Shown here piece by piece: positions 1 through 13,059 of a DNA stretch of 13,059 bases (its first letter is position 1; every line of letters starts with the position of its first letter). The translations under genes and the position numbers were made by a program. This stretch comes from Cyanobacteria bacterium P01_D01_bin.156 (GTDB lineage: Bacteria > Cyanobacteriota > Cyanobacteriia > Phormidesmidales > Phormidesmidaceae). The notes under the pieces are model-generated. The model was given only the letters and a program-made list of their open reading frames with translations. It did not search any database and was not told the origin of the DNA. The stretch spans positions 1 to 13,059 of the forward strand of contig JBCCQQ010000103.1 in NCBI GenBank assembly GCA_039024555.1, in the 5' to 3' direction.

Positions 1-329
1 AAGAGATGGTTGCGATCGCAGAAATCTACGAAACCGACATCACTCAAATAGCCATTGGCCAACCCGCCACCATTACCAGTGAATACGGCGGCTTTGATGG
101 CACCATTCGTGGCACGGTTGAACACATTGGTTTGCAGATCGGCGCTCGTGGCCTTGCCGATGGCTCCACTAACCCCACTACGGATGAAAATCAGCGGGTG
201 GTGGAAGTCCGCATCCAAATTAATCCACAGGACAGCCCCAAGGTGGCTAGTTTGACCAACATGCAGGTGCGTGTGGAGATTGATGTGGCGGTCTCCACTC
301 AAAGGGCCGCAGAGGTAGGGACAGAATGA
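1..329 (+). CDS. devB: DevB/HlyD-family membrane fusion protein of an ABC exporter, C-terminal part (5' end outside the window)
   Basis: AEIYETDITQIAIGQPATITS...GTVEHIGLQIG...RVVEVRI...KVASLTNMQVRVEI matches the DevB C-terminus; ATGA overlap with the devC-like gene. Confidence 0.85.
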   Translation, partial: EMVAIAEIYETDITQIAIGQPATITSEYGGFDGTIRGTVEHIGLQIGARGLADGSTNPTTDENQRVVEVRIQINPQDSPKVASLTNMQVRVEIDVAVSTQRAAEVGTE

Positions 330-1525
330 ACTCTCTTAAAACCTATTGGCAAGTTCGTAAACCCCTCGGTTGGGCGCAGTTGACCCACCGCAAAATGCGA
401 TTGCTAGTGGCCCTGATGGGGGTGGCATTCTCAAATATTTTAATCTTTACCCAGATGGGGTTACGAGCCATGTTGTTTGATGGGGTCACCCTGGTACCCG
501 ATCATCTACAGGGAGATTTATTTCTGGTCTCGGCCTATGCCCCCAATATTGATCGCGGTCACTTTCCTAAGATTTATCTTTTCCAGGCTAATGCCGTTGA
601 GGGGGTGAGTGCAGCCAGCCCGCTGTATATTGAATTTTCCAATTGGGTAAATCCCCAAGATCTACCCGAGCCTGACGACGTTGAATTTGAACTGTTTCCC
701 AATCAGGTCAAGATTTTAGCCTTTAATCCTACCCAGCCTGTATTGGCTATTCCAGAAGTGACTCAGCAGTTAGATCGCCTCAATGCTCCAGGGGCAGCAC
801 TTTATGATCGCTTAGGTCAAGAAAAACTTGGCCCTATTGCAGAACAATTTAATCGACAAGAAATTGTTTCTACGCTGATGAGTAACCAGCGGGTGTACAT
901 AACAGGTCTCTTTAGCCTGGGTAGTACCCTCTTTGACAATGGTCATATTGTTATGAGTGATTGGAACTATAGCCAATGGTATGGCCAAGACGCATTAAAC
1001 CGGGTGAATGTCGGCTGTTTGACCCTGACATCGGGGGCCGATGTGGAACAGGTGAGATCTCGATTGCAAGCAGCCTTACCCAACTCTATTCGGGTACTAA
1101 CCCAGACAGAACTGGCCGAGTCAGAACAGATATTTCGAGCCTCGTTACCCAATGGTAAGGTTCTCAACTTTGGTGCAATGATGGGCTTTATCGTCGGTGT
1201 TGTGATTGTTTATCAGGTGCTCTACACCGACGTCAGCGACCACTTACCCGAATATGCCACCCTCAAGGCCATGGGCTATTCCGATCGGTTTTTGCTGGGG
1301 GTAATCTTACAAGAGGCGCTCATCTTAGCGGTGCTGGGCTTTATCCCTGGCTATTTTGCATCCTACGGGGTATATCAGCTGTTGGTACAACTCACGCGAG
1401 TCCCCCTCACCATGAAAGCGGCTGTTGCTGTGCAGGTGTTTGTCCTCACGCTGGTGATGTGTGGTGTGTCGGGGGCGATCGCCATCAACAAACTTCGATC
1501 GGCAGATCCAGCGGAGGTGTTTTAA
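326..1525 (+). CDS. devC: DevC-family ABC exporter permease (FtsX-like)
   Basis: PLGWAQLTHRKMRLLVALMGVAFSNILIFTQMG N-terminus, VIVYQVLYTDVSDHLPEYATLKAMGY motif and KLRSADPAEVF C-terminus. Confidence 0.92.
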   Translation: MNSLKTYWQVRKPLGWAQLTHRKMRLLVALMGVAFSNILIFTQMGLRAMLFDGVTLVPDHLQGDLFLVSAYAPNIDRGHFPKIYLFQANAVEGVSAASPLYIEFSNWVNPQDLPEPDDVEFELFPNQVKILAFNPTQPVLAIPEVTQQLDRLNAPGAALYDRLGQEKLGPIAEQFNRQEIVSTLMSNQRVYITGLFSLGSTLFDNGHIVMSDWNYSQWYGQDALNRVNVGCLTLTSGADVEQVRSRLQAALPNSIRVLTQTELAESEQIFRASLPNGKVLNFGAMMGFIVGVVIVYQVLYTDVSDHLPEYATLKAMGYSDRFLLGVILQEALILAVLGFIPGYFASYGVYQLLVQLTRVPLTMKAAVAVQVFVLTLVMCGVSGAIAINKLRSADPAEVF

Positions 1526-2199
1526 TGGCCCCTATTGTGGCGGTACGCCAGCTGACCCATGCCTTTGGTCGCGGAGCTTTACGCAAAACAGTCTTATCAG
1601 ATATCAATCTCACCCTAGAGGCTGGGGAGATTGTCATTTTAGAAGGTCCTTCTGGTAGTGGGAAAACCACGTTACTCTCGCTGATCGGGGCGCTACGAAC
1701 GATGCAAATCGGAAATCTCCAGATCTTTGGGCAAGACCTATTGGGGGCTAAATCTCGTCATCTCATGCAGACTCGCAGCCAAATTGGCTTTATTTTTCAG
1801 CATCACAATCTGCTCAACTGCCTCAGCGCTTGGGAAAATGTCAGCACCTCTCTGCGGCTCCATCCCCAGATTCCAAAACGGGACTATCGCTCCCAGGCAG
1901 TGGCTATGCTCAACGCGGTTGGGTTAGCAGACAAGCTCGATGCTTACCCTGAAAATTTGTCTGGAGGGCAAAAACAACGGGTTGCGATCGCGCGTGCTTT
2001 AGTCAGCCATCCTAAACTTGTCTTAGCCGATGAACCCACCTCTTCTCTAGACAGCCAGGCTGGACGAGATGTAGTAGAGATCATGCAGCGCCTTGCCCGC
2101 GAAGAAGGTTGTACCGTCCTGGTGGTTACCCACGACAATCGCATCCTCGACATTGCCGACAGAATCTTGCATATGGAAGACGGTCGGCTCCAGTCATAA
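1525..2199 (+). CDS. devA: DevA-family ABC exporter ATP-binding protein (224 aa)
   Basis: Walker A GPSGSGKTT, signature LSGGQ, Walker B LVLADE, H-loop VTHD. Start moved to ATG 1525 (TAATG overlap with devC, GGAGG at 1513-1517). Confidence 0.92.
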   Translation: MAPIVAVRQLTHAFGRGALRKTVLSDINLTLEAGEIVILEGPSGSGKTTLLSLIGALRTMQIGNLQIFGQDLLGAKSRHLMQTRSQIGFIFQHHNLLNCLSAWENVSTSLRLHPQIPKRDYRSQAVAMLNAVGLADKLDAYPENLSGGQKQRVAIARALVSHPKLVLADEPTSSLDSQAGRDVVEIMQRLAREEGCTVLVVTHDNRILDIADRILHMEDGRLQS

Positions 2200-2252
2200 A
2201 AAAGCAAAAAGAAAAACAGTGAAAAGAAAACGCACGGTTTCCGTTCCACTGT
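2198..2252 (-). terminator. Rho-independent terminator for the aldolase gene (possibly bidirectional)
   Basis: Minus strand ACAGTGGAACGGAAAC-cgtgc-GTTTTCTTTTCACTGT forms an imperfect hairpin followed by TTTTCTTTTTGCTTTTTT; lies between convergent genes. Confidence 0.65.
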
Positions 2253-2295
2253 CAGGTTGAGAGGATATTTTGCTTTACCTATTCGTTAAAACCGT

Positions 2296-3336
2296 TTAGA
2301 CCGCAGTCAGCTGCTTCTCCAGGTCGCTGCTATATTCACCTTTGCTAGCTAAACTATTAAACTTAGCCCGCTGCAACAGACGCTGTTTAGCTTCTGCAAT
2401 GTTACCATCCTTCCCTGCCCAATGATCTAAAGCAGGCTGTTGAATTGCCCGAGCATAGGAGAACGTTACCGGCCAGGGGCACTGACTACCAAAATGCTTA
2501 TTCATCGCATTCAGATGGGCAGAGGACTGCTCCTTAGTTTGACCACCCGAGAGAAATGCAATTCCAGCCACGGTCGCAGGCACATTTTTCAGCAGGCAAC
2601 GGATGGTTGCTTCCGCTACAGCGTCTACGCTAACGCTTTCACCAGACGCTTTACCAGGAACTACCATACTAGGCTTTAAGATCATCTGATCATAAGCCAC
2701 ACCCTGGGTGTAAAGCTGTGCAAAAACAGCATCTAGAGTCTCATCAGTCACCTGATAGCAGCGCTCTAAGGAGTGACTGCCATCAATCAGCACCTCTGGC
2801 TCTACAATTGGTACCAAACCGCCTTCCTGACATAGAGCAGCATAGCGCGCCAACCCATGGGCATTGGCTTCAATACAGGCTCGACTGGGAATGCCATCAC
2901 CAATGGTAATAACTGCACGCCATTTGGCGAATCGAGCCCCCATTTTGTAGTACTCCGCAATCCGATCCCTAAGACCGTCTAAACCCTCGGTCACCTTCTC
3001 TCCAGGATGCCCAGCAAAATCTTTAGCTCCAGTATCTACCTTGATGCCAGGAATCATACCTGCATCGGCAATGACTTTCAAAAAAGGCACACCATCACGG
3101 GTGGTTTGACGGATGGTTTCATCGTAGAGAATGGGGCCGCTTACATAGTCAGATAGCCCAGGTGTAGATAAGATCAATTCTCGATAAGTTTGCCGAGAAA
3201 CTTCTGTTGTTGGAATGCCTAAAGCGTCAAATCGCTTATTGCAGGTTCCATTGCTTTCATCCATTGCCAAAATCCCTTTGCCCTCTTGGACCATGGATTT
3301 GGCCGTAGATTGAAGTTCTTTGGTATAGGTGCCCAT
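2296..3336 (-). CDS. fda: Class I (Schiff-base, metal-independent) fructose-1,6-bisphosphate aldolase, 346 aa
   Basis: GKGILAMDES, GIKVD, FAKWR, PIVEPE, Schiff-base Lys in ILKPSMV, FLSGGQ, FSYARA. Start set at ATG 3336 (MGTYTKEL) with AGGAAGG RBS at 3348-3342. Confidence 0.95.
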   Translation of the reverse strand: MGTYTKELQSTAKSMVQEGKGILAMDESNGTCNKRFDALGIPTTEVSRQTYRELILSTPGLSDYVSGPILYDETIRQTTRDGVPFLKVIADAGMIPGIKVDTGAKDFAGHPGEKVTEGLDGLRDRIAEYYKMGARFAKWRAVITIGDGIPSRACIEANAHGLARYAALCQEGGLVPIVEPEVLIDGSHSLERCYQVTDETLDAVFAQLYTQGVAYDQMILKPSMVVPGKASGESVSVDAVAEATIRCLLKNVPATVAGIAFLSGGQTKEQSSAHLNAMNKHFGSQCPWPVTFSYARAIQQPALDHWAGKDGNIAEAKQRLLQRAKFNSLASKGEYSSDLEKQLTAV

Positions 3337-3383
3337 AATCGCCTTCCTAACAAAATTTTGAGTAAAGTGACAGTAACAAGCAG

Positions 3384-3402
3384 ATTGAAAATGATTTTCT
3401 AT
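3384..3402. promoter_or_regulatory. Fur-box-like palindrome ATTGAAAAT-G-ATTTTCTAT upstream of the aldolase gene
   Basis: 9-1-9 inverted repeat, 8/9 symmetric; fits ATTGAnAATnATTnTCAAT. Confidence 0.65.
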
Positions 3403-3424
3403 TAAGCTTGCACGGCCTCGTCTT

Positions 3425-3443
3425 ATTGACATATAATCTCAAT
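3425..3443. promoter_or_regulatory. Fur-box-like palindrome ATTGACATA-T-AATCTCAAT in the aldolase/hypothetical divergent promoter
   Basis: 9-1-9 inverted repeat, 7/9 symmetric, extending to TTATTGA...TCAATAA. Confidence 0.6.
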
Positions 3444-3496
3444 AATGACACACATGTCAACTATATTTTTGAATCAGTGATCGCGGGGCAGCTGTT

Positions 3497-3934
3497 ATGA
3501 ATGCAAGCACTCAAGCTGTATCAATTGGTATTATGGCAAAAATTGCCAGTATTCCGGTGTTATTCCGGGCGGAGTTTTCGTCAGCAATTGTAGACTTTAG
3601 TCCCTGGACCATGGATGAACAGACGCAGAAACATTGTGATCCTAACTCGATGGATTTTGCTTTTTCGTTTTCCAAGTTGCATCCCCAATTAAACTGTGGC
3701 TGCGTTTTATTGCAGGTTTGTTTTGTAAACCAGCTTTCAGATAAAAACAATCGCTTCCACGGTATTAAAGCCTCTGGCCATGGTCATCGGGCTCAGTATT
3801 GGAATTTCTCTACCATAACTGACTGGCGATTTGCCGGAGACTCGTTACCATCTGATGTGTGTCAGCAACAGCTCAAACATATCTTTCATCAAATCCATAT
3901 GCTGTTTGGTTATCCTGCTTCACTAACCCATTAA
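3497..3934 (+). CDS. Conserved cyanobacterial hypothetical protein (145 aa)
   Basis: MNAS.QA...KIAS...LF..EF.....D..PW..D..T....DP.S.D..F...W..ST...W...G pattern resembles a cyanobacterial hypothetical family as I recall it; function unknown. Confidence 0.75.
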   Translation: MNASTQAVSIGIMAKIASIPVLFRAEFSSAIVDFSPWTMDEQTQKHCDPNSMDFAFSFSKLHPQLNCGCVLLQVCFVNQLSDKNNRFHGIKASGHGHRAQYWNFSTITDWRFAGDSLPSDVCQQQLKHIFHQIHMLFGYPASLTH

Positions 3935-4063
3935 CTCAAACGGCCCGCTAGGTAAATCAGGTCCTAGATGAAATCTGTGTAACATCTGTTAGATGAACTA
4001 GGATATTAGCGAGAGCTCTGATTTTGTGAAAAACGCAGGTTCTAAATATAAGCAAGAATATAT

Positions 4064-4089
4064 GTCCTCTTCGACTACGCTCAGAGGAC
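4064..4089. repeat. REP-like hairpin GTCCTCT-TCGACTACGCTC-AGAGGAC
   Basis: Perfect 7-bp stem around a TCGACTACGCTC core that resembles a dispersed bacterial short repeat; lies between convergent genes. Confidence 0.55.
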
Positions 4090-4118
4090 GTTAGTTGATT
4101 TCGTTAGAGAGACTACTG

Positions 4119-4262
4119 CTAAAATCGCCAAGATTTATAATGCGCTTCAAATTCTCCGTAGATTAGCATAGCCCAGGAAAATGTGACTGTAATAGGTGAT
4201 AGTACCAACAGCAACCGTAAGTTTATTAAATCAAATGAACCCAAATTAAAGAGATTATGCAT
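4119..4262 (-). CDS. Small PsbY-like membrane protein (47 aa), not in the ORF track
   Basis: Manual translation: MHNLFNLGSFDLINLRLLLVLSPITVTFSWAMLIYGEFEAHYKSWRF*. It shows the PsbY spacing R-x6-P-x6-W-x5-G; AGGA 11 nt upstream; starts 35 nt after the psbF-fusion stop. Confidence 0.65.
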   Translation of the reverse strand: MHNLFNLGSFDLINLRLLLVLSPITVTFSWAMLIYGEFEAHYKSWRF

Positions 4263-4297
4263 AGTGCTATGCGTCCTAAAGTTTCTGCTAAATATGT

Positions 4298-4591
4298 TTA
4301 ATCCCTCAAGAATCCCTGAATCTCATTTAGAGTTGGCTTACCAAAGTTAATTACATTCCAAATAAGAGAAATCACTAGTGGCAGTAGCACTAGTGATAGT
4401 CGTGAGTCAATTCCAAAAACTTCAAGCTGGATAGGTAATTGAGGTTCACGTCTAATAAATTGCATAGCACCAATGGCTCCCAAAAACCAAACAGTAGGTA
4501 CGCCTAAGGCATGAATTGATAACCATCGAATAGTGTAAATGGGATATTCTATTGGCTGATTGGGGTCTCTGTTGGGAATATTAGCTGTCAT
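4298..4591 (-). CDS. psbF: Cytochrome b559 beta subunit (aa 1-48) fused to a C-terminal PsbY-like domain (aa 61-97)
   Basis: [33 protein letters not shown] is PsbF with the heme His; [35 protein letters not shown] is PsbY-like; AGGAG RBS at 4607-4603. Confidence 0.9.
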
Positions 4592-4615
4592 GATCTTAAA
4601 ATCTCCTTGAATATC

Positions 4616-4897
4616 TTATTGATTTAGCGATGGTGCTGTAAAAGGAACTCGGTCTTGGAAGTATTCATTAAGTTGTTGTTTTGCCTGAACACGATTTTCC
4701 ACAATCGGAGCATTGATTTGCCCTGCTCCATAATATTCATCAGGTCGAGGTGTACCAAATGCGTCGTAGGCCAGTCCCGTACTCACAAATAGCCATCCTG
4801 ATATAAACACAGCTGGAAAGTTAATCAGATGTAGCACCCAAAACTGTGGATCGGTAATAATGTCCGATAAAGGACGTTCTCCAGTAGTACCTGCCAT
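4616..4897 (-). CDS. psbE: Cytochrome b559 alpha subunit, divergent paralogue (93 aa)
   Basis: MAGTTGERP...W..H...[23 protein letters not shown]; heme His23 retained; AGGAG RBS at 4910-4906. Confidence 0.95.
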
Positions 4898-5077
4898 ACC
4901 ATCGGCTCCTATTAAAGAGTAGTTATTGATGCTTGATGGCTAAACTCAGAAATAAAATTCTGGCGTTGCTGAGCTTTGAGAGAACATAAGCCGCGAAAAA
5001 AACAGCAACAACTGCGGTAGCCAAACGCATCTCTTGAATTAGTAACGGTATTTTCTCAGTAACATTAGCTTGATTTA

Positions 5078-5096
5078 AATGATATTTATTGTCAAT
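5078..5096. promoter_or_regulatory. Fur-box-like palindrome AATGATATT-T-ATTGTCAAT upstream of psbE
   Basis: 9-1-9 inverted repeat, 6/9 symmetric; contains a minus-strand TTGACA (5095-5090) that could be the -35 element of the psbE operon. Confidence 0.6.
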
Positions 5097-5469
5097 AAGA
5101 TCTCACGTAAAAAAATGTTAACTCTCCAAGATTTGAATATCTTTTGTATGGCTTATCTAGCGATGCTTCTGCTGGAGAGTGTTGCTGATATTACAATGGC
5201 AATACTCATACATGTAACCCGCATGACAATCGTTAAGACTCTGTTTTCTTATCAATATCTATTCTCATTAGTGTGCTACTATAAAGCCCATGCTTTCAAC
5301 GTGACTTGCTCAGTTGGCCTAGGGATGTGGACTGCTTCAGGTTTTCTTGCTATGTGAAGTTTTCGATTTGCAGATGACTTTAACTGTGGCAGGTTTTGGC
5401 ATGCTAAGAGATTCCGTCTCTCTTATGGCGATTGGAATAAGACATGAAACTCTTTCTCCAGGTATTCCT

Positions 5470-6102
5470 ATGAGACTTTTAATACGGATTAGTCTAATCT
5501 TGCTAATGGGCTTTTTATGTCTGTATACAGCCCCTATGGCGCAGGCATCCACAGCAAAAGCGTTTGAAGGATCTATTCATAAGCCACAGCAGAAGAGTTC
5601 TCTCGAAGAAACTCTTGAGCAAGACTGTATCTCTATGACTGGGGCACAGGGGCTAAAAAAATGTAAGGATTTGATTGTACAAGACCAAAACAATTCAGAA
5701 GCCTGGAATCAGCTTGGTCGTATTTTTTATGATTTAGAGAATTATCAGGAAGCCTATTTATCATTCATGCTTGCCACGCAATTTCGGACAGATTATGCGA
5801 TTGCTTGGGCCAATATCTGTGCTGCGCTCAGTCAGCTGCAGTATTATAAAGATGCTTTAGATGCCTGTGATAAATCTCTAAGTGTTAACTTTTCATCAAA
5901 AGGGCCTGTTGATGAAAAGGTTTTGGCCTTGAATAATAAGACAGTAGCTCTTTATTTTTTAGGTCGTTATCAAGAGGCTCTTAAAATTTCTGATCAAGCA
6001 GTTGCGCTTAAGCCAGATGATGCTCAGGCCAACGTAAATCGTACTGTTGCACTCCATGCATTAGCTCATAAAATAGCTCCTCAAAGCGATGATTTCACAT
6101 GA
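5470..6102 (+). CDS. Exported tetratricopeptide-repeat (TPR) protein, about 210 aa
   Basis: TPR patterns (AWNQLGRIFYDLENYQEAY, AWANICAALSQLQYYKDAL, ALNNKTVALYFLGRYQEAL...KPDD); signal peptide MRLLIRISLILLMGFLCLYTAPMAQA from ATG 5470. The start is uncertain because the ORF is open from 5347. Confidence 0.8.
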   Translation: MRLLIRISLILLMGFLCLYTAPMAQASTAKAFEGSIHKPQQKSSLEETLEQDCISMTGAQGLKKCKDLIVQDQNNSEAWNQLGRIFYDLENYQEAYLSFMLATQFRTDYAIAWANICAALSQLQYYKDALDACDKSLSVNFSSKGPVDEKVLALNNKTVALYFLGRYQEALKISDQAVALKPDDAQANVNRTVALHALAHKIAPQSDDFT

Positions 6103-6123
6103 TGAGATTTCACATGATGAGAT
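6091..6123 (+). repeat. 15-bp perfect tandem duplication (GATTTCACATGATGA x2 + GAT)
   Basis: Copies at 6091-6105 and 6106-6120, spanning the TPR gene stop codon. Confidence 0.9.
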
Positions 6124-6218
6124 AGATGTATTGCTTGTGAAAGCATCTTACTACCCCAATATTCTCTACGTCATGATTGTTTGAAAGAATTATTTGTTAA
6201 GTCTACCTGTAGGTATAA

Positions 6219-6836
6219 GTGATGATTATTTTCGCTTTAAAGCGGTTAGCGTTTTTCGCCATGGCCATTTGCCTTAGTTTTCTTCTATGGTATGAACCTG
6301 CATTTGCAATTACCTACTCATTTCAATCACCTGGAACACCGGGGCAAGAGGGTGTTTTGATGGGTTCTGTTACGTATGATTTGGAGATTGCCCGTAAAGC
6401 GTTGGAAAATATGACCTCCAATAGAGGGACATCCGGAGTACTTAACCTCGAAGAACTAGGAGAGGGTAGTGAGTTTTCCTTCGAGTATGTTTCTCCTCAT
6501 TCAGGAGTAAGGCATTCGGAACAAACTATTTGCGATCGCAATATTTATGATCTCAACAATGGTCTGGAAGGTAATGATGTCATTGGTGGAAAAGAAGGTC
6601 CATTCTTCGATTTTAATGGTTATTCTGATTTAGTGTCAGTTGACTTTAAATCCTGTGTGGGTAACAAAAATGAGTTTGGCGTTTCTTCCATCTCAGAGCG
6701 AGACCCTCAAGTTGCCTATAGTGAACTTGAATCTCAGTTCAATCAACTTTTGTTAGTTGAATCTGATTATAGCGGCATTAAACCAGGACGATTTAAGAAA
6801 AAGCTACCTATCAAATTTAACCTAGAAGAGCCATAG
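6219..6836 (+). CDS. Exported hypothetical protein (about 205 aa)
   Basis: Signal peptide ...KRLAFFAMAICLSFLLWYEPAFA|ITYSF, acidic mature part with two Cys; GTG 6219 or ATG 6222 with AGGT upstream. Confidence 0.7.
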   Translation: MMIIFALKRLAFFAMAICLSFLLWYEPAFAITYSFQSPGTPGQEGVLMGSVTYDLEIARKALENMTSNRGTSGVLNLEELGEGSEFSFEYVSPHSGVRHSEQTICDRNIYDLNNGLEGNDVIGGKEGPFFDFNGYSDLVSVDFKSCVGNKNEFGVSSISERDPQVAYSELESQFNQLLLVESDYSGIKPGRFKKKLPIKFNLEEP

Positions 6837-6959
6837 TTCTCCGTTTGAGTCCTTTTGACAGTCGTGCTCCTGGCTCTCCTAGCCTGTTGCAGTAGTTTAA
6901 CCGTGCTGGGCGCAGCGCGGCTTTTTCTATCGAGAGCCCGTGGGACAGTATGTTGGATA

Positions 6960-7259
6960 CTAAAACAATTCATCCTCCACTGAGGTCTGAATTTTACAAT
7001 CTGACGTGGGATAGGCCACGCAGATCAGAGCATAGCCTTTAGATAACTGGTCATCATCCAGAAACGACTGATCAGATTGATCAACAGTCCCCGATAGAAC
7101 CTTTGCTACACAAACACAGCAAGCACCTGCTCGACAAGAGTACGGCAGGTCCATTCCCGCTTCATTAGCCGCATCTAATATATATTTATCCTTTGGCACT
7201 TCAATGGTCTGCTCAATATTGGAGGGTGGCTCTACCAGCGTGACTTGAAAGGTTCTCAT
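6960..7259 (-). CDS. petF: Plant-type [2Fe-2S] ferredoxin (PetF-like paralogue)
   Basis: [49 protein letters not shown], acidic C-terminus EDELF. Confidence 0.92.
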
Positions 7260-7302
7260 GACGGGCAGTTGTTCTATGATTTGGATATTATTTTAGGCTA
7301 TA

Positions 7303-7321
7303 ATTGAGAATCAATGTCAAA
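7303..7321. promoter_or_regulatory. Fur-box-like palindrome ATTGAGAAT-C-AATGTCAAA upstream of the ferredoxin gene
   Basis: 9-1-9 inverted repeat with an ATTGAGAAT half-site, 44-62 nt upstream of the ferredoxin ATG. Confidence 0.65.
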
Positions 7322-7338
7322 TAAAAACCAAGGTTGAC

Positions 7339-7360
7339 CTCTAAAAAATATTTTTTAGAG
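7339..7360. promoter_or_regulatory. Perfect 22-bp palindrome CTCTAAAAAATATTTTTTAGAG, candidate operator
   Basis: Exact 11+11 inverted repeat in the ferredoxin/ABC divergent intergenic region. Confidence 0.45.
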
Positions 7361-7480
7361 AATTTAAAAGCTGTGAAAAAGATAGACTAGATCGACCCAA
7401 ATCAGTTTTTTGTCAGGGTTGAATACTTACAGGCAGCTTTAATCTCGGTAGAAAATAAGACATATAATATTAAAATATTT

Positions 7481-7499
7481 AATGAGAATCTATCTTATT
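7481..7499. promoter_or_regulatory. Fur-box-like palindrome AATGAGAAT-C-TATCTTATT upstream of the ABC ATPase gene
   Basis: 9-1-9 inverted repeat, 6/9 symmetric, about 100 nt upstream of ATG 7599. Confidence 0.6.
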
Positions 7500-7598
7500 T
7501 ATGGAAAAGCTGTATTCATATAGTGAGTTCATAGCTAAGGATGCTGTGGCCCAGTAACTGACGTAGATGTTCTTCTGTGCGAGGTGGGGGTTTGAATT

Positions 7599-8477
7599 AT
7601 GCTAGCTATTCGGAATCTCAATAAGACTTATGCTAATGGGATTCAAGCACTCAAAGATATCTCTTTAGAGATCGATAAGGGCATCTTTGGGCTGCTGGGT
7701 CCTAACGGTGCAGGGAAATCTTCTCTTATGCGGACATTGGCCACTCTCCAAGATGCCGATAGCGGTTCCATCAGCTTGAATGGTATTGATATCCTCAAGG
7801 AGCACCAATTGGCTCGGCGTCAGTTGGGTTATTTGCCTCAAGATTTTGGCATATATCCTAACGTCTCTGCGGCAGAGCTTTTGAATCAATTGGCAGTCTT
7901 CAAGGGGTTTACCCACAGCCGACAGCGTCGAGATATGGTGGCCCATCAGCTGCATTTGGTTAATCTCTACGATCAGCGCCATCAGAAGCTGGAGACTTTT
8001 TCTGGCTGCATGCGTCAGCGCTTTGGCATTGCCCAGGCCTTATTAGGGGAACCTAAGCTGGTGATCGTTGATGAACCAACTGCAGGATTAGATCCTACGG
8101 AGCGGATCCGATTTCAGAACCTGCTGGCGGAGATCGCCCAAGATCGGGTGCTGTTGCTATCTACTCACATCGTTGAAGATGTGGCTGAGCTATGTACTCA
8201 GATGGCAATTTTGCAACAAGGCCAGATTGTGCGGCAGGGTAGTCCTTTTGAGTTAATGGAGTCTTTGCAAGGTCAAATTTGGTCCAAGTGGGTGAATACT
8301 CCCGCCGATATTGATCCTAATTGGCGATTGATCATCTCACGAATGATACGGGGGCAGCGCTCTGTCCGAATATGGAGTGAAACGTATCTAGGGAAAGAAT
8401 TCGAGATTGTTGAACCTGAGCTGAGTGATGTGTATTTTACCGCTTTGATGAAGACGCCTGTTGCGCTGCGGTCTTAG
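7599..8477 (+). CDS. ABC-2-type transporter ATP-binding protein (signature altered to FSGCM)
   Basis: Walker A GPNGAGKS, Q-loop GYLPQ, Walker B VIVDEPTAGLDP, H-loop STH. Confidence 0.92.
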   Translation: MLAIRNLNKTYANGIQALKDISLEIDKGIFGLLGPNGAGKSSLMRTLATLQDADSGSISLNGIDILKEHQLARRQLGYLPQDFGIYPNVSAAELLNQLAVFKGFTHSRQRRDMVAHQLHLVNLYDQRHQKLETFSGCMRQRFGIAQALLGEPKLVIVDEPTAGLDPTERIRFQNLLAEIAQDRVLLLSTHIVEDVAELCTQMAILQQGQIVRQGSPFELMESLQGQIWSKWVNTPADIDPNWRLIISRMIRGQRSVRIWSETYLGKEFEIVEPELSDVYFTALMKTPVALRS

Positions 8478-8552
8478 CTGACTGCAGATGTACTGCATTT
8501 GGGTAGGCACAAGATCCACCCCTATATTATGTCTTTTGTCTCTATGTCTTCT

Positions 8553-11500
8553 ATGCTTGCTATTCTTCTCTTCGAGATTCGCTACCATCTACGTCGACCC
8601 ACGTTTTGGTTGATTGCAGGGCTATTTTTCACCATTGGTTTGGTAGATATTGTTACCAAAGCGAGTGAAGGCAACGCATTCTTCTTTGTCAATAGCCCTT
8701 CACAAATCTTTCAGACAACAGTTTGGTATACAATTTTTGGTCTTTTAGCGGCCTCAGCCTTTGTGGCTGAGACATTTGTGCGAGATAGCAATACTCGGAT
8801 GGAGTCGCTGATTTTGGCTACACCTATTCGTAAGTGGGACTATCTAGCAACGCGGTTCGGGGCAGCGTTTGGGGTGACGGTATTGGCATTTTCCTGCTAC
8901 ATCCCTGGCATGATACTGGGTACGTTGTTTCCAGGCTTAAATCCTTATGCGTTAGGTCCGTTACGTTTAGATGCTTATCTAGCCGCCTATTGCTTGATTG
9001 CATTACCGAATTTGTTAGTGGTGAGTGCGATCTCATTTGCCATTGCCGCTCGCACCCGTAGCCTAGCTATCACCTACGCCGGGGCCATTGTGTTGGTCAT
9101 GCTCTATTTGGCATCGCTGATGATGGTAGGGGCTGATGTTATTAACTATCAACATTATCAGCTGTGGGCCATGGTGGATCCCTTTGGGTTTTATGCCTTT
9201 GAGGCTAAAACGCTTGCCTGGACAGTGCATCAGCATAATACTCAAATGCCCTCACTGGGGGGGAGTTTAGCTTGGAATCGACTGCTGTGGCTAGCCGTGG
9301 GAGCCGCTACTTGGACCGTTAGCTACGTTAGCTATTCTATGCAGCCCCGCACCGCTCAAAAGAAGCAAAAGAGACAAAAGAGTGGGGGCAGCTATATGAC
9401 AGATATTCTCTATATCCCTCTCCCTGCAACTTCTCAGCCAGTGGGGTTTTGGGCAGGTATGCAACAGTGGCTCATCCGCAGCGGCTTTGAAATGCGCACG
9501 GTGCTCCGGGGCCAAGCATTTTGGTTACTCACAGCCTTTGGCCTGATGAGTTTAGTGATGACCGCAATCGGTAGCCAATCGTTTAACTACTCTAATCCTA
9601 GTACTGATATATTGATCCATTCAGCTAATATCTATCTGGACTATATTCTGTTTGCCATTATTGCGGTGTACGCGGCTGAGCTATTATGGCGCGATCGCAC
9701 CCTGCGGCTGCAGGCCGTCATCGATGCTACTCCTGTTTCCAATGGGGTGCTGCTGTTTTCTAAACTTACTGCTCTGTTTGCCATCATCACAATCAACCTG
9801 CTGTTGGCCATGGCGGTTTTAGTCGCCTACCAAATCGTTTCAGGCTATACCCAGTTTGAATTTCCCCTCTACTTTCAAATGTTGTTTGGAGAGCATGGGC
9901 CTTACTATTACCTGACCGCAGTTCTAGCCCTCTTTACCCAAGTGGTCACCCGTCACAAATATGCCGGTATGGCCCTTACGGTTTTAATCTCTCTTATTTA
10001 TATTCCCTTAAATTCTCTGGGTCTGTACCATAACCTCTACCGCTGGGCCGCCACCAACGACATCGAATACTCGTTGATGAACGGCTACGGTCACCTGTTT
10101 ACAGGCCATCTTTGGTACAGTCTCTACTGGGGTATTGTTGGTGGAATTTTGATGCTGGTGGCCTATATTTTATGGCCACGGGGAGAACGGCGACGGAGAG
10201 CTTGGGCTTTAGTCGGTGGGCGAGTCAAACAGCTGTTGACCGTTTTGGTGATGAGCTGGGCTACGGTGGGCGGTTGGATTCTTTACAACACAACGATAGT
10301 GAATGCCTATCAGCCTCCTGGCAAAGAACAAACCGCTGCCGAGATTGAACGCCGCTTTAAGCAGTATGAGACGTTACCGATGCCAGTGGTAACTCATACG
10401 GTCCTCAACATTGAGCTATATCCTGACCAGCGTTACTTTCAGGCCCAGGGAGAATACCAACTAGAGAATCGTACCGACCAGCCCATTGGTGAAATTCATC
10501 TGATCACCTTTATCAACCTTGAACTCGGTGAGGTAACTTATCCAGGAGCTACCCTGCGAGAGGCCTATCCCGACTGGGGATACTACATTTATGACCTAGC
10601 CACGCCGCTGCTGCCTGGGGAGGAACAAACTCTCAGCTTTGTGACCCAAACAGAGCGTCCCCGTGGGTTTCAAAACCATGTGGACAGCGATGACGTATAC
10701 ATGGTTTATCCCAACGAAGTGGTGGGTAACGGGACTAATCTCTACAGTCCATTTATTTTGCCTTTTGTTGGCTATACCAAAATGGTGGAGCACAAAAAAG
10801 CATGGCTGCGAGCCAAGCTCGACCTGCCTGCCTTAGATGAGCGCATGCGTCCCCATAATGACCCGACTGGTCTAGCCCAGGGACTGATGCTTACCCATCT
10901 CGCCTGGGGGACTACCGATGTCACCATTGGTACCGATGGCGATCAAACCCCTGTGAGCACGGGACAGCTAGTAGAGCGGTGGACTGAGGGCGATCGCAAC
11001 TACGCCCGCTATCGTTCATCTCAACCAAGTCGTGGCAAATTTACTCTCTACTCTGGAGACTATGCCATCCATCGAGACACCACCTATCGGGTGCCCATTG
11101 AGATTTACTACCACCCTCAGCATGATGACAACATTGAGCTAATTGCCCAGCAGGTGGGTCAGGCGCTCACCTTTTACGAAGACAAATTTGGACCCTACCC
11201 CTTTCAACAGGTGCGGGTGGTGGAGTTTGTTTACTATGACGGCATGGTGTTCTCAGAGGGAGGCACCCTGGGGATTCCTGAAGTGTTGGTGTGGAAAAGT
11301 CAGGCCCAGGGGTTGGGGAAAGAGCATATTGCCAGCTGGGCCACCTATCTATTGGCCCAGGCTTGGTGGGAAGACCAGCTGATTGCTGCCGATGTAGCTG
11401 GGGGTATGACTCTGCGAGAGTCGCTGAGTGCCTATGCTAGTAATTTGTATTTGCGATCGCAACGCACCCCCGAACAACAGGAACTGGCCCAAAAACAACG

Positions 11501-12149
11501 CATGCGAGATTTCTTCCGTAACCTTGGCAAAATAGACTTCCAAGAACCCCCTCTGGTCGATATCTATAACGAATTACCCATTGCCCGCCATAAAGGCAGC
11601 ATGATTTTAGAACTGATCGAAGACCAGATTGGCCAAGATTCCCTATTAGAAGGAATCCAAACATTTCTGCAAAAATATCGCTATCAGCCTGCGCCCTATG
11701 CCACTGTTCTGGATTTACGGGATGCAATCCTTGCCCAGGCGAATGATTCAAATCAGCAAACAACCATCCGTGAGCTGTTTGCCCAAGTTGTTACTTATCA
11801 GGTAGGTCTTGCTGATGCCGTATATACCCCTCGCTCCGATGGCAAATTTGATGTCCAGCTCACATTAGAAGCCCAAAAGCTTCAAGCCAGCGGACTTGGT
11901 CAGCAAAAGACTATGCCTGTCAACCTACCAGTAACGATTCGCCTGGCTGATGAGAATGATCAGCCTATTCATGTTGTTAAACCTTTATTAAATAATTTCC
12001 AAATGACTCTCACGTTTGTGACGAATCAACAACCCACCTATGCGAAGATTGATCCTGCTTATAAGCTTCCCTCTGCCTATTTACAAGACAATATAAAGCA
12101 ATTCAGGCTAGGTCCTTCTAGAGACTTGAAGACGGGCGAAAGAAAATGA
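8553..12149 (+). CDS. Double ABC-2 permease fused to a degenerate M1-aminopeptidase-like domain (about 1200 aa)
   Basis: Two multi-TM halves (RD...M..LI.ATP..K.DYL..RF; WRDR...IDATP), then a soluble domain with FGPYPFQQVRVVEF, WW, ESLSAYA and KGSMIL. Start uncertain (TTG 8499; ATG 8529, 8544 or 8553). Confidence 0.85.
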   Translation: MLAILLFEIRYHLRRPTFWLIAGLFFTIGLVDIVTKASEGNAFFFVNSPSQIFQTTVWYTIFGLLAASAFVAETFVRDSNTRMESLILATPIRKWDYLATRFGAAFGVTVLAFSCYIPGMILGTLFPGLNPYALGPLRLDAYLAAYCLIALPNLLVVSAISFAIAARTRSLAITYAGAIVLVMLYLASLMMVGADVINYQHYQLWAMVDPFGFYAFEAKTLAWTVHQHNTQMPSLGGSLAWNRLLWLAVGAATWTVSYVSYSMQPRTAQKKQKRQKSGGSYMTDILYIPLPATSQPVGFWAGMQQWLIRSGFEMRTVLRGQAFWLLTAFGLMSLVMTAIGSQSFNYSNPSTDILIHSANIYLDYILFAIIAVYAAELLWRDRTLRLQAVIDATPVSNGVLLFSKLTALFAIITINLLLAMAVLVAYQIVSGYTQFEFPLYFQMLFGEHGPYYYLTAVLALFTQVVTRHKYAGMALTVLISLIYIPLNSLGLYHNLYRWAATNDIEYSLMNGYGHLFTGHLWYSLYWGIVGGILMLVAYILWPRGERRRRAWALVGGRVKQLLTVLVMSWATVGGWILYNTTIVNAYQPPGKEQTAAEIERRFKQYETLPMPVVTHTVLNIELYPDQRYFQAQGEYQLENRTDQPIGEIHLITFINLELGEVTYPGATLREAYPDWGYYIYDLATPLLPGEEQTLSFVTQTERPRGFQNHVDSDDVYMVYPNEVVGNGTNLYSPFILPFVGYTKMVEHKKAWLRAKLDLPALDERMRPHNDPTGLAQGLMLTHLAWGTTDVTIGTDGDQTPVSTGQLVERWTEGDRNYARYRSSQPSRGKFTLYSGDYAIHRDTTYRVPIEIYYHPQHDDNIELIAQQVGQALTFYEDKFGPYPFQQVRVVEFVYYDGMVFSEGGTLGIPEVLVWKSQAQGLGKEHIASWATYLLAQAWWEDQLIAADVAGGMTLRESLSAYASNLYLRSQRTPEQQELAQKQRMRDFFRNLGKIDFQEPPLVDIYNELPIARHKGSMILELIEDQIGQDSLLEGIQTFLQKYRYQPAPYATVLDLRDAILAQANDSNQQTTIRELFAQVVTYQVGLADAVYTPRSDGKFDVQLTLEAQKLQASGLGQQKTMPVNLPVTIRLADENDQPIHVVKPLLNNFQMTLTFVTNQQPTYAKIDPAYKLPSAYLQDNIKQFRLGPSRDLKTGERK

Positions 12150-12157
12150 TTTTCATT
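12139..12157. promoter_or_regulatory. Fur-box-like palindrome AAAGAAAAT-G-ATTTTCATT over the stop codon of the permease fusion
   Basis: 8/9 symmetric 9-1-9 repeat, with the same GAAAATGATTTTC core as the 3384-3402 site. Confidence 0.4.
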
Positions 12158-12202
12158 AGAAAGTCTTGAGTAATGATCCTGTGAGATAAGATGTAACCTC
12201 CT

Positions 12203-12832
12203 TCACCTTAGCTCCTCAAAACACTGCTGGATCATCCCTCGGTTATGCACTCCCATTTCCCAAGCCTGCTTTCCCTCCTCCGAGGTCAACCACTGCAATG
12301 CCGCCAGTTCAGCCGATGATAAGATTTTAGCCTGTCCCCCTCGGGATATCCGATGCATACCCAAAGCATAACCAAAACCTACACCCCCAAACATCAATAG
12401 CGCTGCTACACCCAACGCAGGCAAGCCTGCCCGCATCCACAATTGCTTATCATTAACTCGGTCAATCTGCTTGCAGTGCTGAATGACTGCTTTCTCCACC
12501 GCCAGTCCTAGCTCCGTACCCAATTCCTTGGACAGGTCGAAATGCTTCTGAGCCAACATGCCTCGCAACTGCTCTTTCAAGTCTTGAGATAGTGCACCAA
12601 AGCTTTTGACCTCACTCTTTACCTGGTCCTGAAATACCGTTGGAACCTTGGCCAACTGGGTCAGGTTTTCCAGGTTGACTGCATAGATCGAGCTAATCAC
12701 TGCTGCAATCGGGTCTGTTACCCGTACCCCATAGTCTGCCAGGATACGGGTAACGGCCTGTTTGGCCTCAGTTCCATATTGCTTGAGGACAGAATCCAAG
12801 GAATTGGGAGCATGGTGAGTGGATATCGTCAT
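12203..12832 (-). CDS. Hypothetical membrane-anchored coiled-coil protein, resembling cyanobacterial plasmid mobilisation-associated (DUF6753-like) proteins
   Basis: G...DP N-terminal motif, helical middle, one TM (ALGVAALLMFGGVGFGYALG), then WLTSEEGKQA; family assignment from memory. Confidence 0.6.
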   Translation of the reverse strand: MTISTHHAPNSLDSVLKQYGTEAKQAVTRILADYGVRVTDPIAAVISSIYAVNLENLTQLAKVPTVFQDQVKSEVKSFGALSQDLKEQLRGMLAQKHFDLSKELGTELGLAVEKAVIQHCKQIDRVNDKQLWMRAGLPALGVAALLMFGGVGFGYALGMHRISRGGQAKILSSAELAALQWLTSEEGKQAWEMGVHNRGMIQQCFEELR

Positions 12833-13059
12833 CGGCTTACCTCATGAGGTGGTGGACTATGAGAACGTTGCGCCAGTAGCATTTCTTGTTGTGCCTGGGC
12901 ACCCAGAGTTTCAAATCTTTGAGCGTCATTAGGCGTAATGGTGACGTGACTGAGTGTCCCCTGCTCCACCTGGAGCACGGATTTACCGTCATGGCTGGTT
13001 GCCGAAAAACTAAGCCCATCCGGAGAGCCGCGCAGATGATACTGATCGGTCTCCATGGC
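12829..13059 (-). CDS. C-terminal end of a larger protein starting outside the window (possibly a plasmid relaxase/mobilisation protein)
   Basis: The frame is open to the window edge; ATGA overlap with the downstream gene; Gln-rich low-complexity tail. Confidence 0.5.
   Translation of the reverse strand, partial: AMETDQYHLRGSPDGLSFSATSHDGKSVLQVEQGTLSHVTITPNDAQRFETLGAQAQQEMLLAQRSHSPPPHEVSR

Follow-up and report, generated by a model that had tools for sequence, protein, structure and literature searches.

The window analysed here is an entire 13-kb contig (C103; 13,059 nucleotides) of a 6.6-Mb genome that is 99% complete. Three small genes lie in tandem on its minus strand, and a purine-rich motif resembling a ribosome-binding site precedes the start of each (3/3). 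The first, psbE2 (4616-4897), encodes a divergent cytochrome b559 alpha subunit of 93 amino acids with a C-terminus approximately 10 residues longer. Its product passes the TIGR01332 cut-off (115.7 bits; cut-off 93.95) and shares 59% identity with the housekeeping PsbE across 79 residues; its alpha helix reaches 20.7 bits against PF00283, below the cut-off of 30. The second gene (4298-4591) is an in-frame psbF2::psbY fusion of 97 amino acids, composed of a beta helix, a linker of approximately 12-16 residues and a PsbY helix. The third (4119-4262) encodes a PsbY-like single-helix protein of 47 amino acids, which represents a separate small family and matches PF06298 with 17.4 bits over 18 positions, below the cut-off of 24.

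In the fusion, the PsbF part comprises residues 10-48 (TIGR01333, 77.7 bits; cut-off 61.15) and is 67% identical to the housekeeping PsbF, and the PsbY part comprises residues 61-95, matching PF06298 at 35/35 positions (27.6 bits; cut-off 24). The two parts lie in one open frame with zero stop codons between them. Aligned with the PsbY of the same genome by hhalign, the PsbY part gives a probability of 80% and an E value of 1.4e-5; against the NCBIfam PsbY equivalog it scores 22.6 bits, below the cut-off of 48. With 97 residues and two hydrophobic helices, the protein departs from the usual beta subunit, which has one helix and approximately 44 residues. The predicted model contains helices at 18-46 and 63-96 (pLDDT 70, pTM 0.38) and leaves helix packing unfixed. 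Since the end of PsbF and the start of PsbY both lie on the lumen side of the membrane, a helical hairpin fits the predicted fusion. Read-through or an assembly error behind the fusion is ruled out, as the frame is open across 66 aligned proteins.

None of the 17 larger ORFs scanned on the 13,059-nt contig encodes PsbL, PsbJ, RubA or Ycf48, and psbL/psbJ patterns were found within 3 kb at 0/35 related loci, some of them cut by contig ends. The housekeeping rubA-ycf48-psbEFLJ locus is complete at C30:32856-35380 (translations read, and tblastn), and the ordinary psbY of this genome lies on contig C101. The earlier note had described psbE, psbF::psbY and a psbY-like ORF in tandem with such ribosome-binding motifs, free of psbL/psbJ and rubA-ycf48 and additional to a housekeeping copy, and in these respects it is borne out; one refuting condition it named, a genome devoid of any other psbE/psbF, does not apply here. 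Its description of the cassette as stand-alone does not hold, because two genes on the opposite strand belong to the unit. One encodes a TPR protein (5470-6102, plus strand; Pfam TPR) with a signal-peptide-like N-terminus, read by eye; the other encodes a beta-rich orphan protein (6222-6836, plus strand), also with a signal-peptide-like N-terminus. In addition, a doubtful leader ORF (4923-5030, minus strand; 35 codons, hydrophobic, no Pfam match) has a comparable frame in just two genomes, those of the closest relatives, at differing lengths, and is absent from 15 other leaders compared. A 92-codon ORF at 5079-5357 was rejected as a cassette gene, since its conservation stops at the closest relatives.

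The orphan protein is the tightest companion of the fusion. Its gene occurs at 21/35 loci, at 15 of these 21 downstream of the fusion and co-oriented, and TPR orthologues occur at 17/35 loci by pattern, or 18 counting L050; all such counts are made over loci many of which are cut by contig ends. The two genes are divergent in this contig, and at most other loci they lie on the same strand after the fusion. Among 151 family genomes, 15 encode the orphan, 14 of which carry the fusion; the fusion carrier G110 is absent from the list of orphan-bearing genomes, and G010 has the orphan, TPR and haem oxygenase genes with no fusion found. A 7-kb contig free of psbE2 and the fusion has consecutive genes for DoxX, haem oxygenase, TPR and the orphan (L085:1367-4428). 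In a 400-genome sample of the phylum, the orphan gave a single weak partial match. The orphan has zero matches in Pfam and NCBIfam and forms a small closed family: a profile search of 1.84 billion representatives returned four full-length clusters, the rest being fragments. Within the family, His98, Cys104 and Cys145 are invariant. Its predicted model is confident and beta-rich (pLDDT 82). Foldseek found no match at E 0.001, an atlas look-up led to unnamed clusters only (0.90-0.91), and the best of 48,161 chains compared reached Z 3.6 with an rmsd of 4.2-5.0 over approximately 95-105 residues. Those matches that point to haem-binding barrels lack significance (E 0.03 or worse, Z <=3.6). As judged from the predicted model, these comparisons show neither a new nor a known fold.

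The fusion recurs well beyond the window. In a 90% cluster set, 67/67 candidates match it, two of them being the contig's own, and 66 were aligned. It is present in 15/151 family genomes, and a second psbF match accompanies it in 14 of the 15, all but an 89% complete assembly; it was not found in a sample of 400 genomes from elsewhere in the phylum (E 1e-27) and has zero matches in plasmid and phage collections. A GTDB scan yielded 35 fusion loci, including Acaryochloris marina MBIC11017, other Acaryochloris, and Richelia, Trichodesmium, Oscillatoria, Leptolyngbya and Pelatocladus records. At 33/35 loci psbE2 lies directly ahead of the fusion, and one other contig starts within the fusion. Several single records differ. 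A Pelatocladus record (L051:966-2108) lacks psbE2 in the vicinity, and the gene ahead of its fusion and PsbY-like gene resembles a superoxide dismutase gene (by eye); in Leptolyngbya sp. Heron Island J (L052:10001-10249), the fusion is truncated within its PsbY part, at approximately 71 residues; and L053, labelled Candidatus Gracilibacteria, has the full cassette and is likely a mislabelled or mixed bin. Many family genomes (e.g. G040, G071, G078, G135 and G141) also have extra unfused psbF-like matches beyond the housekeeping copy.

In the PsbE tree, built on 92 columns with a narrow housekeeping set and with groups labelled by an Asn-x-Pro motif, a 100/99 branch separates 32 PsbE2 from 15 housekeeping sequences. 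The two A. marina copies fall on opposite sides of it, and the group of the contig joins a Richelia sequence (96/96). This topology fits one origin followed by lateral spread or by many losses. The A. marina pair AM1_1130/AM1_1129 (UniProt B0C2V2) has the same PsbE branch, the same fusion, the same boxes and the companions AM1_1133 and a TPR gene; unlike in the contig's cassette, no PsbY-like ORF was seen there. The A. marina psbE2 has been described as unique to that species, in the portion of the literature available. By the sequence matches presented here, it occurs in several cyanobacterial families, and in a genome devoid of far-red genes.

The PsbY-like gene is found at 22/35 loci and in 20/151 family genomes. 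Eight of these 20 genomes lack the fusion, and in three of the eight contexts the gene is paired with the TPR gene behind Fur-type sites. Because the PsbY-like gene is thus more widespread, and partly accompanied by TPR without the fusion, the unit consists of two sub-modules, PsbE2 with the fusion and orphan, and the PsbY-like peptide with TPR. At L120-L127, the PsbY-like gene lies apart from the cytochrome pair, amid AraC regulators, siderophore-uptake-like genes and Fur-type sites, and a PsbY-like frame on contig C84 (L074:13931-14041) has no ATG or GTG start and also lies behind a Fur-type site. The PsbY-like gene is accordingly a separate small family of predicted iron-stress membrane peptides.

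A de novo motif search of 31 psbE2 upstream regions, the set left after three near-duplicates were dropped, returned an imperfect palindrome beginning ATTGAC. It scored 620, against 326-342 in five shuffled sets (60 starts for the shuffles, 250 for the real set). In the window, this predicted Fur-type box occupies 5078-5096. It covers the -35 element and spacer of the predicted psbE2 promoter (5067-5095, minus strand), in which TTGACA (5095-5090) is followed after 17 nt by CAAGCT (5072-5067), and it may also serve the divergent TPR gene. TTGACA or TTGATA lies within the box at 17 loci, and the hexamer 17 nt on reads nAnnCT in 17/17; a sigma-70 consensus scan did not pick up this conserved promoter. 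A second, weaker Fur-type site at 5251-5269, ahead of the TPR gene, scores 12.1 bits, a value that chance also yields.

We scanned the genome with a matrix of 24 sites that excluded the contig's own site, those of its two closest relatives and four poor sites. The box at 5078-5096 scored 21.4 bits and ranked second in the 6.6-Mb genome. Four genomic sites exceeded 21 bits, compared with 0 in each of five shuffles, and 17 exceeded 17 bits, compared with 1-5. Genes with a high-scoring site ahead of them include both copies of class I aldolase, a FecCD permease, IsiA-like antenna genes, flavodoxin, TonB/ExbB, fur, ferrochelatase and DoxX. Further sites lie in front of cobW-type genes or a tRNA-synthetase-like ORF, or have no long ORF after them. 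The matrix may thus also catch zinc-regulator boxes, given the cobW-type genes downstream. When Acaryochloris was held out as well, its five psbE2 upstream regions scored 12.9-20.2 bits, and sites also appeared ahead of its orphan and TPR genes. Overall, 31/34 psbE2 upstream regions score at least 12.7 bits, 19 of them being training sites, and three (L041, L064 and L066) score below 4 bits; the upstream regions of 17 housekeeping psbE genes score -3.9 to 2.9. In A. marina, a site of 15.3 bits also lies inside the psbE2 coding region (L089:5893-5911), and psbD3 has no Fur-type box within 9 kb around it. The promoters of a Synechocystis Fur-regulon study, as given in the available part of its supplement, contain look-alike palindromes. 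Named from the gene set, these look-alikes and the Fur consensus, the box is likely of Fur type. The earlier note had placed a Fur-like box over the candidate -35, and this box proves to be conserved and common to the iron-starvation genes of the genome.

At related loci, the neighbours of the cassette include haem oxygenase (directly after the fusion at 7/35 loci), AraC regulators, siderophore-type binding proteins, NiSOD and IsiA/Pcb antenna genes, the last adjoining the cassette in A. marina and L036, and fur itself is a neighbour in five Acaryochloris loci. Within the window, two further features belong to the host island and lie outside the cassette: a Fur-type box at 3425-3443 (21.3 bits), between a class I fructose-bisphosphate aldolase gene (minus strand) and a 145-aa ORF, and a plant-type ferredoxin gene (6960-7259, minus strand) with a Fur-type box at 7303-7321. 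As the former box overlaps the first ATG of the aldolase frame (2296-3443), the start is probably at 3336, as in the paralogue on contig C48. The 145-aa protein (3497-3934, plus strand) belongs to no Pfam family and has three paralogues (on C48, C84 and C19), and three of the four copies adjoin Fur-type sites. A paralogous block on C48 shows 72-79% DNA identity and the same flanks and lacks the 3-kb cassette. The C48 island (L129:7190-19626) adjoins genes for a type IV (conjugative) coupling protein and a 2470-aa helicase-primase, and a matching DUF6753 gene ends the contig of the window (12203-13059). On the basis of this cassette-free block, the conjugative neighbours and the shared DUF6753 gene, the cassette is cargo of a probably mobile iron-stress island. 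The ABC ATPase at 7599-8477 has the signature motif FSGCM, and its C48 paralogue has FSGGM. Contig C84 (L074:1-14200) holds an iron-stress cluster with a FecCD permease, a linker-like protein, three IsiA-like genes (one fused to PsaL), flavodoxin and two ferredoxins.

Published expression values are available for A. marina. At standard, low and high oxygen, AM1_1130 (psbE2) is reported at 47, 21 and 33 and the housekeeping psbE at 34,459, 11,070 and 17,313, and AM1_1129 (the fusion) stays at 20 across these conditions, in agreement with the supplement row (PMC5295598, available parts). Low-oxygen induction is ruled out by the fall of AM1_1130 from 47 to 21. The contrast of 47 with 34,459 in standard culture supports the earlier proposal that the cassette is conditionally expressed. 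Public RNA assemblies provide further indications from 8 of 18 listed runs, which come without stated growth conditions and whose contig depth cannot rank expression. In two runs of one study, psbE2 and the fusion share one contig whose limits coincide with the ends of the genes, separate contigs cover the orphan and TPR genes, and the 3800-4720 flank of the covered locus has no cover. In six other runs the cassette is patchy or lies inside DNA-like contigs; X12, X13, X14 and X16 contain scattered low-depth pieces, and in X1 and X5 DNA background is likely, since long contigs run over silent flanks. The gene-bounded RNA contigs are a weak sign of conditional transcription.

Given its low expression in standard culture, one could ask whether the cassette is a silent, decaying duplicate on a mobile island. 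Its patchy occurrence (15/151), near-zero standard-culture expression and mobile neighbourhood, and the truncated L052 copy, would fit such a fate. Against it, purifying selection acts on all five cassette genes, with dN/dS of 0.03-0.23 overall (psbE2 and the fusion 0.03-0.07, the PsbY-like ORF 0.18-0.23), the fusion is intact in 66 aligned proteins, the promoter is conserved and the RNA contigs are gene-bounded. This explanation is already largely refuted, and we regard it as extremely improbable.

A second question raised by expression is whether light quality is the governing signal. Two papers citing Kiss et al. 2012 state, in the portions available, that the A. marina psbE2 is far-red induced together with psbD3. 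This second-hand report would suit an isoform for far-red or shaded habitats in which iron control is secondary. However, the present 99% complete assembly has no far-red reaction-centre genes, only ordinary D1 and collapsed D2 pieces, and membership in a FaRLiP cluster, sought as far-red D1/D2 paralogues and chlorophyll f synthase, was not found. Moreover, the conserved control element is the palindrome of the iron regulon, and far-red light could act indirectly through a raised iron demand. We therefore consider a primarily light-quality role improbable.

To judge whether the fusion enters photosystem II (PSII), the A. marina structure entries deserve attention. In databases, AM1_1129 is psbF according to one source and PsbY according to another, and it is chain F of PDB 7YMI/7YMM. 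In 7YMI, chain F is traced only at beta residues 17-46, and chain E is the housekeeping protein. The ordinary A. marina psbF lies behind psbE1 (L069:1468-1602) and the fusion at L089:5483-5782; the gene table of PMC5295598, as available, omits the ordinary psbF. The 7YMI model is described, in the accessible account, as built by mutating T. vulcanus chains to database sequences. As an ordinary psbF exists in the genome but carries no annotation, chain F of 7YMI/7YMM is probably misassigned through a database artefact. We rejected 7YMI chain F as proof of PSII entry, in view of the ordinary psbF behind psbE1, the mutated T. vulcanus model and the tracing of residues 17-46 only. The available text on the A. 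marina PSII structure, from standard culture, reports PsbY as absent (PMC10889353), and in the available part of the mass spectrometry tables of A. marina PSII, the housekeeping PsbE is present and the accession of the fusion is absent.

The haem pocket was compared across 32 distinct PsbE2, 15 housekeeping PsbE, 35 fused beta parts and six single-helix PsbF sequences. The axial ligands are retained throughout, alpha His23 in 32/32 PsbE2 and the beta His in 35/35 distinct fused sequences. Additionally, alpha Arg8 is invariant in PsbE2 and the beta Arg is kept in the 35 fused beta parts. In contrast, alpha Arg18, present in 15/15 housekeeping PsbE, is lost in 32/32 PsbE2, so that only two of the three propionate-contacting arginines (alpha 8, alpha 18 and beta 19) are kept. 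PsbE2 further shows Tyr19Phe, Thr26Asn and Ala33Ser (32/32 each) and Asp in place of Ser16 (31/32), and two Phe of the six single-helix PsbF are Tyr and Trp in the fused beta parts. According to the available text of PMC4709441, the haem propionates are contacted by alpha Arg8, alpha Arg18 and beta Arg19, R18S turns the high-potential form into an intermediate one of lower potential, and Y19F and T26P strains grow. From the kept His ligands, the pocket substitutions and the behaviour of these mutants, we infer that the haem would be retained but retuned or loosened.

These substitutions also invite a more radical interpretation, in which the Fur-controlled pair enters PSII and spares iron by holding haem weakly, transiently or not at all, or by holding another His-ligated pigment, and in which the iron of the normal cytochrome would be salvaged by the orphan and haem oxygenase. 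The fixed changes do cluster at the propionate-binding face and beside the His, haem oxygenase directly follows the fusion at 7/35 loci, the orphan has an invariant His, and the module stands among iron-replacement genes such as flavodoxin and class I aldolase. PSII of T. elongatus is reported to assemble with haem-free cytochrome b559, whereas Synechocystis needs proper haem ligation and assembles haem-free PSII poorly (PMC4709441, available text). An invariant axial His pair and two invariant propionate Arg of three would, however, be needless in a haem-free version, and the matches of the orphan to haem-binding barrels (E 0.03 or worse, Z <=3.6) fall short of significance. We judge this interpretation unlikely. 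The same holds for its fullest form, of which we are doubtful: an iron-starvation PSII in which cytochrome b559 surrenders the iron of its haem, its propionate clamp taken apart, a lumenal His-bearing orphan of unmatched fold handling the cofactor and a haem oxygenase freeing the iron.

Alternatively, the products might work outside PSII in iron stress, as a free three- or four-helix thylakoid haem protein that acts as a haem store, a quinol oxidase or an IsiA/Pcb partner. The lack of psbL/psbJ at all loci (0/35), the dedicated secreted companions, the IsiA/Pcb genes adjoining in A. marina and L036 and the missing direct sign in PSII are compatible with this. On the other hand, the N-terminal GERP motif and the whole lumenal AYD-FGTP segment of PsbE2 are as conserved as in the normal protein. 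In PsbE, both face D2. This conservation argues for a contact of PsbE2 with D2. Furthermore, PsbY lies against cytochrome b559 (PMC4823308, available text), a contact of assembled PSII that the fusion reproduces. We give a role outside PSII only a small chance.

Known systems resemble the module in part. Similar to canonical cytochrome b559, its subunits pass the NCBIfam cut-offs and keep both His ligands, alpha Arg8 and the beta Arg; it differs in its separate locus, in the absence of psbL/J (0/35), in the beta subunit fused to PsbY, in the PsbE2 residues (Asp16, no Arg18, Phe19, Asn26, Ser33) and in a Fur-type promoter that is absent from 17 housekeeping copies. PsbF2 of Synechococcus PCC 7335 is likewise a second psbF outside psbEFLJ, but it is a single-helix protein of 44 aa with 75% identity to PsbF1, its gene shares an operon with psbO1/nblA/psbV, and its locus as described has neither a second psbE nor a PsbY fusion (PMC8689208, available text). 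The isiAB-type Fur regulon shares the palindrome class and, in this genome, the same kinds of co-regulated genes; its known members, in the literature available, replace antenna or soluble carriers and include no pair of PSII core subunits. As for PsbY, the fused helix keeps Asp-x-Arg, Pro and Trp, and there are two PsbY-type helices per locus. The plant PsbY-1/PsbY-2 polyprotein is reported to be cleaved into two PsbY peptides (PMC4823308, available text), whereas in the cassette PsbF and PsbY form one chain in which no cleavage signal is evident by eye, and a gene of its own, divergent in sequence, encodes the second helix. In open full-text literature, with subscription papers and preprint supplements beyond reach, we found neither a PsbF-PsbY fusion nor iron control of a second psbE described, and no iron experiment on these genes.

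On balance, we lean towards an accessory cytochrome b559 module that is likely Fur-repressed and likely provides a replacement cytochrome b559 corner for PSII under iron shortage. Iron-loaded Fur would very probably block the promoter, which opens upon iron loss. PsbE2 and PsbF2-PsbY would then probably pair and join D2 instead of the normal pair, using the housekeeping PsbL, PsbJ, RubA and Ycf48. The two His would still hold the haem, and the loss of Arg18, Tyr19Phe, Thr26Asn and the new Asp16 would lower its potential or loosen it; the altered haem may retune a protective side pathway of PSII for iron-starved cells. PsbY, reported as easily lost from PSII (PMC10889353, available text) and normally loosely bound, would be kept permanently beside the haem by the linker. 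As a weak suggestion, the exported proteins might act in the lumen, where they would help with assembly or with handling of the cofactor; the orphan would serve PsbE2/PsbF2-PsbY, and TPR the PsbY-like peptide. This preferred reading of a low-iron replacement is favoured by a motif common to iron genes, the iron- and haem-related neighbours, the kept ligands and the contact of PsbY with cytochrome b559. It is weakened by the reported far-red induction, psbD3 without a box, the cobW-type sites, the three low-scoring upstream regions, the A. marina PSII structure and mass spectrometry without signs of the fusion, L051 without psbE2 and the truncated L052. The earlier note's overall reading is partly supported: the conditional second copy with a conserved Fur-type box stands, an exchange confined to the cytochrome b559/PsbY corner of PSII is a candidate reading, and the note was incomplete in omitting the secreted TPR and orphan genes and the altered haem pocket.

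Collectively, psbE2 was already known from A. marina, and the cassette is, from its sequences, a real, conserved and selected five-gene cytochrome b559 variant. Most likely, Fur represses the five-gene module and the cell uses it when iron is short. What cytochrome b559 does in PSII is still an open question (PMC4709441, available text), and the protein has so far been treated as one invariant housekeeping part. Here, a naturally selected second form is fixed at the very pocket residues that have been mutated in the laboratory (Arg18, Tyr19 and Thr26), together with an iron-type operator. Since the module is present in the culturable A. marina MBIC11017, the question becomes testable with a wild-type protein. 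The module also adds two uncharacterised, predicted exported proteins and flags the probable misassignment in PDB 7YMI/7YMM. If the doubtful iron-yielding version were true, its cytochrome b559 would be the first case, in a core subunit, of a swap like that of flavodoxin for ferredoxin, and the module would be a natural test of the purpose of cytochrome b559. The replacement of the cytochrome b559 corner under low iron, the reading we prefer, would carry iron-stress remodelling beyond antennas and soluble carriers into the PSII core.

Follow-up and report, generated by a model that had tools for sequence, protein, structure and literature searches.

A predicted short PsbY-like protein encoded next to a psbF2::psbY fusion in a spare cytochrome b559 operon of a cyanobacterium

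The open reading frame at positions 4262..4119 (minus strand, ATG start, 47 amino acids, with the stop codon included in the coordinates of the ORF listing; hereafter ORF47) of the 13,059-nucleotide stretch analyzed here (the window; contig JBCCQQ010000103.1 of Cyanobacteria bacterium P01_D01_bin.156) is, as judged from the sequence, a real protein-coding gene. The predicted product is a 47-residue single-helix membrane protein, and its helix is homologous, at the profile level, to the N-terminal half of PsbY. ORF47 belongs to a distinct family of short PsbY-like proteins that is half-recognized by annotation pipelines and for which no description was found in the literature.

The gene order on the minus strand is psbE2, which encodes a paralogous cytochrome b559 alpha subunit (4616..4897, 93 aa; match to TIGR01332 with E 7e-34), then a psbF2::psbY fusion (4298..4591, 97 aa), then ORF47. 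The cytochrome b559 beta part of the fusion protein spans aa 10-48 (PF00283 matches aa 10-38), and a PsbY-type helix spans aa 61-95, where PF06298 scores 27.6 bits, above its cut-off of 24. The same genome possesses a complete canonical psbE-F-L-J operon on contig C30, so that the operon in the window is an extra one. The stop codon of the fusion (4300..4298) and the ATG of ORF47 at 4262 leave a spacer of 35 nt (4263..4297, minus strand). The sequence, the coordinates and the spacing of ORF47 are exactly those given in the initial annotation, which had claimed a minus-strand ORF of 47 aa located 35 nt past the fusion. The spacer contains an AGGA motif (4277..4274), 11 nt before the ATG and common to all 4 aligned genomes of the genus, that qualifies as a loose ribosome-binding site, and a promoter scan detects no promoter-like site within these 35 nt. 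The short spacer and the lack of a promoter-like site in it suggest that ORF47 is co-transcribed with the fusion. A promoter-like site, a consensus match only, is found upstream of psbE2 (5079..5106, minus strand), inside a block that is conserved in the 4 aligned genomes. On the other side of ORF47, a terminator scan identified no terminator; a 7-bp G+C-rich hairpin noticed by eye about 30 nt past the stop codon (4064..4089, minus strand), a possible terminator, is kept in one congener (G012), lost in another (G015) and no more stable than shuffled sequences (z -0.09).

ORF47 contains one hydrophobic stretch, approximately aa 17-35, inside a conserved core of aa 13-39; this stretch is predicted to form a helix and suggests insertion into the membrane. 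In an alignment of 22 canonical PsbY sequences, D4, R6, V10, P13, W20 and N24 are invariant. Residues R16, V20, P23 and W30 of ORF47 align with R6, V10, P13 and W20, respectively, N14 falls in the same register, and I34 takes the position of the Asn, four residues past the Trp. The PsbY-like residue spacing and the missing Asn, both pointed out in the initial annotation, are therefore borne out; the N-terminal extension, put there at about 12 aa, is present as well and measures about 10 residues relative to canonical PsbY in the genus of the window. Neither N24 nor A29 or Q32 of canonical PsbY has a counterpart in ORF47, the C-terminus of which is short and unrelated. In profile searches, PsbY is the only Pfam or NCBIfam family that matches ORF47 at E<=10: PF06298 yields E 0.0041 (17.4 bits, curated cut-off 24) and NF009711 yields E 0.00082 (18.8 bits, curated cut-off 48), so the proposed similarity is recovered by both profiles below their cut-offs. 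A six-frame PsbY scan of the whole 6.6-Mb genome gives only 5 places at E<=10, namely the intact canonical psbY on contig C101 (52.2 bits), the fusion (29 bits), ORF47 (16.7 bits), a place on contig C84 (12.8 bits) and a weak one on contig C19. The third-best PsbY place of the genome thus lies 35 nt from the second-best one, an arrangement that is not expected by chance.

The similarity becomes much clearer at the level of the family. A profile built from six relatives identifies 35 places at E<1e-6 in 29 of the 173 genomes of the order, and 9 of the 401 genomes in a sample of the class have a match at E<=1e-5, all of them confined to the taxonomic family of the window and one other. A search of a large protein collection at E<=0.001 yields 54 members, 51 of which are 33-47 aa long, the exceptions being proteins of 63, 79 and 82 aa. 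In an alignment of 29 members, L18, S22, P23 and W30 are invariant; the consensus core, with Leu, Ser-Pro, Thr and Trp in register, corresponds to residues 13-33 of ORF47, which fits this pattern. ORF47 scores 101.7 bits against the six-relative profile and 80.3 bits against the 29-member profile, but it is among the sequences from which both were built, so that these scores are not independent and the independent support comes from the 28 other members. The family includes two subtypes. In the first one, the Arg is kept and there is mostly a short acidic stretch and a Trp near the C-terminal end; members of the second one are shorter (about 35 aa) and carry Asp, Asn or Lys at the Arg position. 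Some relatives of ORF47 pass the Pfam threshold (precomputed PF06298 match), and NCBI assigns the name "photosystem II protein Y" to members from Oscillatoria sp. CS-180, a Phormidesmis, a Pelatocladus and a Moorena record; other members are "hypothetical protein" in public records. A search of the ESM Atlas returned only unnamed clusters with a best score of 0.77 and provided no lead, and no paper was found on a free PsbY paralog or on the psbE2/psbF2::psbY/ORF47 operon.

Nearly all members of the family (28 of the 29) match PF06298 at E<=1, the best one with E 1.1e-7. An hhalign comparison of the family with the 22 canonical PsbY sequences gives a probability of 95.6% and E 1.3e-8 over 21 columns, and these columns correspond to the N-terminal 21 residues of PsbY. 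A search of all PDB sequences with the family profile identifies 6 entries at E<=10, each of them a PsbY chain or the PsbY part of a PsbF-PsbY chain. Like canonical PsbY (PF06298/NF009711; ycf32), the family has one transmembrane helix with Arg, Val, Pro and Trp in the same register; unlike canonical PsbY, it lacks the invariant Asn and the C-terminal tail with the conserved Ala and Gln, and ends instead in a short, different C-terminus with a Trp near the end in most members. Furthermore, ORF47 is present in addition to the canonical gene rather than in its place. The initial annotation had proposed two PsbY-type helices in the operon, and this is what is found, one fused to PsbF2 and the other free-standing, with the homology of the free one evident at the profile level.

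The relationship between the two neighboring helices was assessed over the same 21 columns. Mean identity is 42% between the family and canonical PsbY, 36% between the family and the fused PsbY domains, and 39% between the fused domains and canonical PsbY; ORF47 itself shares 8 of the 21 residues with the PsbY helix of the fusion and likewise 8 of 21 with canonical PsbY. In a tree of these columns, canonical PsbY forms one clan (support 99/85), the fused domains form another (98/97), and the short family is a separate group that falls on the side of the fusion relative to the canonical split, 21 columns being too few to define the branching order. An origin of ORF47 as a recent tandem copy of the fused helix was considered and rejected because ORF47 is equally distant from both, its family is no closer to the fused domains than to canonical PsbY, and the tree separates the three groups. 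The short family is therefore best described as an old, distinct PsbY-type paralog and not a recent copy of its neighbor.

The association of the family with the fusion extends beyond the genus. The fusion is present in 16 of the 173 genomes of the order, and in 13 of these 16 a family member is encoded downstream on the same contig and strand, at distances from 35 nt to 2.6 kb. The exceptions are a contig that ends just past the fusion (G031), an 87%-complete genome in which the match is cut at its N-terminal end on its contig (G067), and a fusion truncated by an insertion (G019). In the second cyanobacterial family, the small gene lies 48-66 nt downstream in all 3 fusion-bearing genomes, in the same compact three-gene operon, which brings the count for both families to 16 of 19 fusion genomes. 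The fusion and the small gene are separated by 1 to 3 other genes in most of the fusion-bearing genomes; at large distances these encode heme oxygenase (G033 and G032), a conserved protein of about 200 aa and a TPR protein. In the locus of the Leptolyngbya sp. Heron Island J record (L021/L051), inserted DNA cuts the fusion after about 74 codons, and the frames beyond the break contain no continuation of the PsbY part. An Arg-bearing member is also found in 7 genomes that yield no fusion at E<=1e-25 (G146, G159, G152, G066, G170, G169 and G063), and the Arg-less subtype is encoded in an operon that consists of a TPR gene, the small gene, a gene for an uncharacterized 146-aa protein and a plant-type ferredoxin gene, with no cytochrome genes. 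These fusion-less genomes and the cytochrome-less operon indicate that the small protein is independent of the fusion.

What cytochrome b559 and PsbY do in photosystem II is still a matter of debate. With regard to ORF47, we consider it somewhat probable that the protein is an accessory helix of the spare cytochrome b559/photosystem II module. Under this hypothesis, psbE2, psbF2::psbY and ORF47 would be transcribed together, ORF47 being the third gene in the spare operon, and within a photosystem II-type complex or an assembly intermediate the helix of ORF47 would pack against the alternative cytochrome b559. The predicted association with PsbE2 and PsbF2-Y is suggested by synteny and by the position of PsbY at the edge of solved photosystem II structures, beside PsbE and PsbF, as described in a review (PMC4823308). 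The divergent C-terminus of ORF47, with neither the Asn nor the amphipathic tail, suggests something other than simple occupancy of the canonical PsbY site in the usual manner. A more tentative extension of this reading, to which we give a clearly lower probability, is an alternative b559 module with two extra PsbY-type helices, the free one located at a non-canonical site where it might either tune or shield the heme of the spare cytochrome or provide a docking point on it for an exported assembly factor of the TPR type; such a module could be employed under a particular condition, e.g., low oxygen, far-red light or heme turnover.

The TPR gene suggests another role. Possibly, although this too falls well short of being the probable case, the small protein is chiefly a membrane partner or anchor of an exported TPR protein, such that the TPR protein and the helix form the conserved unit, which might act on the lumenal or periplasmic side in, e.g., assembly or the handling of cofactors. 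Such a protein need not reside in photosystem II, and its position next to psbF2::psbY in the genus of the window would be a by-product of a change in gene order. The direct neighbor found most often is a TPR gene, which adjoins the small gene in 14 of 26 loci (gaps from -35 to +30 nt). The TPR protein encoded in the window cluster and its counterpart in the fusion-less (type B) operon are homologs with 34% identity (E 1e-19), both the TPR protein and the ~200-aa protein start with hydrophobic leaders, and family members occur in genomes without the fusion. For these reasons, the family is not strictly tied to the spare cytochrome, and the partnership with the TPR protein is a serious rival. 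However, the window, the three congeners and the second cyanobacterial family all have the small gene immediately behind the fusion, where a TPR gene neither separates the two nor comes next, and 12 of the 26 loci contain no adjacent TPR gene. Moreover, the helix is PsbY-derived, and PsbY is a photosystem II subunit. In the window itself, the TPR gene (5347..6102, plus strand, hydrophobic leader recognized by eye) and the gene for the ~200-aa protein (6219..6836, plus strand, hydrophobic leader, no known family) are divergent from psbE2 and located upstream of it.

These two genes are parts of a recurring neighborhood (5347-7259 in the window; loci L017, L020, L059, L064, L072 and L074). The TPR protein looks exported and shows a weak, sub-threshold likeness to the TPR of the NrfG/CcmH heme lyase. 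The ~200-aa protein, which in other genomes is encoded alongside the TPR gene and the fusion, has two invariant Cys residues and no family assignment; its predicted fold (mean pLDDT 60) was too poor for a fold search. The neighborhood also includes a gene for a plant-type [2Fe-2S] ferredoxin paralog (6960..7259, minus strand), and the type B operon, the second one with a family member, likewise includes a ferredoxin gene. In two genomes, a heme oxygenase gene lies directly after the fusion. Taken together, the predicted products offer hints of a heme- or redox-related module.

A far less probable role for ORF47 is that of a stand-in for PsbL and/or PsbJ, which are absent from the spare operon. 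The initial annotation had placed the gene where psbL would normally be, and as a description of position this holds, given that ORF47 is the next gene after psbF2, where canonical psbL lies; position is also the one observation that favors a substitution. No PsbL or PsbJ Pfam match to ORF47 is detected at E<=10, the homology is to PsbY, the psbL and psbJ genes of the complete canonical operon on contig C30 are intact, and other genes intervene between the fusion and the small gene in most fusion-bearing genomes.

The coding status of ORF47 was analyzed in an alignment of the window genome (G000) with three congeners (G014, G012 and G015), using dN/dS estimates by the Nei-Gojobori method. The three congeners possess the same operon with the ORF in frame, and their proteins are 100% (i.e., identical; G014), 83% (G012) and 69% (G015) identical to ORF47 at the amino acid level; the start codon, frame and stop codon are intact in all 4 genomes. 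The dN/dS values are 0.18, 0.23 and 0.09 for the whole of ORF47 and drop to 0.06, 0.04 and 0 in the core (aa 13-39), where 8-10 synonymous differences are accompanied by 0-2 non-synonymous ones; the N- and C-terminal flanks are looser, with dN/dS of 0.16-0.68 outside the core. For the neighboring psbE2 and fusion, dN/dS is 0.04-0.07. Past the ORF47 stop codon, the DNA is poorly alignable, and G015 lacks part of it. This substitution pattern, together with the poor conservation past the stop, is characteristic of a translated gene rather than a pseudogene or a conserved RNA element.

The alternative raised in the initial annotation, namely that ORF47 is a decaying, no longer functional duplicate of a psbY-type gene, can hardly be upheld against these values. 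The sub-threshold PsbY scores, the loss of the Asn and the tail, the faster evolution of the flanks, and the start-less condition of a second family copy in the same genome (contig C84) are all compatible with decay. However, the frame is kept among the congeners under purifying dN/dS values (0.09-0.23 overall, 0-0.06 in the core), the gene is present in two cyanobacterial families, and the same divergent C-terminal pattern is maintained across the 29 aligned members and the 54 database proteins. Least probable of all is the reading in which ORF47 is open by chance and overlies a conserved non-coding element, e.g., a 3' UTR or terminator region. The shortness of ORF47 and its loose ribosome-binding site could be cited for it, but it is contradicted by the concentration of substitutions at synonymous sites and by protein-level conservation between genomes whose DNA no longer aligns.

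The C84 copy (C84:13931-14038, minus strand; locus L120/L004) scores 58.9 bits against the 29-member profile. It has AGG where its orthologs have the ATG start, with no in-frame ATG, GTG or TTG, and in the window genome the TPR gene located before this copy in congeners seems to be truncated. It looks as if this copy is decaying while ORF47 is kept, and the loss of its start codon indicates that decay does occur in the short PsbY-like family.

Several known systems resemble the operon in part. Chain F of the PDB entries 7YMI and 7YMM (the PSII-Pcb complex of Acaryochloris marina) has a deposited sequence of 99 aa and is named "Photosystem II protein Y". The fusion from the window aligns with 7ymi_F over aa 8-95 (E 6.8e-28), and the PsbY part of this chain is the second-best PDB match of the family profile. 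According to the supplementary table for 7YMI, PsbF is traced only at residues 17-46, and in the accessible portions of the paper PsbY is reported as not seen and the fusion is unmentioned in the text; as far as these portions go, no structure shows either the fused or the free helix. Far-red light is reported in a review to raise psbE2 expression in Acaryochloris (PMC5438491), and the "PsbF2" of Synechococcus 7335 (PMC8689208) is a different duplication. The "cytochrome b559 subunit beta, long form" of marine picocyanobacteria (NF002717/NF002720) is matched by the fusion from the window through the PsbF part only, far below the cut-offs of these models, and ORF47 is unrelated to them beyond its PsbY likeness.

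In plants, as outlined in the review mentioned above (PMC4823308), two copies of the nuclear-encoded PsbY (PsbY-1 and PsbY-2) are produced from one precursor that is then cleaved. The likeness of the operon to this two-copy polyprotein, noted in the initial annotation, turns out to be superficial: in both cases there is more than one PsbY-type helix per locus, but the window contains a separate gene and a PsbF fusion instead of a PsbY-PsbY tandem, and the free copy has a different C-terminus. The review also holds that cyanobacteria have one psbY gene only and that the plant polyprotein arose later. The genome analyzed here contradicts the first of these statements, given that it encodes four PsbY-type helices, namely the canonical one, the one fused to PsbF2, the free ORF47 and the start-less second family copy. 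Some cyanobacteria thus have, by the sequence evidence, several PsbY-type genes and not one, with conservation of the free form in two cyanobacterial families. In this operon, which is natural and under selection, a spare cytochrome b559 is combined with two PsbY-type helices, and its genes are defined targets for knock-out, tagging and purification. The small gene is shorter than common ORF cut-offs, and the labels "hypothetical" or "photosystem II protein Y" hide a distinct paralog.

A tblastn search with the fusion found no match in a plasmid collection, and a sequencing-run search identified 5 DNA datasets, all marine metagenomes, and 0 RNA datasets as carriers. Upstream of psbE2, a 35-aa ORF (4923..5030) was considered as a gene and rejected because its alignment contains indels of lengths not divisible by three. 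The divergent TPR and psbE2 genes flank a block of about 40 nt (5060-5101) that is near-identical in the four congeners. TTGACA and an inverted TTGA...TCAA pair occur in this block, which may be a regulatory site shared by the two genes. A 145-aa ORF that is convergent with ORF47 (3497-3934, plus strand) belongs to no Pfam family, but its DNA is highly conserved among four congeners, so that it is probably a real gene.

Follow-up and report, generated by a model that had tools for sequence, protein, structure and literature searches.

A natural PsbF–PsbY fusion encoded in a second, divergent cytochrome b559 operon of cyanobacteria

Gene content of the locus

The window, by which the whole 13,059-nucleotide stretch of DNA analysed is meant, contains on its minus strand an open reading frame of 97 aa with an ATG start (4298..4591 in the ORF listing). 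It encodes the beta subunit of a second, divergent cytochrome b559, in an operon comprising psbE2, a psbF2 gene fused in frame to a PsbY-type module, and a small PsbY-like gene. The original prediction had recognised the fusion itself and had missed psbE2 upstream and the small PsbY-like gene downstream, which make up a complete second b559 operon. The divergent alpha-subunit gene psbE2 (4616..4897, minus strand) encodes 93 aa matching PF00284 at 62 bits and TIGR01332 at 115.7 bits (cut-off 93.95). By profile, PsbE2 is thus a PsbE member, with an altered haem surround (no Arg18; Phe at position 19) and a C-terminal extension of about 12 aa that ends in an AP(S/P)(L/I)-type motif. Its His23 and Asp45 are invariant in 12/12 aligned rows, as is Arg8, and the PSII-facing segments are almost unchanged: the N-terminal GERP...T and the lumenal segment are nearly identical to those of PsbE. 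The gene lies directly upstream of the fusion gene in all 19 relatives' loci read (8/8 and a further 11/11; L013 and L014 were excluded from the 8-locus count as near copies of the window). The genes psbL and psbJ are absent from the fusion operon.

The small second PsbY-like gene (4119..4262, minus strand) encodes 47 aa with a partial match to Pfam PsbY (17.4 bits). Members of its family are 38–50 aa long, carry the motif [D/N]-[L/P]-R-[L/W]-L...SPI...W, and consist of the helix only, without the C-terminal tail. Eight of nine members match Pfam PsbY with E values of at most 1 (best 1.1e-07), and an hhalign comparison of the family with the linker-plus-PsbY profile of the fusion gave 89% (E 2.2e-06). 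The gene is found in or beside the operon in the window and in loci L013–L015, L017, L019, L020, L054 and L056–L058, and three other protein clusters of this kind were recovered in the protein search.

Two further genes on the plus strand recur near the operon. The first encodes a TPR-repeat protein (5347..6102; Pfam TPR families) and is linked to the operon in 5/8 and 2/5 further loci (7/13). The second, orf205 (6219..6836), encodes a secreted or lumenal, beta-rich protein of 205 aa with a signal-type N-terminus and two invariant Cys residues; it is linked in 6/8 and 3/5 further loci (9/13), one Acaryochloris locus included. Its AlphaFold2 model has a pLDDT of 76.4, and orf205 returned no Pfam or NCBIfam match, no informative Atlas match and no fold match (best Z 4.2). 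A haem oxygenase gene adjoins the operon in locus L017, and a ferredoxin gene is present in the window.

About 200 bp upstream of psbE2 lies a 13-bp inverted repeat, TTATTG-N-CAATAA (5086..5098), that overlaps a TTGACA hexamer. The strict repeat occurs upstream of psbE2 in the window and in L014, L015 and L017, and its core, TTATTGACAA, is also found in L016, L020, L021 and L022. Three strict sites are present in the 6.6-Mb genome, against 0.6 expected. The repeat is possibly an operator or promoter element. When the 300 bases upstream of psbE2 were compared with the E. coli Fur 19-mer consensus, the best match (13/19) fell at the palindrome and was equalled in 40 of 200 shuffles. An upstream mini-ORF (4923–5030) is probably non-coding, its C-terminal half varying between close relatives, and a terminator-like site (4371–4397) inside the coding region is probably due to chance. 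No Rfam family was detected within the window.

Architecture of the fusion protein

The 97-aa protein is divided into a PsbF module ending in MQFIRR (aa 1–48; 4448..4591, minus strand; PF00283), a linker of 12 aa delimited by alignment (aa 49–60; 4412..4447, minus strand) and a PsbY-like module (aa 61–97; 4298..4411 with the stop codon, minus strand; PF06298). The translation is identical to that on which the in-frame fusion had been proposed, and both Pfam domains score above their cut-offs: Cytochrom_B559 (PF00283) at aa 10–38 with E 4.7e-15 and 55.2 bits (cut-off 30), and PsbY (PF06298) at aa 61–95 with E 2.7e-06 and 27.6 bits (cut-off 24) when the whole protein is scanned. The latter match spans the entire profile (1–35 of 35), in agreement with the PsbY assignment originally made from the residue pattern. 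The likeness to PsbY is beyond chance, because residues 58–97 scanned by themselves against PF06298 score 30.5 bits (E 3.2e-07). The proposed 12-aa linker and PsbY residue pattern are likewise present in the translation, the latter as D62-x-R64-x6-P71-x6-W78-x3-N82-x-G84. The haem ligand of the PsbF module, His27, is encoded at 4511–4513.

As had been anticipated, databases list such proteins simply as 'cytochrome b559 subunit beta'. This naming arises because the fusion protein scores above the cut-off of TIGR01333 cyt_b559_beta (77.7 bits; cut-off 61.15), while the PsbY equivalog NF009711 (aa 61–96) scores 22.6 bits, under its cut-off of 48. With 97 aa and two helices, the protein is not the single-helix PsbF of about 44 aa encoded in a psbEFLJ operon. 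Nor is its PsbY part a free protein of about 40 aa, since it forms the C-terminal 37 residues of the longer chain.

An AlphaFold2 model of the fusion, of moderate confidence (pLDDT 68.9), contains helices at residues 18–43 and 63–83, a short C-terminal helix at 85–96 and a non-helical linker. The C-terminus of PsbF lies in the lumen. The N-terminus of PsbY is also lumenal in a solved PSII structure (PMC12789144), and the topology of the fusion is coherent, as the original prediction held. The linker would accordingly be lumenal, and a linker of 12–15 residues can easily span two adjacent helices. A fold search of the model against the PDB returned no match at E up to 0.001, the two-helix hairpin being too simple a query. 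A complex prediction combining PsbE2, the fusion, the small PsbY-like protein and haem scored 0.00 and weighs neither way.

Conservation of the fusion

The same two-module build is shared by 65 other protein clusters, of 94–107 aa and 47–89% identity, so that the search for this fusion in other genomes that had been proposed gave a positive result. The protein search returned 67 proteins: apart from these 65 clusters, they are the protein of the window itself and a 55-aa version of it called from an alternative start. Both Pfam domains were precomputed in 27 of the 67. Among 22 aligned members, H27 and R22 of the PsbF module are invariant (22/22), as are P71, S75, W78, F83, T87 and E90 of the PsbY module, and D62, R64, G84, K85 and P86 are conserved in at least 90%. 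Codon comparison of nine loci yielded dN/dS values of 0.05–0.29 for the PsbF module and equally low values for the PsbY module (0 to 0.13 in the six of eight pairs where it was computable), with the linker, at 0 to 0.6, looser than either module. Purifying selection acts strongly on the PsbY part.

These data bear on the possibility of an artefact or pseudogene, in which psbF would have run into a downstream psbY through loss of a stop codon or misassembly. Nothing was found that speaks for it; the sole damaged copy observed is in L021, where the frame departs from the family after about residue 71 and is followed by a 462-aa ORF that belongs to no Pfam family. Against it, the frame remains open in every one of the 65 other clusters and of the 19 relatives' loci read, drawn from at least five genome families, which is the stronger evidence, and dN/dS stays far under 1 through the junction and the PsbY part. 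Contigs from four other sequencing runs in two studies are free of insertions and deletions, although none extends 31 letters past the junction in both directions, and the codon after MQFIRR is the same as in the window in other runs' contigs (X2 records 3 and 4; X5 record 19). The stop codon after MQFIRR that would betray such an error was therefore found neither in the clusters nor in the loci, nor in the contigs of other runs, none of which bridges the junction. An artefactual origin is rejected by the conservation data and retains only a vanishingly small probability.

The linker has conserved features of its own. Pro53 and Gly60 are nearly invariant, and Gly60 lies directly ahead of the PsbY start in 21/22 members. 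This arrangement would suit a polyprotein, in which a lumenal peptidase cuts after Gly60 and frees an extended PsbF2 and a PsbY-like subunit, the fusion then serving co-insertion and 1:1 synthesis. The I-D-x-R that follows Gly60 is a normal PsbY start, and some picocyanobacterial psbY frames consist of a hydrophobic stretch followed by VLG-IDAR. In signal-peptidase sites, positions −1 and −3 are occupied by small or aliphatic residues. The window's V-F-G, small or aliphatic at both positions, resembles such a site; in several members, however, the −3 residue is Phe (EFLG), contrary to the signal-peptidase rule. There is a precedent in the plant PsbY precursor, which is cleaved to products of about 5 kDa (PMC4823308). 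The site nevertheless lies some 15 residues past the helix, which is far for signal peptidase, and the linker's conserved residues, such as P53, also count against cleavage. Cleavage into separate subunits is, on this evidence, distinctly unlikely.

Distribution and canonical copies

The fusion operon is not the only b559 operon of its genome. The same 6.6-Mb genome (149 contigs) carries on another contig a normal psbE-psbF-psbL-psbJ cluster encoding 81, 44, 39 and 39 aa, and it has a free-standing psbY (41 aa; 52 bits). Of 11 carriers of the fusion examined, 10 retain canonical psbE/psbF, and 6/6 retain a free psbY; in genome G544, canonical psbE/psbF were not found at E up to 0.001 among 150 of 189 candidates scored. 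Fusion-bearing genomes hold up to three PsbY-type modules, in contrast to the single psbY gene that a 2016 review attributes to cyanobacteria.

In a phylum-wide sample, the PsbF part was matched in 176/401 genomes and the full length only in the window's genome. A linker-plus-PsbY profile run on 401 genomes of the class located the fusion operon in 13 of them, from five families, with open frames of 99–110 aa and one additional fragment of 59 aa. Named carriers are Okeania, Leptolyngbya, Pelatocladus, Cyanothece, Richelia, Oscillatoria and Acaryochloris, while other genomes of the window's genus gave no match (0/2). The operon is patchy in distribution, and it is dispensable, since it is interrupted in L021.

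A link with far-red acclimation was considered. ChlF-like genes, set apart from ordinary D1 at 1e-134 and matching at E up to 4.9e-145, are present in 32 of the 401 sampled genomes, distributed as 2/13 carriers of the fusion (G551, G624) and 30/388 others, with no clear enrichment. Genome G401 also has a ChlF-like gene, and one genome of the same genus has ChlF without the fusion. In a search for a divergent third D2 of the A. marina psbD3 type, Acaryochloris genome G645 showed three D1-type and two D2-type matches only. The window's own assembly yielded just two reaction-centre matches.

A separate lineage with an altered haem environment

In a tree of concatenated PsbE and PsbF-module alignments (39 rows, of which nine are fusion operons and 30 canonical pairs), PsbE2 and the PsbF module of the fusion form one clade apart from the 30 canonical pairs with support of 100/100. 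This tree omits the interrupted L021, L013 (identical to the window) and the tail columns of PsbE2, which the fill rule removed. Comparison of 19 fusion-operon rows with the 30 canonical ones identified nine diagnostic positions, seven in PsbE2 and two in PsbF2. Alpha-Arg18, present in 30/30 canonical sequences, is found in 0/19 fusion-operon rows, where it is replaced by Gln, Ser (in five), Glu or Leu. Alpha-Tyr19 (30/30) is Phe in 19/19. The other PsbE2 changes are Ile22Leu, Ser24 to an aliphatic residue, Thr26Asn, Leu30 to Val or Ile, and Ala33Ser. In PsbF2, residues 19 and 35, both Phe in 30/30 canonical sequences, are Tyr and Trp, respectively, in 19/19.

In canonical b559, the haem propionates are touched by alpha-Arg8, alpha-Arg18 and beta-Arg19 (PMC4709441). 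Following the same source, R22 and H27 of the fusion are assigned as the propionate-contacting arginine and the haem ligand. In T. elongatus, R18S-alpha (Ser in place of alpha-Arg18) changed the redox-potential forms of b559; the mutant is also described as highly light-sensitive, and Y18S-alpha in Synechocystis left complexes with mostly low-potential b559 (PMC4709441). In agreement with the original statement that PsbY influences the redox form of the cytochrome, Arabidopsis without PsbY has the low-potential form only (PMC9214863). Because alpha-Arg18 is lost and alpha-Tyr19 is replaced by Phe beside the haem propionates, the analogy suggests that the second cytochrome may adopt a different, probably lower, redox-potential form than normal b559. 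The redox argument is built on mutants of the canonical protein.

Contacts between PsbY and its neighbours are known from a solved green-algal PSII, in which PsbY binds PsbE and PsbF (PMC12789144). On the lumenal side, the N-terminal Arg and Trp of PsbY contact PsbE, with a salt bridge between the Arg and PsbE Asp45; at the stromal side, Gln at the C-terminus contacts PsbF, and an Asn contacts PsbR (PMC12789144). PsbY is readily lost from preparations. Both salt-bridge partners are kept at the second operon, R64 in at least 90% of the 22 aligned members and D45 of PsbE2 in 12/12 rows, and W78 is invariant. From this sequence conservation, an R64–D45 contact is predicted within the PsbE2/fusion pair.

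The Acaryochloris marina homologue

An exact look-up identified the A. marina MBIC11017 member of the family as ABW26168.1 (UniProt B0C2V2; AM1_1129), with 99 aa. It is named 'cytochrome b559, beta subunit, putative' at NCBI and 'Photosystem II reaction center protein Y' in UniRef. AM1_1130 (psbE2) and AM1_1129 belong to the same family and the same operon as the genes of the window, and the linker of AM1_1129 is longer than that of the window protein. In L103, a locus of a related Acaryochloris strain, orf205 and the TPR gene are linked as in the window, and the fusion copy is 56% identical over 85 residues.

B0C2V2 is the deposited chain F sequence of PDB 7YMI, and also of 7YMM (E 6.8e-28 over residues 8–95), while chain E of the same structure is an 83-aa canonical PsbE. 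According to the structure report, PsbF in 7YMI was traced over 30 residues only (17–46) and no PsbY was found in the map. The mass-spectrometry supplement of PMC10889353, as far as it was accessible, lists canonical PsbE only, which is no evidence of absence for B0C2V2. In the A. marina transcriptome table, AM1_1129 has values of 20/20/20 and is listed as the sole PsbF; psbE2 (AM1_1130) has values of 47/21/33, compared with 34,459/11,070/17,313 for canonical psbE. AM1_1129 is nearly silent, at the floor of the published transcriptome values. A canonical psbF is seemingly missing from the A. marina gene list, and two other Acaryochloris genomes have a psbF frame of canonical size beside canonical psbE. 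The chain F label of 7YMI probably follows the gene list and would not place the fusion protein in the complex. Chain F of 7YMI and 7YMM appears to carry the sequence of a paralogue, though canonical psbE is the highly expressed copy.

The literature treats A. marina psbE2 as an extra PSII gene copy. Its induction by far-red light (720 nm) is credited to Kiss et al. (2012) in two citing papers. No description of the PsbF–PsbY fusion was found in the literature searched, where only the expression of psbE2 is discussed.

Possible roles of the second cytochrome b559

It is moderately probable that a haem-bridged PsbE2/PsbF2–PsbY unit replaces the normal b559 corner of PSII, contributing an integral PsbY and a modified haem environment. 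The fusion would form a two-helix hairpin, in which the PsbF helix runs from cytoplasm to lumen, a lumenal linker of 12–15 residues follows, and the PsbY helix leads back. PsbE2 and the fusion would hold one haem between His23 of the alpha and His27 of the beta subunit, and the unit could substitute for PsbE, PsbF and PsbY beside D2 under some specific condition. The tether would turn a loosely held PsbY helix into a permanent component of the cytochrome. It is plausible that the operon would serve an alternative photosystem II. The retained PSII-facing parts of PsbE2 and the retained salt-bridge partners count for a PSII use; the near-floor transcripts in A. marina, the patchy operon, the lack of psbL and psbJ and the missing PsbY density in 7YMI count against it.

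Several of the same observations would fit a complex outside mature PSII, in which PsbE2, the fusion and the small PsbY-like protein form a four-helix, one-haem assembly. With the TPR protein and orf205 as partners it might, for instance, help in assembly or repair, handle haem or act as a safety sink for electrons. The linkage of orf205 (9/13 loci) and the TPR gene (7/13) to the operon points that way, as do the haem oxygenase gene beside it in L017 and the ferredoxin gene of the window, the operon's own extra PsbY-like helix, the absence of psbL and psbJ, and the near-zero A. marina transcripts under growth conditions. The nearly unchanged PSII-facing segments of PsbE2 are hard to explain without PSII contacts, however, and no partner function is assignable to orf205, which has no family or fold match. 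Such a stand-alone complex is therefore considered fairly unlikely.

A more elaborate version of the replacement of the b559 corner may be advanced tentatively, as a possibility below even chances. In it, PsbE2, PsbF2–PsbY and the second PsbY-like helix would build a dedicated alternative PSII corner, perhaps with orf205 on the PsbE2 tail and linker. The haem would be locked in a non-normal redox form by the absence of alpha-Arg18, the presence of Phe19 and a permanent PsbY shield, and expression of the operon would be confined to a special regime of light or metal.

The role of cytochrome b559 and the significance of its high-, intermediate- and low-potential forms are described in reviews as long-standing open questions, and PsbY is the single small subunit tied to the high-potential form. 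At the second operon, evolution has tethered PsbY to the cytochrome while altering two residues whose mutation shifts the potential. If such a dedicated corner with a locked haem is indeed what the operon encodes, it would be a natural b559 redox-form mutant, like those made by mutagenesis, and could show the purpose of the cytochrome. The second b559 operon is in this sense a natural experiment on what cytochrome b559 does. Cultured carriers exist, among them Acaryochloris marina and an Oscillatoria strain, so the idea is directly testable. Annotation hides the fusion under plain 'cytochrome b559 subunit beta' or, in UniProt, 'PsbY'.

Comparison with known systems

The proteins of the second operon belong to the same families as canonical PsbE, PsbF and free PsbY (PF00283/PF00284, TIGR01332/TIGR01333 and PF06298). 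They share with canonical b559 both haem-ligand His residues, the beta-Arg, alpha-Arg8 and the PsbY Arg/PsbE Asp45 pair. Unlike the canonical system, PsbF and PsbY form one chain, PsbE2 has a tail, psbL and psbJ are lacking, and a second small PsbY-like gene is present.

A PsbF-containing protein of similar length (about 97 aa) is described by NF002717 and NF002720, 'Cytochrome b559 subunit beta, long form'. In these profiles, however, the PsbF module lies at the C-terminal end (49–92 and 60–95), so that the module order is reversed relative to the window, and the window protein is not a member of either (scores of 51 and 44 bits, where 153 and 127 are required). The plant PsbY polyprotein (PsbY-1/PsbY-2) likewise has PsbY within a longer chain, with hydrophobic helices ahead of it and two PsbY-type helices per locus; PDB 8z9d chain 5 was matched in the PDB search. 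The plant precursor differs in having two PsbY copies and signal peptides, no PsbF, and in being cleaved, whereas the partner of PsbY in the window is PsbF. PsbF2 of Synechococcus sp. PCC 7335 is, like the gene described here, a second psbF copy, and it is used in a variant PSII; unlike the fusion, it is a duplicate of normal length.

Gene neighbourhood of the alternative b559 operon

In the locus comparison, the alternative b559 operon (psbE2, the PsbF-PsbY fusion gene and a small PsbY-like ORF) is accompanied in distant lineages by two genes that lie near it in the window. The product of the first, orf205 (6219-6836, plus strand), has 205 aa, is secreted and beta-rich, and belongs to no known family; the gene is linked to the operon in 9 of 13 loci. 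The second, a TPR protein gene (5347-6102, plus strand), is linked to it in 7 of the 13. The predicted model of orf205 has a pLDDT of 76, and a fold search with this model returned no match (best Z 4.2). The window also has a 2Fe-2S ferredoxin gene at 6960-7259. Also beside the operon are a class I fructose-bisphosphate aldolase gene (2296-3432, minus strand) and a 145-aa ORF without an assigned family (3497-3934, plus strand), both of which again adjoin it in loci L015, L018 and L019 from other genomes. In locus L017, the fusion gene is immediately followed by a haem oxygenase gene (6379-7092; PF01126, 288 bits).

A perfect 13-bp inverted repeat, TTATTGTCAATAA (5086-5098), is located approximately 200 bp upstream of psbE2, where it overlaps a TTGACA hexamer. 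The repeat is retained in L014, L015 and L017, and in part in L016, L020, L021 and L022, and only three strict copies occur in the genome. Its likeness to a Fur box, scored against the E. coli consensus, was no better than that of shuffled sequences. At the other end of the operon, a stem-loop (4064-4089) whose 7-bp arms, GTCCTCT...AGAGGAC, enclose 12 nt lies about 30 bases beyond the minus-strand stop codon of the small PsbY-like ORF and is followed by an A/T-rich run. This stem may be the terminator of the operon; the terminator scan was limited to loops of 8 nt, so a stem with a 12-nt loop falls outside its listing.

The fusion gene of a Leptolyngbya record (L021:6001-6249) looks like an interrupted copy. 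Its family likeness is lost past about residue 71 and the frame ends early, followed by a 462-aa ORF that reaches the contig end and has no Pfam match.

Canonical and related photosystem II genes

In the tree of canonical pairs, the PsbE/PsbF pair of the window's own genome (L001, G000:C30) has a long end branch of 0.55 changes per column. Two carriers of the fusion gene (L074, G551:C83; and G401:C95) possess clusters of D1-, D2- and ChlF-like genes, separate from the fusion operon. The ChlF-like frame carries the motif Q-D at the M-G position of D1 and is adjoined by a solo psbF-like frame of canonical size.

In the PSII-Pcb structure of Acaryochloris marina (PDB 7YMI/7YMM), the sequence deposited as PsbF, chain F, is the 99-aa fusion paralogue; the chain is labelled 'Photosystem II protein Y' and is traced only over residues 17-46. 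Canonical psbF is absent from the transcriptome table of this strain and is encoded by related strains. Chain F may represent a subunit mis-assignment.

The psbY frames of small picocyanobacterial genomes (L108:278-490 and L109:327-539) are 70 aa long when counted from the first ATG, with a later GTG start possible. In both, VLG closes the hydrophobic stretch immediately N-terminal to IDAR, a boundary similar to the junction in the PsbF-PsbY fusion.
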